From: Phallusia mammillata
Taxonomy: Eukaryota
Assembly (NCBI GenBank): GCA_965637545.1
Contig: OZ281499.1
Span: forward strand, 15,996,001 to 16,060,000
Reading direction: 5' to 3'
Length of the DNA: 64,000 nt
The position numbers were made by a program, and so were the translations under genes. Under the pieces are notes generated by a model. The model was not told the origin of the DNA. It did not search any database and saw only the letters and a list, made by a program, of their open reading frames with translations. This document shows, piece after piece, positions 1 through 64,000 of the stretch. The first letter of the stretch is position 1, and each line of letters opens with the position of its first letter.

Positions 1-1579
1 GTACACGACGTAACGTTGTTGAGACAAGATTTCGCGGGCCCCAAATTCAAACCCGAACCCAAATTGAGGCAAGTTTCCATCTAAAATACGTACACAAAAC
101 GTCAATTTAATCTGTTCTGCTTTGCCTACTGGTAAAAGCACTTACTTTGGACTGCCCTAGAAAGGCTTTTCACGCTTGTTGTATTTTGTGCAAATGTACT
201 GCAGCAACAGAGCATTAAAAGCAAAACTGCCTGGTAGATACTCCACCAAAATTGTTCTGAATTTTTATAACAATGCATTTTATGTTAAACACACACCGAC
301 TGTGACTGTTCTTACACTTCATGAAGCAATGTGCCTTATTCACCAAAGGAAAATGACGTCACGCAGTTTGTGCACAAAAATGTGTTTCATGGATTCGACT
401 TTGAACCTTTAATGATTTTTAATGACCATAATTTAGTACGGACGTTGGGTATTTTTTTGTTTACGTTTGTACGTTTTGCAAAGTTGGACTTGCAAAAAAT
501 CACAAAAAGATGAACAAGGAGCCAAACGTGCACAGTACGAAGCGGTGGCGTGTGTATGAAACACTACCCAGTAAACTGAAGGGTTTTGTAAGACATACAC
601 AATAGCCAAGTAACCCTAACGCTTCTACTGTTACATGATAGAATATTTGAAGGTAAGCAAACCAGCAGAGTTTTCCAGTCAGTGTACCCAGCCCGAATCA
701 TGTACATCCTGTTTGCTGGTAAACACAGACAACACGGTGTATAAGACCTAAAAACTGTAACGAATAAGACCAAAAACATATGTTTTTTGTGGTACCAAGG
801 TTAAAAATCACATAATACTATTTGAACGCTCTGCTGTTAGGTGGTGGATTGTCAAGTTGGCAGGCACAAGTGGTTTTGTTCAATTGCTATTGTTGTGTGG
901 TCTTGTTCAAACAATCCAGTGCTGTAACTACCCTCCCAATTGTGCTTATGCCACATGCCTGCCCGCAAATACCTACAGCTTTCACACCAGCCTTAGTTCT
1001 ACATTAACACAAGGTAAAATGCCTGTTTTTAGTTTGTGTTCATGTCAATTTTTAGCATGGTTACTGTATTTTTATTGCATTACACCTAGTATTTATACAT
1101 AATCTGTTACTGCCTTGCATAATATCAAGTTTATAGAGCTCTTCTGGCAAATGTATTTAGTATTTACAATGGGATTGTTTTAAAATATTTCTTTTATACT
1201 TTAAAAAATCTGCCCAATTTTTGAAAGCATCACATTGGAATGATTTAACATTTCTGTTTTCACAAATATACACTAAATGAAACTATATTTATTTATTCCA
1301 AAACTTTTTACACATAAAAACAACATAACAGCATAAGGTATCATTTATAACACACTGAACGGAATGAAGCAATTGGTACAATATTCCCCCCAAACAAAAC
1401 ACCCCAAATAAAAAATCTGCAAAACATGTCCCAAAATGGAGGCACTGTTAAAAATTACACAGGTTTTCTGCCACAAAATAAAGTGTTAATGAATACACAC
1501 ATGCCTTGCCATACAAAACCATAGTTTGGCATTGCTAGTAACAAAACATAAATTTGTTCGCAACCTTACAAAATAGTGT

Positions 1580-3350
1580 TTAGTTAAGCATGCATGATTC
1601 ATATGTCGGAACCATGTATTTGATGTTAATGAATGCGTCTTCCCCTCCATGTTTTTCAAATGCCTCCAAAGTCTCCTGAATCAAGTCTCCAATATTTTCT
1701 CTTTTCTGTTGACTATAATCAATTCCATCACCACTATTCACTGCACACAAGAAAAAATGTTTTTAAAAGCTGCGATTGAACATCAGGCAACGTTAGCACA
1801 TGGTTCACGAAAAAGAGGGGACTTTTTATTGTATTGCATTGTGTTCATTAAGCAGTTTGAAGGGTCTATCTAATCTGGCCCTGAATGAACCTCACCATAA
1901 GGTGCATTTAGGATGGGAAAGTTAACATTTATTACAACTTTATATTAGGTAATTTTCTTTTAACACTGCTTTTACAAACATTAAATGCACAAACACTTGA
2001 AACTGTATAAAAATTAAAAACCATAAGTTTTCCTATGCTTTGTAGACCCTGTGACTTGTTTTTTGATTTTATGGCCATAGGTGATAAACTATATTTCAGC
2101 TGTGCAAACTTGATTTGTTTTTGTTGCAGTTTTTATCACTTACAGTTGTTGTTCTTGAAAATGTTGAGGATGGGCAGAATTTGTCTGTAGTAGGGAACAA
2201 GAGCCTCACCCACCATGTCAGCAGAAACCACAAGATGTTGCAAAACCTTTAGTGTGGTGCAAATTACAGGACGGTTTCTGGTGTTTAGGGCATCTGAAAA
2301 AGAAGCAATACAGTACAAAAAATATCCAATACATTTATTTACTACACATTCAGCACTACAAAACAAACAAAAAGTGAGTAAAAATGTCACAGATATCTTT
2401 ATATACCATGATGGTAAACAGACAATAAAACGTATTTTTATTTTGCAGTTCTACTTGACAAAGATTCGGTACGAAACATTAGACATTGAAAAATAATAAA
2501 AAAGAAAACTGTGGATGCTTAATGGTTTATATTGGTTCACCAAAACTTACTTTTGATAGGAATGATCAGTTGTGGAATGACTGGCAAAATTTTAGATCCA
2601 CCATGCTCAAGCATATCATGGACACCTTGTCGGGCAAAGAATTCATATGGGTGGACAGTTTCGCAGAGGCCATCATAAAATAATGGGAGGTAGTGATGAT
2701 AGTCCAGCTTCTCAATTTCAACCTAACAAATAAAATTTTGTAACAAAAGCCTAATCATCTATATTAAGTTGTGCAAAGTAAGTGGAAATTGGATCAAATG
2801 GATTACACAAGGCTGTAGTGAAGAGCAACAAAGGTAGGATACAAGTAAAACCACTGCTAAGCAATAAGTTTATTTGTCATACTTTCCATGCTATCCTGTT
2901 CCCCTTGGTATCATGCTCCAGAGCAATGGGAAAATCACCTCGCTCATAGAACTTCCTGAACGCTGTTGGTTTCGCTGGTCGTGATTTGAAAGCATCAGCT
3001 GCTGGTGGCCCTTTTACCTGAAGTCATATCATAATTATTTGACTTTGTTTTAATTTAAATGATGTTTGTTGACATCTTCAGGTAGGTCACTGTTTAAATC
3101 ATGTTGGTTTTGCAGATTCCTCCAAACATTATTGAAATCGGCTACCAACTATTTGATGCCTTTAAAACATCAAATTTGATGCAGGGACCAAGGCATAAAA
3201 AACTTTATTTTTGTTGTGAAATTGTCCGAGGCATAGGTTAAGTTCCAGTTTGACACTGTTACAATTGGTACATACCTTTGAATTCTTCATGTAGGACTGC
3301 AATGAAAATCCCTGTGAGCGACATTGCTTATGTACCGCAGTAGAAGACAT
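1580..3350 (-). CDS. PACRG: Parkin coregulated gene protein (axonemal inner-junction protein), 5 coding exons, 230 aa
   Basis: Exons 3350-3276, 3017-2883, 2722-2551, 2293-2144, 1740-1580, all GT-AG and phase-consistent (693 nt). Translation contains PACRG hallmarks [93 protein letters not shown] and [53 protein letters not shown] splice acceptor precedes the ATG exon at 3400-3401. Confidence 0.97.
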
Positions 3351-4013
3351 TTTGGATGTCAAATTTACCCCAACCCCAATTTGACTTAAAACCTTACTTC
3401 TGTTGAGTAAAAAAGGGCAGTTGCATTTTCATGTCAACAAAAATATCCCTTCCAGGGAACTTATACTTAAACACATTTGAACATACATAGATTCACACAG
3501 TTGTGAGAGTACTTCAGTATTTTAAAGCATCACAGTTCACATAGCAAACACAGCGCTATATAAATGTTACAAATACATGAAGGTAGGTTACAAGGCCTAA
3601 TCCTGTGGGTAGTCTATTAAAGTTTCGTTAGCAAAATTAACATTTAAAAATATACCTATGACACTGCACAATTGAAACCTTTAAAGTCTGATTCATTAAA
3701 ACTATTGTTACTATACACAGAGAAAATAAAATATTCAAGAAAAAATTATATCGGTATGTTTGGAAAAGAACATTATGTTGCCTACAAAAATACTTTCACC
3801 ATCGGCACCTGGTATTTGCCCTTTGTTCAACAATACGGGGATTGTTTATAGTGTTAGAGATAGAAAATCAATACGAATCACCTGCCTTTTAACATTACTA
3901 ACCGTCAGCTGCCCACGCTAAATTGCCTTAAACAGTCGAAATATTCATTTATTGCTCAACAACTAGTACTCGGTAACTTTGTAAGACGAGTACTGTAAGC
4001 AACGGAGCGCACT

Positions 4014-4026
4014 GTTGCTATGCGAC
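4014..4026. promoter_or_regulatory. RFX X-box-like motif upstream of PACRG
   Basis: GTTGCTATGCGAC resembles the X-box GTTGCTATGGCAAC, about 660 bp upstream of the PACRG ATG. PACRG is a ciliary gene of the kind RFX regulates. The match is imperfect. Confidence 0.35.
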
Positions 4027-4461
4027 CGTTTACTTTGTAAGGGTCAAAGGTGAAACGACAATTTTTATTTTCAAAAAGGGTAACAAGTTTTATTCTTCCG
4101 CACAAACTTACCTGCGGAATAGAATTTTCATGTACGTTCAACTGTATTGCTATTAGGTAATTATAGATTACTTGCTCTAAAATAGGACCTTTCACTGTCC
4201 TTGAATACACTTGACCAGTTATAGTCGTTAAAAAACCACCCGAAAAAAACTCGCTAGTGTCTACTTCACAAAATATTGCTTTCTGCAGTACGAGGTATGA
4301 AACCAGTGCCAGGGTGCCTTTCTATCACACGAACACATTTTCTTATCTTGTATTATCACGTAGGCTACGATAAATGCATTGCGGTGTTGGAAAACGAGAC
4401 TGTTACAAATGTGACAACAAGAAAAGGTTTAAAAAACGAGGCAGTCTTTGCCTTTCTTCAG

Positions 4462-7400
4462 TTATGCACGCATATTGCCATCACTGCCGTTTAAGTCAAA
4501 GGCCACTTGTTCTTCACAGTGGTAACCTTTGTGGCCGACACCTCGATGGTCACTGGGTATCGAATATTTATTCACAGCGGAATGCCATCTAAACAATAGA
4601 ATAGATTTGTATTAGCTTTAAACAGAATACATAATCAGTAGCTTTATAAAGTATTACAGCTCAGACAATGAATGAATTATTCTCGATATAGGCTACTTAA
4701 TTCAACACTGGTTCACCCTTTGTTGTAAATCTTATTTAAGGCGGATTTAAGTTTTATGTATTACACTAACATAGAATAAAAAAAAAACATCACCAGGATT
4801 TCGTGGAAAAACGGCTTAACATTCCAGAAAAAGCGTATGGTTAAAAATTACCTCTTGCTACCTTTATCGCACTTTGGAAAACAACGAAATAGGATGTAAA
4901 AAATTTATTGATAATTATTTTTGATTAAAAGAAGTCTTTCACCAGCTAGTAATGACTTTGACAGTATAAATAAACATACTTGACGCTGGTTTGGTAATCT
5001 TCGGCTTCTCCACAGTTTCGCAGGAACGTCCAGTAAGCGATAAGCTTTGAACGGTTGAGATACCCCACCATAACGCTGACCAATGCAAGTACAGTTCCAC
5101 AAATTATAATAAAAGCAAGTTGGGCTGGAGTAAGTTTGAATTCTTTCACACCCCAATCGCTGTGACAGTAATGAATTTGTAGCTCATCCAGTCGCGCCAG
5201 CGTCAAACCTTAACACAAAAACAAAAGTTTAGAAAAACCTATTTTAAGTCGTTTGAATTAGTTACGAATTTTATCAATGACGTAATTTTAAAGACGTCAT
5301 TTATTAATTTATGACGTCATGTATAACTCGCATGCCAATCCCCCTTGTTCCACCCTATACGTCACTGGTGTTACCGAGCAGACAGCGGTAGGTAGGAATA
5401 GTCTGGTAGGTAATGAAGCGTGCACTCGTAACGAAGTCGTATTGATTAGTGCATTACATGCCATTTGTACAAAGCAGCACATAAATAATAGAAGGGCCAA
5501 GAAACTCAAAGGACCCTTTGTGGCTTATGCCGTGTGTTACAACCTACAATAGCTACGCCTCAAAGGCGCTTTGGCCAAATTACATTTGAACATTTTTTGC
5601 ATAGTTTTATGGTCGGACACTTAATGCAAAGCTTGTCTTATTGTTTCTGAACAATTTGTACCTATATTAAGTATCTGGTCCACTTAAGCATAGAGTATTT
5701 AGAGAAGCGTTGTCAAAAACTTTAAACAATTTTTTAGTTTCTCCCAAATGCGTTCGGATGTAAATTATATGCTAAAATTGACGAACCGCACACATTTGGC
5801 ATTTCAATTTAATGATAAATTAACAAAAAAGTATTCATCACTGTGATTGGCCCTGAGATCTCATACTTCACGTGATATAAAAGCAATTTGTAAACGGGTA
5901 GACAAAAAAACGATATGTGCTTTCCAATCTAAATATTGTTGCCATTGACAAACAATTTATTGCATTTTCCACAAAATTTATTTTACTAAAACGTATACAT
6001 ATATTTACGTATTTTTACTATTACAGACCCAGTTGCTTTAATAATATACCGTTGCAGAATTGCAAGCGGGTCCGAACCCGGCACGAACCCAAAAGTATAA
6101 GCCCGAAACCCGGCGAATCGTTTTTATGTTTAAAAGTTTGATTGACAGGTCTATAATCAAGAAGAAATGCACAATGGGCAATAATAGACAATGGCCTATG
6201 CAAGACATTTCATAGCCAAAACCCAACCCCAAATCTGGGCCGACTTACAATTCCGTACCATCATAAACACCGCCAGGTATGTCTGCCTTGGAAACCTCTT
6301 TTGCATTAAAAGCAAGTTACCTTTCAAAGGAGACGGTTTGTCGCAAGCCAGCTTTTTCCAGTCGGTGATAATCGCTTTTCCGCTGCTCTCAAACAGAAAA
6401 TGCATGGCAGTTTTAATGCTGCAACTGCAATCCATAGGGTTGCCCCCTAACAGTAACTTTACTTGTGGTAGATTGATGTCATTGCCCAGAAGACGATAGA
6501 TCGGTGTCCTACTGCGGTGTTTTGTCCAAATCGTTTGCGAATGATGCAGTATTTCGTCGCTAAAACCGGTAATGTTGTTGTACGTCACATCAACCAAGAT
6601 TTTTCGAATAGAATCGATAACGTCCACTAGAGGCGCTGGAGTGTCCGCATTGCTTGAATTGGGAGCAAGCTTGTTCCGATATGATTTAGACTCAGATTGT
6701 TTGTCAAAAAGTGCCCACAGCTTCAGTAAGGTTTCTTGATTAAAATTGTTGTGTGAAAAGCTTAGAAGTTCAATTGGCGAGTTTTTCAGAACGTTTTGCA
6801 GTACAGCAACATTTGGTATTCGTAAACTGTTATTGCCCAACATCAATCGTTGAAGATTTGGGAAATTTAGCGTTTCACGACCGGGTAGATAAAGACCACC
6901 GACCTTAATGCCCGTAACTAGTCCAGCCTGAAAAACTCTCCATATCGTTTTTGGTATTTCTCGACTAGCAACGACATTTATCAAGCTCAGGTCTTGTAAA
7001 CTCCACGCAACCGGCCACAGGAAAGAATTGTAAAAAGCGCGGACAAACGGATTTCCATTCAGAGATAAAACTGTCAAGTTTTTAAAGAATGCAAACGCAT
7101 CTTTGTCTATAAACTTTATCCCGTTGTTGCTTAGGTCCAGAAAATGAACTTGTCTGAATGATTTTAAACTTTCTGCATACAAAGTGTCATTGGGCACACG
7201 ATTGTTTGTATAAGTTAGCGCAGTTGTCCAAGTTGGCAGATTTGGGAGGGCTAAGCGACCCCCCGAGCATGTAACCTCTGAGCAGTTGAAAGAACACGAG
7301 CACTTGGGTGGACAGTTAGCCGGACGATATGTTGTGAAATCAGGAAGTTCTGTGGCGGTGTTTGAGTTGGTGACGGCTGTAAAAACTGAAAGCAAAATAT

Positions 7401-8296
7401 ATAAACTGCTCTTTATTTCGAAACAAATATATGAACACTGTGTCGAATAAGCACCGAAGGCTCTTGCATTTATAAACAAACTCAAAAAGCTGAGTAAAGG
7501 GTATGTGGTGCCCATACCATGTAATGTCTATACCAGGGGTTCCCAAACTTTTTTGGTCTGTGGCCCAAATGTCTATTGAATAGCGATTCGTGGCCCACCA
7601 TGTGCTGTAAATTTGGGCACAAACAAAAAAATTCAAAAACAGGCGAAATGTTTTCTAGTAATTTATTTTAATGAGATACATGCTCCTGAAATTTGGCTAC
7701 AAGATTCGGAATTCTTTGCAAAAATTATGTTTTTCAAAACAAAGCGCATAACATCTACAGTATAACAAAACAGTAGAATCTGTTCCAATGGCTCTGTGGC
7801 CCATTGAAAATGTCTTGGTGGCCTAGTACTGGGCCATGGCCCACAGTTGGGGAACCACTGGTCTATACAGTATGAATTTTTGTGACCTATTAAACCTATC
7901 ACAAACCACAGCGAAGCAGTTAGGTGGCTGCGTACAAGTACATACCGTTGTGCAAGGGAATATACCATCAAAAAGTGTGGTGAACCAACATGGTAACAAT
8001 AAGTGTAAAGAGATATAAATGCTTGCTACAGGGTTTTATTGGGTCCCAATCTAGTCGGCGTTAACCCGAGATGCTAGGCCTAAATGAAGTATTACTAATG
8101 TGTATAACATGGTAATAACTAAAAAGACTAATACATGTTCCATATCACTACTTAGACAATTCACAAACTTACAACTTGTGGCGTTGGCAGGACTTAAAAC
8201 CTCGGTAACTGTAGTGGTCTGTTTTGCAGTTGAAGTTTTCAGCATTGCAGGCAATACTCCAGTTGTAAAAAGAAACAACAACCATCTAAGAGTCAT
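4462..8296 (-). CDS. Trophoblast glycoprotein (TPBG/5T4/WAIF1)-like single-pass LRR protein, 4 exons, about 511 aa
   Basis: Exons 8296-8173 (signal MTLRWLLFLFTTGVLPAMLKTSTA), 7376-6321 (acceptor could also be 6 nt upstream), 5208-4980, 4588-4462; phases 1,1,2 are consistent. LRRNT CPPKCSCSFNCSEVTC, LRRs FLDLSNNGIKFI / VLSLNGNPF / RLMLGNNSL / LLSFSHNNF, LRRCT GGNPMDCSC...LAC. TM and juxtamembrane GTVLALVSVMVGYLNRSKLIAYWTFLRNC resembles TPBG IVLALIGAIFLLVLYLNRKGIKKW. Confidence 0.8.
7534..7860. mobile_element. Non-autonomous hAT (Charlie/Buster-type) MITE in intron 1 of the TPBG-like gene
   Basis: TIRs CAGGGGTTCCCAAACT / AGTTGGGGAACCACTG; perfect 8-bp TSD GTCTATAC at 7526-7533 and 7861-7868. 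Confidence 0.92.
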
Positions 8297-10180
8297 GATC
8301 CTTGCCTACATCCAGTCCAGCAGTTTCATGCATTTCGTTACACCGACGATTTAAACGTACACCACACTCAGCATATTTCTCCAGACACCTTAGCGACCTG
8401 TTAACATGTAAAGATGAAACTTTACGTGAACTATATGCATGACTTGGAAATCACGCTCTTAACATTGCGATGACCAATCAACACCTCGTTAAGCTTGCGA
8501 ACTTTGACTGACCCTGATGATGCAGTGGTTATATAACAAGTCTATTTAGTGCTACACTAAAGCCCCAGAATCAACCATTGAATGATGGTGTATAGAGAAG
8601 TCAGATCTTATTTCTCGAAGGCTATATGATAAATCTCATCTCTGCCGTGCGTCTATGCCGTGATCGAATTCCCCCAGGGAACTCGCGGTCAATTTTTGAA
8701 GCCTTGTTTCACGCTGCCTAACATGAACAAGCCAATTAATTGATTTTCGCCAAGTAACAGGTCTTACCCTTATTAAGAAAGTCATGTGTCCCTGTGGTGA
8801 TGACCACCGTCAAAATCGATAACAACCTGTTAGCGCGTAACACCCCTAAGCTTTCAGTCAACGCAGTGTCCTGACATTATGAACTCTGATAATTACGAAG
8901 GCACGTTGCTGTCTTCTGTAAGGGCTGTAAATTAAAATCTGTGTAGCTGGGTCTAAACAACTAAATCTTCAGAGATATTGATGGCGTTCTGTTGACACTT
9001 GGTATATTGGCACTTAATCTTTTGTCTTTTATAATTGGACTTAGCTCCCTTGGTGAAAGGCTATCAATTTGGGAACTATTACATTAAGAGACATGCATAC
9101 AACTTTGACAAAAAAACGTCTACCTTTTTCGCCTGAGTTACCAAACACAATAGTTGAATAAAATATTGGAAACACGAAAACGTATCAAACAGCTCACTGA
9201 ATAGATGTTTGCAAAATTTGATGGTTAACGTTTATAAAACCAAAATACTCTAATACTAAGCGCAGATCTTCAGCAATCAACTTTAACTAAACTAACGAGA
9301 CTCAACTGTGAGGAATAACAGCTGACTTTTATGACCCGATTGCACAACGTCTCCCAATGTCACTGACTTGTTGATCTACTTGTTTTTAAAGTGGTGGACT
9401 ATAACGCAGTTAAAAACGTACTACATTGATACAAACAAAATTGTCAGTGCAGTTTGAAGCAAAAAATCAAAAATATTCTAAAATTTATGTTTTTATTTTT
9501 GGTTAAAACTTATAAAATTAACTTACTTAAATAAACTGTTGCTGCAAGGCATAATATATGAACTAAAATTACCCTGATGAATTAAGGCGACCTGAATGAG
9601 GACGTCGAAACGTCAATTAAAAGAATACCCTATATTTTTCATAAATACATTATTTAGCTAATAAACTTACTTAATTTGTTTGTTTTTGCAAAAACAAAGA
9701 AAACCCAACCCCCTCAAACCCAAAAATCGTTTTAGGTAATTTTTTGATTGGGAAAATTATGCACTCATCTTTCCAAACCAATCATTCTTTTTTTAACAAT
9801 AACAGACTTCCAAATGCTTTCTTTCAGTTCTCTGTATTTGCATTTAAGAAATTTTGCAATCTAATATTAGCAAACGTCAAGCTATAAAACTGTTGAGCAA
9901 TTCCAAACGTAGCATCCCAAAGTCTGTAACTACAAGCTTCAGTTGTAAAATTCTACTAAGTTGTCTCAACTCTAAATCATGAACTATTTACGCTATTTAC
10001 AACACGAAAAAAGGAATTTGCTTCACTTTCGGTCAGGTAGAACCCTTGCTTGTGTTTTTTACGACCACAGAGGTCTTGTCTAACGACCTTTTCTTTTAAT
10101 ATTTCATGAAGTGCTACGTGTCGAGTCTCGCTTCGTTTCTGTTCATAACATTCTCCCATTTAACGAACCAGCAAACTGCA

Positions 10181-10500
10181 CTACACTTTGTTAATTACCA
10201 AACTGAGTCATCAATTTTAATCACAGAAGACAAGAACATTTTCTGGTATTTTACTCAACGACGTGGTCATTTTCAAAAGCTGGTCGAATATATTGCAGGT
10301 TTATTGTCAGTTTTGGCCTTTAATTCAACTCCATGTATTCTGAAAACCGTACTACACTTTGTTAACTACCTAACTCAGACATCAATTTTAATTTGCAAAG
10401 ACAAGAACAGTTTCTGACATTTTCCCAAAAAAACGTAGTCGTTTTTAAAAGCTAATCGAATAAAATTGAGGTTTATAAGCTGTTTTGGCCAATATTGTAA
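10181..10500. repeat. Diverged tandem duplication, period about 171 bp
   Basis: CTACACTTTGTTAA(T/C)TACC(A/T)AACT...CATCAATTTTAAT...AAGACAAGAACA starts at 10181 and again at 10352, with continued similarity (AAAAGCT, TTTTGGCC). Confidence 0.7.
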
Positions 10501-11511
10501 CTACATTGTATTTGCATGCAAGCTGGCCGCGAGTACAAAAGATCGATAGTAAGGTACTTTGAATTTGTCCATCATGCCCCAAAGGCTCAATACAACTGAA
10601 GTTATATTAGCCTTTGTGCGCCATAAAACCTTTGTATACTGCCATTGTTCTACTTCTTGCCGACGAGTACAAGCCAATTGAATAAAAGTTGAGTTATAAG
10701 GAATATATTTAAAACGACAAACATTGTAATTGCGCAACATAGTAAAACTACAACAACTACATCTTAAAAAACAAAGCACCACGGTTGTCCGAAAAACAAA
10801 AACACTTGGCAACTTGCTATTGTTTATGTTTGCCCCGAAGGCTTTCTTTATCACATCGGCTCTCTGTATAAAGTAACTACTATTTGCTGGTACATATTTC
10901 GGGTTCTGGGATTCAAGCGGTTGGATTCGGCGACATGGTGGAAATTCAGTCACTAAAAACGGAAAGCAAAAATTCATAAAGTGGATTGAATAATTCCATG
11001 CGCCTATGTGGTGGGGCACAAGTAACAGAGTAATATTTTGGCATCTACTTAATTCTGCTTATAATTAGGTTTGTATTTTTCTTACATTTTACTCAAAAGA
11101 GATTGGGCTCTATGTAAATCCCGCAAAACTGATTTACATTGTAACAACCCATTCTTGCTAATGTACTCTCATGGGCGGTGCCAACGGTACAACACCCCAC
11201 TATAACGAAAAAGTAAAACACATTTTGGCGAATTAAAACTCTTGACAAAATGTACAGTTTCCAAAATGGAAGGCTTGAATATGGGATGAAGAAATGCAGA
11301 GTTTAAGTCTTTTTAAATGGGGCAAATATTATAACATTGAAAGTGACAAGTCAACCAAAGGAACACCGAATACACGCGCTGATTGTCGATTGGAGGCAAA
11401 AAGGAACACGACACAATGCTGATACAAGCAGTTACAGAAAAAATTTGGAACATTTGTTCGACGATAAAATACAGCTCAAAAAAGCAAACACCATTTCTGA
11501 GTCGCAGTTGT

Positions 11512-14500
11512 CTAAATGCAACTCTCGCCTTCACAATGAGAAACTTGCCGTTCAAGGTCAGCCTCATTCACCATGCTTTTCATTTCTACAACCTCGCCAT
11601 CAAGAGTTCTGTTATTTTGCGAAGGTTCTGCATCTCGTGTTTCAAACAGGACGACCGCGCCGTTAGCGGACACTTGGGTGTCGTATGTTTGCCTCGAGCT
11701 GTCTGTGCCCAACCTTTTACGCCGCTTGAACATAGGAAAGCTTCGCAACAAGGCCAGCATGGCTAGACGCTTAGAAATGGCAACATGCTCGTCTGAGTCT
11801 AAGCTACTGGGACCTGTGGAGCTCCTGGTGAGAACTCGATGTGTGGGGTCTTTAGGTGCGTTATTGTTATTATGGTTGTTGTTGTTGTGGTTAGGCAGAT
11901 GTTTTGATTTGTCTGGTGATGGTTTAGCAACGGTATCTGCCAGTTTAACCGTAGTCAAACTGCATGTTGCGTGGTTCACCCCTCGCGTGGGGGATTTTCC
12001 TGAGACTGAGCCATTTTTAACGCATTTGTGGTCGATAGAAACAAGCGCAACGTCCCCATTGGTGTTCTGTTGGTCTCCTTCCACATATACTTGTATAGTT
12101 TTGCGCCTCTCCTCCTGTCGACTGCCACCGTCTGAGCGTTTCTCAGTGGGTCTCGCTTTTTGCCGGTCGTCCCCATACAAACTGTGTCGGTGTGTTTTGT
12201 AAAACGCCTTAGCATCTCTACGAAAGGATCTGAAAAAGAATAAGGGCAATAAATGAAAATGTAGGTCACATTATTTTACAAACCCAAAAATTCCATAAAT
12301 ATTTGTAAACATATTTTGCATTAACTTTACGAAAAAGGGGTTTCAGTAACGTTTCAATTTATTTATCGTGTTTACCTCAAACGGTTATTAATTTTAGATT
12401 TATCGAAGGCAATTTTCGCACATCAAGTAGAAACGCCGTCAAAATCAATTTTTAAACATTTTTCACATTAATTAAATAAAGACAACAACGTGTTCAAGCT
12501 CACCTATAATTTATTTCTAAAGTTTTTAAATTATAAGTGGTTATCGTAACAAGGACGGATGTGCACAACCATCTAAAAAATGTTCAAAATGGCTACTGCA
12601 AAAATCTTGAGCAACGAAAATAGTCAAAAAAATCTTACTTGGTCAAAATGGCGTAGAGGAATGGATTGCAACAAGCATTGAATGGAAAGCAAGCGACCAA
12701 AAGGATCTTAGCGGTCGACATCGAAAGCAGGGGAAGCCCCGCAAGCGCGAAGAGCGAGAAAAAACAGATCGGGAAAAAACAAGCAAAATCGGTGAAAACC
12801 AGCACAGCCATCCTCTTGGCGACACGAGCGTCGGCTTTTCGGCTGTTCATCACACCGTAACAGCCCTCTCCTCCGCTGTAATAAGTAATATAACGTTGGT
12901 TAGTAAATTGGATGTGGATAAAGAGGGCGTTAGTGGGAAGTTGAACCACTAGGGAAATTACTCACTACTTAGGCTTGCTTCTGATTATAATCAGTAGATT
13001 ATTCAAGATTGAATAATTATTCAAGATTGTCACGTAAAAATTGGAGGGTTAGGCAATATTTGTGGGGAAAATTATACGTGTTTTAAAGTATGAGATTACA
13101 AAATACCAAGGTAAATAGCAGTATACAAAGCTAAAAAAGTGTCAATTTTTGCTTAAAAATGTTCTTATATATCTCGGCTTATAGGAAACAGCAGGCCAAT
13201 GTTAGTGTATTAATGCCTAGTTCACGGACCGAAATGAATTCATGAAAGTATTGCCACTGTCCACGACCACCACATGCCGTACAAAATATTTCTGTACCGT
13301 TTTTAATATTTGGGCCCCGAATTTACCAATGCATATTAGACGAAAACTATCAACGGAACATGTTATTATTTACCTGTGAGAAGTTCTTGGTTTAGAATCG
13401 TCAGTCTTCTTGCTTTGTCGAAGTTTGAAAAACTCCTTGATTCCCCGTTCGAGCCCATTAGCGGATCTTACTATTGCGTACATTGAAAGATAACTTCCGA
13501 TCACTATCACAAATGCTACGATGTCAAGTGACAAAAGCGCCGCTACATAAGCTGTGCCTGTAAAATAACAAAGTGTTAGAACATTACTTTACGGAAAACA
13601 CAATAGAAATGTTTGAATAACAAAAAAATAACAAACAAATGTTGAATAGGTAGTTTTTGCTAAGCTGTTGTAAGGTGGCCTTTATAGGCGCTTTATAATG
13701 TTTTTAAAAGGTCTGTAAGTTATCGGATAATCTGGGATCGAATTTACAAAATACGACTTTAGAGTCATAACATACGTGTAAATTACAAATTTTAGGCAAC
13801 TGTTTCATTAAAGTAAGAAAGTAAGAAACCCACGTAAGACAATAGAAAAACTAAAATTAATGTTAAAAAAGAGATAAAAGTAGAAAAACTGTGCAATTAA
13901 ACAATGTGCATTTTTATGGAAGACCTTATTTTTCAATGGCATTTCAATTTCTGACTGTTACCAATAAACCAGGCTTAAAATTAGAGCTATTTTTCTTACC
14001 TGATGTGGTTCTAACATCCATTGGTAGACAAACTGCAGTTCGTTTGTAACTGTTCACTCCAACAACAGGCAGAGTTGCAAATAAAATAGCAAGCAGCCAG
14101 CCAACAAGCATAATGATTCGACCACATTTCAACGTCATCCGTTTGTCAAGCTGGATGGCGTAACGGATTGCATACCTAATAGAAAAATGCATGTTAAAAA
14201 ATTGGTTTAGACCTAAAAAGCTTATGTCGTTACAATATCTGAAAATGGTGTAATTTGCAAATATTAATTTTGAGTTTAAAAGTACGAAAGTATCGGCAGT
14301 CTGATACAAGTCAGTTGCTTGGGAAAAATAAAAGATGCTATTGTGATTTAATCTATTCTAGATGCTTCATATAGGAAAGTTGTTTATGAAATCTCACCAA
14401 AATTGGCGAAAAATGACAAATTAAATGGCGGACGTTGTTTTCACACTGTATGAAGCGTTTTTTATTTTTACAACTCTGCAGCTTTTATCGGTCATCGGCT

Positions 14501-17500
14501 TTTCCTTTTGCTATACACGTTTTGTTTAAGGATTTCTTATCCATGTTAATCTAAAGTCCAGACACAAATGCAGAACCACAGTTTGAAAACACACTTTCGA
14601 CGAAAATTAACAAAAACATGTGTTTTGAAAAAAAAAAAAAACGTTTCAGGACTAAGAATAAAGTATCAAATAATTGTAAAAAACAAATCATGAACTAAAA
14701 TGCAAATTCAAATTTGTTTTTACGCTTACCATCGCTCCAGAGAAATGACGCCAAGTGTGTAGACCGAAAGCTGTGACGAAAAAACCGAGAGAAAGCCGAT
14801 AACGTCACAACCCCCGAACGCTTGCCATTCCACCCCGAACTTATAATATTCCCCGGAGCTTTTGCTGTCCATGGCAGACAGGGCAAGAACGTAAATTCCC
14901 ATACACAAGTCCGCAAAGGCAAGATTCAAAATCAGGAATTTCGGAACCGAGAGATGGCGCTGTTGAGTCCTCGACTTGTCGACGGCGACCGCGAGCAAAA
15001 CGAACATGACGAAGAAATTGCCGAAAACAGCCAAAGTTGCGACACCCCATGAAACAACGACCAGTCCTGGGTGTCCTAGCAGGTTTTCGCAGGGATTGAA
15101 AACGTCTGGTTGGGGCGAACACTTAACGAGGTTCCTGTACACATGCTCCCTTAAAGTTCCATTTTTGTCACGGTAACACATCTTCGTAACCGTTGCTGAG
15201 CCATTGTTTTCGGTTGAGACGGTCGCTGGTCTCCAAGGTTGATTGTTGGGGTCACTACACAAGAATACTTGTTTTTAAACTTACTTCTAAGGCACGAAAA
15301 TCAGGTTTTTATATAGGCATTTTAATAGGGCCGGTACTAAGAATTTCGTAAATACTTTGAAACTGCGACGACTTTTGTACTGATTAATGGCAGAGAAAAG
15401 GCGGTCGTGGTGCATGAGTCATTCGTCGTGCACTAAACAAGCCTGACTGTCCTGCACCTTTATCGACCGATTAAATGTCCCTTGCTATGAAGCTAACTTT
15501 GTGCATCTTCTGTTCAAAGCAGTAAAAATTATCACAGCTTTCAAAATTGGAGCTTACTTTATTATTTTTGGTTTTAAAGATGGACAACTTTAAAGTTGAT
15601 AGTATTAAATTAGCCACTACAAAAATCAGAAATGTTCTGGAGTTTACCAACACAACAAAATATACTCCAATTTGAAAACAACAGATTTATCGCCAAAACG
15701 TGCAGTTATTGTCTGCAAATATACGTTCATGTAAATTTACCATGATTTCTGGGCTTGTTGCGACAATATTGCACTAATCAAAATATTTCTTTTTCGAATT
15801 TAATTACATCCGATAAGCTGTACACGAGAGTCAACCGGAAGATTAAAACTGTTTTGGCATGTTGACTTGGTTTGTTCACAACAGCAGACTTTGATGATTG
15901 CAATTACGTCACTAAGACACGAATTTGTTCGCGCCAATTTGCCGCGGGTCACAAACGGGAAGAATGTTGATTGGAATCTCTCTGGTTGATATACAAGCGT
16001 CCGGCTTCAATTAGCTCATAGCGGAAAATGTAGCACTTGTAACAATGCCTAATTCCTTTAATCTTTTTTATGCCTGCGTTTACCGTGAGGTCAAAATTTA
16101 TACCCAATTTTGCAGCGAGTACCAACAAACATATACGTTACAATAAAATTGTTTTTTGGACAAAACAATTTTGTTTATTATTGCAAGAATATTTTGTAAG
16201 ACCCGTAAAAAATTGAAAATCGGTAAAAAGTTGGATAGGTTTGGGTCTTTTGCATCAAACGTTTAACAAAAACAACACAAGATTAAAGTGTTGAAACTGC
16301 ATGCCTAGAACTATTCAAACTTAACAAAACACATCTGTAGATTAAATTAGCTCGTTTAGCAGTTTTAAGCTTGATGTTAGCCTTGGCAACATGCCAAGTG
16401 TTCGTTGGAAAGCCTTTCTATACAGCCTACATGCTTAATTATCTTCATAAGATTGGTTTCCCCTTCAATACACACAACGGCTGATCAATCAGGATATTCT
16501 TATCGCGGGATGCCGTTATCTTAATGAAGAAAAACTCATTTGTGCTCTTTACCCCTCAAGTGTGATTGAAATTGGAAACCCATAGCAACGCGTGTGGTCT
16601 TTAGCTCCCGTTTTCCATTCACCTAAACTCCTGTAGGCAGTAAAACCCCATTATCTCAAATAATGTGTACGGTTCTAATGCCTCCAAAAAATGCCGGTAA
16701 AAGCGAAACGAGGGAAAATATTTGAGAAAATTTATTTCCTTCCAACGACAGTCTTTTCTGATTTATACTCCTTATATTTGTTTTTTTTTCGCTGGTTTTT
16801 TCATCTAAGTTTACTGCTGTAGTTTTTAAATCAAAGGCGTTTCGCAGGACATTCTACCTTTTGAACGTTCGAGTAATTTAAGTAAAATTACATATGCCAG
16901 AAGAGCTCTTTATAAACTTGAGTTCAAGTAATTCTTTCTTTTTACAACTATTCTGGTAACCCTTTCCCCGCACACCTAACGACATGTTGAACATCGTGTT
17001 TTTACATTTGTCACAAATTTTCATACATAAATTGTCATGAAATGTGGAATCCATAACGTTTAAACTAACAGCCCATTTGGCCCATTACTCTAAAAAGTTC
17101 CTCTACGGTTTTTATAAAACAAGAAACATGGATGGGAATTTTGCAAAAAAGAATTGAATAAAATTTTCAAACCTGTCCCACTTGTCAGTGCTGGAGTCGG
17201 TGCCAAAGTTGTAGGAGGTGATATCGCCTGTACCCGCGTAGTCCGTAAGATCGTTTGTCTCTTCACCAGTGAACGAATAATCGTGAAAGATGATGATCGA
17301 TTCTGGGAAACAGAAATATGATAATGAACTTACGTGATTACTGATCTGGAGGTAACAACTTGGATAATGAAACAATAAACAAATTGAGTAAATTAGTGGA
17401 AAGGTTTGTGGAGACCATGATGCTTTTCAATTAGGTAAAGTATATTGACGTCATTTTTAACCTATTCCTCGTTCATGGCAGGGACCCAAATTTCAGATGG

Positions 17501-20500
17501 CACGTCCTCTCACAAAGGTTAGTGGCGTTTGTCTAACTACTTTGGAGTATAACGGTTGGACCACATATGTCTTAAAATGCATTGAACGAATAAAGTTAGT
17601 ATTTCCTTGGTTGTTACGCGACACCTCTTTCGCACCTTTTTATCAATCTTTCATATGACTCAATTAGTTATAAACGAGTCAACTGATGTCCCCCCATATC
17701 GCTGAAGATGACATGAGCATTTGCCGACCTGTTTGAATAATAAAGTATGTCGCTTTTTACGTCAATTAGGGCCGTTATGTTCCTCATTAAACTTATAAAA
17801 TTTGTGTACAATCAAGAACACATATTTGTAAGTTAAGAAAAGGTGTTTTATTCCATATGTAACTTTGGCAATAAGCAAGCTCTCAGATTCCCATGCCAAT
17901 GTATAGAATTTCACAGGGTGCCTTTGCAGATATGCATAACAGTGGTATGTGAATAACAAACTTTTTCGATATAACTTTGAAATCTATACGAAGCAGTAGC
18001 AAATGTGGACAAATCAATAATAAATTTTACTTTGTTGACAAATCAATATTAAACCTTACTTTAGGAACAAATCGAAAATGTACAAATTTTACTAATTTTA
18101 CTTTAAAAACATTCTTTTTTAATTCCGTGAACTTAACATACCGTTATCTATCAGTGGGTTCCAATCGTACGTTGACAAGTCTGAGATAATGTCACCATGG
18201 GGAAGTATAGGGAGCATTTCCGGGATTTCAGTGTCATCTGCATCACATGGAACCAATTCATCTTTATCTTCTGATTGGAAAATTGTCCCGAATCCGTATT
18301 CCTTGTTTAGGGCACAACAATGGGCTGGGTAGGTCACCTTGGCTTCACGTAAGGACGGTAGACCGTCAGTTTTAAATCGAACTAGATTTGCAGTGTCTGA
18401 TATGTCCAATATGGAAAGGCTGTCCATCCCCGTTGTTGGTAAACTTGAAATTGCCGTCTGTTGCAAAAACCTAAAAATGAAATAAAAGTTTATTATAATT
18501 TTAAGAATTTAGCTTTTTTTTAATCGCTACGCTGTATTTTTAGTTGACCCCGAAAGAGTTCATGCCGAAATATAACCACAAGTTCTGGTTATAGTAAACT
18601 GAAGCTTTCAGTACAATCAAATCAGTCCGTGTTTTTCGTTTTGCAATGTAATATAAGTAATATCGATTTCGCTGATTTAATAACATCCCCACTTCTTATT
18701 CAAATATATTTATAGCTAAAAAGGTTCATGTACTATTCTGAACAACCTAAAATATAAAATAGTATCTTTGATGCACTCTTTGATGTTGTACCAATCAAAG
18801 GTGCATTAGTTTCACCAGCAGTGCAAAATCACAGAAATCTCCATTTTTGCCTGTTTACTGTTTGGAACGCGCTTGGATTTTAATCGTGTTTAACGTTACA
18901 ACATTCTGGTGTGTGTTTCCTAAACACTAACCACCGTCAGTGGCGCAGCACTCCTAACAATCAAAGCGGATTGCATAACGCCATAAAAGTGATTGTAGAT
19001 TCGACCCAAATAAATTGCTTCAAGCAAACAATTTATTTACAGTTGAAACTTACGCATATTTATCAACTGTTTGTTGCCACAATATTTGTTTTATATAAGT
19101 TTTGTAGAGGATTTATATACATGAAAATGTGTACAAATTGCAAGAATATGTGTACAAATGTCGTACAAAGTATAAAACGTGCGTATATAGAAAGCGACCG
19201 TACAAGGTGTGGCATGTTCAAGGTACTTACAATTCGTTAAAATTGTCAATTCCAGAAAAGGCATGTTCTTGTAAATTATCCAGTGCGTCGTTGTAATTCA
19301 AGACTCTACAAAAAGATTTTTGATTTAGATTTAGAGCCTTTTGCGTTTGATTAAGAGACATAAGCTTAACGATCAAGGTAATAAAAACTTACAATGTTGT
19401 AACCCGACTTCCACGAAAAGCAAAATCCTCCACTTCTTTTAAGTTTGGGTTTGAAACGATTTTTCTGGAATTATATCAAGTATAAGCTATTGCTGCCAGG
19501 CATAGTATCAAGTTTATAGAGCTCTTCTGGCAAATGTATATTTCATTCCGACGTTTCGACGTCCTATACAAGACGACCTGTATAGGACGTCGAAACGTCG
19601 GAATAAAAATACATTTGCCAGAAGAGCTCTATAAACTTTATATCACGTATAGTGTTCAAAAATGTTGGGTTGGTTCGCATTGCCTTAGACACAGGCAATA
19701 AACAACGTTTTGTTTTTAACGAAACGTACCCAAACTGATCAACACAAGACCACCACATAACTTGCATATAGTAAATACATTCTTTGTAGGCGCTTCTACA
19801 AATTTTCGACAACTGCATGCCAGCACCAGTGCTACGTTAAAAGGAAAATGTATGTATGTATGTTAAAAAGTGCACTTGATATTGCATAAGCAATTACATA
19901 GTTTTTTAAGGAGAATAAATATAACTAAGTTATAGTAACGATTCTTTTTAAGGCCGCGTAACAGGGGCATTAAATCCCTCCCAAACGTAAATAAACATTC
20001 TATATAGGAAATCTCTGATGGTTATGGATATCCTAAAGGTGCCAGGCAATTGCAAAGATTAGTCTGACAAATCCGACACCATTAGCGATAAAATCCATCC
20101 ATTTTTAGAAGCTGGTATACCGCAATGACACTTAAATCGAAAATCGTACCATGCCCTGTGTGTGTCGATGGAACCTCACATTAAGTTATAAGACCCATGC
20201 AGTCGCCTTGTTAAAGTCCTAAGTGGGTGCATGGGATTTACCAATACACTATTACAGTCCTTAGCGTAATATATCTACGGGGTTTTTAGCTGGGGTGACG
20301 GAAGAAGGGAGTTTATGACGTCAACAATGAGACAATGAACAAATTACGTCATAAACGAAAATGAAATGCCAACAAATTAGGTCATTTTCATTAATATAAC
20401 GCTGATTTACTTAATGAATCAAATATCGTTCGGAAGCGTAGATACATATCAGATAACAGTAAAGTAATGAAGCACAGCTCTTTAGCTGTTTAAGCAATCA

Positions 20501-23500
20501 GGAAAAGCCGTGCCATAAATCGGATAGAATGATGTTGTGTGGCAAGTACTTACATTTTCAGCTCCACTGCTGTGATATTAGAAAACGAATCGCGATGGAC
20601 CTTTACTAATTTGTGGTTGTTTGATATCGTGCTGCAAAACAATAAGCAAGGTTTAAATATAAGAGTCCATCCTTATTTTCATGTATTTCAGTCCATCTTC
20701 ATATTTTTCATCATCTAAGCAACGTTTCAAAGGGTGACTTTAAAAAGAAACATATATTTGGTGCAAAGATTTTCACTGTAACATGCATTCAATATTCGTT
20801 ACTTTAAAATGCGACATTCATCTTATGTTGAGGTAAATGACAAAATGTTGGTGTACATTGCTATAACGTGATCTGATCTGTGACTGCATAAGCTAAGCAC
20901 TGTAACCCGCCACGTTGAAATTGAAAATTATTTTTTGACTTTATTGTTCCTTTTGGCCTACAAAGTGTATACGAACGAAAATCTGAGTGCGTCATGAAGA
21001 AAATGGTGGAGAACTATATATGAAACACATCGCAAAAGAAAATGGTAATCTATACTTGGGTATATTTAGACTCTGCAGCTCATAACGAACCGGGTTTACC
21101 CCCGGACGTCAATAAAACCAAAGCTTTATCTAGACAGGACGTTTCTCATCGTCGCGACAACTTAATATGTAGACGCATGTTGTCGCTTGTAACCAGCTCT
21201 AATATGTTAATAGCCTTGGGACGGCGCCTGGGGATCTTAAGTCTTTAATGCCAGGCGGAGCACTGCGACATACCGCATACGCATTACATCTGTGCTGAAG
21301 TCACCGTTGGTGTTTCTCCCTCTACGACAGTCAACGGCACAGGTTTGGTGATGCGCGACAAGGTTTAGTCATCGCCCAAAAGGCTTGTGTTTGCTACTGT
21401 GTTTTGCAGGATGACTATGGGGGACTAAAACAGTAACGCCTTGGTTTTATTTGACTGCGATTTCAACAAAAGAGTTTCTTTGCTAAACTTTATATAAAAG
21501 TTATTTAAAAAGACTCGTTTTGGGCGCGTTAGCGGTTCGACTGTCTACTCGCTTTTTGTTTTCCACGTAAGTCAATTTAACTTGAGTTGTATTAGGCCAA
21601 ATACTCAACTGCACTCGATTGTTACTGCTCATAAAACGTCAGCCAAATGGAAAAACTTTATGCGACTTCTGATTTCGCAATCCTTATCTATTCTGTACAA
21701 TTTGTCTCAACTCCAAAGCAATCTGTTTTACACTTTTGTATAATGTGGATTTCTGTAGGAATTGTACCCGTTTTTATATACTCACATCTTCAGAGGTCGT
21801 TCAAATGGACCCGTCAAGCCATTGAAGCCTTGGATCCTTGTGAGGCCAGTCTCCCTTAAAACTCTGCAAAATGAAACAGTGTAACTCATACGCCCTGTTG
21901 GTCGGGTTGGATTAGGTTTAATTTAGATAGCAATCTTTTGGGCGAACTTGGTGCTACAGATATACCAGATTATGGACGATTTCCGCGGAGTAAATTTATG
22001 GGTGACTATAGCGTTGAAACCTATACGTAATGATATCAAAATTTTTGCTTTCCCATTATACACAATTAATTTGTATCACTCCAAATTTCTTTTCAAGTAA
22101 TTTGCATGAAGCATGTGATCATAAATTTAATGAAAAGAAATGCAAAAAATGGTTATTAAAAATAAAGCCAAACATTTTTGGCTCTTTTTAAACAAATAAG
22201 CGCCAGCAGCCTTCTTAAATGGATGTGGTTTGCTTCAAGCACCACTTTAAAGCACAATGTTTTCATTTAGGCTAAGCATTGCGGTGTACATTTATGTTTC
22301 TAAAAACAATAGGTAGTTTTATTAAACTTTAGCATGTGAGTTTTGGATTTACTGCTTAAGTTAAAAACTAAATATGGTTTTGTTTGAAGAAAACTTCTTA
22401 CACATTTCGAAGATTTGGTGCCCCTTGAAATGCAGATTCAGATATTGTTGTGAGGCTTTGTACGTACTCGATCGTCCTGCAATAAAAACAATGGTGAATA
22501 ACAACGGTGAAAGATTGATGACTAAAAACACTTAAATTCAAATGAGACTTGAAATTTCCGGCTCATTTGCTTGCCCCCTTTTAGGTTTGGAGGTTAGATT
22601 TGTTTTTTGTCATAAGGTTTTTATAACAAAGAAATTAATTTTAAATTAATTTTTGGTTTGTTTGTGGCCATATTTGGAATTAAACGGACGTTCCGACCAA
22701 CAAAGGCTTGAAATAATTTATGGCTTTTTTAATTTCTGCTTAACGTTATACTCTGCTAATAATTAATATTTATAAGGTAACCATTGTATTGTTCTATGAC
22801 ACTTTACATTAGCGCCTCTAATTTTTTTTACAAAAATAGAGGGTAACATAAAAATTTTGTTTTATTGGTATTTTTTACACCAAAGTACATTTCGGTTGAA
22901 ATCTTGTCGCAATACCGTGCGACCGTATTTCCATTGATTGTCTTTATTTTATTCTTTCAGTCAAAGAAAGTACAAATATTGATGTAGATAAACCATGGTA
23001 TTTACAAATTGTAAACCATTGATTTCGATCTCAATAAAAGTTGTTTTATGTCATGTAATTATACCAACCCTAAAATGGTTGAATTGATTGTTAATTAAAC
23101 TGTCTTCAAACGCAACTTCTGATACATTGGGCAGTGGAATTACCCTACGGGCCACGGCTTAAACGAAGCAAAGTGAAGCGAGTTTACTGATAAGTGATTA
23201 GCACTGCAAAAACAAACAATTGCAAGGCCCCCGGCAAAGCGGCTTCGACCACCACTAAGCAAGAATCAAACTTGTTTTAAGGAATATTCACACAAAAAAC
23301 TGTAGGTTAACTGCACTTACGCCCCAAATTATTTCTCAACATTTTGGGGTTTGTTTTTTCTGCCACAGTATAACCATTCAAAGACTTGATGAGGATACAA
23401 TAGAATTATAACACTATGGACTTAAAAGTGTTGTATGTGGTACTGTGGCCGAGGAGTGTATACACTCTAATAATATACGCCCTTAACTTTAAACATCATT

Positions 23501-26500
23501 TCGAATGCTGGTTTCAAACGAGTTTTATCTGATTTCCCGCATTTTTTGTCTCAATTGCGTTAAACTTACGTTAAACATGTCAAATCCCAACTTCCACCAA
23601 GGTTATTAACTAAACTCCTTAAATTTAAAATGATTTTTTAATGCGGTTAATTCAGTTTGCTGTTTTGAGACATCTTCGCATGGTTGCTTGGCAATGAAAA
23701 CAAAGTGTAACTAAGTCCATATAGCCAAGGATTAGATTGTTCACTGCGCTGACTGGTGAACTAATTTTCTGTTCTCGGTCTCCGCGATGTCACTAAAAGT
23801 TCGCACCGGTGACAGCAGTCAGCAAACAAATCGAGTGCCTGCCTAGAAGCATTCGCCAATCGCCTGGAAACCAATACAAACTTACTGTACAGGCTGTGAA
23901 GGTGCAAAAAAGTGAACAACAATACAACAACAGGAAATTTTAAGAGGACTGACAAATAAGGCCGCTTTGATGCAACCATTAGGCAAGTTTTAAATAGCAG
24001 CGTGTTTTCTGAAATACGTTATTCGTGGACTCATTTAATTGTATGATTTTTGCCTTTGAATTTCGTACGTTTAGACTACTATAAAAAACGACAAAAAACA
24101 TCTTATAAAAATAAAGTCAATATTTTCTGCTCGTTCATGCCGTTGTGTGATGCAAATGACCCGAAATGACTTCTACGGAAACTCAAGCGATTTCGTGATC
24201 TGCGGTTTCAAATACGCGTACAATTAGGGTCTAAATTACCTGGCATTGTAAACAAAAACAGCACTCAAAATTGCCCTTAGCTCTTATAGTGTTTATCAGA
24301 GCAAACCGGGTAAATATGAAGAAGCTTCACTGCTCAAGGAGCGTAGAGACTTGGGTCGAACAAGGTCAAAACATCAAGGATTTTGTTTTGCTGTCTGCTA
24401 AATTTAAAGCACGTTTTGTGCATCACATTAACGCTATTGTTTGCTCCTGTACAGTGCGTTGAAACCACGGATACGTGATGAGATGTGAGACGGTTTCTCT
24501 ATCTGGTAAAGGATAAGTCTTGTTTACGCCTTCGATTTCGTGTCCCACGCATTTTTCCCGACTTGTAATCCCTGTAAGACCTGACATAAACAATTGCAAA
24601 TCCGCAATCAAGGCGGTAAAAGGTTTGTATACTTTTTTGCTGAACAACGTCTAAACCGGAATAATCACATGGGTCCCACTGACTTGATGTTAATTTGAAC
24701 AAGTTACATTGACATTCGATTTTATGGTAATATTGCAAGGCCGGTTTGTATGTCAGGTGTAATCCCTAGAGTTTTAAATCTTAGTTGTTTTAAACGCTTT
24801 GTATGTAGTAAATTTACCAATGCATCTAAGTTGTTTGACTCCAATTATAGGCCAGCAGAAATTTCCTTTTTATCCTGCGGTGGGTCTTTCGTGTAAAGGT
24901 GCTACTAAGATTGCGTGCGACGCCACAGCATAAAGACTTTAGGCATGGATCCCAGTGTGCAAGCGCCGTGAAACAATATGGTCGGAAGCAGGCACGAAAA
25001 CATGTAATACGATTATTCGCGGTGGCCCCATTCTCCTCAAATCCTACTCGGCCGAATCGCGTGCTCAAGACCCGCAACAGCACCATATTGTGTTCTATGG
25101 TCAAAGTCTGTTGGGGAAAGGGCAATTAACGCCGATGAGATACTGATAGAATCTTGAGTTGTAAGGGTTAAGTCATACCAGGAAGGTTTCTAATTCGAGT
25201 GTCAAAAAACCGCTAAACCGGGTCTTCGACGTTAATCCGGCGTCCTTAACCTTTTTGTATTGGCGATGTGTTGAACGTGAACAGTTGCTGGTAAGAATAA
25301 AAGCACTATCTTGTTTTACGGTATGGGTTACACCTGACCCTTGACACGTTACCCAAACCAGGTGGCATGTTTACTGAAACTGACAGATGCTGTTGCGCTT
25401 CAAAACAATACACAGGAAAACTTCTTGGGAGTTATATATTCTACACCTCGAAGAAACAATAAAGCCCAACATTATGCAAAAACTTGAACAACTCCTGCCA
25501 CTATCTAGGGATTTTCTATGCGGATCCTATACATCAAAATATTAATATGCAAATTGAATAGTTTTCCGGTATGAAATTATTGAGCGTTCTATTCCTCACG
25601 TACATAAGCGGTTTTTCCAAAGCTTACACAAGATTACAATTTTCGTATAAACCGGCCGATTAATTTTTACCAATGTTATTGTACCAATCCAATAAATGTC
25701 CAAAGTCCAAGGTTTAGTTAGCGCCCGTTTAAATGTCAACTGCGGCTCTACATTAAGATAAGGTGTTCCTGCGGTGTGGTACACAACCGATCATGAACCA
25801 CCTGCGCAAGTTCATCATGCAGCGGATTTGTCTCTCCTGTAAAACTTTATCCTATCAACTGCATAAAGTCCATTTCGTTCCGCCGTGAAACCGTTCACGA
25901 AGCCTCGACATTCCACCTTACTCTATCATCCGCGTTATATCAAGGCATCTCATTGTATACGTGCCCTGCCCACCAGTCAACAAGATGGTTTGGGTAATGA
26001 GTCAAAGTACTTTGTGTTTACCCGCTATTGTGTTGAATGCAATTAAATCGTGTTTCTTGTCTTAATAAATAAAATACTAATTATTGGGCGGTTAGCCTTG
26101 CGCAAACCTAAAATGACTTTGTGCACAACAATAAAATATATTTTTGATACTTTGTGTTTCAGCTTACCACAAAAACAGTTGACCAGTTTTTATCTTCAAA
26201 AAGTGTCACAATTATGTAACGTGGTAACATGAGTTGTTGTGAAACTCACATAAACAAGAAATACCACATTTGTCCACTACTTAAACCTATAGCTGTATTC
26301 TGTGGGATGTTGGTGCGATAATTAATTGGCGTTGCAAAACCTTTGAGGAAACACCATCAATAAGGATCTGAAAGCCGAACGTGCCAATGTAAAGTTCAAT
26401 TTTTCACCCCAGTAAATTCGGGAGCCAAAGGGCGAAGCTCCAGCACTGTTTATTTGTTTCACGTCTTTGGATGTGTTAAATACAAAGGCCCAAAATAGCT

Positions 26501-29500
26501 GAAATATTTACTGGCGTTTTTTCAGTACTTGCTACATACTCTGAAGCTTTTATTAGCTAAATGATCTTCTTCAATCTGAACACTTTGGTTTCATAACGAT
26601 ATCCATGCGGTTAAGTGCAAATTACGTGACAAATTCTTGTACAAATCCCCAATTTTACCCATCTGTTATAATGTTCTTTATAACAAAGTAAACTAAAGCA
26701 GAATCTTCAGGAAACCCAAAAAGTCTGCTCCTAAAACCGAAATATGAAAGTGCAAAGGTCCAAGTTATGTTCTCGTAAAACACAATATAGATGTGTTTGA
26801 CTTCGTTTCGGATTAAAGTCAAAAACCTACACGAAGAAGGGAATCTACTTAAACGAGGTAATAGCCTAAAAATCTTGTAACGGATTCTAATCAGTGTTTA
26901 CAAGGCACATTTGAACACCTGTTTTGACACCACACGTTTAGAGAAGCACTATTTATAAGTGTTGTCGGGCGTTAATCGTTCCGGGCCCGACGTTGCGGAA
27001 TGCGCTAAACTAAGACGTGAAACAAACACCGGCTCATGCAAGTATATATTTGAGGTTAGACAATGTACACTTACACAGTTTGGAGCTGGCGAAATCCCGA
27101 GAAAGTCTTGGCTTCAATTCTCCGCAGAAGGTCGTCGTAAGAGATTGTGCTAAAAAGACATAAAAACGGAAGTGAGTGACCGGATTTTCTGAGAAGTTAC
27201 AGCCTGTTTTAGATGTTGCAAACGGGATGACCATTTATCACAGAGTATTTGCGGTGGCGATTTGTGTGTCTTACTACGGGATCGGGAGGAATCGAATTAT
27301 CCGCGCGGGCGCTGGGCAAAACCGCTGCGGTGGGTTTCATGGGCTGTTACTGGCGACTTTCTAATAAAACGTGACTGGCTAAATACGAGCGAACTTGCAG
27401 CGACAACAAACAATTCCGCGACGATGCGACCGGCCGTAAAACAAAAAAGCCACAACTCGAAAAACAAAGAGCTCCAGGCGAGAATTAAAATGCGAGAGTG
27501 GGTGTGTTGTGATCCAGATTACAGGCGATTTCCGTCAAATACGACGTCGCCGTATGCATCTGCGAGATAGATCATTCACTGCTGTGCTGTCAGGCTACAC
27601 CCGCCAACACAACGGCCACATATACCTTGTGCTCGCAGACAAATAACGCGCATGCAAGAGCAAGTGCTTTGATCCTATTTAAGTCTGTAAACTTCGCAAA
27701 GACAAGTGCACACAAGATTAGGTTTCTGTTAAGCTTGTGCTGGCATCTCGAGCCGCCTTGTTTGCGCTTAATGAATGCCACAGGTGCATGGAACGGACTT
27801 GGAACCAAAAATCGGCACGTTTCGGGTGATTTTTGGAGGTCGGTTGACCAAACATGAGGAAAACGATTTTAGATTTCCACGAAACCTGCCATAATTGTCG
27901 GTGATTGAGTTGTGTTATCAGCCTGATTCTGAGCCGCGACGTCGCTTAAAATCGCAGCGACAAAGTGTGGAAATGGCAACGTGTTCACTCTGTACCTTGC
28001 GCTAATAACCAGGTAACGGCGATTTAATTTGACTTGTAACGAGAGGTGGGTATAATATTGCGAGTTACAAGACATAACAATTTGCTGTGGTTAGTGATGA
28101 GAATTACATCATTATCGCTTGCTCGGTGAATGCACGTGCGCATCGGACAAGACCCCCATTAACCCCTCTTCCGCGCTAGGACAATTATACGAGTCTTTGA
28201 TAAAGCAAATCATTTCCAAGTAAGTCTTTGATCAAGGTGTTTCAAAGTATAAGACATATCAAAAACATTCATGCGCTTTTAATGTTATTATTAGCTTCAG
28301 CATGGGTCAATGGCGCTTTTTATTAATAATATTTTTTTTTTAAATTTAAGACAACAATGTTTCAACTTGGCTTAACTAACTGAGAAAAAGAATTAGTTTC
28401 AAAATTTGAGTGTTCAACGCGAATGCTTGAAGTCTTTAAACTTCTTGGTTTTTGCCCTTTTTTTCTTCACTTTGAAGATGCTTTATGTAACACACATGCA
28501 ATTTAATTCCCCACTTGAAACGATCTTCTTTAAATTTATTTTTCCAACTACGCCCTAAATTTTATCTCCAACCGGTAAAGAATGATCCCGCGATTAAAAA
28601 AGTTACAAGCGTTTAAACTTTGCGCCCTTATAGAATTAATGCTGACTATGGTATTTACGGGGTTTTATTGCCAATCTCCGTTTAACCTCACAAGGGCGTC
28701 TACATAGACCTGCTTCAACGTTGGCATAAGGGACGGACATACACGATCTAATTTTAGGGTCACCAGAGATGAAATGTTATCGAAGATGATAAACTGATGG
28801 ATACGTAGGCATGACGATGAAAAATATTTGCTCGAATTGCGATAAGAAGATTTTACGACAATACGTCAGATATCTTGGTTTAAGGGTCCGGAATTCAGGC
28901 GACTAAATGTCTTATCGAACTAAGTCTTGGCGATACGTACTTTAATCTGATTGGACAAGGGTACCAGATTGCAAAACGTAACTGTTGATGTATTTGTGTG
29001 AACGTTAGACTCTTATAACTTGATTTTGGCATCTTTTTTTTACTATTAAGCTAAATTTTAATGTATGAGCCAAATTCTGAAAGCGACAATAAATATGCCA
29101 CATTCGTTTAACATTTTTATCTCCTGTATGAAATTGTTTCAAACAAAAGCAAAGTTTGTGCCATATAGAGGAGAATATTCTTTCGGTTTACCTTTTTGGT
29201 GTTACGCTGCGAAAAGGGGCTTTGAATTAATTTATTCAACAACCTTCAATATGCGATCGATTAAATACGAAAACCCTCTTAAAGTCTGAATATAACAAGG
29301 TTGCATACAAAACGAGCTAAACGACTTATGCAGTCACGGTAGAAACCCATATGAGCGAAAGACAATCCTGAGGGAATTGTCCCTTTTCGCTTGTCACTTC
29401 AATTTACGCAACTTACTAACCGCTGTATAAATTATCAAGTTGTATTCAAACAATATTGTCTTGTTGTGTTTCACACTTAAAAATCTGACGGTATGATTGG

Positions 29501-32500
29501 TAATTATTAAAGCTGTTTTATTAGTTTTATTGTTGTCAGCGAGTTTCCAGCAACTGTTGGCTACGACGGATACCCATATTCGATAAACAGGACAAGTTAA
29601 GTTATTATTCGATCTGTCGAATGTGCCAAAAACTACTTCATATATCTTGATTTTAAAAGACGTTTAAAGCAAATGTTTCAATGAACAAAAATGAAGGGAA
29701 AATATATTTTTTGGAAAGGTGAACGGTTTTAATGTGCCCTTTGACCTATAGAGACTTGGAAAAACAGAGTGTACGTGCACGCTAGCACACATCAAACAAA
29801 ACAACTACCAACACACGCAAGGAGGAAGTGTTCGAAATTAAAAAGGCCGCAATATTACCAGGGTGACAAGCGTTGTAAGGTTAACCACTTTTATTGACCC
29901 CGTAACACGATCAGAAGTTAACTTGTTTTTGAATGGGAGGATTTTTAATCAGGCGGAGAAAAAGCCAACGTTTCAACCAAAATTTTATTTTTAGTTTCAC
30001 CAACAACTGGGAGTACACCAAGGTTTTAAAGATTATTAGCTTGGGAAACAGCTGAAAAGATTAGAAGTCACTGGCAAGTAGATCCATATGCACAACTATA
30101 ATAATTGTTGCTCTGATGAAAGTAATAATTCAAGGGCCCTAACACGACTGGTCGCAATAATTGAACGGCAAACAAAGGCTTTTGACAACCTTTTAAACAG
30201 GCTGTGTAACCTTTGCATGTGACCCAGTCCTTGCTTATCTTGGTTTATTTGGTAGCAATTCATGGCGCCTAGTCAGAAATATGCAACTACTGATTTCATC
30301 GAAGGTCTAGCTCATTGGGAAGTAATATTTCCAAGTACCAAGATTGCAAAACACTTACAAGTCAAGAAGTGGGGAAAATTGCGTCCGATTCAATGAAGTT
30401 TCTTTGAGGACTTCAATCGTTGTGTACTCCAACGCCCTGCAAAGAACATATTTTTTTCTTATTATTATCAAGCTAACTGACAACGGTATAGTATTCTAAA
30501 TTAGGTGTGAATCTATAATTTGCCTTTGTGGATATCCAGGTCAAATTTTTGCACGAAGGAAAAGTCGGGTGTATATGCTGTAATAACAACTACAGATTAG
30601 CGGGTTAATTCTTGGAAAATGTCGACTGCATTTGAACAAACTATACATGTAAGACCAACTGATTATTCTTTTGAATATGTCAAAATATCCAATCTGTTTG
30701 AGTTGAGCTTTGTTTAAATTTTCTGTTTAAATTGAGTGATGCCTAAATGTATTTGTTTGAGATTTACAAAGCATATGATTTACGTTTACTTAATACCTTT
30801 GTGCGTTTTTTTTTTAAATTGTTTACGTAATTGCCAAATATTTATGACCTTACGTTTCCTGTTGCGACAACCAAGGGAGTTTTAACACATGATTATATTT
30901 TATTCTATGCTCTAAATTTAGACTTGAATCCACTTTGAGGCGACAAGAGAGCATGCAAAAGGATCAAACCCTAATAGCTTTCTACCACAAACTCTTTATG
31001 ATTGATAGGAGATCAATGACAACGTGTTGTAATTTCAATAATTTATAACTCCTGGCTAAAGCCAAATACTGATGTATTTGAATCCAAAGTTTATCCAAAG
31101 TCCAAAGTCCTAAATCCAAAGCATGTTTAAGTATATTAATTGGAAATAACCAAGAATAGTAAGCAATTTAAAATATGCAGAAGGGCTTAGAACCCCAAAG
31201 CATGAATGATCCAAAGCCTTCTGCAAACAGCCTGACATGTTTTAATTAAAACCAAGCTAAGGTGCCAAATCTGCGTGATTTGCCAGCCATAAGACTCAGA
31301 ACCGCTCGTCTTGTTAGGTTAAAACCGAATTTCACGGCGGATTTTTGTCAGACCAAAGCGCATTACACACCGCTGTAGACTGTAGAGCGCACGTACTACA
31401 CCATTAGGTTTATCTGATCTGTAAACAAGCGAATTAGAAGCAAGTGTAATAAATTGTACCGGCTTAAGCTGAAATTCCACTAGACAACCAAAAGATGCTA
31501 CTTATTCCTTGAAGTCCAACACAGCTTATATAGTGGTTAGATAAATAAACTCGCATACTTCGTTTCGCGTTTTAATGCCACTTTGAAAAATAGCAATTTA
31601 AATTCTAATTTTACAATTCAAATTCAATATTTACTTTAAAATTCGGAGCCAATCCGTAGCGTCCTAAAACAGATTAAGCGCAATGTGAATTTTGGAATAT
31701 CCGCGCCTTGCTTATTTTAAAAGTTGTAAAAAATGGACTTAATAACTTAGATGAAATTGACATGTTTTATAATTTAAAAAAATTTGCGCCTTAATTTTTT
31801 AAAATTGTGAAAAATATTTTCAAAATTTTCGATGTTTGTTAAACCAAGCTCGCAGCATCTTAAGGTTAAGTGTCAAGTTCATGGGTCAATAAGGTTTACC
31901 AAATCGCGTTAGTTTGCCTACAAACATTTTGTTCGCAGCGTTATACGAAACACGCTTTTGTGGCAAGGAGTAGCTGTGAAAAATGTCAAGCCTTTTCTCC
32001 GGAGGATGGTTTTAGCACCTTTTACATGTTTCACCGATTATCTCCGCAACAGACAAAGAAGCATCTTTAGTAAATGGAAGTTAAACTCTTAATTCTCCGT
32101 ACCACTTTGTGTTTGTTTTAGGAACCTTGTCGAATTCGCTACGGACACGCAGATTTTCGACAACGACAAATTAAAAATTGCAAATTATTTATTTTCCGTA
32201 TATTTTACACGCTTTGGGAGAATTATTCCTTGGTTGGTATTAAAAAAGAAGCAAGTTTGTGTTTAGGTTTGTGGACATATGCACCGAAGGAGAAAAGTTA
32301 CTTGGCACCAGCAAAGTAAAAATCAAATTATATTCCATTTTGCTAAGCGATTTTATCACAAGGGTTTAGCCAAGGCGCCGGTGTCCTTTATGCATGAATA
32401 CTCAGGCATGTGCACACACAAGTGCCTGCTTGGTATCTACCGGGCAGCAAAACTCTGACCGGCACACAGCGAGCTACGATAGTTTTATTATGTGGCATGA

Positions 32501-34028
32501 AACTAAACCTGAAATAAAAATAGATTTTAGGCAGAGTATCAAACACAATAAATCGTTTTGTTCTGTTCCTATACCAAACCGAAAGTGTGCGTGTAGCTAC
32601 CAATTCTTGCGTTAGGCACGTCTGTTTTCATGAACGCCAAACGCTTATCTTTCACAGCAGTTGAAAATGGACTCCCAATGTGTGATTTTTCGTATTAGGG
32701 AGTTAACGAAAGGATTGCAACGAAGCGCCACAGGTTTTAAAAATAGTTTCGTGGTGACTTTGGCCTCGGATCAAATTGCAGTAAGCCTATAGCGACGAGC
32801 GAAACGGTTGCAAGCCACAATTTGACTGACAGCGTCCTGTGGGGTTGGTGGCATGAATTGGCGGCATTATAGGAAAGAACCGCACGTTTGGTTAGGTTTA
32901 CATGGAGGATTACATGGCGTTGGCAATAGTTGAAAAACGTTTTTGCTTAAGGTAATGACGTCTTCTTTCGTGAAACTGAAGTTGGCAGCTTATTTTCAGT
33001 TTATAACTTTTCATAACAGTCTTATAATAACAAAGCGATAATCGTAATTGACGTGTCGAAACTCTAGCAAAATTATATGAAACGTAAATCGATGAAAACT
33101 CGCAGTTATGGCATGTTTCTGAAGCTCACTGGAAACGTATGTACTTTGGCAGTCCTAAGATCGATTAGTTTGCACATGCACAATCATGAGAAAAAACAAT
33201 GCCATGGATATATTTTGATACTTACAGTTGGACAATGCTAATTGGAAAGTTCTTCGGCAAGGAATCAAGTTTTGTGCACTTTACGTTGATATGTTCATCT
33301 GAAAATGTGTTCATAAACTTTAGTAAGTGTTACGATACAGAAAAATACTCTGAGTGATTTTTTTCGTGGTTTCATAGTTTCCTATACGCAATAAATAAAG
33401 CATATCAACGATTTTCTTCAACCTTTTTAGCTATAGTGGCGATTTCTTAAATGCTACTCAATGGCGTTCCCTATCACAGTCGCTACTGCATTGGAAATTG
33501 TATTATGTGACAAAGCGATTAAAGTCGTTTACTCACTTGCGAGGCTTCCGGTTTTACAACAGCAGGTCTTAGGTAAATCGGGGCACAAACTTCGGCTTGC
33601 GTTGATTCCTGGACAAATCTAAAATAAATTGTTAACGTTAAAAATTTTGCGTAAAAAATCCAAGGTATGAAACAAGTAGACATATAAATATAATATGTAG
33701 TGTTGTATCGTTTTTTTTTACATTTCCATTTTTGTCGTGAAAGAACATTTAAACAATTTATTTTTTTATCTTGGCTTGTGTTGTTATGTCATCCACACAG
33801 AAAAAAACAGTTTAACGTTTAGCTTTCTGCGCAGTTTGTAAAGCCCATCAAACGTGTGGCTTAAGATGTTAAATTTTGCGAGATGAAATGAATCATTTGT
33901 CTATTTTCGATTACTACACTGGCTTATAAAGCATTCTTTACCTGTGAAACGATTCGTGGTGATCCAGCATCTGTCGGAAAAATACAAAACAGAATTGCCG
34001 CCAGAACGAGCGTTATACTTCGATGCAT
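11512..34028 (-). CDS. Glycoprotein hormone receptor-like LRR-GPCR (type A LGR; homologue of LHCGR/FSHR/TSHR), 17 exons, about 1023 aa
   Basis: Exons 34028-33942 (signal MHRSITLVLAAILFCIFPTDAG), 33618-33537, 33298-33226, then seven phase-2 LRR exons of 72-78 nt (30436-30359, 27149-27075, 22476-22402, 21863-21786, 20631-20554, 19464-19393, 19305-19231), then 18470-18142, 17302-17173, 15254-14730, 14175-14000, 13557-13374, 12875-12639, 12229-11512; total 3072 nt in frame. Motifs: VTYPAHCCAL, CSPQPDVFNPCENLLG, NLAFADLCMGIY, SLERW, KRMAVLVFTDFACFFPI, NACCNPFLYAILTK. Confidence 0.95.
19510..19638. repeat. Near-perfect 129-bp palindrome (60-bp arms, 8-nt loop), member of a dispersed repeat family
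   Basis: Left arm AAGTTTATAGAGCTCTTCTGGCAAATGTATATTTCATTCCGACGTTTCGACGTCCTATACA, loop AGACGACC, right arm is its reverse complement with few differences. Partial arm copies lie at 1127-1156 (+) and 16889-16921 (-); the central part recurs at about 9586-9614. Confidence 0.9.
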
Positions 34029-37000
34029 GATTGGTTTAACCGGCAAATGTTGGATGTTTTGGGGGTCGCGTTTTTGGCCTTTCAAGCAACAGAATCACCC
34101 ATAACGTAACAAAACGTAAGTATGAACTTGATAATTAAATGTAATATTTATTAGCACCTGAAATAGCAGAAGACGAGTTGTAGTTTAGATATGGAAAAAT
34201 CACCAAAACTGACTGCAAACGGTTCTAAACAATTTTTGTATTTTAAACATTATCGTTTTCTGTCTTTTGATCATAAAAATCAAGATTCTAAAAAAAGGTT
34301 CCGAAAGACTTGCTCGCAGCCATTAGTACTCACTACTACTACCAATACTACATAAACTGTAAACAAACTTTGAAAGCCGATACCCGCGTAACAAAAAAGT
34401 AAACTACTAAAGCGCATACAAACCACAATCTGTTATTAAGTCAAGTACCATTGAGTCTTTCTTCAAGCTACTGCTTATACTAACCAAAATCTTACCACAC
34501 ACAAGCTACCTACGAACCATTCATTGATAGGGCGAAGATTAACCTAATCAGTTTTTGAGGTAATTGCAATGGTAAAAAGATACTTTAGGTGTACCAGGCA
34601 AGCTTAGTTCATACAACTAACTAAAATGTCTGTCTGACTATTTCCAAGTTGATTTGGAATTGCCAATGCAACTTTCGATACTTTTTGACAACAGTCTATC
34701 TGTGTGTACTTAACTTATAAAAAATCGAACGATTCGCTATGTTAATATAGGGCAAGGTACACGTAAAGTCGGATACCGCTGTTCTGAACTGAATTCACAA
34801 CCAGCACGTCCTATTTAAATCTACAAAGCGACGGCAAGACGAGAAAACGTTTCTTTGCCCCGATTCGACCCTGCTTGCCTCGTCGTAGCTGATGTGTCGC
34901 CAATTGCTCGACCATTAAAGCTGGCAAACCGGCAAGCCAGCGCGCCAGCCAACATGTAAGTCCTCTAAATTGATGTAATAATTACCCTGGGCACCGCAAC
35001 TACTGAACCTCGTCAACAACAGCTTGCGTATTGCATTCCAAACCGCAACCGTCATGCAGCTAATCAGAACATCAACGGAGCGCGTTCTTAGAAGCCAGTT
35101 GCCAATATCTGTAAATTCATCTTAAGTTACGGGCAACTCAGGTGCGATGACTCCAGTCCATACAGCCTGTTTAATTGCTTTGCGGCCAAATAACCGTGTG
35201 CAGTTGAGAGGATCGTGTCTGAACTTTTTCCCGGCTAAAGAGTCGAGGAAAAAGGGAACAGTGGTGTTGCGTATATTGGCGGTCAGATTCTCTCGAATTT
35301 TCGAAAGCGCCTTGCAAACAAACAACACCAGGCTTACGAAGGCGCGCCATTTGGGAAATACCACAAGCATCGAATGCACTTTGTGCCAAACGAGTTATCG
35401 CCATAGCGCAATTAGTAGAAGACTTTGCCCTTATTTGAGGGTGTCGAAATTTGAAACTGTTTTTCCACAATCCGGTCCTTGCGGCTTGGGCAAAATATGT
35501 GAATGATAATGCAACCCAAGCGCACAGTTAAAAATATCTCTTTGCGGCGAAAGACCATGTAAAACTGCGCCCACAAACAGCGACATTTTGAGTACCCGGT
35601 CCTTGCCGCAAATTCGCCACAAACGTCAGTGAAATGTCAATTTGAATGTTAAGAAAGCGTGATAGTCTCTACAAATGAATTTGGGTGACATGTGCTTCAC
35701 TTTTTTGAGTGTGTAGTATCACCTATTGACTTATTTTACTGACATTTCCTTCTAGCCGTGACTAAAAATGTTAAAAAAAAAATTATTGCACTCTCCTCAA
35801 CGTAATAACACTACATTTTGTAATGATCAATGTTTTCGCATTACAAGTGTCCATTAACCAAAACGTGAGGTTAGCATTGTCAACTTGAGTTAAGTTATTT
35901 TAAATCTGGGCAAGTATAGGAAATTTTATGTTCAGTTGCGCATCTTTTGTGTGTTTAATTGTTTGTTGTTCCGCATCAACGTTGCCGCGAAAGGTGACTT
36001 TCTCATTACCACTTCGATCAGCGATCGGAATCTGTGCTCTTGACCTTACTGCAGCCCGTGTTTCCCAAATATCGAGGGTGACACTGAAGCACAGATACAT
36101 GGACCACCTGCATGGTCATAGTAGCTAGGATGTTTGCAAAAATATGGGAATGTGACACGGCCCTTTAACACAATCACAAGGGCCAATACGTGATTTAAAG
36201 AACAAGCTTAATTTACAACGGTATTGGAAAAATCTTTGGAATTTTTTTAAAACCATTTTTTAACTAAAATTTAACCTGAAATCTACCATACTGTAATTTT
36301 GAAAACTGTGTGGTGGCCGTGACTTATTTATTTTAGTTTGTTTTAGACCTAATAAAGAGTAACTTATAATAAAATGTTACGTGCGTTAAGCGACTCACCC
36401 GCAAAGAGTTCCAAATTCATTTTTTTTATTTTCTGGTTTGACAAGTTTTGAATATTTTTATTGATGGGATGAAGCTGACGTTGCGACAGCGTAAAATTTC
36501 GAAAATACCAAACTTCAGGTTATGTCACATTGAATCTGAAGACTTGCGACATAAACGCACACTTGACTAACTTATAATGCCAGATCAGTCCGAAATGACC
36601 CCATAAAGTAAAAATCATTAAAGGGTAGGGCGACGGAATTGATTTTATAGCTGAACTGAGTGTGACTTGTGATTTTTATCGGTATGTCGAGCCTCTCGGG
36701 ATACTGCACATTGCTTTGACTGAAAATGTTCACTAATCCGGAAATGCCAAAACATCACACGCTTCCACGCTTAGCATTTTATTCGCCACACTTTGACGGC
36801 GGGCGGCAAATCCTTGGGTGATTTAGGTATAGGTTGCACCTTTTTCTGACTTAAAAAGTACTTTTTTTAGAATTTTTTTTTCAAAAACTATCTTTTTCTG
36901 CGTATTTTAACTGATATTTGCTTTTAACTTACCCCGATCATACTATAAAGCTTGTAATCTTTACAAACGGTAAGTCTTATTTTTCGCTGGGGAAAATTAA

Positions 37001-40000
37001 GGGTTTTAGGTACAACTGTGACAATATATATTCATGAACCTAAAATACACCTTAACAATAACCTTGACTCGAACCATTTAATTCTGTTCCCAACAGCAAC
37101 ATTTAGAACGAGGTTTGACAAATGTTACCGCCGAGTTGAAAATCGAGTCTTTGAAAAGCCTAAAATATTTTAATTAATGTGTGTCGAAACAATTTACGCC
37201 GAACCGATCGTACGGAACGTTTGAACGATACATTAGTTCTAAATGATAATTAATCCTGTTCTATTTTCAAATTAAGCATTACTACAAAACTTTACCAAAA
37301 AGATTTATCATTTGAACAATTATCATTTGCAACCTAACGTTTTTAAGACGTTGTTTGCTCGAATAACAAATTGATTTTTTTATTAGGTTACGACAAAGTT
37401 GGTTTAAAATTTTCGTAGCATATTGTGATTTGCATCAGTTTGTAAATGCACATGTTGACTAATAAGTTCGCTGTATACTAAGGTTTTTATACGTTAAAAT
37501 CATTTTTTAGACTATTTAAGAGTAAAGCTGGCACCGAAAGACTAACACCAGAAGAAGTAGGTTCGAAGCAGAAGATTAAATGGACGATATTGTACTAAAA
37601 TAACTAGAACAGCGTAATAAACGCACGACGGTTGTCTACAAGTTGATTTAATCTGAAGCGATTTGCTTGTTGGAAAATTAATAGGTGGTTAAGAATAACT
37701 AGTTGTAGGGCCTACTGTGATTGTCAGAAGTAAAAATGTCTTGTTTTATACAAATCTAAAGCAAAAACACACTAAAATAAAAGAAATAATAACACTGCTA
37801 ATAGCCAAGTAATTCCATATCAATATAGTGTTACTTGACTTGAATTTTCCGAGTCCTAAACCAAAGTATTGTACTTATATCGTTGCGTAAAATGATTATT
37901 TGATCCGGGATTATAGTAAATCCTTCGAAAAACATAAAAATGGTCAACAAAGTGGAAAAATATTGTGAACATCCCAACATGAACAACTGTCCCTAATATG
38001 TTTCAAATTAATGTCATGCTGCTGACCCTTACTCTTATACAGATAAACGGTGGTCCCGCGTATCACCTTAGCTGATGCAATATGCGATAAGGAGGCTGTA
38101 TTTATTTCGGCCAACACCCGGTGATAAAACTAAACGCATCCCCGGCCAAGATTTGAGGTGCGAATCTTTGATTGATCACATGTTTGGATCCTTAACGCCA
38201 AATACAATGCCTGAAGTAGCGTGGTAATAGCTAAAGGCCACGCTCAACCTATAAAACCAAAGCGGAAGGACTCCTTTCGCTGAAAAGTGACCTCAAAACA
38301 AGACATCACTATATTGTTGTAGGATCATCCATTTAAGTGTCAGCACTGCTTTATATCATAGCTGCGGTCATCCAACAAACCGCCTTGAAATGCAAGCGTC
38401 GGTTTATACAGCTTGATAATAATTGATCAGAAACGGTTGGGGTTTTGATAAAACTTGTGATGAAGTCTTTTATAAACCAGACCAGTGCTTTACCCCATCT
38501 GTTATCACCTGTCAGGTGCGCCAATAGCGTGTCAATTTTAAATCCGTTCGTGCCGCCGGAAACGCCAAACAGTGACTTGCAACTGTGACAACAGGAGTCT
38601 TGCATACAAAGTCACTCCATCACCTTTTGGATGTGCTGAATTTGTGACTACCGCTGACCAAATGACCGATTACTTTCCTTCACCGACTCTTTTGATGTCT
38701 TTTCTATAGTTACATAACTTTGCGAAGATAGTGTGGTTAATTAAATCCAATCCGATGAAATTTGTAAGGATTACAATGTCTAAATAGTGTACGATTTGTT
38801 CCTGAACTTTTTATTTGATCCTGCACAAACAGGAAGTATAATGGTTTTACAAGAATTTGAAATTTTGTGTTGTATACAAATACGTTGTACAAAAAAGGCA
38901 GATGTTGACGTAGAACTTACACATCACGTCAACATAAACATCACCCAATCGATCAAGCCCATGTTTTCATATTAACTCCACCTTTTCGATTCACCGTTGT
39001 GTTTTAAGCAAATCCTTGGCAAACACATCGTTCCGTTGTTGCGGCCAAACTAGTGGCCTTCTCTGCACCGTGCTTAGCATAGTCATGCTCATGTTATTGT
39101 GACTGAATTATCGTAGAAGCCTGGTGTAACCACAAGGTTAATCTCACCGCCTCGTCGTGGTTATTTTGCGGGCAGCTAGCATTTTCGTGTTTGCAATCAG
39201 ATAAAGATGCAGAGAATTTATACAAAAGACGTGATAGCACCAAAAGAGGTTTGCTTGGCTATAGATTTGCCAACTGTGCGTGTTGAGCCTTGGCTACTGC
39301 CGGGTTTGCGAAAGGAATTTGCCGATTGGATCTGGAGGCACGTTTTCGGGCATGCCGGCAATATGTTTTCAGCGAAAAATATACGAAAAGACCGATCATA
39401 TTTCACAAACAGATTAAATACCTTTTTCAAACACGACTGTGGATGTTAAATTATTGTGCAGTTTATAGGTATTTTTGTTACGTCTCCAAGCAAGCCATGT
39501 TTTTTTGTTTATAACAACGTTTATATTTTCCATTGTTAAACACGAAAAATAGGGTTGTTGCATAAAAAATCCTCCAAACTAAGATATTTAAAACGAATGA
39601 CCAAACCGGACCGTATTGGGAACTTTAGCGCACTCTTGCGGCTAAACAATTATACCACCAATTGTTTGAGCGGGACTGATCTTTGGGTTCGAAAGCTTAC
39701 ACAATCCGCTATGAGTTACTATCCTTGAAAATCGATTAGATAAGCTTTTTTGCACACAAGCCTATGTCTTGTAATGCAGTGAATACTTAATCACCTTGGC
39801 CGAGATCCTCTATTACGTGCACAAGTCGACACACCTTTTAAATTGCAATCGATTTTATGCTTGGCTTGCCTGTTTATTGGATTTTGTTTATCCCAAAGTT
39901 AAACGTCATTGACTTGTTCTTGCGGGGACTGTCAATCAGGCTTATGGCTAAATGGCGAACGACCTCAAACTATGGGAATGTTAGCGAACTTTGGATATTG

Positions 40001-41828
40001 ATTAAATCGATTTTCTACTGGTGTTATGGATAACCACATCCTCTTTGATGCGTCTACCGAGTCTGTAAACAAACTTAAAACTATATGGACTACCTAACTT
40101 TGTTTTAATTACTTCAAACCGTGGTAAATCGTTCTTTTTGTACCCGGAACTGCGTCATACAATTGCAGTGATAACAACTTATTGCTTCCCACGCTAGGGT
40201 CCACCTACAGTATACTGTAGGCTACAGCCTGCTATAACATCTGCGCTTGTTTCTGGGCTTCTTAACTTGCTGTCTTATTGGCTGCCGTAGCCTATATCGA
40301 AATCTTTTTAATCAGCATACTTTGAAGGCCAAAGCCTAATATACTTGATTTGCCAGATCACAAAAGAAAAATATTTTTGATTTGTATGAGAATTCGGTGC
40401 CTACACAAGCCGAACTAGCGGTAAATTACAAAAATTGGTTTGATGTTTTCTGCAACGTTAATTTGAAACCGAATGATGATTTTGAGAAAACGTAGCCTGT
40501 CATTAATTGATCCTAATAAAAGTTCCAAAGTAACAGTGTTTGTCAATAATTCTGAACAAAAGGAATTAATAACAAAAATAACATTCGTTTTGTACGTTAT
40601 ACCACTTAGTTGTCTACTGAAGTTTACGTCGGCTATAACTTAATGGCACTTGGGCTATTCTTCATGTTGCTGAATTTAATACAGCAGTAAGACTATATGG
40701 TATGCATAGCCGATAATGTCAGCAAATTCACGAGTTTCGAATTTTGTTTTGGTGTTCAACTAAAATGCGTGTTTTTATATAGGCCCTAATATAGTCATTC
40801 AGAATCATTTTAGAACTGTTCTTATTTTGTTGCAGTTTTCTGTTTTCTCTCATAGTTTACAATAAAATATCGAAAAACTTTGAGCAGTGTCAACCTTTTT
40901 TGTACCATTTCCGTAACAGCGTATTAAATTTACATCCTTTTCAATAAAAACAATAATTGCAATTGAGGCATTTTACGTTGGCATTAATAAACTTCAGCGT
41001 GTAAATCAGAAAATCGGTCGCTGTATTTCAAGTGTTTGTTTTAGAAAAACAAATGCATTTTGCTTTTATAAGCATCGATCATCAGTGTCTAAAAACAATA
41101 TATATAGGAACGGAATAAAACCAATAAATAAAAGGAAAAAATACAAGAATGACCCTCAATCGTTGCAGTCCTTTGATTTACTTGAAAAGAGATTTTATTA
41201 ATAAGAAAAGATTTACTACGCTGACATTATAGTTCGTTAATTTAATTAAATATCAAATCGGAAGAAGCCAATTTCCGTCTAAAACAGAAACGTCCATTTT
41301 TGTTCACTGCATAATGTTTCAACCGCCCAGATTTTTTTTAATTGAGTGTCCTAATTTTCATTCATTTTAATACACTATCGCAAACGCCCCAACTGATTTT
41401 GGGGGGAGATGAATGTTATTCTTTACAACAGGGATCACCAACCCTATGCCCGCGGGCACCTGGTTGCCCGTTGGATCATTTTCAGTGACTGGTTCTAGAA
41501 AACACAATTCGTGTCACACAAATATCAAGCATAAAATGATGATAAAGTTGCGACAACTGTTTTTTTTTACAATACTTGATTCTTTTAAATTCAAATATGC
41601 AATAAATTAGCGTAATGAGTTGCCTTAATAACGACAACCCAACGGAACCAACCAGCGACACAATTTTTCGTCGCGACCTAGTGTAGTATAGTGCCAAGGA
41701 CCGCACAGCTTAGTAAGATGAGTAATAATGTTTTAAAAGAAATCGGGCTCTGTTTTTTCGTTTGGATGAAAATCGTGACATGTAAGTTTGACAGACTGAA
41801 AACTTTGATAAGTCTGAAGTCGTCCACC

Positions 41829-41885
41829 GTTTTATTAGACATATATATTTCGCCTAAGTAATAGGCATCGTCAGTATCTAAAAAC
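41829..41885 (-). ncRNA. Minimal type I hammerhead ribozyme at the 3' end of the Penelope-like element
   Basis: Minus strand reads GTTTTTAGATA-CTGACGA-T-GCCTA(TTACT)TAGGC-GAAA-TATATAT-GTC^TAATAAAAC. It has the core CUGANGA and GAAA, a 5-bp stem II, a short stem III with a palindromic AUAUAU, and a GUC cleavage triplet (predicted cut between 41838 and 41837). Stem I is imperfect. Confidence 0.85.
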
Positions 41886-42154
41886 AAAACAGCGCTAAAA
41901 AATGGTATGCAAGTTAAACTATAAAGCACAAACAAACGTATTAAAACCTGCTGACAGTAAGGTAGAACTGGGACCTGCAGATGGCGCGGCCAAACACGCA
42001 CTAGTAAAGATGTAAAGAAAAGGAAAAACGCTCAATCTGTGGCGCGGGGCAAAAAAAGTAGATAAGGACGGCAGAAGCGTTGTAAAAAACAATGGCGGAA
42101 ACACTGATAAAAAATGAACGGACAAAATGCGCGTAGGAATAAAAGAATAAAATG

Positions 42155-43799
42155 TTATTTAATGTAGGGTAAAAACATTTTTTGTATGTTTATTTCAGCT
42201 CCAATCTTGCTGGCCCACTTACTTTCATAGATGTCCAGTAGATGGATAGGTGGCTGCTCCAAAAACTGCACCCGTAAACACGTGCTGATAGGGTCACGGG
42301 CATTGGCGCTATGCTCTGTGGCATAGTGCTGACAAAGGGCTGCCTTTTCGTTATAATCACCCGGTTTGAATGAATTCCACATAGATTTGTGTCCCGTCCA
42401 ACGTACTGAAAACTTATTTTTCGTTTGACCGACATACTGCTTTTGGCATATTGTGCAGGTGGCAGCATATATGCCATAGTTGCGGCATGTGAGTGTTTGC
42501 CGTAACTTTGTTACACCCTTTTTGCTTTGTATGTTAGTGGTATAGTCAACCATTCCTTTGTGATTTCCAAAGTGTCCACACAAAGCACAGTGTCCACAAG
42601 GTGCAGATGAGCCCCCAATAGGCATGGAACTGTTTTCCCCGACTTGCTCTAGCCGCCTGTAGCGGGTAAGGAGGTTTCCGAGTGTTGGTGGTCGTTTGTA
42701 TGTTGTTGTGATATTTTTTACCAAACTTCGGTCTTTTGCGGAAGGTTGGAGTAGTGATGGAAAGCTCGTTGCCCAAACATTCAGAGCCTTTTGCGAGCTG
42801 TTGCGAGCTGTTGCCATTCGAGGGTGGAAATCTGTTTGTCCACATACTTGCTTTTTCAATGACGTCATTTGTCATTGACGTAGGGAAGCAGGATAGTTTG
42901 GCTTTGATACGCAGTTTGCAAAGGCTGGCTTTGAAATCATCATCCCGTTCGTTTAAGCGCCGTAGTCGTTTTGACTCTCCATGTATAATGGACTTAAAAA
43001 CGGAAAGAGGGTGGTGGGACCATCCGTTTAAAAATCGTCGGCCGGTTGCGGTGTCTTTGACGTAGTCTGTTGTTTTGAATTTAAATTTATTCTGTCGGCT
43101 GATGACGTGGTTTACATCCAGAAATGGAATATGCCCCTCGGTTTGGGCGGTTGTTAGGTAGTTGTGTGTTATTTCCAAACCGTGAGTGGCAAACACGCTC
43201 TCGATACCCCTAATAGTTGTTCTGAAGATATCGTAGCCAAAACAGAGATAAATCATATCGTCAATGAACCTCATGAACAGTTCTGTCTTTTGTATAAAGC
43301 ACGCTGCCTGCACCATGATATAATGAACGCCAATGTTGGCGAGCGAGACAGAATGGTTGTCACCAGTTACGATGCCCTTTTTCTGAGTGTAAAAATTGTC
43401 CCCGTGTTTGAGGATGGCATTTTCCAAACATAAGAATGTTAGTTCGATGAGGTTTTCTATACTATGTTTGCTGAAGTTGCTCTCCGTTTCAAGCGCGTCT
43501 TTAAGCGCCGCATGGAGGTGCGACCGGTCCATGTTGTTGTAAAGTGATTTGACATCTGCTGTCACGATAAACAGAGGCGTATCCGCAAGTTGTTTTTCAA
43601 TTGTTGATGTTGTCTTGTCCTTCCAATTTAAACGTTCACGTAAATAATGAGAACTGTCCCGGCAGTACTCAGGAACAACGGCTTGGTTGTATGAGACACT
43701 TATTGGCTTTAACAGATATTCTAAGAACGCTGTAATTCTGGACATGGGTGTGTGACTCAGCGATTGCAGCAACCGAACAGGTATTTCACTGACGTCCAT
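42155..43799 (-). pseudogene. Penelope RT/GIY-YIG polyprotein, 5'-truncated and frameshifted
   Basis: ORFs 43799-42546 (RT) and 42868-42155 (endonuclease) join into one frame (...PPSNGNSSQKALNVWATSF...) if one copy of the 10-bp tandem duplication TTGCGAGCTG at 42791-42810 is removed. Confidence 0.9.
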
Positions 43800-44094
43800 A
43801 TGTAAGTTTGAACAATATCACTTTGACAATGATACAAAACACATTTTATTTGAACACATTGCTTCAACATGTTTGTACTTATGTTTTGAACTGGTAGCCA
43901 TCGAGCCATTTGGTTATCTTAAGGTAGCCCTCGGGTTTCAAAAGGTTGGTGACCCCTGCTTTACAATTTACAAGGCAAGCCATATACAGGTAAAGATTCA
44001 ATAGTACGTTTTGCAACTAAACAACGTAAATTAATCCATATGTGTTTTTTGAAACGGTAGATTTCCACCACGAAAAACAAATTGAAACTTTCGT

Positions 44095-44185
44095 CACACA
44101 TGACGGGCACACTCTCACGTGATGAATCATGACGTATGACGTCATGTGATCAAACATAAACAGAAGTGATTCTACGTCACATCAA
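44095..44185 (+). promoter_or_regulatory. Cluster of E-box/CLEAR-like and CRE motifs, likely CHMP1 promoter
   Basis: TCACGTGA 44115-44122, TGACGTCA 44137-44144, TCATGTGA 44142-44149 and an ACGTCA half site near 44175, about 550 bp upstream of the CHMP1 ATG. The ATG exon has an upstream acceptor at 44689-44690. Confidence 0.5.
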
Positions 44186-44702
44186 GTCAGCTGAGTCTTG
44201 GTCAGAAAAGTTCAATTTGTAATTTGTATTTTTCATTTCATTGTGTCTATCCTGCTTAGCAAACCTACCAAGGGTCTTTCTTACGAATTTATATTTCAGT
44301 AAGCGAAAAAACTTCTTATTTTTGAGTGCAGTAAGCTGCTAAGTACTTCGTTAGTGCGACAGACTTGCATTTGGTTTTACTATTCCAAGTGTTTATGAGG
44401 CAAGCTGTATTGATTTATCAAAGTGTTTCTTTTGAAACTTTTTTGGTTTGATGCGTGTATTCCCCTTTTGTAATTTGTATTGTGGATATTGGTATATTGT
44501 TTTCGTGAATGTTTTCACGGATTTGTTGTACATGATTTGCTATCCAGAAAACGTAATTGGGTAAAGCTGAATACAATATACTCCCTAGTGTATGCTGAAC
44601 AAATTCACCTGTCCTAAAATCACACAACCATATTTTTTCTGTGTGTTTTAGAGTATACTAACTTTTGTAGTTTGATAAGAGTTGCTCCAGAACATCATCA
44701 AG

Positions 44703-47180
44703 ATGCCGAACATGGAAAGTAAGTATAATGTTGTAGACTTAGAATGCTGCAAGGTGTATATTTCCTAGTAATATGACTAACCTATGTATACAAATACTTT
44801 TTTAGCATGCCTCTTTGAGCTGAAAATGGCTACCAAAAGTCTCCTGAGAGAGAGCAAAAAATGTGAAAAAGAAGAAAAATCACAAAAATTGAAACTCAAA
44901 CAAGCTATTGCTAAAAATAACATGGAGGTATGTTACACTGTGAGAAATGTAATTTGAATAGAACAGCAAGGCAATTAGTAAAACCCAATAGTATTTGTGT
45001 AAACGACATTTTGTACTTACAGGTTTATGTGTTTTTGTATATATATATAACAAACAATTGAATAAACTACACATACTTTCCAGTTTATCTTCATTAGTCA
45101 GTTTAAATTTGGTCTGACATGTTGCAGTGGTTGACATTTTTGATGCTTTTGTGTTTGTTTGTAATGCATTACTATGATACTGTTGGTGACTTTTTAATAC
45201 ATGCAACATATGCAGGGTGCAAAAATTCATGCAGAAAATGCTATTCGTCAAAAAAATCAGGCACTTAACTTTTTGCGCATGAGTGCAAGAGTGGATGCCA
45301 TCAGTTCCCGTGTTCAAACTGCCATTCAAATGAAAAATGTAAGTATTGTTTTCCACTTACCAGTAAACAATGTGAGGAGTTTGATGAAAAATATAATGGC
45401 CCGAAAAATACAAAAAGTGTCATGCTTTGTTATTCAAACATTTCTCCACATGCTAATGTCATCATCAGTGATATGAGGGGCCAGTTACATTTGTACTTAT
45501 ATATTTCTTATGTGTAGATATAATTTTGTGTTTTTCTACTATTGTGTTTTTGACAAGTTGTTGGTGGTTGGCAATAATTCAATTTTACCAGGTGCAAGTA
45601 CTGGAAACCTTTCTTGAATAGTAATATCCCCAATATAATTCACACCAAGAGCTATCATATGAGCATTTTGTGGCAAGACTACAGGCACTTTTATTTGCCC
45701 ATGTTATGGTACTTGCAAGAAATGTTTGTGGTAAAATATTTTGCTGAATTTTATGTGTACGTACAGATTTGCCTTGTCTTTTACTAGATTGTCTGTTTTT
45801 ACTCCTTATTTCTGTAACTGAAATGCACCAGAGTGTGAACATCAGAAAAAAAGGGGTGCACACAAAAGTTTTATGATAAAAATGACATACCGATTAGTGA
45901 TGGGATGATACCAGGTTTTGAAGCGAGTACCGATACAGAGTACGAGTACCACATGTATATACCTTCGATACCGAGTACTTAAGTGTAGTGTTGTACTTAG
46001 TTGTATATCACTCGCTAATTTATCTGCCATGGCCGGTGTACAGGCGTGCACACACACATGCCGAAAAATGTTTTCTCCACGTGATAGCGAAAAAGATATA
46101 CGTAAACTGGCGGAACTTTTTTCCAACTTTGTGCTGTCCGAAGCAAATATTGGCAATAAGTTGCCCGTATTCTTATGGTGTAAATCAGCCTTCGGTATCG
46201 CAAACTGAGCAAAGTATTTCGATACCGAGTATGAGTATCGATACCACTGAAATCGTTCGATACCGAGTACTCGTCCCATCACTAATATCGATATTCTGTG
46301 ACAAGCAAAATGTTAAGTATTTTGAAACATATAACATTCACCTTATGTTGGGATTACCAACTTGCAACTCTTTCAATGCTATATGTTATGCGGCCCCACC
46401 CTTTCCTTGATATCCAAAAAATGTGTTCTGCCTAAGCAGTATAATTTTAGGTCCTATTTTGGCATAGACATTTCAACAGAATTGCATTGTTTCTCAAAAT
46501 AAACGGCTCTTAATTTACAACGTTGTTGCTACTTGGAATATAAAAACACATATACATTACTGTTTTGTTTGCGAATCTGTAGTTTCATCTCTTTACATTT
46601 GTACATTGTTTATTCACAGGTTACCAAAAATATGTCAAGTGTGACCAAAAACATGGAGGCAACAATGAGATCAATGAACTTAGAAAAGGTTACTAGCAAC
46701 TTGTTTAACCACAGTTTTATAACCAACACACATTTGTTTAAAGTTATTGTAAATAATTTTGCCTTTTAGATTTCACAACTCATGGAGCGATTTGAAAAAC
46801 AATTTGAAAACCTGGATATTCAGTCTCAATATATGGAAAGTGCCATGAGTGGAACCACACAACAATTTGCACCTGAGGATGAAGTTAGAAATCTTATGCA
46901 AAAGACTGCTGACGAAGCTGGGTATGTTTATGCATCAGTTTTGGTTAATTTAGTTCCTACAAAATAAAGAAAATGATTTCACCTGCTAAACTGTCATTGT
47001 TTGTGCCGAAGTGTAGATGAAAAATTCTTATAATTATGATTAAATAAGTGTATTTTTGTGTTTGTTAGGCTTGAAATGAACTTGGAAATTCCCGGCGCAG
47101 CCTCAACATCACTAGCCACAAGCACAGCATCCACAGAACAGGACGAGCTTTCGCAGAGACTCGCCAGACTTCGAGAATAA
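44703..47180 (+). CDS. CHMP1B: Charged multivesicular body protein 1 (ESCRT-III, Snf7 family; CHMP1B-like sequence), 6 coding exons, 197 aa
   Basis: Exons 44703-44718, 44806-44927, 45216-45338, 46620-46688, 46770-46921, 47069-47180 (594 nt, GT-AG, in frame). Motifs KKCEKEEK, IHAENAIRQKNQALNFLRMSARVDA, MNLEKISQLMERFEKQFENLD, and a C-terminal MIM1 EQDELSQRLARLRE* that resembles CHMP1B. The A/B assignment is by similarity only. Confidence 0.95.
45895..46284. mobile_element. hAT MITE in CHMP1 intron 3
   Basis: TIRs TAGTGATGGGA / TCCCATCACTA; 8-bp TSD ATACCGAT / ATATCGAT (7 of 8 match); repeated subterminal GATACCGAGTA-like motifs. Confidence 0.88.
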
Positions 47181-48416
47181 AAATAAACTTACTAATTGAA
47201 AATGCACTTTACATTTCAGTACTTGTGACTGTAGAACATATTTGCAGTTTTTACTTTGCGAAGTTTTTGTCATTGTTTTTCATGTGTTTTTTTGTCATAG
47301 AAATCTGCCTAAAAGCACATGTAATCTTTTATGATGCCTACAGGTCAAATTTGATTGTTCAATTTCAGTTTTTACGAAGGAAATCATACTTGACATGTTG
47401 AGTTTGGAGTGACTTTCATATCTACAGTAAAACTGTTCGCACTGTAAATCTAACATTGGAAAGCAAATTATGTGAGCCACATTTTACAAACTGAAATTGT
47501 GGCAATTCAGATGATTGAACCAATGTTTTTATCTTGCTGCAATAAGCAATGTTTCCTGCATTGGTATTACGATCTGTGTATATATCAACCAAATGGAACA
47601 AGACTGTTTGCTGCTCAAGTTATATACCTTTTTTGAGAAATACAAACACCGTAACTGTTTCAAAAGAGAAGAATGTGAACTATTACCCAACTTTAAGCGA
47701 AATGCTTGTTTGTTTTTTTACGCGAGAATTTGGTTTACCTTTGAATTTAAAAAAGTTTGGATTGTATTTTTGATTTCTATTGCGGGGATTTTTGGCGGTA
47801 ATCCCTTTTTGCGGTCAGCAGCGAACTTCAGTCCACTTGGAATAAGCAAAGAGATTATAGAAGCCAAAACTACAAGTTTATTTCACAAATATGGGTAAGT
47901 AGGTTAAGCTTTAAGCGAATATTGCGAGGTATGACTCCTTGATTTCCACATTCGGAAGTGTTTACGGGTGTACTAAGATATGGCTTTGCATTAGACACCA
48001 TCGTGAATAGGAAAACTACTGGTTTTGTTGTTGAATTGGCTTTATTTTACTCAGATACAGTTGAGCCTACTTTGCTATACAAAAGCCGTTAAAACGTATT
48101 TGGCATTGGTTGTCGTGTTTTGTTTCAATTTTGTTTTTTGTCGGGAGACTGCTTGATCCATGTCTAGGCTAGGCTACAGACATAAAAAGCATCTATTCCT
48201 GGCAAAGCGGGCATCAAACGTCGTGTAAAAAATATACTGGCAATAATATTGTATTTACACACAAGCACCACAGAAAAAAGAAACGTTTGTACCTGAAAGT
48301 ATACACTTGTACCACTAAAAGAACATAATACACCTTACTAGCTCACATGTGCGTTTTTTCATGCAAGTCCAACTAGAAAAACAGCTAAACTTGTAACCAT
48401 AACAACAAACCGCAAA

Positions 48417-51400
48417 TTATAGGTCAATTTTTGGAAACATTTGTGGCAAGGAGGACAATTCTAAGTAACTTGAACTTTCGAAGTTGCACTTTGAACTTGG
48501 ACGAAAAAAGGTATTTACAGTGGACGCTTCTGGAATATCTGCACAGGGAGAAGATGGTTCTAAAGGCCAGGCTGTATTTGTGGTGCGCTGGGGACTATTG
48601 GTACGCGATAAGTCTTTCTGTCCGATTTTTATTTCGGTCGGGTGTGACTGATGGCGTATTTGGTTGCTTTTTCGCTGGTGCCAGCCATGCATATTGTGCT
48701 CAAGGTTTAGAACGTCTAATGGCGAAGGTGGTGGCGACTCATCAGAAAACGAAGACCAATCAAGTGGATAACCTGAGTCAGCTGACCTGCATGAATCAGA
48801 TCTGTTTCTGACTGGTTCAACACGCCCAGTGATGCGGGAACAACAGCGCGAACAACAACCGCTGCGTCTTTGACAGTAATGGTGATCTCTTCCTGTGTGA
48901 TACTGCACTGCTGGTAATGGGTTTGCTGCGCCGTGTTGGTGCTCGATGTGCAAAGGTGTGTTAAAAATGCTTTCATAACCAAATGAATGCACTCTTCTTC
49001 GACGATGCATGCGCCTTTGATACAGTGATGAACGTTTTGGCCTGCTGGTTGCCGTCGTTTCAGCCTTCGCCACGTATGTGCTGACGAAATGAGAACTATC
49101 AGCACTCTCAGTGGAGTTGGATCTGTTTAACGGAACTCTTTTCGCGTGTTTTAGTGTCCCAGCCATTTCGGCTTGCGGATGGGTTTGCGGACTGTACGTT
49201 GGATTTTCGACTTCGTACTGCGATGCTCTGCATCGCTTCTTGACGTACTTGGTCGTCATGGCAGCTGGCCCGTCAAGGAATACATCGTCAAGAGATGAGC
49301 TTGGCGACGTATGCAGGTTACCAAGACACACAGTTGGTTTGTCTTCTACGCATGTCTCAAGCACTGTGGTTCTACAAGCTCTCATCTGTAAGCTACGGGC
49401 AAGTTCATGTTCAATGGTGGTGTATTCAGAGGTGTGAAAGTTGTAGTTTGATGGCCGTGCATCATTCTCTCGGTAGATGGCGTGCTCGTGCGCTTTTTCA
49501 ATCTCAGCATCTTGAGTGAATGGCGAACATGATTCAAAACTATTTGCTCGGTGTACATCTACTTTGTGTATGTTGACCATAGAAACATCGGGGGATATAT
49601 CGCGCTCAGGCGCCGGGTAGTGACTTGACCCCTCACTGGCTGCGTTACGGATGTACATAAAGTCATTTAGTGAAGAAGTATCTGCTCTTGACATATCGGG
49701 TACTACTGGTCGCGGACATTCCGTGTCTGAGAGTGAAGCAATAGCAACCATGCTGTCTTTGTCTTCTTCACTATCTGAAAATTTGGGCACCAAGCATTAA
49801 CAAAAAACACGAAGATTCGCTTGGTCAAACAACTGATTTTTTTATGTAGACCTTAAAGCAAAACTGGATAAAGTGACGATTTGCCACATATGTCGTTTCA
49901 TAGTGGTTGTATTTTAGCTGCCTGAATTCCTTAAAGCAGGGATGTGATTTTTTACCTGTGTCGTTTGCAGAAGATGTGCTTCTGACGGGAAGAAACGCTT
50001 CAACGCATTCCGATGCGTTTGAGTGGTCAGTAATCTCATCCAACCTTGACATGGTAGGGTTCGATGTTTCACCAAAGTTTTTGTCAAATTCTTGCAGGAT
50101 TTCAGCCTGTTTTGTTTTGCAAGATGAACAGTTAAACGCGAAAAAACTTGGAAGATTTGGAGATTGCTTTTTCGTTTCAATTGTTTCAAAATTACATCGA
50201 TCAAAAAAGATTAAAAACCAGTTTATAAGAACTCTTGAGATATTATTGAAAAATTTTCAGAAGTCTATCCGCTTTAAACAATTTTATTTGCATTGGCTTT
50301 AAATGTAGCCAACACGTTTTCAGGTCTTTCTTTTTAGGCCTACAAAGTTACCAGTTTTTCTGGTAGATCCATTTCTTTTTTAAAGAAGTTGTCGTACGCC
50401 CGCTTTAACTTGTAAATGGCGATGCACACAACCAGCAGGCCCAATGTTAAGGTCACAGCAAGAATGATGGGCGACTTTTCAGTTTGTTCTTTGATGAAAT
50501 CTGAAGTCAAGAAACATTCTATATCAGTGGTTCTTAACCTTTTTATAACGGCCGAACCCCTACGATATTCTTCAGCCTTTGGTCGAACCCCAAGTTACAT
50601 CCTAAGTTTTTAACCCATTTTGTTTGGTGGGTCATAATTAGTTTTTGTTTAAACGTAGTGGCAACAGTTACTGTTTGTCATTTTGTTAAATTCTGATATA
50701 ATACAAGCAACTTGTTTCAGGATTGCTTCAATTCCGGCAATTTTTAGTTTTTACCAAAATGAAGCATTGTATTTTTAGCATCTGTACACTAACATGAAAA
50801 AGATGAAGTAATAAGTTTTTGCTGCCAACAAAATTTCGTTGTTTTTCTGCTTACGAACAACGCGAACAATGCTCTTTGTTACGTCAAAAAAAGAAAAGAA
50901 AACCTTAGTGCAGGGTTGCACAACCATTTTGCTAGGACGGCCGCGTCGCAGATTCTTATTTTACCAACGGCTGCCATTTACCTGCTTATTTTTGGTTTAA
51001 AATACTTGGTTTATATCATGTATTTACCATCTAATAGCGCCCCAAAAGCCCAGATTAATTTCTAGCTCGGTGCATAGATTGAGCTGCACAGCGAGGAGAT
51101 CAGTCTTAAGTGTTTATGATGTCACAATCTACATTGTGATGCTTGTGGTACCTGTTTTGTTCGCATGCATTGTTGGCACACAATAGGCGTACAAAAAGTC
51201 TGACACATATGGTTATTAGGCTGGTAATACTCTTTTTAGTTCCACAAAAACTGTTTAGAGCAGTTTAAAACACCCCTGCCTAAGTTTAACCTTCCAGTGT
51301 TTTGATATTGAGCAAATACAAATTGCTGTTTTTAGCGACTATAGACCCTAAGGCAGGGGTTCTTAACCTGGGGTGCACGCACCCCCAAGGGGTGCGAGAA

Positions 51401-54400
51401 CTGTTCCTAGGGGGTGCGGGGATGCTGAATCATTAAGGTTGGTTAGGTCTATTCTATTTAAGCAATTACAGAAGGGGGAGCGAAAATTGGTTAGTGATTG
51501 GAAAGGGGTGCAGCAAGGAAAAAAGGTTAAGAACCACTGCCCTAAGGCCTAAAGTGTGACAAAAACGAGTATTTGTATTGTACTTCAAAAAGACCTTCGT
51601 CGAACCCCTGATTCGGCGTTGCCGAACCCCTGGGGTTCGATCGAACACCGGTTAAGAACCACTGTTCTATAGTGTTAAGGTGATGTGCCGAAAGACCTTT
51701 TTGTTTTCCGGTGGTACAATTTCCCCTTAAGCCTATTAAACTTCGAAAAGTACAAAAACAAAGACTCAGAGTTGTTTCCATTTGAAACAACCGTACGCCG
51801 ATCCCAAAACTTCCCAACACATAGTAAACCGCCAAACAACCAATATATACCTGCAATATCAGGGCTTGGCTGCACAGTTTTGCAGACTTCTCTCCATTCG
51901 CTTTCGTAGGAGTAGGTTTCTTCGGTGATTCGCAACTTCACGCACATGTGAGCGTTATGAATCGGTTTCTCAAACAACGGCAATGTAATCAAAGTCATAT
52001 CGAAACTTTGCTTGTTCTCCTGAAGTAACAAGGTATTTTGTTAAACTTGTGTAGGCTACGTGTAAATTGCTGGGTGGTCAATTTTAGAACTTGTGCAAAA
52101 TATGCTTCACTTTTCTTTGCGAGCTTCGCACATGTTCCTTAATCAATCGAATTTCAATGACGGCTTGTTTTTGGTTTTATTCGGTTTCGCAAGGACCTCC
52201 AACAAATTGTGCTCTTTTTGAGAGGATTTTAAACACGTAATTTTTCTTTAAAGACAAGGTTTGCTTCATGTGCTCTTGTTAAATACTTGAAAACTTCTTG
52301 GGCCTGGCATCACCAACTTTCGGACCCGATTCTGGCTTTTTTCAAAAAAAAAAAAACGCTATAAAACATTATGTTGGGAATGTTAGAATTAAATGCAACT
52401 TCGATACGTAATATAGGCCACCAAGATAATTTCAATTTCAAAAATTGTTGAGCAAATTCTTACCCTTGGAGTTTGATTCGAGTCATTTGTGGACCAGTAT
52501 CTGATCATATAATACAAGGCCTCTCCGTAGTAACAATTTAGTGATTTGTTGATCGGCAAAACCTGATGAGGTTTGTTCATGATCCGAAGTTGCGTTTCAG
52601 AAAATACTCCGATAATGTCGAAGCTTGGCGGGAGTATCTTGTCTGTGGAAGACATTATGTTTACTAGTGCGATAGCACCATGGTGTTTATCGCAGTTAGC
52701 CGGCATTCGTGACACAGGACAACGCAATCAGTTGGATTGTTTTCCTCATGTTTAACGAGATTTAAAGCGTTTGCAGGCCTCTTGTATAGGTCTGTACCTG
52801 CTGGTGATTCGAAAAAAGGTGACTGTTTGGTTTTTTTCTTATAAAAGGAGGACATGTGAAAAGGTTTAAAAACGATCGTTAAGCCCTTGAAAGTTGCTTT
52901 TTTGGACATTTCAACAAACGTATTTTTGATGCACTTGGAAAGGTAAACTAAATCAACAACTACTAAATGTATCAAGAAAATGAAAGCCTGGCTTAAATCA
53001 CCTGGTAACTGCAAAGGAGTAGTTGTTTTCTCCCAATCGCTGCATATCTTCTTCTGATATTCCAAGCAACTCCGCACACGAAAATGGAACTTTCCTTCGT
53101 TTGTGTAATCGGGACATTCCTTGTCAAATATATCGTGGATAGGCTCGTACACATGACATGATGATTCCTTAGTCGGGTGACAGTTGTTGACCGCTATCCA
53201 GTCGTTACTTTCTATGATCAAGCTAAACAACAGATTCGAATCTAATTTAAGCACAAATAGGAGATTTTCAATAAATATATTCGTTGGGATTTAACTGGTT
53301 AAAAATATTTTTGTTTCAAGCCAATAATGCCATGTACTTAGGTATAGTCCAAGCAGACTTGGACAAATAGATAATTATGGTTTGAGTCCAAGTCTAAGTC
53401 CTTGTTGTGGACAATTTACATCAAATTAACGGTTAAACTTGCTTGCACTAGACTAGAGCTATAAAACCTATGATATTCGGCAAAGCATTGCAAGTTTAAA
53501 TGAAATTGTGCTTTTCTATGACAGTCCAACCGTGTTTTGCAAAAAAAGCGTTAAAGTTGTAGTACATCAGTTGCAAAACGAGTCATGTAAACTTTGACTG
53601 AAATTAACCAAACCTATTTTTCGAAAAACTATTTTGGATGACTTACCCAAGGACTTCTACTTCAAAATAATTGTTGTAGTTATCTGTCGGTGGTTTCCAC
53701 CTGAGTGTGTGGTTTACGTTGCTGGAATGTGCTGTGACGTTACTCGGGCCAGGAATTCCTAGAAAAGTTACTTCGGGTTACTAACGGCTTAACGCCACAC
53801 ACGACATATGTCGTACCTGCTAATGAGCTTTGCACATCGTGACAATGCTGAATTCCATCAGGAAGTTGGAAACAAAATTTTGATGCGTTTGGTTTTCTTG
53901 TGTCTAATTGGTTAAGAAATATCACATGTTCTGCCACATCGATTTTGTGTTGGTAGATCTACAAAAAGCAGTAGAGTGCATGGTCTGTAATCTTTACTGA
54001 ATGATACGATTCAGTTAGCGGTCGTACTAACCCTAAGTGGTAGTGTCAAATCATGACCTTTGTACAAAAAGGACTAAGCTTTACTTTAAAAAAAAACTTT
54101 GCGTGCTTACCACTAATTTTTCAGAGTTGGAATGAGTCCACCAATACTGAATGTCTGTGTACTGACAAGGCAGCTTGGAACAATAAAGTACGGCATTCGT
54201 TTGTTGGTAAAATCCAAGAAATCGAACTGGCTCTTGTGCTGCAACAGACAAGGCACTATTTAGGGTCAATCACAAACGTCTCCTGCCTGTCAAAGTCACA
54301 ACAAATATTCCATCGAATTTTAGGCGTATCAATTCTCGGTAATAGTTGCATATAATATAAACATTTTTCGTGCAATTCAAATGTACGGTTGGTACTTTGT

Positions 54401-57358
54401 GCTTCAAACCACCATACCAAAATATGATTGGCGATGGGTGCAGAACAATCGAGCAAATCATGCAATAAGGGTCTTTACAATTGGTGACATTTAGGTTTAA
54501 CCAATCTCTACTGGAACAGGACTGGAGTTTAAAATTGATCCGCTCACCAACATTCATTCCAATGTGTGTTATTTTGTGGCAATGCCAGCCAGATTTTGTT
54601 GGCGCACTGGATTTCGAAATTGAATGTGGTAACAGACCATTCCACTTCAAATACTAACCATCCCAGCAATTCAGTTGTAATTTACCAAAAGTGTGGTAAT
54701 GAACTGTGCAACAAATGGCCTTTGAGCATATTCCTGAGTGAAGCAGCTTTCGGATGTAACTAAATGCAAATAACGTGTTGTGCACCATGTAAGACGCTAC
54801 TTGATCTGAAGGCGCAGTCGCCCGGCAAGTTTTCCTTATTCCGCGCCATTTCAACTGACGAGGCTCGATAAGGGTCCAATTGAGAGGAACCCCGTTCACA
54901 ATACGAGCCTATTTCCCTTGTCAAAACTGTCGCAAGGCCGGAGAAATTCCAGATTGACTTGCGGTCATATTTCTGTTCAGTGCAGAAGTTTGGGCGACCA
55001 TTGTTTTGAATTTGATTCAGTGGACGGAGGCGCTAAACGTGCAACATGACGCTCTAATGACTTGTTTCGCAACAACTAGCCCTGATAGCACATCTGATTG
55101 CCCCAGAAGCTTGTGACAAGCCTTACAAGAGCTGACGTTTTACAAGCAATTGGTAGAGATTTTATTAGGGTTTAGGTTTTAGCAGTTTTTGACGCTACTG
55201 GTTTCATATTCGGCCATGGTTGTGCCTATGTTTAGCCAATTTATGTTGGTAAAACTTAATATTAACAAGGCTGTTGACCTTTAATACAGTTTGCCAATGG
55301 CCTGCGGATCTTATTTCATTGTCTGAACCCTTGACATGTTACGAGATAATCTGAACTGTGGACGGATTTTAAAAGTAAACTTGCCATTAAAAAATACCAA
55401 GAAGAAGAAATGACACACAGTGTTTGTATAATATTAATACCAGGATGCTAAACACAGGTTCTTTGGATGTTTGTGTGTATGTTTGAAAGTGTGGACAAAT
55501 GTGAGATAAACCCAAGTTGAACTAAGTTGCACCAATAACACTTCTGAATTCGGAATGATATTTGTTAACTGTATATAGCACAGATATAGCCTAATTACAA
55601 AACCGTGCGACAAACAGTAAGAATCTTTACATGCACTTGGCCAAATGGAACTTTAACTCACAAACAAACATTACAAAACCGACTTCTTGCTGGTGACGAT
55701 CCTAAATTTGATTCTCGTGAAAAAAACTTCAAATATGTTGAAGGATATGATAAACGTAATACTCAATTTCTAACTCTATAAAAGTTTATTTTTGTAACGT
55801 AAAAAACGGGGAAGAGAAATGTACAGCCTAGTTCTTGCAAACCTTAGCAGTTGATTCTTTCTAAGAGACGCGCCAAGGAGAATGGGCGCTGTTGTGGCGA
55901 TTTTATTCGATACATAGACCATAGAGCATCATGCAAGAATATGAGTGTCCTGCAAACCCGTATAAGAAGAATCGTTTGCGTGAAAATACCGTAAGGCGTT
56001 AACCGAAGTTGTCAATCTAAATCCCGTAAAACGGATGGGATCAAAATAGACGACACAATGGGAGTCATTCTGAGTTAGGGCAGTAAGGGCTGTTATGAAA
56101 CTATAAATCCATTCCATACGCCCAAAGAGAGACTAGACATCAATGGTTAAACTGTATCAAGAGAGCAAAAAATTCATGACCATGCGCTTAACATTCAGAA
56201 CACATTCGTTCAGAAATCAAGTTGAAAACCGTGCGACACAACAATAAACCAAGTAGCTCTTGTAGCGATGTCTTACAATACAGTTGTACAAAATATAACG
56301 GGCAAATACTGTTTTATAATCGCCAGAAGCCTCAATCCGTTTGCATCACGAGTAACGAGTAAAAGTTCATAGAAAGTAGGATTGTGGTGGGAGCCTAAGT
56401 AAAACATCGTGTCAAGATATAAGGACAAAAACTGGAATATTTTCCAATCTAAATTGTGATTTCTCATCAAACTTGGTGTGAAATACGATTCTAACGCTAA
56501 TAAACAAGTGTGATTGTGTAAAAAGTTTCTTCGACAATATTACTTAGGCAGTCCATGTTTTTGGATGTAATAGTGTTTTGTACACGTATATGCTGGGATT
56601 GCCACGTTACTATAATCATAACAATGGATGCCAACATATACCTCAGCACAAAGGAAGTCAGATGCTTCCTGGCTAAATAACAATGCCTTGTACTCATTAG
56701 GTATTGGTTGTATTTCTAACAATATGTGTATCATCTATTAATCAAAGATAAACTTACAAGCGCTCGAATGCACTTAAGTAATGTAAAATATAATTTGCAA
56801 ACGTTTTGCATGCCCCCTCCTTTAAACAAATCTAGTTTTATACACTTCAAAAAACAGTAACGCTTCTGAATCACTTGTGTGTGGTAAATTTTGACAATTA
56901 TGTTACTATGCCGTTTTTAAATATAACTTTTATATATGCCGTGTTTTAATATTATTTTGGATGGTCAGTAAACTCCATACATTTTGACATTGAAAGTATC
57001 GCTTGCGTATCTTTTTAAAACTACCATTCTGCGCTGGTTTATTGTACATAAAGGTCCGGAAAAAATAAACTTAAAAAAAACGCCAATACCCAACATTCTC
57101 ATGCACCATAGCTCTAATAACAAGGGGCCAATACTATAAAAAGCGTTAATACTTTCCGGTTCTAAATTTAGCTGGTATTTCCAGCGCTTTGAAGGACGAC
57201 GCCATGATCGTATTGGTTGTAGTGCCTGAAGTTTATGCAATAGAAACGATATAGTTCATTAACTTACTTTCTAGGGATGTTTCAAGATCGTCAGAAGTAA
57301 CAACATTGATGAAAATTCCGGATAGCAAAGCGATGCGAAGAAAATATAATCCAAGCAT
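48417..57358 (-). CDS. Class II helical cytokine receptor-like protein (IFN/IL-10 receptor/tissue factor family): signal, Ig-like domain, two FN3 domains, TM, long cytoplasmic tail; at least 899 aa
   Basis: Exons 57358-57268 (signal MLGLYFLRIALLSGIFINVVTS), 54238-54111, 53958-53817, 53758-53647, 53222-53002, 52642-52464, 52019-51851, 50500-50352, 50106-49956 (weak acceptor), 49774-48417; 2700 nt in frame. D1: PGPSNVTAHSSNVNHTLRWKPP, W..VNNCHPTKESSC, FHFRVRS..SDW. D2: KILPPSF, MCVKLR..ESEWREVC. TM IILAVTLTLGLLVVCIAIY. No WSxWS. Extra exons between 57268 and 54238 are possible. Confidence 0.82.
50911..51278. mobile_element. Probable nested hAT MITE
   Basis: Ends CAGGGTTGCACAACC and AACACCCCTG; flanks CCTTAGTG / CCTAAGTT (6 of 8 match). 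The segment is absent from the related copy at 59691-60040. Confidence 0.55.
51354..51539. mobile_element. Nested hAT MITE (186 bp)
   Basis: TIRs CAGGGGTTCTTAACC / GGTTAAGAACCACTG; perfect TSD CCCTAAGG at 51346-51353 and 51540-51547. Confidence 0.92.
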
Positions 57359-57500
57359 CGGGTTGATGTAGTTTGTTAAATTAAGCAGTAAAAACGCGCT
57401 GTACTCTGTAAATATTAAAGTAATATTTTATTTTCAGAAAGTTATATTATTTCCATGCGGGGATGACCAAATTATACTAAACTTTGTTATGCACTGTATG

Positions 57501-57680
57501 CAATGGTGGGATTCAGCCGGTTCGCACCGGTTCTATAGAACCGTCTCACGAAATTTTATGAGATCAGCCAACATGTTAGCATTACTAGTTACTGTCAATG
57601 GACGTTTTGTACCAGATCCAGCTGAAAAATATGATTTTTGTGATAGAACCGGCTGACAAAAAAATTGAATCCCACCACTG
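57501..57680. mobile_element. hAT MITE (180 bp) just upstream of the cytokine receptor-like ATG
   Basis: TIRs CAATGGTGGGATTCA / TGAATCCCACCACTG; perfect TSD ACTGTATG at 57493-57500 and 57681-57688. Confidence 0.92.
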
Positions 57681-59690
57681 ACTGTATGCCTTATCAGATC
57701 TTAAGCAAAACCTCATTAGAGCAACTATTAGTCGCTGTTTTTTTCCTTCGTATTTCGACAAACGTCTTTCACTTTTGGCGGTTTGCTCCAACAACTGTTA
57801 ATTGGAAACTTCCTAATTGTTAAGACCGTGCACGGATACAGCTTGTTATTACACTTTGTTTTTTCTTGTACTTTACAAGACGGGAGTTATAATATCCTGC
57901 AACGCTTGTGGTCTATACACCCTAATTCTGTTCGATTATAAAGTACTGCACTTGTTTATCACATGTTTTTCCTCATCCCGACTATACACTGCGGCAACTA
58001 GGATTAGGAATTTTTTTAAATGTTCACAATTTATATACTTTTCGCGCCATTGGAATGCTTTTAGTATGGCTTTAAGATATAAAACTAGTATGGAAGCGAA
58101 ACGGACCACACACGAAAAATGTTATCAAATGTCAAAATTCCTCTTGTTATTTAGCCCGTGGTAAAGTATACGAAAGGCTACAAACAGTAGTTTTTAATCC
58201 TCAATATAACTTCAAACTTATAATTCTCAACATAGGTTCGTGACCTATGACAAAATTAGTTTGGGGTCAAATATATTTAATAAATCAAGCTGGTCTCAAA
58301 AACAGATTCGTTTTTTTCTCTCTCTTTTTTCTAGAACTGTCAAATCAATGTATTGTAACGTTGATTATTTGAAGATTGCCACAATACACAGTAGCATACA
58401 AGGCTATACTTACGCCAAGGTATGTTACAAGTTATAAAAAAACATGTTGTTACCTTACTACTTTGAATATGTATGTTACATATATCCTGCATGACCTTTG
58501 AACTTTCGTCTAACTCCCCACTTACCTTAATAAACAGATACCTAGTAAAATCGAAATGGCCAATTAACTAACAACCTGCACGGCGTGGCAGTCTGTCATA
58601 GCTATCTAACCACTCCATAAAGCAATTGTTTTACAGCTCAGAGGAAACCCTCGTCGACTTCATGCCAAAACGATTGTCGTAAAGCCGATGCAAACATCAG
58701 GGCCCTCTGCGATTTGCAGGCTGCAGAAGTTGAAACAGTGTGTTATCGACACTTGTTAAGCAGCCGGTTAACACGAAACTTGTACGTTTGGTTGCAAGAT
58801 TATCCGCTTGTAAGTTTGCGTACAATCTTCGCGCCCTCAATCAGTCAAACTTATTGGTTGTAAGGGGCTGGTTATGTGGATTGTAATGTATTGAAAAACG
58901 ACACCATCATCAAGTGTCTTTGCAACTGTTTTAAAGGCTTTTAAAACATACAAGCTTCAACTAATATGAAAATCTCATTTTCCCGTTTTTGACCGCATGC
59001 GGCAGTAGCGATAATAATTAAAAGTAGTGGTAGAGCGGTTTGGAATGATAACTGAAGTTTTCGTTGTTTTAATATGAACAGCGACTGTTAAAAACGCGCC
59101 TAACCCAACATAATGACTGAGTTTGCGTTCAAGATGAGACTTTTTGACTGAAAAAAATCCCTAAAATTGTGTAACCTTCTGTTTGTTTCACGAACCCGGT
59201 CATAATTAAGTTCAATCAAAAGTTACATGTTCTTGTTTCGACGGCAAATTTCTTTGTTTAGAGTTTCTAACTTCTTTGGACTTCAAGTTATTTTACTTGT
59301 TTGTCATGATTGTAATGCACAAGCTTTGGTGAAGGTTTCTGAAGAAAAACTTTTACAAACTTACATTTTTACTGGATGACACTTACATATTAATGTGATT
59401 TGTTTCAAAGTTTCTAATCCAACCCCATGCATATAGATAGAGGACCGAAATATTCAGGTTTACAGTTATACCTAATGTATCAAAACTGAGACGCAGGATT
59501 GAAGTGCACAAACGCATGAAACTTAAACAAACAGACCAAGCAACTATTCGTGTATTTAGATTTGGGATTCGTTCAGCCCGGGTACTTGAGATATGACGTC
59601 GGTACTTCGCACAATAAATGACAAGTGGACCACACCGTCAAGATCAATATACGTGTGGAAAATTAAACTTCGTGTGATATATAGCTATAT

Positions 59691-60040
59691 CAGTGGTTCT
59701 TAGCCGAAACCGCAGGATATTTTTCAGCTTTTGGTCGAACCCCTTTAAGTTACATCCTAGGTTTCAAACTCATTTTGTGCTTTTGACTTATACGTTTTTG
59801 CTGCCAACAAAGATTCGTTGTTTTGCTGCTTACAACCAACGCGCACAGTCTTCTTTGTTACGTCAAATATAACCTAGTTGCAACCTTCGAATGTTTTGCC
59901 ATCTAGCAAATAAAAATTGGCATCTTTAGCTACTATTTACCCTTATAGTTTGAATAAAACGTTTGCCGAGTATTTGTCTTTCAAAAGACCGTCGTTGAAC
60001 CCCTGAACCAGCGTCACCGAACCCAAGTTAAAAAACACAG
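59691..60040. mobile_element. Older copy of the hAT MITE family seen at 50525
   Basis: Starts CAGTGGTTCTTAGCC; shares internal blocks (GGTCGAACCCC..AAGTTACATCCTA, TTTTGCTGCCAACAAA, TTCAAAAGACC..GAACCCCTGA); decayed right TIR GTTAAAAAACACAG; flanks AGCTATAT / ATCTACAT. Confidence 0.75.
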
Positions 60041-61582
60041 ATCTACATACTTATGCTTACATGATGAAATTCCTGTCACACTCTACGAAACTAAGAATGA
60101 AACTGGTTTTGTTAAAGCTAAAAGTTTTGAAAAGCTCCATTGAAAGGCATCCTTGAACCGCGTGTTTGTTTGTACAAGTTGTTTCATGGGACTTTCCAAT
60201 ACGCATACACGGGGACTAGGTCCTACTGTCAGCGTATTGTTAATATTTTCCTCGCTAAAGCGTTGCGCCAGAAGTCATCTATAAATGTGAACTGTAAAAA
60301 AAGTTTAAAGTATGCTTAAAAGAGGTTGGATACACTCAACATCTTGATACATCATGTACAAGGGAGCCTTTTGTTTGTGTTCTAATTTTTTAAAGTACAG
60401 GGATGTTTTTACCTAAGTTTGTGCAGGTTTTCGTAGCAGATTAGAAAATTTCGCTGGCAACGTTTATATTTCGTTGCCCGACAACTTGGTATGTCCACGT
60501 GACCCTCTTCAACCTGGCTGTGCAAATCCACCCTGTGACGTAGAGGCGGTGGTCTACTTTCGCAATAAAGCGACGCGCAATATTTAGCTTGGTGAAACAT
60601 TAATTGAATTTTGGCTGACGGAGCTCAGTTCTTTCGTCTCTAACAGACAAGTGTAGGCTATTGAAAGAAGGGCATTAAAAAGAGGAGACAAAACAAGTTT
60701 GAAAGTCTTTTTAGTTTCGCTCTAACGAATCTGTAGTTCAAGTTTTACGTCGGTTCATGTTTTGACCTAATCAGATTTAGTTTTTAGTTCGTAGATCTTT
60801 TAAAAAAGACTGGTTCGAGAACTTTAATCGCTCTGTGATAGATTTTGATACATAACTTAATGTACACAGGCAGTCATATGGGGAGTGTTGTGGTTCCGTT
60901 GTTTTAAACAAAAGCAGCATGTTTAAATGCGCTGAGGCTAGGCGCTGTCAAAATGTTTTGTTTTGACGAAAAGTTTCACTGAAACATGTTGAAAACTTTC
61001 CGTCTACACCTATTTATAACTAACGAACATTCCACACAACTTGAACTGAGATTGATTATACTGAACAATAACTAATATTTGCATAAGGAACTGAAGATGC
61101 CAGTTAAGCGAAATATAGTTGTTCAATGTAAATTCTTTGAATGATTCTGTAAAATGGAAAACATTTTTTCATTCCCAGTTCCACACAACTTAAGTGCTGT
61201 TGCCAAACATCACTGTGTAGGAGGCCGCTAACGCATAAAAGTAGTTACAACTACTATAGCTATAGCTGTGATAGATCGCATAAAATATGCTTTATCTCGG
61301 TAAAACATGTATTTGCTGTGAGCAGCAGCAGTTTACAAAAACTTAAAAAAGTTTTAGCCTTGTTATGACATTCAGCCTTTTGCCTGCTGAGATATGAAGT
61401 TGTTCAGAGGGCAGTTCAACAAGGCGCTATAACAGTGATCTTCAAATCTGTCGTATTAAAACAGCAGACATAAGCAATTTTACCACTTAATCGTTTTTGT
61501 GTTCAGGCCTTGCAAAAATTGGGTGTCTCTGTGGAGTTTGGTATACAAAGGCGCGAAATCGGTTTTCGCTACAAAAAGAAAC

Positions 61583-63139
61583 ATGGAACTTCAATTCAAG
61601 GTAATTTTATTGCGTTTCCCCTCTTTATAGCCTACATTAAAAGCTTAACTAAACCTTTTCTAATTAGAGGTTTGATTTTCTACGTTTCTGACAGTATATA
61701 TTATCACCAACTATCATTAGACGAGATTAAACAGTCGGAATGTTTTTCGACTAGTCAGTTTGCAATGACGTCAGCAAATGAAACTGACCAGTGGGCGCCC
61801 GTGACGTCATAACGATTGTTAAATCTTATCACCGCGTGGAATTGTTTGTTCAAAGGCGTGGTTAGAATGTGCTTATATTGCTTCTGTATAAGCTTTACTA
61901 GTAGTTCAGAAAGGTCGTTTATGTAAGTTTTAGAGGAGAAACTTGCGGAATTTCAGTTCGTAAATGCACGGCCGTCGTCGGAAGACCGTTGTTTAAAACG
62001 TCCCGTGTGGCAATTTATCACGAAAACAAAGTGGCCCGTTAGGAGATAGCATGAGCAATGTTTGTTCGGGCTCGCTGGCAGCAAATATTGACTGTTCCAT
62101 GACTCGCTACATTCGCTGTCAAAGCTGTGTTTTTGGACAAACCTTGTCCAGGTCAATCGAACCGACCGATGTTCTTTGTTTTATCATTAGGCAAAAAAGA
62201 CTTTTGTAGCCAATTTTCCGATATTCAATTACTGCCAAGTTGTAATGTCGGGTTATTGTTTAAGTCTGAAAAAACACCAATAGAACACACAAAATAAAGG
62301 TATTGGACAACTTGTGAAACTCTAAACAGATTTAAAACAGGGAACACACGTTTTGACAAAACACTTAATTTGACCCTGCTTTAAACATTTGAATCAAACA
62401 TTTAAGGCAAATTGCATGTAGGGTGCGGTGCAGATTTTAAACATGTTGAAAATCTCCACCTCAAAATATTCCTTCAGCGATTTCAGCCAACAATTAATAT
62501 CAATCGTTACTCTCACCCACGGAAAATCCAGTACCGTTTAGTAAATATACCCTTTGTATCGATATTTACTACTGCGAGTTTGGTGCAACCACTTTCGTTT
62601 CAAAATTGGCTCTACACCAGCATACTCTTTCCCAGTTTTATTGTTGGAGCAATAAAAAAGTTCGCGTTGCTACGTTTAGGCAAGGTTAGGAATTTCCCCC
62701 CTATTTTTAGATGCGTATTTGCCGATTACATTGGCGTTGAACTTTTCATATCAATTCAAGTTACACAATATTTCGGCAAATTGTAGGGGGGTGGGGACAA
62801 ATTGTCTGTGAAAACATAATAATAACTTAAAACAGTTATTTTGTTTGTACAACAGTGGATAAAACGATACGGTCGTTTGAATTGCCAGAAATAAAATTTT
62901 TAACTGTACCAGCCAAATGATTATTAAACGGAGACATCAATGCATAATTTTTCCCGAAAATGCTTTGATTGTCACGCACCATGGTACTGAATGAATTTGT
63001 GCACATCCATGTATGGGAAGTGTATAATATGTAATAGTAACAAATTCTTGCGTGAAAATAGGCTTACAAACATTTTAATCGCATTTGTTTTTATTTTTCC
63101 AGATCACACTCTGTTTGGCATTTGCACTGGTCACAGGAG
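61583..63139 (+). CDS. Probable 5' end of a secreted-protein gene continuing beyond the window (signal peptide only)
   Basis: Exon 61583-61600 (ATGGAACTTCAATTCAAG|gtaatt) plus exon 63103-63139 (tttttatttttccag|...GGAG|gtaagt) give MELQFKITLCLAFALVTG, which is signal-peptide-like and ends in phase 1. No mature domain is visible. Confidence 0.45.
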
Positions 63140-63586
63140 GTAAGTTACCAAAATGTGTGGCTTTATCAGTAAGCCTATAAACTGCCATAAAACAATGAAA
63201 CGTAGTTTTGAGATTAATTTCTGTCTTACCATATGCAAAGCTTTAGAATTCACAATGGGGTTAGTTATATGAAAAAAAGTTTGTCGCATCTCAAACAAAA
63301 AACTCATGCCTCCACTCCGACTGTTTTATTGAGTGCTGTGTTTGTACTATTTATTGCCCATTCACAGTCTTTACAAGAAAGGCAATAACCGAGTACAGCA
63401 ATACAAAAATTCAAAAGCGAATGTTTTTGACATAAATCAAAATAATACTTTAAATCTAGGTATCTAAAGTGAAATCTTAGATATTGGTCAATATAATCAG
63501 TAGATGTGAATTTTTGGAGATCAAAACCGGATTTCTAAAAATAGGAATATTGAAAAAGCAAATACCGGAAAATATATGTCTTACAT

Positions 63587-64000
63587 CAGCGGTTCCCAAA
63601 CTGGGGTCCGCGGTCCTTTAGGGGTCCGTGAGGCAATTTTGGGGGGACCGCGAAGCGGTTGAAGCAATTCTATAATCTTATTTGGCGTCAGATTGTGCCA
63701 CTGAATAAGTTTAAATCAAAGTAGAATTGAGAATCTACTGTCTCCATTGCTAAACAATGATCTTTATTGAATGACAACTATCATAAAAGCAATTGTTTGC
63801 GCACAATTGCAATGTTTTTTGTCCTGTTTGTGATGTCACAAGCTGTCTTTGGATGATTGTTATGCGCAATTTTGCATAACTAGCTAAAATCCTGCAATCA
63901 ACTTTCGTTTTTTTGAAATACACATTCAGGCTTAAGGACCGCGAGCCCTTGAAATAATGGCAAAGGGACCGTTTTGAAAAAAATATGAAAAAGTTTGGGA
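63587..64000. mobile_element. hAT MITE truncated by the window edge
   Basis: Starts CAGCGGTTCCCAAACTGGGGTCCGCG; the window ends in AAAGTTTGGGA, the start of the complementary TIR; left flank TCTTACAT. Confidence 0.8.

What the first reader, a model, noticed from the sequence alone, without database searches (positions are those of the whole stretch)
48417..57358. Interferon/IL-10-family (class II) cytokine receptor-like gene in an apparently invertebrate chordate genome
Seen: ten in-frame exons encode a signal peptide, two FN3 domains, a TM and a juxtamembrane YKLKRAYDNFFKKEMDLPEKLAEILQEF. Intron phases around the two FN3 domains are exactly 1-2-1-0-1. The ORF track shows it only as fragments. 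Established: the 1-2-1-0-1 pattern is typical of cytokine receptor genes. The motifs PxNV..S.N...L.W.P, the D1 C-x7/8-C pair, RVR..S.W, the D2 CV...EW..VC pair and the lack of WSxWS mark class II receptors (IFNAR, IL10R, tissue factor). The juxtamembrane segment resembles that of IL10RB. Inference: this family is characterised mostly in jawed vertebrates, so this gene may be the receptor of an uncharacterised pre-vertebrate JAK-STAT cytokine system with an unknown ligand.
Basis: partly seen in the sequence, partly recalled or inferred. Interest (0 to 1): 0.88.

Follow-up and report, generated by a model that had tools for sequence, protein, structure and literature searches.

The report
Sea-squirt class II cytokine receptor gene
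This is a real, expressed gene for a cell-surface receptor of the interferon/IL-10 receptor family in what earlier notes call a sea-squirt genome. Such receptors were already reported in Ciona and amphioxus, so it is a useful new member, with an extra front domain and no known ligand.

Summary
On the minus strand, ten GT-AG exons (57358 to 48417) give one 899-aa reading frame: signal peptide, a ~90-aa Cys/Trp domain (probably Ig-like), two FN3 domains, one transmembrane helix and a 523-aa tail. Transcript contigs from four RNA runs (three studies) join nine of the ten exons exactly at the predicted borders. Only the join to exon 1 is inferred.

The class II reading is well supported but not formally closed.
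- Single exons already hit Pfam Tissue_fac (E=9e-6 and 0.029, colinear) and Interfer-bind (E=0.018), and no other receptor or FN3 family.
- Intron phases are 1-2-1-0-1-0, the published class II signature.
- There is no WSxWS and no class I cysteine motif.
- The invariant Pro and Leu of the class II Box1 (PxxLxF) sit 17 residues after the membrane.

A 2011 paper cites one class II receptor each in Ciona and amphioxus, and 2026 preprints test amphioxus and lamprey CRFBs functionally. No relative of this particular protein was found in any library. Ligand and signalling remain untested.

The parts
57268..57358 (-). Exon 1: start codon and signal peptide (aa 1-30), ends in phase 1
   Evidence: ATG, hydrophobic leader and GTAAGT donor. 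RNA contigs extend 58-119 nt 5' of exon eA, which fits this exon, but the join was not directly seen.
54111..54238 (-). Exon eA: first half of the N-terminal ~90-aa domain (aa 31-73), phase 1 to 0. Carries Cys50 and the YWW at 61-63.
   Evidence: Splice borders are confirmed by RNA contigs. A weak, non-significant antibody V-domain B/C-strand pattern appears (E=0.27). No Pfam hit.
53817..53958 (-). Exon eB: second half of the N-terminal domain (aa 74-120), phase 0 to 1. Carries Cys102, which lies 52 residues after Cys50.
   Evidence: RNA joins 53958|54111 and 53758|53817. Cys spacing. No Pfam or PDB hit of use.
53647..53758 (-). Exon e2: first half of FN3 domain D1 (aa 121-157), phase 1 to 2
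   Evidence: Pfam Tissue_fac PF01108, E=9e-6, 25.9 bits, profile positions 23-57. IL-20RA and IL-20RB D1 starts are among the top PDB matches, ungapped but not significant. RNA joins seen.
53002..53222 (-). Exon e3: second half of D1 (aa 158-231), phase 2 to 1. Has C172-x7-C180 plus Cys194, 210 and 218.
   Evidence: Pfam Tissue_fac E=0.029, 14.7 bits, profile positions 61-87, colinear with e2. RNA joins seen.
52464..52642 (-). Exon e4: first half of FN3 domain D2 (aa 232-291), phase 1 to 0
   Evidence: Pfam Interfer-bind PF09294, E=0.018, 15.8 bits, profile positions 3-56. RNA joins seen.
51851..52019 (-). Exon e5: second half of D2 (aa 292-347), phase 0 to 1. Has C317-x19-C337 and no WSxWS.
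   Evidence: Cys pattern and absence of WSxWS. RNA joins seen. No Pfam hit of its own.
50352..50500 (-). Exon e6: stalk, transmembrane helix (about aa 358-377) and first half of the Box1-like motif (FF386-387, P394-E-K-L397). Ends in phase 0.
   Evidence: Hydropathy maximum 2.77 at residues 359-377. RNA joins seen. Box1 consensus from PMC5394478.
49956..50106 (-). Exon e7: membrane-proximal cytoplasmic segment (aa 398-447), phase 0 to 1
   Evidence: RNA joins 50105|50351 and 49774|49956.
48417..49774 (-). Exon e8: Ser/Pro/Arg-rich tail (aa 448-899) with 17 tail Tyr, including NPTY-SPQ (Y641, the only YxxQ). Stop TAA at 48417-48419.
   Evidence: Open frame and motif scan. Covered end to end by RNA contigs. 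No relative among 1.84 billion representatives.
48259..48416 (-). 3' UTR, at least this far
   Evidence: The X4 contig runs 91 nt beyond position 48350. AATAAA lies 370 nt past the stop.

Best explanation

Shown here:
- The exon structure and its splicing.
- The layout: signal peptide, extra N-terminal Cys/Trp domain, D1, D2, TM helix, 523-aa tail.
- The class II-specific sequence and gene-structure marks.

Inferred:
- It acts as a long-tailed ('R1-type') ligand-binding chain.
- An unidentified secreted ligand, most likely a class II-type helical cytokine, brings it together with a partner chain or a second copy.
- The JAK bound to the membrane-proximal FF...PxxL segment is activated (published work finds a single JAK in Ciona).
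- Tail tyrosines, notably Y641 in NPTY-SPQ (a YxxQ STAT-docking type site), are phosphorylated and recruit a STAT or PTB-domain adaptors.

The extra N-terminal module has phase 1-1 borders, so it fits insertion of an Ig-like module into the phase-1 first intron of a canonical seven-exon CRF2 gene. My odds are about 0.85 for family identity and about 0.5 for the JAK-STAT cytokine-receptor mechanism.
For: -: ten GT-AG exons, one 899-aa frame, phases 1-2-1-0-1-0 from the D1 intron onward.
- RNA contigs from four runs in three studies join nine exons at the predicted borders, with no indels in exons.
- three separate exons each have a CRF2-specific Pfam family as top or only hit, in the right order and colinear with the profiles. 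Tissue_fac scores 25.9 + 14.7 bits against a cut-off of 27; Interfer-bind scores 15.8 bits. No fn3 or class I family is listed.
- the D1 start aligns ungapped with IL-20RA and IL-20RB.
- a single TM helix, C-x7-C in D1, a Cys pair in D2, no WSxWS, no class I 4-Cys motif, no PxP Box1, P394xxL397 lying 17 residues after the TM helix, and YSPQ.
- Literature: 1-2-1-0-1-0 is the conserved phase pattern of IFN receptor genes (PMC8863823), and lamprey CRFBs show 1-2-1-0-1 (bioRxiv 10.64898/2026.05.30.728932). Pro and Leu of PxxLxF are invariant in class II receptors, and IFNLR1 has PWF five residues before the motif (PMC5394478); here FF lies six residues before it. Ciona has JAK, two STATs and SOCS (PMC3296744).
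Against: - No full-domain Pfam score, structure model or fold search could be made for the spliced ectodomain.
- Each exon hit alone is below Pfam's curated cut-off, and Interfer-bind rests on e4 only.
- e3, e4 and e5 find nothing in the PDB by sequence.
- The third Box1 position is Glu, not the favoured Phe.
- The 1-2-1-0-1 phases are, from my own knowledge, shared with class I receptor genes, so they do not separate the two classes on their own.
- No ligand gene, partner chain or paralogue lies in the window.
- A structure-based screen found IFN homologues in lancelet and lamprey but not in the tunicate Styela clava (bioRxiv 10.64898/2026.05.30.728932).
- The tail has no detectable relative anywhere, so conservation of its motifs is unknown.
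- That the organism is an ascidian rests on earlier notes, not on a test here.
Confidence: 0.62

Rival explanations
1. A true CRF2-fold protein that does not work as a JAK-STAT cytokine receptor. It could be a tissue-factor-like cofactor, a decoy or binding protein, or a receptor that signals through other adaptors on its long tail (NPxY/PTB, SH2).
For: - Tissue factor shows that the family includes a non-cytokine member.
- Box1 lacks the favoured Phe.
- No IFN/IL-10-like ligand has been found in tunicates (bioRxiv 10.64898/2026.05.30.728932).
- The tail carries NPTY and two [S]xYxx[IL] sites.
- The tail is unrelated to any known receptor tail.
Against: - The 523-aa tail is unlike tissue factor's, which from my own knowledge has only a short tail.
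- The invariant Pro and Leu of the class II Box1 lie at the right distance from the membrane, with an aromatic pair before them.
- One YxxQ site is present.
- JAK, STAT and SOCS genes exist in Ciona (PMC3296744).
Confidence: 0.22
2. A class I-type (gp130/IL-6R-alpha-like) cytokine receptor: an Ig-like domain followed by a two-FN3 cytokine-binding module.
For: - The layout of an N-terminal Ig-like domain followed by a two-FN3 module is typical of class I 'tall' receptors (my own knowledge).
- Ciona is reported to have two class I receptors (PMC1963337).
- The FN3 intron phases are shared between the classes.
Against: - No WSxWS, even relaxed.
- No C-x9-10-C-x-W-x26-32-C-x10-15-C motif.
- No Cys at all in the first D1 exon.
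- No PxP Box1 near the membrane.
- Pfam lists only Tissue_fac and Interfer-bind, not class I families.
Confidence: 0.07
3. A generic Ig/FN3 adhesion or recognition receptor whose likeness to CRF2 is only the shared FN3 fold.
For: - Contactin-5 FN3 scores as well as IL-20RA against e2 in the PDB.
- All PDB hits are non-significant.
- The genome is said to be rich in fast-evolving Ig receptors (earlier notes s1-351703, s1-349154).
Against: - Three independent exons hit the two CRF2-specific Pfam families in the right order. The product of their E-values is about 5e-9.
- The generic fn3 model is not listed.
- The whole six-intron CRF2 phase signature is present, including the phase-0 intron after the TM exon.
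- Box1 Pro and Leu are present.
Confidence: 0.05

Closest known systems
Vertebrate long-chain class II cytokine receptors (IFNLR1, IL10RA, IL20RA, IL22RA1; CRFBs of fish and lamprey)
   Same: - Signal peptide, D200 module (Tissue_fac plus Interfer-bind FN3 pair), one TM helix and a long unstructured tail.
- Intron phases 1-2-1-0-1-0.
- A C-x7-C pair in D1 and a Cys pair in D2, with no WSxWS.
- Box1 Pro and Leu about 17 residues after the membrane, with an aromatic pair before them as in IFNLR1.
- The D1 start is in register with IL-20RA and IL-20RB.
   Different: - An extra ~90-aa Cys/Trp (probably Ig-like) domain, encoded by two extra exons, sits in front of D1.
- There is one extra intron in the tail.
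- The Box1 third position is Glu.
- Three additional Cys occur in D1 and one in D2.
- The tail has no detectable homology to any known receptor.
- Ligand unknown.
Ciona intestinalis 'apparent class II cytokine receptor' (GI 198428337; Krause and Pestka 2005, as cited in PMC3210801)
   Same: A class II-type receptor reported in an ascidian. It is probably the same gene family, and possibly the orthologue.
   Different: It could not be compared here. Whether it has the extra N-terminal domain or a long tail is unknown to me.
Amphioxus BjCRFB1/BjCRFB2 (bioRxiv 10.64898/2026.08.17.745176)
   Same: Non-vertebrate chordate class II receptors with more than two extracellular domains (four and three FN3). 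They are proposed to be primordial IFN receptors that signal through STATs.
   Different: The extra domains there are described as FN3, whereas here the extra domain looks Ig-like. Amphioxus has candidate IFN-like ligands, and none has been found in tunicates.
IL10RB
   Same: From my memory only, IL10RB has a juxtamembrane L-P-x-x-L-x-E-F-L segment. That would match L-P-E-K-L-A-E-I-L here.
   Different: IL10RB is a short-tailed shared chain, and this protein has a 523-aa tail. The likeness was not tested with any tool.
Class I gp130/IL-6R-alpha-type receptors
   Same: An N-terminal Ig-like domain in front of a two-FN3 cytokine-binding module.
   Different: This protein has no WSxWS, no class I Cys motif, no PxP Box1 and no Pfam class I hits.

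Membership tests
[quoted passage not shown] | Type I membrane protein: signal peptide, ectodomain, single TM helix, cytoplasmic tail without an enzyme domain | tested here: met
   Hydrophobic leader at aa 1-22. The only strong hydropathy peak is at residues 358-377. The tail has no Pfam domain.
[quoted passage not shown] | D1 belongs to Pfam Tissue_fac (PF01108) | tested here: inconclusive
   Exon e2 scores E=9e-6 and 25.9 bits (profile 23-57). Exon e3 scores E=0.029 and 14.7 bits (profile 61-87). The two are colinear and sum to 40.6 bits against a cut-off of 27, but each piece alone is below the cut-off and the joined domain could not be submitted.
[quoted passage not shown] | D2 belongs to Pfam Interfer-bind (PF09294) | tested here: inconclusive
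   Exon e4 scores E=0.018 and 15.8 bits (profile 3-56), against a cut-off of 21. Exon e5 has no hit.
[quoted passage not shown] | Gene structure: two exons per FN3 domain and intron phases 1-2-1-0-1-0 | tested here: met
   Phases come from the exon model, with borders confirmed by RNA. The pattern is as stated in PMC8863823 and bioRxiv 10.64898/2026.05.30.728932. From my own knowledge, the FN3 part of the pattern is shared with class I genes.
[quoted passage not shown] | Class II cysteine pattern (a close pair in the second half of D1, a pair in the second half of D2) and no WSxWS | tested here: met
   C172-x7-C180 and C317-x19-C337 are present, and there is no WSxWS or relaxed form. Actual disulfide bonding is not testable here.
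[quoted passage not shown] | Box1 PxxLxF with invariant Pro and Leu near the membrane | tested here: met
   P394-E-K-L397-A-E399 lies 17 residues after the TM helix, and FF386-387 lies six residues before it. The favoured Phe is replaced by Glu (consensus from PMC5394478).
[quoted passage not shown] | Ectodomain fold superposes on solved CRF2 structures better than on class I or other FN3 pairs | not tested
   No database copy or homologue was found to stand in for it.
[quoted passage not shown] | Binds a class II helical cytokine and activates JAK/STAT | not testable with these tools
   Needs experiments. No ligand candidate lies in the window.
Class I cytokine receptors | WSxWS in the second FN3 domain and C-x9-10-C-x-W-x26-32-C-x10-15-C in the first (PMC1963337) | tested here: not met
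   The regex finds neither. The first D1 exon has no Cys.
Tissue factor (coagulation factor III) orthologue | CRF2 ectodomain with only a short cytoplasmic tail and no JAK-binding segment (my own knowledge) | tested here: not met
   The tail is 523 aa and has a Box1-like motif.
Ig-like domain (N-terminal module, aa 31-120) | B-strand Cys, a Trp 10-15 residues later, and an F-strand Cys about 50-70 residues after the first; match to an Ig profile or fold | tested here: inconclusive
   Cys50, W62/W63 and Cys102 have the right spacing. Antibody V-domain matches are weak (E=0.27). Neither exon has a Pfam hit. No fold test was possible.

The most novel reading that the evidence does not exclude
This is the long signalling chain of a tunicate class II-type cytokine system. 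Its ligand would have diverged beyond recognition, since fold-based screens found IFN homologues in lancelet and lamprey but not in Styela. It carries an Ig-like domain in front of the D200 module, a layout otherwise known from class I gp130/IL-6R-alpha-type receptors and not from vertebrate class II receptors. If so, tunicates kept a class II receptor system and rebuilt it, rather than losing it. The receptor could then be used as bait to find the missing ligand.
Probability: 0.3. Interest if true: 0.65.

Novelty: new member of a known kind. Interest (0 to 1): 0.45.

Why it matters
Where the interferon/IL-10 cytokine system began is an active question. [quoted passage not shown]

This gene model is RNA-supported and full length. 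It has a Box1-like JAK site and a STAT-type tyrosine, so it gives a concrete receptor to test:
- its ectodomain can be used as bait for the ligand;
- its tail can be tested against the JAK (published work finds a single JAK in Ciona).

The extra front domain, if Ig-like, would be an unusual layout for this class. The existence of such a receptor in an ascidian is not new in itself.

Tried and rejected
- **Exhaustive phmmer, tail.** The 451-aa tail exon against 1.84 billion representatives gave 0 hits. The protein itself is therefore not in that library, and no database id could stand in for the spliced protein.
- **Word-index search, e3.** Run through its stop-free 208-aa ORF, scoring residues 24-96 only. 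No candidate was found.
- **JGI metagenome scans.** The tail and e3 each found no relative.
- **ESM Atlas look-alikes of e3.** Scores were 0.47 or below, which is meaningless.
- **PDB phmmer on single exons.**
  - e2 gave IL-20RA and IL-20RB but also contactin, none significant.
  - e3, e4 and e5 gave none.
  - e6, with the Box1 first half, gave nothing relevant.
  - eA gave weak antibody-like matches, and eB a chance chitinase match.
- **tblastn of the ectodomain against the whole window.** No paralogue was found.
- **Organism check.** The neighbouring LRR ORF and the Penelope-like RT ORF were searched to read the organism from hit names. The LRR hits were generic insect LRR proteins and the RT hits were unnamed ENA/JGI proteins, so both were uninformative.
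- **Promoter scan.** No GAS, ISRE or NF-kB consensus was found in 1 kb upstream. This has little weight either way.
- **Rfam on 47-59 kb.** Nothing was found.
- **Left out.** Pfam, AlphaFold and Foldseek on the joined ectodomain, and a test of the IL10RB likeness.
- **Rejected.** Pseudogene (intact frame, and expressed in four runs) and tissue factor orthologue (long tail).

Full report
**What is there.** The feature lies on the minus strand. Reading stop-to-stop frames and placing canonical splice sites gives ten exons:
- e1 57358-57268
- eA 54238-54111
- eB 53958-53817
- e2 53758-53647
- e3 53222-53002
- e4 52642-52464
- e5 52019-51851
- e6 50500-50352
- e7 50106-49956
- e8 49774-48417

Every intron is GT..AG. 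The joined CDS is 2700 nt and encodes 899 aa, with the only stop at 48417-48419. Intron phases in order are 1, 0, 1, 2, 1, 0, 1, 0, 1.

**Is it spliced that way?** One search found RNA runs of the same organism (coded 'organism A') that hold 0.23-0.44 of the sampled words of 48417-54238. The highest share, 0.44, equals the exon fraction of that stretch.

I laid Logan contigs of four runs from three studies on 48350-54300. Single contigs of 2814 nt (X1) and 2886 nt (X4) join e8, e7, e6, e5, e4, e3, e2, eB and eA at exactly the predicted borders:
- 49774|49956
- 50105|50351
- 50500|51851
- 52018|52463
- 52642|53002
- 53222|53647
- about 53758|53817
- 53958|54111

All skipped pieces have CT..AC ends on the + strand, which is GT..AG on the gene strand. 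Shorter contigs of X5 and X11 repeat several joints. No insertion or deletion falls in an exon.

The contigs run 58 and 119 nt beyond eA. This fits e1 (91 nt) plus a short 5' UTR, but e1 lay outside the 6-kb limit, so that one join is inferred.

Six polymorphic sites lie in exons. Three are synonymous (eA, eB, e3), one is T93P in eB, and two are non-synonymous in the tail. That is too few to measure selection.

**The protein.**
- aa 1-30: signal peptide.
- aa 31-120 (eA+eB): a domain with Cys50, YWW at 61-63, and Cys102, which lies 52 residues after Cys50.
- aa 121-231 (e2+e3): FN3 domain D1.
- aa 232-347 (e4+e5): FN3 domain D2.
- A short stalk, then one transmembrane helix at about residues 358-377.
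- A 523-aa Ser/Pro/Arg-rich tail with 17 tyrosines.

Pfam at E up to 10 gave the following:
- e2 hits Tissue_fac PF01108: E=9e-6, 25.9 bits, profile positions 23-57.
- e3 hits Tissue_fac: E=0.029, 14.7 bits, positions 61-87.
- e4 hits Interfer-bind PF09294: E=0.018, 15.8 bits, positions 3-56.
- eA, eB, e5, e6, e7 and e8 hit nothing.

These are the two Pfam families that define class II cytokine receptors. They come in the right order and are colinear with their profiles. They are the top or only hit of three independent exons; e3's two weaker listings, Ig_NOMO and YecR, are neither receptor nor fn3 families. The generic fn3 model and the class I families are not listed. The two Tissue_fac pieces sum to 40.6 bits against a cut-off of 27, though neither passes alone and Interfer-bind stays below 21.

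Against PDB sequences, e2 aligns ungapped over 24 residues with the first strand of IL-20RA (4doh_R, E=0.086) and IL-20RB (6df3_H, E=0.39). A contactin FN3 scores as well, and none of these is significant. Exons e3, e4 and e5 find nothing.

**Gene structure.** From the intron before D1 onward the phases are 1-2-1-0-1-0. PMC8863823 gives exactly this as the conserved pattern of interferon receptor genes. The 2026 lamprey preprint characteristic of ancestral class II receptors (bioRxiv 10.64898/2026.05.30.728932). From my own knowledge, the FN3 part of the pattern is shared with class I genes, so it supports 'cytokine receptor' more than 'class II'.

The discriminating marks go the class II way:
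- There is no WSxWS, even relaxed.
- The class I motif C-x9-10-C-x-W-x26-32-C-x10-15-C (defined in PMC1963337) is absent.
- The first D1 exon has no Cys.
- D1 has a close C172-x7-C180 pair in its second exon.
- D2 has C317-x19-C337.

The two exons of the extra domain form a phase 1-1 unit. They sit in what would be the phase-1 first intron of a canonical seven-exon class II gene.

**Cytoplasmic part.** PMC5394478 reports that the Pro and Leu of the Box1 motif PxxLxF are invariant in class II receptors and that Phe is only favoured. It also reports that IFNLR1 has a PWF site five residues upstream. Here P394-E-K-L397-A-E399 lies 17 residues after the membrane, with F386-F387 six residues upstream. 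No class I type PxP lies near the membrane.

The phase-0 intron falls between L397 and A398. The tail has one YxxQ site (Y641, YSPQ), preceded by NPTY.

**The extra domain.** Pfam and the PDB give nothing solid. I treat it as probable, not shown.

**Relatives elsewhere.** None was found:
- The tail has no hit among 1.84 billion cluster representatives, not even itself.
- e3 shares no word triplet with any protein of suitable length.
- Two metagenome scans were blank.
- The window holds no paralogue.

I therefore could not build alignments, profiles, trees or a model.

**Surroundings.** Neighbours in the window are an LRR ORF, a rhodopsin-type GPCR exon and a Penelope-like retroelement. None bears on the gene. 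That the genome is an ascidian rests on earlier follow-up notes (s1-355923, s1-351703, s1-349154). My attempts to read the organism from hit names failed. Very short introns (58, 152 and 181 nt) are in keeping with ascidians, from my own knowledge.

**How it most likely works.** Shown: an expressed type I membrane protein with class II marks. Inferred: a secreted ligand brings this long chain together with a partner. A JAK held on the FF...PxxL segment is then activated, and Y641 and other tyrosines recruit a STAT or PTB adaptors. Ciona has one JAK, two STATs and SOCS genes (PMC3296744, PMC3670263).

The main rival is a CRF2-fold protein with another job: no tunicate ligand is known, Box1 lacks Phe, and the tail is unique. 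A class I or a generic FN3 reading is unlikely.

[quoted passage not shown] Two 2026 preprints take this further:
- One describes amphioxus BjCRFB1/2, with four and three FN3 domains, as primordial IFN receptors (10.64898/2026.08.17.745176).
- The other describes lamprey CRFB7/14 as an IFN receptor. It found IFN homologues in lancelet and lamprey but not in other invertebrates, with Styela clava among the proteomes screened (10.64898/2026.05.30.728932).

A tunicate review (PMC5465252) does not mention interferon, JAK or cytokine receptors at all.

So this is a new member of a known kind. It is well documented at the transcript level, with a possibly unusual extra domain, and it remains an orphan. 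The scan also holds a note of another Box1-bearing receptor elsewhere in this genome (s1-375445), which I could not inspect.

**Verdict.**
- Observation: confirmed.
- Class II identity: about 0.85.
- JAK-STAT cytokine-receptor function: about 0.5.
- Novelty: modest.
- Interest: 0.45.

Noticed in passing
window 50513-50544, 51338-51391, 51520-51555, 51627-51676 (intron between e5 and e6): Nested MITE-like elements have terminal inverted repeats around CAGTGGTTCTTAACC. RNA contig depth over 51335-51732 reaches about 150-920, against 5-20 on the exons, with many loose ends into other sequence. This looks like a repeat family that is abundant in transcripts.
   Followed up: partly
Unnamed relatives at about 45% identity occur in ENA/JGI assemblies.
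   Followed up: partly
window 14729-15262 (-): An exon encodes the first transmembrane helices of a rhodopsin-family GPCR (7tm_1, E=1.5e-9, profile 12-84). The rest of the gene should lie at lower coordinates.
   Followed up: no
window 6199-7515 (-): A 439-aa ORF carries leucine-rich repeats (LRR_4, LRR_8). Its best database relatives are insect LRR proteins at only 27% identity.
   Followed up: partly
window about 57500-57700, just upstream of the start codon: By eye, a roughly 190-nt inverted-repeat element (GGTGGGATTCAGCCGGTTC ... GAACCGGCTGAC..GAATCCCACCAC) lies about 150 nt upstream of the ATG. It is probably another MITE in the promoter region.
   Followed up: no
window 57171-57236 (-), in intron 1: A possible small in-frame exon (AG acceptor, phase 1 in, GT donor) lies just after e1. 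It cannot precede eA in frame, because it would leave phase 2, and the RNA contig lengths fit direct e1-eA splicing. I take it as chance.
   Followed up: partly
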